Source: Naegleria gruberi (taxonomy: Eukaryota). From it: DNA of 8,124 nucleotides. Within the stretch, counting starts at the first letter, position 1, and every line of letters starts with the position of its first letter. The stretch is from assembly GCA_000004985.1 (NCBI GenBank), contig GG739088.1; one strand, 5' to 3'. Below are positions 1 through 8,124 of the stretch, in pieces. The position numbers and the translations under genes were made by a program. The notes beneath the pieces are model-generated. The model made no database searches, was not told the origin of the DNA, and saw nothing but the letters and a program-made list of their open reading frames with translations.

Positions 1-848
1 CTATTTTCCTGAATAAAACAAAATGGGCAGTCGTTAAGGTTTCACCACTAGTGGCATAGTATTTGGTATTCAAATTATTGATTATTAAATGGAAAAGTTG
101 CTGATCAACCCAATAATGTCTTAAAAAATCGTCAGCACAGGATGGAATTGATGGAAGATGTTTCAACCTGTATATACCATCAACTACTTCTATTGGGATA
201 ATGGTATCACAATCTAGTTGAGAATAAAATGTTGAATTTGAAACTTGATTTCTCCAATACATCAGTCTATCTCTTAGTTGAGAATTCTGTTGATTTACAA
301 GCAATTCGGAGTAATCTTGGCCATTAAAGCTCATTTCCAAAACCAATGCAGCTTGTTGATACATCCACACCTTTCTAACTGGTTGCTGTACTTCATGTAA
401 ATTCACAGACGCCCTTAATGCACACAAATCAGGTGAAACAATGTGAGTAACAGAATATAACTTATTTTCAAAATGCATAGATGACATTCGTAACATTTCT
501 TGCATGCATTTCCATGCTCCTGTATGTTGAAGTGCAACTTTCTCATTTGTTTTGAAAGCAGATAATGTAATACAATTTTCAATTGAAATATTATTACCTG
601 CTAATGAAACCGTCAATACAGTAGGCGTTGATTGAACAGCAATTCTTGAATCCCAAGAATACTTTAGAAATATGCTCGCATTTTCTATCAAGTTCTCTTT
701 AACAAACACTCTAACAGCATCCATCAAAAATGCAACCCCATTAGAAATAGTGTAATATGATTTGGTGGTATCTGAAATTATTTTAAAAGGAGCTGTTTTT
801 GTTAACCAAGTCCTGATACTCCCTGAGAAACCCTTGATGTCGTCTCCA
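1..848 (-). CDS. Internal or 3'-ward coding segment of a large minus-strand gene of unknown function. It is a continuous 282-codon frame (codons occupy 847 down to 2) that is open at both ends, entering the masked block at 849 and running off the window at 1
   Basis: Manual reverse-complement translation shows the frame GDDIKGFSGSIRTWLTKTAPFKIISDTTKSYYTISNGVAFLMDAVRVFVKENLIENASIFLKYSWDSRIAVQSTPTVLTVSLAGNN...HYWVDQQLFHLIINNLNTKYYATSGETLTTAHFVLFRKI with no stop over 846 nt. The track missed it because it has no stop in the window. The track ORF 783..3236 is a different frame, which stops at 783-785, and overlaps only 848-783. I recognise no family motif. Confidence 0.6.
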
Positions 849-2698
849 NNNNNNNNNNNNNNNNNNNNNNNNNNNNNNNNNNNNNNNNNNNNNNNNNNNN
901 NNNNNNNNNNNNNNNNNNNNNNNNNNNNNNNNNNNNNNNNNNNNNNNNNNNNNNNNNNNNNNNNNNNNNNNNNNNNNNNNNNNNNNNNNNNNNNNNNNNN
1001 NNNNNNNNNNNNNNNNNNNNNNNNNNNNNNNNNNNNNNNNNNNNNNNNNNNNNNNNNNNNNNNNNNNNNNNNNNNNNNNNNNNNNNNNNNNNNNNNNNNN
1101 NNNNNNNNNNNNNNNNNNNNNNNNNNNNNNNNNNNNNNNNNNNNNNNNNNNNNNNNNNNNNNNNNNNNNNNNNNNNNNNNNNNNNNNNNNNNNNNNNNNN
1201 NNNNNNNNNNNNNNNNNNNNNNNNNNNNNNNNNNNNNNNNNNNNNNNNNNNNNNNNNNNNNNNNNNNNNNNNNNNNNNNNNNNNNNNNNNNNNNNNNNNN
1301 NNNNNNNNNNNNNNNNNNNNNNNNNNNNNNNNNNNNNNNNNNNNNNNNNNNNNNNNNNNNNNNNNNNNNNNNNNNNNNNNNNNNNNNNNNNNNNNNNNNN
1401 NNNNNNNNNNNNNNNNNNNNNNNNNNNNNNNNNNNNNNNNNNNNNNNNNNNNNNNNNNNNNNNNNNNNNNNNNNNNNNNNNNNNNNNNNNNNNNNNNNNN
1501 NNNNNNNNNNNNNNNNNNNNNNNNNNNNNNNNNNNNNNNNNNNNNNNNNNNNNNNNNNNNNNNNNNNNNNNNNNNNNNNNNNNNNNNNNNNNNNNNNNNN
1601 NNNNNNNNNNNNNNNNNNNNNNNNNNNNNNNNNNNNNNNNNNNNNNNNNNNNNNNNNNNNNNNNNNNNNNNNNNNNNNNNNNNNNNNNNNNNNNNNNNNN
1701 NNNNNNNNNNNNNNNNNNNNNNNNNNNNNNNNNNNNNNNNNNNNNNNNNNNNNNNNNNNNNNNNNNNNNNNNNNNNNNNNNNNNNNNNNNNNNNNNNNNN
1801 NNNNNNNNNNNNNNNNNNNNNNNNNNNNNNNNNNNNNNNNNNNNNNNNNNNNNNNNNNNNNNNNNNNNNNNNNNNNNNNNNNNNNNNNNNNNNNNNNNNN
1901 NNNNNNNNNNNNNNNNNNNNNNNNNNNNNNNNNNNNNNNNNNNNNNNNNNNNNNNNNNNNNNNNNNNNNNNNNNNNNNNNNNNNNNNNNNNNNNNNNNNN
2001 NNNNNNNNNNNNNNNNNNNNNNNNNNNNNNNNNNNNNNNNNNNNNNNNNNNNNNNNNNNNNNNNNNNNNNNNNNNNNNNNNNNNNNNNNNNNNNNNNNNN
2101 NNNNNNNNNNNNNNNNNNNNNNNNNNNNNNNNNNNNNNNNNNNNNNNNNNNNNNNNNNNNNNNNNNNNNNNNNNNNNNNNNNNNNNNNNNNNNNNNNNNN
2201 NNNNNNNNNNNNNNNNNNNNNNNNNNNNNNNNNNNNNNNNNNNNNNNNNNNNNNNNNNNNNNNNNNNNNNNNNNNNNNNNNNNNNNNNNNNNNNNNNNNN
2301 NNNNNNNNNNNNNNNNNNNNNNNNNNNNNNNNNNNNNNNNNNNNNNNNNNNNNNNNNNNNNNNNNNNNNNNNNNNNNNNNNNNNNNNNNNNNNNNNNNNN
2401 NNNNNNNNNNNNNNNNNNNNNNNNNNNNNNNNNNNNNNNNNNNNNNNNNNNNNNNNNNNNNNNNNNNNNNNNNNNNNNNNNNNNNNNNNNNNNNNNNNNN
2501 NNNNNNNNNNNNNNNNNNNNNNNNNNNNNNNNNNNNNNNNNNNNNNNNNNNNNNNNNNNNNNNNNNNNNNNNNNNNNNNNNNNNNNNNNNNNNNNNNNNN
2601 NNNNNNNNNNNNNNNNNNNNNNNNNNNNNNNNNNNNNNNNNNNNNNNNNNNNNNNNNNNNNNNNNNNNNNNNNNNNNNNNNNNNNNNNNNNNNNNNNN

Positions 2699-3142
2699 AC
2701 AAAAACCAATGTTCAGATTTTAAACTTGGCATATTATCTTCATCCCATACGTACACTTTTGTGTCAAGTTTCAAACCTTTAGAGGATTTGCCTTCCATAT
2801 AGTAATACTTAGATGTAAGTTTAACAGATGATGGTTTGGATTGAGTTAACTGAGAGAAGAATAAATCTGAAATTGGACCAAATGGAAGTGTAAAACATAA
2901 ATTCTGTCTCCAAGTTACATTTCTTGCTGAATCAGGATTCATTCTTGTGTGATTATATTTAGGAGAGGCTGGTGACAATTTAATGTTGAATGTGTCTTCA
3001 CCACCATTTGGTGTGATAAAAAATTGAATTCTTTCCATTAAGGCTTTAGATTCATTATCAGAAAGACAGTATGTTGTATCATTATCAGTATTCCACATAT
3101 TGTTATTGGAAACCATTACTCTTCCACATTGATAATTAATTT
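2699..3142 (-). CDS. Exon 4 (partial, continuing into the masked block) of the same large minus-strand gene. Translation runs (K)INYQCGRVMVSNNNMWNTDNDTTYCLSDNESKALMERIQFFITPNGGEDTFNIKLSPASPKYNHTRMNPDSARNVTWRQNLCFTLPFGPISDLFFSQLTQSKPSSVKLTSKYYYMEGKSSKGLKLDTKVYVWDEDNMPSLKSEHWFL...
   Basis: This is the open frame of track ORF 783..3236 on real sequence, with coding-like codon usage (cca, aga, ggt). Its 5' boundary is placed at the AG of a 45-nt intron with a GTAAGT donor at 3187. The intron is a multiple of 3 with no stop, so retention cannot be excluded. Confidence 0.55.
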
Positions 3143-3187
3143 CTAAATTATAAATTATAAATTTAAATTTAAATAAGAAATACTTAC
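3143..3187 (-). other. Putative intron 3 (45 nt, GTAAGT...TTTAG)
   Basis: GTAAGT donor, about 7% GC, and a TTTAG acceptor. It is in-frame and stop-free, so it is also compatible with retention. Confidence 0.35.
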
Positions 3188-3229
3188 TTGGAGGAGAGGG
3201 TTGTGTAAGAAGAGCCAAATATGAGAAGG
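3188..3229 (-). CDS. Exon 3 (42 nt; TFSYLALLTQPSPP plus shared codons) of the large minus-strand gene
   Basis: A 45% GC island between two roughly 10% GC segments. The upstream segment begins GTATGT and ends AG, and the downstream one begins GTAAGT and ends TTTAG. The phase-1 junctions join the upstream ORF frame to the frame of exon 4. Confidence 0.45.
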
Positions 3230-3267
3230 CTTTCAAATATTAAAATATTAAGTATTATGAAACATAC
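3230..3267 (-). other. Putative intron 2 (38 nt, GTATGT...GAAAG)
   Basis: Exact yeast-type GTATGT donor, about 13% GC, and correct phase into exon 3. The alternative reading is that the ATG at 3273-3271 begins a signal-peptide-like exon (see findings). Confidence 0.4.
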
Positions 3268-3441
3268 TTTCATTTTGTGTTGGTTCTTCCAATGGTACAA
3301 AATTAATGGTTGGTAATGAAAAATTGGAGGCTTGATTAGAAGTAAGTGGCCAATGTTGAATAGTTCCTTCGTTTGGCATTGTATTTAAAGTGTCATCCAT
3401 ATCTAGAATTATATTATCTCTCTGGTTGTTAACAATGTTCA
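3268..3441 (-). CDS. Exon 2 of the large minus-strand gene (V)NIVNNQRDNIILDMDDTLNTMPNEGTIQHWPLTSNQASNFSLPTINFVPLEEPTQNE. It equals the body of track ORF 3248..3442, whose GTG start and TAA stop would in this model be spliced out
   Basis: A GTATGT donor lies immediately after codon GAA+A at 3267-3262, and an acceptor AAG lies at 3442-3444 on the minus strand. The frame is preserved into exon 3. Confidence 0.45.
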
Positions 3442-3494
3442 CTTATCCGATTAATTAATTATTTAATTAATTATTATACAAAACTACAACCTAC
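3442..3494 (-). other. Putative intron 1 (53 nt, GTAGGT...AAG), very AT-rich with (TAAT)n-like self-complementary low complexity
   Basis: Canonical GT/AG ends and correct phase. GC is about 20%, against about 37% in the flanking exons. Confidence 0.4.
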
Positions 3495-3579
3495 CACGTT
3501 TTGTTGGTTTCTTCTTCTTGATAGCGGTAATATCAGAAGACTTCTTCCAATTCCATTTAAACATATGTGGAATGCTCAT
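3495..3579 (-). CDS. Exon 1 with the start codon (minus-strand ATG at 3579-3577): MSIPHMFKWNWKKSSDITAIKKKKPTKR + G of a split codon
   Basis: The ATG sits in an A-rich context (aaacatcaacaATGa). Without splicing the frame stops after 31 codons (..KRGRL*). With a GTAGGT donor at 3494 and the AAG acceptor at 3442, a 53-nt intron joins it in frame to the 64-aa ORF. Confidence 0.4.
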
Positions 3580-3725
3580 TGTTGATGTTTGATTATTTGT
3601 TTGTTGTTAGTGTTGAAGTCATGTTGTGGGATGTAGTTTGTGGGAGGTGGATGTTGTGTGCGTGTTGTTGCATCATTTTTTTAAAATACAGCACCCTTTG
3701 CGAAAAGACAAAAATTAAATACTTG
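3580..3725. promoter_or_regulatory. Short divergent intergenic and leader region between minus-strand ATG 3579 and plus-strand ATG 3726. It contains a roughly 93-nt GT-rich tract on the plus strand (3580-3672; CA-rich and almost G-free on the minus strand) and a 9-codon uORF MTSTLTTNK (minus, 3593-3622) ending 13 nt before the main ATG
   Basis: Composition was read directly. The tract has almost no G or T on the minus strand, and the TTTTTTTAAAATA element at 3676-3690 is TATA-like. Promoter function itself is inferred. Confidence 0.35.
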
Positions 3726-3965
3726 ATGGCGACACATGCTGTGCAAGAAAAAATCCAGAAGAGGAAGAGATCTGATTTGAACATCATTCCACCCAGAAAG
3801 AGAAAAAACCTGAACCTTATCAAAAAGAAAACAATCATCATGCCAAGAAAAGTTGAGGAGCCCAAAAGACCAGAGCTTTCGAAAGATTTCGTGATTGATG
3901 TAAAAAAATCCATCAAAACTACAGTGACCCGAGATGGTGACATTCAAAAACCTTGGATCTCTTAA
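3726..3965 (+). CDS. Small, very basic K/R-rich protein (79 aa): MATHAVQEKIQKRKRSDLNIIPPRKRKNLNLIKKKTIIMPRKVEEPKRPELSKDFVIDVKKSIKTTVTRDGDIQKPWIS*. It has NLS-like KRKR and PRKRK motifs and no recognised family
   Basis: ATG at 3726 and TAA at 3963-3965. It lies on a purine-rich sense strand and has a divergent orientation to the minus gene. Its codon usage is less biased than the S41 gene. The longer track version from 3567 begins in the GT-rich low-complexity tract and is not credible. Confidence 0.3.
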   Translation: MATHAVQEKIQKRKRSDLNIIPPRKRKNLNLIKKKTIIMPRKVEEPKRPELSKDFVIDVKKSIKTTVTRDGDIQKPWIS

Positions 3966-4040
3966 GGAATTGGTGGATTTTTTGGAAAAGGATATAGTTA
4001 AGTGAGTTCAGAAGTTTGAGGGCCCTTGGGGTTTTTTCAG

Positions 4041-4175
4041 CAAATACTTGAACGTTTTGAGAATTTGGTTGAGAAGTAATTAATCATTCTTGAGGAATTG
4101 TTTGAAAACAGTTTGAAAGTTGCTCAAGATTTTCTTGAACAAACTTTGGATGTATTTCAAGTAGTTTTTAGGTAA
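4041..4175 (+). other. Cryptic coding-like frame with three degenerate 11-residue repeats (QILERFENLVEK * LIILEELFENSLKVAQDFLEQTLDVFQVVFR*) interrupted by a single TAA at 4077-4079. A GTGAGT...TTTTTTCAG intron-like segment (4002-4040) precedes it
   Basis: Seen by direct translation of frame 0. The repeat units cttgaacgttttgagaatttggttgagaag, cttgaggaattgtttgaaaacagtttgaaag and cttgaacaaactttggatgtatttcaagtag are visibly related, and codon usage is yeast-like (ttg, gaa, caa, gtt). Confidence 0.25.
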
Positions 4176-4178
4176 AAA

Positions 4179-4200
4179 AGGCACCTTTTAGGCACCTTTT
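4179..4200. repeat. Perfect tandem duplication of the 11-mer aggcacctttt (x2)
   Basis: Direct reading: 4179-4189 is identical to 4190-4200. Confidence 0.9.
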
Positions 4201-4339
4201 TGCAAATTAGCGTGAAAGTACCTTAAAAAAGTCGACTTTTAGCAAAACTTTTTCCGGAAGTCTAATATTAATAAAAAAACCAAGTTCATCTCATCACCCC
4301 AAGTTTTTCGTAATCTAGATATTCATTATCACATGGCTG

Positions 4340-4424
4340 ATGAAAACTTTTAAAACTCATCTGTATTCCGATAACAACAACCAATTCAATCTTCAAATGA
4401 TCGTTAATAATAACAATATCTTTA
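4340..4424 (+). CDS. Possible 5' end of a plus-strand gene entering the masked block (MKTFKTHLYSDNNNQFNLQMIVNNNNIF...). The internal ATG at 4397 has a better A-rich context (cttcaaATGa). It may be the start of the S41-like gene or of a separate gene
   Basis: Open frame 2 up to the mask. The upstream leader ataacaacaaccaattcaatcttcaa is A-rich and G-poor like the other leaders here. The minus strand of the same bases also reads as an open C-terminus (..KDIVIINDHLKIELVVVIG..*, stop at 4286), so the strand is unresolved. Confidence 0.2.
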
Positions 4425-6074
4425 NNNNNNNNNNNNNNNNNNNNNNNNNNNNNNNNNNNNNNNNNNNNNNNNNNNNNNNNNNNNNNNNNNNNNNNNNNNN
4501 NNNNNNNNNNNNNNNNNNNNNNNNNNNNNNNNNNNNNNNNNNNNNNNNNNNNNNNNNNNNNNNNNNNNNNNNNNNNNNNNNNNNNNNNNNNNNNNNNNNN
4601 NNNNNNNNNNNNNNNNNNNNNNNNNNNNNNNNNNNNNNNNNNNNNNNNNNNNNNNNNNNNNNNNNNNNNNNNNNNNNNNNNNNNNNNNNNNNNNNNNNNN
4701 NNNNNNNNNNNNNNNNNNNNNNNNNNNNNNNNNNNNNNNNNNNNNNNNNNNNNNNNNNNNNNNNNNNNNNNNNNNNNNNNNNNNNNNNNNNNNNNNNNNN
4801 NNNNNNNNNNNNNNNNNNNNNNNNNNNNNNNNNNNNNNNNNNNNNNNNNNNNNNNNNNNNNNNNNNNNNNNNNNNNNNNNNNNNNNNNNNNNNNNNNNNN
4901 NNNNNNNNNNNNNNNNNNNNNNNNNNNNNNNNNNNNNNNNNNNNNNNNNNNNNNNNNNNNNNNNNNNNNNNNNNNNNNNNNNNNNNNNNNNNNNNNNNNN
5001 NNNNNNNNNNNNNNNNNNNNNNNNNNNNNNNNNNNNNNNNNNNNNNNNNNNNNNNNNNNNNNNNNNNNNNNNNNNNNNNNNNNNNNNNNNNNNNNNNNNN
5101 NNNNNNNNNNNNNNNNNNNNNNNNNNNNNNNNNNNNNNNNNNNNNNNNNNNNNNNNNNNNNNNNNNNNNNNNNNNNNNNNNNNNNNNNNNNNNNNNNNNN
5201 NNNNNNNNNNNNNNNNNNNNNNNNNNNNNNNNNNNNNNNNNNNNNNNNNNNNNNNNNNNNNNNNNNNNNNNNNNNNNNNNNNNNNNNNNNNNNNNNNNNN
5301 NNNNNNNNNNNNNNNNNNNNNNNNNNNNNNNNNNNNNNNNNNNNNNNNNNNNNNNNNNNNNNNNNNNNNNNNNNNNNNNNNNNNNNNNNNNNNNNNNNNN
5401 NNNNNNNNNNNNNNNNNNNNNNNNNNNNNNNNNNNNNNNNNNNNNNNNNNNNNNNNNNNNNNNNNNNNNNNNNNNNNNNNNNNNNNNNNNNNNNNNNNNN
5501 NNNNNNNNNNNNNNNNNNNNNNNNNNNNNNNNNNNNNNNNNNNNNNNNNNNNNNNNNNNNNNNNNNNNNNNNNNNNNNNNNNNNNNNNNNNNNNNNNNNN
5601 NNNNNNNNNNNNNNNNNNNNNNNNNNNNNNNNNNNNNNNNNNNNNNNNNNNNNNNNNNNNNNNNNNNNNNNNNNNNNNNNNNNNNNNNNNNNNNNNNNNN
5701 NNNNNNNNNNNNNNNNNNNNNNNNNNNNNNNNNNNNNNNNNNNNNNNNNNNNNNNNNNNNNNNNNNNNNNNNNNNNNNNNNNNNNNNNNNNNNNNNNNNN
5801 NNNNNNNNNNNNNNNNNNNNNNNNNNNNNNNNNNNNNNNNNNNNNNNNNNNNNNNNNNNNNNNNNNNNNNNNNNNNNNNNNNNNNNNNNNNNNNNNNNNN
5901 NNNNNNNNNNNNNNNNNNNNNNNNNNNNNNNNNNNNNNNNNNNNNNNNNNNNNNNNNNNNNNNNNNNNNNNNNNNNNNNNNNNNNNNNNNNNNNNNNNNN
6001 NNNNNNNNNNNNNNNNNNNNNNNNNNNNNNNNNNNNNNNNNNNNNNNNNNNNNNNNNNNNNNNNNNNNNNNNNT

Positions 6075-6729
6075 GCCTCTCTCAATAATGCTTCTGGAAT
6101 TATTGATTATTATACTGGTNTGGGATATGATTTGAAAAAGTTTGTTGGAGGTGAAATTACCAAAATTCATGGAAAGGTTGCTATTAGACATATTGTCGAT
6201 TGGGCTAATGCTAATGCTGGTGGTTACAAGGATGAAGGAGCTCGTTTCAATGTTGCCATCTCTAACTTGTTCATGACTAGATCTTTGAATAGACTTGGAT
6301 TCCCAGTTAATGGTGAAATTGTTTCCTATGAAATTTTGGCTACTGATGGAACTACTAGTACTGTTAATATTCCTTGGGTTGGTTCTTCATTGATTAATTA
6401 TCAATCACCAAACGATTTCTATGCCTCATGTCTTGCTACTGCTAATAGAGCTAGATTGACCAATGAGGAAAAGAAGGTCGATCCTCTCCAAGAAAAGAGA
6501 ACTCTTCCACTTTTGTCTAAAGCAACCAAGGATACTCACAATATTGTCAATCTCATCACTGGTGATCAAGTTAATTATTTCCAAATTGATGGAAAGGTTG
6601 GTGTTATTACTGTTGAATCTTTTGTTCCAAAAGATGAAGTTCAATTTGCTAAAGATTTCCAAACAGCCATGTATCTTGCCAAGCTCAATAAGATTCCACG
6701 TATTATTGTCGATGTTACCAACAATGGTG
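6075..6729 (+). CDS. Exon (partial, emerging from the masked block) of an S41-family (C-terminal processing peptidase, tricorn-core or IRBP-like) domain protein: ALLNNASGIIDYYTGxGYDLKKFVGGEITKIHGKVAIRHIV...DGKVGVITVESFVPKDEVQFAKDFQTAMYLAKLNKIPRIIVDVTNNG(G)
   Basis: Frame 0 is open from the first unmasked base, and the track's start at 6132 is only a TTG. Codon bias is strong. The exon ends in phase 1 at a GTATGT donor (6730). Motifs DGKVGVITVESF and IIVDVTNNGGG resemble the GYIRIxSF and LDLRNNGGG motifs of S41 proteins. Confidence 0.75.
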
Positions 6730-6808
6730 GTATGTATTCTATTTTAACATTATTATTCAAATAATTTCCAAATACTAATACTATTCTGATTAATTTAATA
6801 ACAAATAG
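6730..6808 (+). other. Intron (79 nt): GTATGT donor, TACTAAT branch-like motif at 6773-6779 lying 29 nt from the TAG acceptor at 6806-6808
   Basis: The two large ORFs 6132..6764 and 6823..8100 are in different frames and join exactly through GT...AG in phase 1 (G|GT gives Gly), completing the NNGGG motif. The intron is about 20% GC. Confidence 0.8.
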
Positions 6809-8100
6809 GTGGTGAAGAATGTTTGGGTTATGCCCTCATTAAATATTTGCACTCTAATGCCTTCTCTAGCAATTTTGAAACTCTCTTTGCTAGAACTGAC
6901 ATGATTGCCACAGAATTGGGAAGACAATTAGCAACTGCTGGAACCAAATTGTCACCAGATGCTGATTCTATTTGGAATTTTGCTACTTGGAAGACCATTG
7001 ATGGAAAGAATTTCAAAGATGAAACTTGGTATACCAATCAAAAGAGTTACATTAGAGGTACTGATGGAAAACCAGCATTCTATTCATCCATTCTTAAGGA
7101 AAATTATTGTCAACCATCATTTGATAATTACTATTTCACTGGTGAAGATTTGTTAAAGTACTCACCAGATGATTTCATTCTCCTCTCAAATGGTAGATGT
7201 GCCTCCACTTGTGCATTGTTCACTCGTCACCTCCAAGAATCTCAAAAGGTAAAGACTGTTGTCGTTGGTGGTTTGAGTGGTCAACCACAACAAATTGCAC
7301 AAGTTCCAGGTGGTCAAGTTTATGAATTTGAAGATTTACTTGCTGATATTAAGAGTTTGAACATTAATTCAGATGTTACTCCAAAGCCACTTCCAGTTCA
7401 ATCAAGATTCAGATTTGCCATTCGTGAAGCTTATGCTTGGAATCAAAATGAATTAACTCCTTTGGAATTCTTCTTTGAAGGTTCTGATTTCAGATTGAGT
7501 TATACTAAGGAAAGTGCTGTTGATAGATCAAAGGTTTGGATTGATACTATGAAATTCTTTGATATTTGTGCTAAATGGCAAACCAAGGCATGTAACTTGA
7601 CCAATGGACAAGGTGTTCAAAATTGTAATACCAACACTGGTAAATATGTTCCAACCTGTATCTTGACCAGCTGTAATCCTGGATTTGGTTTCTCTGCTGA
7701 AAAGAAGAACTGCATTCCATGTGCCATTGGTGAATATAACCCAGGTCAACTTTCCTGTACTGCTTGTACTAATAAGCCAGCTGAAAATGCAGTCTACACC
7801 AACTCATCCACTACCAACAATTGTCCATTCGCTTGTGATGATGGTTATGATTACAATGCCTCAAAGAATACTTGTGTCATTTCAGAAGATATGAAAGTTG
7901 GTAAGGCCTTCTTTGGTATCATTATTTCCCTATGTGCTCTCTTCTTAATCTTTGCAGTTGCCTTACTCATTGTGACCGTTGTCATGTTTGTAAGGAATAC
8001 AAACGTGTCTCTGGTGAAAGAGCTACTCTCTTATAACTCAAATAAAACATCAATTAAATCCATTCTCAAGATTCTCAAGTTTGTTCCATTAAACATGTAA
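6809..8100 (+). CDS. Second exon of the S41-like gene. It covers the S41 catalytic-region homologue (..FILLSNGRCASTCALFTRHLQESQKVKTVVVGGLSGQ..), a 12-Cys module (7567-7875, CAKWQTKAC...CIPCAIGEYNPGQLSCTAC...CPFACDDGYDYNASKNTC), a 27-residue hydrophobic TM segment (about 7909-7989, FFGIIISLCALFLIFAVALLIVTVVMF) and a short basic tail, ending TAA 8098-8100
   Basis: Single long open frame with strong yeast-like codon bias. The colinear S41 motifs, the CxxCxxGxY spacing typical of ephrin-receptor, GCC2_GCC3 or TNFR-like Cys repeats, the several N-x-S/T sequons and the hydrophobic run were read directly. The last 110 nt or so show a codon-usage shift (gtg, ctg, cta, gag) and a GTAAGG at 7988, so the true C-terminus could differ. 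Confidence 0.7.
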
Positions 8101-8106
8101 ACAGTG

Positions 8107-8122
8107 AGATATGATCATATCT
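8107..8122. repeat. 16-bp perfect palindrome agatatgatcatatct, 7 nt after the S41-like stop codon
   Basis: The reverse complement is identical, as read directly. Confidence 0.85.
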
Positions 8123-8124
8123 GG

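What the first reader, a model, noticed from the sequence alone, without database searches (positions are those of the whole stretch)
3143..3579. 5' end of the large minus-strand gene is best explained by three clustered micro-introns; the track's 64-aa ORF is an internal exon
Three islands of 7-20% GC (3442-3494, 3230-3267, 3143-3187) each begin with a near-consensus donor (GTAGGT, GTATGT, GTAAGT) and end in AG. Removing them joins ATG 3579 to the ORF at 3441-3268, then to a 42-nt exon, then to the long frame that runs into the masked block, with the reading frame conserved at every junction. Two exact GTATGT or GTAAGT hexamers within 80 nt, each in usable phase, are unlikely by chance. None of the three has a CTRAY or TACTAAC branch motif, unlike the S41 intron, which lowers confidence. 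Competing models exist. One is an independent small two-exon gene (3579-3248, 92 aa) followed by a separate gene. That separate gene would start either at ATG 3273 (MKVCFIILNILIFESLLIFGSSYTTLSS, signal-peptide-like but within very T-rich sequence and overlapping the small gene) or at ATG 3116 (MVSNNNMWNTD...).
Basis: seen in the sequence. Interest (0 to 1): 0.55.

Follow-up and report, generated by a model that had tools for sequence, protein, structure and literature searches.

The report
Three short introns, already annotated
The public GenBank annotation of this same contig already has exactly that model, so the finding is correct but ordinary.

Summary
The window is a complete 8,124-nt Naegleria gruberi scaffold.

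**Observation: confirmed.** Three AT-rich islands of 53, 38 and 45 nt (GC 0.19, 0.16, 0.09) start with GTAGGT, GTATGT and GTAAGT and end in AG. Removing them joins ATG 3579, the 64-aa ORF and a 42-nt exon to the long frame.

**Interpretation: supported, but not new.** GenBank's own model on this contig (EFC35653.1) uses exactly these introns. So do the models on two sister contigs.

**Independent support:**
- A related metagenome contig has three short GT-AG introns in the same places and phases, including a 42-nt micro-exon.
- Two more distant homologues encode the N-terminal motif, or the exon 2-3-4 junction peptide, in uninterrupted coding sequence.
- Both exonic differences in a second assembly are synonymous in the proposed frame.

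**Corrections:**
- The gene is not large. It encodes about 297 aa (312 in intact copies) and ends inside the N block.
- The deposited 397-aa model is a chimera that bridges an assembly gap into a separate ~750-aa gene.
- This copy lacks 15 conserved residues of a confidently predicted helix.
- The two-gene unit is multi-copy.

No transcript data could be consulted. Interest is low.

The parts
3495..3579 (-). Exon 1 (85 nt, ends in phase 1). ATG 3579 is the first possible start after an in-frame stop. Encodes MSIPHMFKWNWKKSSDITAIKKKKPTKR.
   Evidence: The motif M-x-IP-x-x-F-x-W-x-x-K is conserved at the start of the L001, L002 and L003 homologues.
3442..3494 (-). Intron 1: 53 nt, GC 0.19, GTAGGT...AAG. 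No strict CTRAY; TTAAT lies 12 nt from the 3' end.
   Evidence: Same phase and same relative place as L001 intron 428-468. The 3' boundary is supported only by composition, the first-AG rule and the GenBank model.
3268..3441 (-). Exon 2 (174 nt). This is the 64-aa ORF of the track, read in frame.
   Evidence: Its 3' part, NFSLPTINFVPLEEPTQNE, is conserved in L001. The one difference in L005 (position 3338) is synonymous.
3230..3267 (-). Intron 2: 38 nt, GC 0.16, GTATGT...AAG. Shifts the frame by 2.
   Evidence: The homologous L001 intron 607-649 (43 nt, GTAAGT..CAG) has the same phase. It is absent in L002, where the junction peptide is continuous.
3188..3229 (-). Exon 3: 42-nt micro-exon, GC 0.45. 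Encodes (T)FSYLALLTQPSPP.
   Evidence: L001 has a 42-nt exon at 650-691 encoding (P)SFSFLSLLTGPSI. L002 has LLLSQPNPP inside a long exon.
3143..3187 (-). Intron 3: 45 nt, GC 0.09, GTAAGT...TAG. In frame and free of stop codons, so the reading frame alone does not require its removal.
   Evidence: The homologous L001 intron 692-745 (54 nt, GTAGGT..CAG) is. The spliced product QPSPP|KINY matches QPNPPNIS of L002. KINYQCGRVMV matches VHNQTQNVMI of L001.
2699..3142 (-). Visible part of exon 4, which runs into the N block. In intact copies 49 more residues follow (...QAWQDM, then stop). The true stop should therefore lie about 150 nt into the gap (inferred).
2942..2943 (-). Junction of a 45-nt in-frame deletion (HTR|MNP). 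Every other homologue has 15 residues here (VKEAKTLIERSVVAR in N. gruberi copies).
   Evidence: The segment lies in helix 161-182 of the AlphaFold2 model, where block-mean pLDDT is 92-96.

Best explanation
Positions 3143-3579 (minus strand) are the 5' part of a Naegleria gruberi protein-coding gene. The gene belongs to an uncharacterised family found in Heterolobosea and in unnamed metagenome proteins (the NAEGRDRAFT_76788 group).

The primary transcript carries three ordinary GT-AG (U2-type) spliceosomal introns of 53, 38 and 45 nt. They separate exons of 85, 174, 42 and at least 444 nt. Because the introns are so short, AT-rich and strong at the donor, each is presumably recognised across the intron (intron definition), with the first AG after a weak TTAAT-like branch region used as acceptor. 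That step is inferred.

Splicing joins ATG 3579 to the frame that encodes the conserved C-terminal domain. Exons 1-3 and the first ~20 codons of exon 4 encode a poorly conserved N-terminal extension of about 125 residues. It is predicted to be disordered and carries three short conserved motifs.

The gene product is about 297 aa in this copy and 312 aa in intact copies. It ends inside the N block. A separate gene of about 750 aa follows on the same strand.
For: 1. The GenBank model on this very contig has exactly these introns. So do models EFC35555.1 and EFC35698.1 on sister contigs.
2. L001, a relative with 53-58% protein identity, has GTAAGT/GTAAGT/GTAGGT introns of 41, 43 and 54 nt. They sit at the same places and in the same phases, and they flank a 42-nt exon. 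The spliced N-termini align at E 1e-8 across all junctions.
3. P0014/L003 encodes SIPYTFKFEWK...KKIKKTRK at the start of one contiguous ORF that continues into the conserved domain.
4. P0013/L002 encodes VPMSVPPVQENSMIDLLLSQPNPPNIS in a single exon. This matches the exon 2/3/4 junction product.
5. The three donors are the only GTA[ATG]GT on the minus strand. Each opens a GC <= 0.19 island, a composition almost never seen in coding or intergenic sequence here and shared with the window's S41 intron (79 nt, GC 0.165).
6. In L005, an independent assembly about 99.4% identical, both exonic substitutions (3338 and 3108) are third-position synonymous changes in the proposed frame.
7. Short introns and 5' clustering fit what is reported: N. 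fowleri mapping used a 30-bp minimum intron (PMC8296547), the N. lovaniensis median intron is 80 bp (PMC6125883), and introns of intron-poor unicellular eukaryotes are over-represented at 5' ends (PMC3488318).
8. AlphaFold2 gives pLDDT < 50 for most of residues 1-127 and > 90 for most of 160-312.
Against: - No transcript, EST or RNA-seq evidence could be consulted. The GenBank models are automated predictions, and I could not see what evidence supported them.
- L001 has an in-frame TAG (412-414) in its exon 1 under the homologous model. Exon 1 is therefore not cleanly open in the closest relative.
- The intron 1 acceptor has frame-compatible alternatives at 3403 and 3418.
- Other GenBank models of the same family start at ATG 3098 (P0002, P0007). 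One Willaertia magna model starts near the equivalent of ATG 3116.
- None of the three introns has a strict CTRAY branch motif, and 38 nt is very short.
- This copy lacks 15 conserved residues and may not be functional.
Confidence: 0.9

Rival explanations
1. There are two separate genes. One is a small two-exon gene (3579-3248, 92 aa). The other is an independent downstream gene starting at ATG 3273, 3116 or 3098.
For: GenBank models P0002 (348-kb scaffold) and P0007 (222-kb scaffold) start at MWNTDND, which is ATG 3098. W. magna model P0015 starts at the equivalent of the 3116 region. The Met of ATG 3116 is conserved in L001.
Against: The N-terminal extension and the C-terminal domain are collinear in one ORF in L003 and in one long exon in L002. 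The read-through tail SMFHNT* is not conserved, and L001 reads RK** there. ATG 3273 has no counterpart in L001. The micro-exon peptide is conserved, with flanking introns in the same phases.
Confidence: 0.04
2. The three introns are real sequence features, but splicing is variable. Possible variants are skipping of the 42-nt exon (one 125-nt intron, 3267-3143, frame-neutral), retention of the in-frame stop-free intron 3, or use of another intron 1 acceptor (3403 or 3418).
For: All these variants keep the frame open. Intron 3 is 45 nt and stop-free. Intron retention and exon skipping were both detected in N. gruberi RNA-seq in general (PMC6142364).
Against: The micro-exon has exon-like GC (0.45) and its peptide is conserved in L001 and L002. 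The homologous intron 3 of L001 has in-frame stops, so coding read-through is not conserved. The stretch 3441-3403 has exon-like GC of about 0.31. This was counted by hand from the sequence.
Confidence: 0.1
3. This particular copy is a decaying or non-functional duplicate of a multi-copy gene. It keeps intact splice signals but lacks part of the folded domain. This is not exclusive of the main explanation.
For: A 45-nt deletion removes 15 residues that are present in every homologue, down to about 20% identity. These residues form most of a helix whose block-mean pLDDT is 92-96. The gene occurs on at least five scaffolds, and gene B sequence on a sixth.
Against: The deletion is in frame. The rest of the visible ORF is open and 100% identical to P0002 on a 348-kb scaffold. 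The two exonic differences from L005 are synonymous.
Confidence: 0.3

Closest known systems
GenBank/RefSeq gene models of N. gruberi NEG-M: EFC35653.1/XP_002668397.1 (this contig), EFC35555.1/XP_002668299.1 (NAEGRDRAFT_76788) and EFC35698.1/XP_002668442.1 (NAEGRDRAFT_76646)
   Same: They have the identical start codon, the identical three introns and the identical 42-nt exon.
   Different: The model on this contig continues through a 1,954-nt 'intron' (2725-772, GTTTAA..TTTCAG) that merely bridges the N block. It thereby fuses the gene to the next gene. The sister-contig models end properly at ...QAWQDM (312 and 311 aa) and contain the 15 residues missing here.
Short, 5'-clustered GT-AG spliceosomal introns of intron-poor unicellular eukaryotes
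   Same: The donors are strong (GTA[AGT]GT) and the intron bodies are AT-rich. The introns cluster at the 5' end of an otherwise nearly intron-free gene (PMC3488318). L002's homologue probably has four clustered 55-69-nt GTAAGT introns with 30-39-nt exons (best of 31 frame-keeping solutions).
   Different: At 38-53 nt they are well below the N. gruberi mean of 203 bp (PMC8296547) and the N. lovaniensis median of 80 bp (PMC6125883). They are still above the 30-bp floor used for N. fowleri. They have no TACTAAC-like branch motif, unlike the window's own 79-nt S41 intron.
Willaertia magna hypothetical proteins KAL9654772.1, KAL9657962.1 and KAL9654553.1, plus unnamed metagenome proteins (the family of the encoded protein)
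   Same: They share the C-terminal domain of about 185 residues (...VTWRQNLCFTLP...W[YF]LKKW...RVEF.Y...WQ.C). HMM E-values range from 2e-39 for the best Willaertia protein to 1e-4 or weaker for the most distant members.
   Different: The N-terminal extensions differ in length and, where DNA was available (L001-L003), in intron content. No family member has a Pfam domain, a named function or a solved structural relative.

Membership tests
U2-type (GT-AG) spliceosomal intron | GT at the 5' end and AG at the 3' end | tested here: met
   All three introns meet this.
U2-type (GT-AG) spliceosomal intron | Extended donor complementary to U1 (GTRNGT) | tested here: met
   The donors are GTAGGT, GTATGT and GTAAGT. 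They are the only such hexamers on the minus strand.
U2-type (GT-AG) spliceosomal intron | Branch-point motif (CTRAY / TACTAAC-like) upstream of the acceptor | tested here: inconclusive
   There is no strict CTRAY. Only TTAAT or YTNAY-type matches occur, and these are trivial in sequence with 80-90% A+T (read). The homologous L001 introns have TTCTAAT and GTCTAAC.
U2-type (GT-AG) spliceosomal intron | Removal restores one open reading frame whose product is conserved | tested here: met
U2-type (GT-AG) spliceosomal intron | Intron position and phase shared with an orthologue | tested here: met
   L001 has all three in the same phases and a 42-nt middle exon. The caveat is an in-frame TAG in L001 exon 1.
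U2-type (GT-AG) spliceosomal intron | Spliced junctions seen in RNA | not testable with these tools
   No transcript data were available. Exact-sequence look-ups for P0001, P0002 and P0005 found no contig on record.
U12-type intron | RTATCCTT donor and TCCTTAAC branch site | tested here: not met
   The donors are GTAGGT, GTATGT and GTAAGT, and there is no TCCTTAAC.
DNA transposon (considered for the multi-copy gene A + gene B unit) | Recognisable transposase domain | tested here: not met
   There is no Pfam hit for P0007, P0001 or L001 gene B and no PDB sequence hit. The AlphaFold2 model of gene B is unusable, with pLDDT 33.
DNA transposon (considered for the multi-copy gene A + gene B unit) | Terminal inverted repeats and target-site duplication | tested here: inconclusive
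   The 10-mer CACAGCATGT lies about 160 nt upstream of gene A in the window and in L001. It lies inverted about 157 nt downstream of gene B in L004. The local inverted alignment is not significant, with 22% of shuffles scoring as high. The far end in N. gruberi is off the contig, and no TSD was seen.
DNA transposon (considered for the multi-copy gene A + gene B unit) | Multiple near-identical copies at different loci | tested here: met
   Models at >= 90% identity lie on scaffolds of 6,144, 8,124, 8,535, 222,118, 348,446 and 499,907 nt. Haplotigs cannot be told apart from true repeats without the DNA.

The most novel reading that the evidence does not exclude
The gene with the three introns (gene A) and the ~750-aa orphan gene that follows it (gene B) might together form an unclassified, lineage-restricted mobile or amplifying element of Naegleria. 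The points in favour are as follows.
- The pair is multi-copy in N. gruberi.
- It breaks the assembly into small scaffolds that end inside it.
- It keeps the same order and a 119-nt spacer in a related species.
- In that species it is bracketed by an inverted 10-mer (CACAGCATGT). The same 10-mer sits at the same distance upstream of gene A in N. gruberi.
Probability: 0.15. Interest if true: 0.45.

Novelty: already known. Interest (0 to 1): 0.1.

Why it matters
The finding matters little for biology. It reproduces a gene model that has been in GenBank since the N. gruberi genome release, and the introns are conventional.

It has three practical uses:
- It flags the deposited model on this contig as a chimera that bridges an assembly gap between two genes.
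- It gives comparative support for a conserved 42-nt micro-exon and a conserved start motif in an uncharacterised heterolobosean protein family.

Tried and rejected
- **Pfam:** no hit for the spliced N-terminal product, for gene B or for P0007/P0001.
- **PDB sequence search with P0007:** nothing.
- **AlphaFold2 of gene B as a single sequence:** pLDDT 33, unusable.
- **Collection scans:** two scans of metagenome contigs and one of viral contigs found no further loci. One viral scan call failed because the alignment had no conserved stretch.
- **Protein search with the window part of gene B:** nothing. The full gene B query found one homologue, P0040.
- **Nucleotide-level exon versus intron conservation, window against L001:** too noisy on such short segments to discriminate.
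- **The 45-nt missing segment as a spliced-out 'exitron':** rejected. The boundaries would be GT..GA, or 44 nt and out of frame (reasoned from L001 DNA).
- **Rescuing the L001 exon 1 stop with another GT or GC donor:** no canonical combination keeps the frame.
- **Fritz-Laylin 2010 genome paper:** not held in the library.

Full report
**Source of the window.** The cluster look-up lists EFC35653.1/XP_002668397.1 ('predicted protein, partial', 397 aa) on a contig of exactly 8,124 nt. The window is therefore a whole small scaffold of the N. gruberi NEG-M assembly. That genome is 41 Mb with 33% GC, 1.7 exons per gene and a mean intron of 203 bp (PMC8296547).

**Checking the observation.** On the minus strand:

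| Feature | Coordinates | Length | GC | Ends |
|---|---|---|---|---|
| Exon 1 | 3579-3495 | 85 nt | 0.35 | |
| Intron 1 | 3494-3442 | 53 nt | 0.189 | GTAGGT..AAG |
| Exon 2 | 3441-3268 | 174 nt | 0.32 | |
| Intron 2 | 3267-3230 | 38 nt | 0.158 | GTATGT..AAG |
| Exon 3 | 3229-3188 | 42 nt | 0.45 | |
| Intron 3 | 3187-3143 | 45 nt | 0.089 | GTAAGT..TAG |
| Exon 4 | 3142 down to the N block at 2698 | at least 444 nt | 0.315 | |

- The spliced frame is open throughout.
- The 64-aa ORF 3248-3442 is exon 2.
- ATG 3579 is the first possible start after an in-frame stop.

**Is it more than chance?**
- Frame conservation alone is weak evidence. I enumerated 5,406 GT..AG solutions with up to three introns that keep the frame open.
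- GTADGT hexamers are not enriched in the window: 8 found against 5 expected.
- What is specific is the coincidence of signals. The three hexamers are the only GTA[ATG]GT on the minus strand.
- Of the eight in the window, only these three and the donor of the S41 intron (6730-6808, 79 nt, GC 0.165) are followed by 40 nt with GC <= 0.20.
- 45-nt windows with GC <= 0.19 are 0.1% of coding positions and 0% of the intergenic stretch.

**The model is already annotated.**
- EFC35653.1 is reproduced 397/397 by exons 3579-3495, 3441-3268, 3229-3188 and 3142-2726, plus a fifth exon 771 to about 299.
- The same N-terminus is in EFC35555.1 (NAEGRDRAFT_76788, 312 aa, 6,144-nt contig) and EFC35698.1 (NAEGRDRAFT_76646, 311 aa, 8,535-nt contig).
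- These are automated models. I could not see what evidence they were built on.

**Independent comparative evidence.**
1. *L001* is an ENA metagenome contig whose protein is 53-58% identical.
   - Upstream of the conserved domain it has GTAAGT, GTAAGT and GTAGGT introns of 41, 43 and 54 nt (GC 0.22-0.28).
   - They have the same phases as the window's introns, and the middle exon is again 42 nt.
   - The two spliced N-termini align collinearly over residues 3-98, across all three junctions, at E 1e-8.
2. *P0014 on L003* (a JGI metagenome) is one contiguous ORF. It starts MVNVHSIPYTFKFEWKPSKKIKKTRK and runs into the conserved domain. The start motif matches SIPHMFKWNWK (E 0.002).
3. *P0013 on L002* (a Logan assembly) has VPMSVPPVQENSMIDLLLSQPNPPNIS inside one long exon. 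This matches the exon 2/3/4 junction product VPLEEPTQNETFSYLALLTQPSPPKIN (E 0.007).
   - L002 probably has its own cluster of four GTAAGT introns (55-69 nt) with 30-39-nt exons further upstream. Its start reads MTKQQIPNTFHWK. This was the top of 31 frame-keeping solutions, so it is an inferred model.
4. *L005* comes from another NCBI assembly and is about 99.4% identical. It differs at three positions: one in intron 1, and two third-codon synonymous changes in exons 2 and 4.

The orthologue test it asked for is positive.

**Remaining weaknesses.**
- There is no RNA evidence.
- L001 has an in-frame TAG (412-414) in its exon 1, and no canonical alternative donor rescues it. This could be a sequencing error, a defective copy or a different start.
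- The intron 1 acceptor is not pinned by conservation, because the first 14 residues of exon 2 have no counterpart in L001. Alternatives at 3403 and 3418 are frame-compatible. However, the stretch 3441-3403 has exon-like GC of about 0.31, which I counted by hand from the sequence.
- Some automated models of the family start at internal ATGs (P0002, P0007, P0015).

**Corrections to the interpretation.**
- The gene is not large. Intact copies end ...QAWQDM at 312 aa, so the stop should lie about 150 nt inside the N block.
- The deposited model crosses the block with a 1,954-nt 'intron' (GTTTAA..TTTCAG). This indicates that the N runs are real scaffold gaps and that the model fuses two genes.
- The downstream frame (1-848, minus strand) belongs to gene B. 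Gene B is 51-53% identical to a separate ORF that follows gene A in L001 after a 119-nt spacer. It is also 51-53% identical to a complete 754-aa ORF on L004, whose 5' end repeats the 3' region of L001 with small differences.

**The protein.**
- AlphaFold2 with a 20-sequence alignment gives pLDDT < 50 for most of residues 1-127. This region is the product of exons 1-3 plus the start of exon 4.
- It gives pLDDT > 90 for most of 160-312, an alpha+beta domain.
- No Pfam family, PDB sequence relative or fold relative was found.
- Named relatives are hypothetical proteins of Willaertia magna. The rest are unnamed metagenome proteins.

**Mechanism.** These are conventional U2-type introns at the short end of the Naegleria range. 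Their clustering at the 5' end of an otherwise nearly intron-free gene is the usual pattern in intron-poor unicellular eukaryotes (PMC3488318). Recognition by intron definition, and use of the first AG downstream of a weak branch region, are inferred and not shown.

**Verdict.** The result is already known, and interest is low.

Noticed in passing
window 849-2698 and 4426-6073 (N blocks); single N at 6120: The N runs look like real scaffold gaps, not masking. The deposited model EFC35653.1 jumps the first block with a 1,954-nt pseudo-intron (2725-772). It thereby fuses two genes.
   Followed up: yes
window 2942|2943 (minus strand): There is a 45-nt in-frame deletion relative to three other N. 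gruberi copies and every homologue. The same deletion is present in P0002 on a 348-kb scaffold. It removes 15 residues of a helix whose block-mean pLDDT is 92-96.
   Followed up: partly
window 1-3579 (minus strand) and beyond the contig end: Gene A plus a ~750-aa orphan gene B form a unit represented on N. gruberi scaffolds of 6.1, 8.1, 8.5, 222, 348 and 500 kb. The window ends inside gene B. The same gene order with a 119-nt spacer occurs in L001/L004. Gene B has no Pfam, PDB or usable AlphaFold2 result.
   Followed up: partly
window 3734-3743 (-); L001 126-135 (+); L004 2633-2642 (-): The 10-mer CACAGCATGT (0.01 expected per window) lies 164 nt upstream of the gene A ATG in the window and 160 nt upstream in L001. 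It lies inverted 157 nt downstream of the gene B stop in L004. It could be a promoter element or a terminal inverted repeat. The inverted local alignment is not significant on its own.
   Followed up: partly
L001 412-414: There is an in-frame TAG inside the homologue of exon 1 in the closest relative. No canonical alternative splice rescues the frame. The cause is unexplained: a sequencing error, a defective copy or a different start.
   Followed up: partly
L002 66-540: The homologue in another lineage appears to have four clustered 55-69-nt GTAAGT introns with 39-, 30- and 36-nt exons at its 5' end. It has no introns where the window has introns 2 and 3, so intron positions are not conserved across the family. 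The model is inferred (best of 31 frame-keeping solutions).
   Followed up: partly
window 6074-8098 (+): This is an S41-like peptidase gene (Pfam PF03572, 23.2 bits against a cut-off of 24). It has one 79-nt intron (6730-6808, GTATGT...TACTAAT...TAG, GC 0.165). Its C-terminus has Cys-rich repeats and a hydrophobic, probably membrane-spanning segment. I used it only as an internal intron control.
   Followed up: partly
window 3726-3965 (+): A 79-aa lysine/arginine-rich ORF (MATHAVQEKIQKRKRS...) starts inside the conserved CACAGCATGT block, on the strand opposite to gene A. It has no significant Pfam hit, and its peptide is not conserved in L001.
   Followed up: partly
window 4180-4200 (+): GGCACCTTTT occurs twice in tandem, separated by one A, in the intergenic region.
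   Followed up: no
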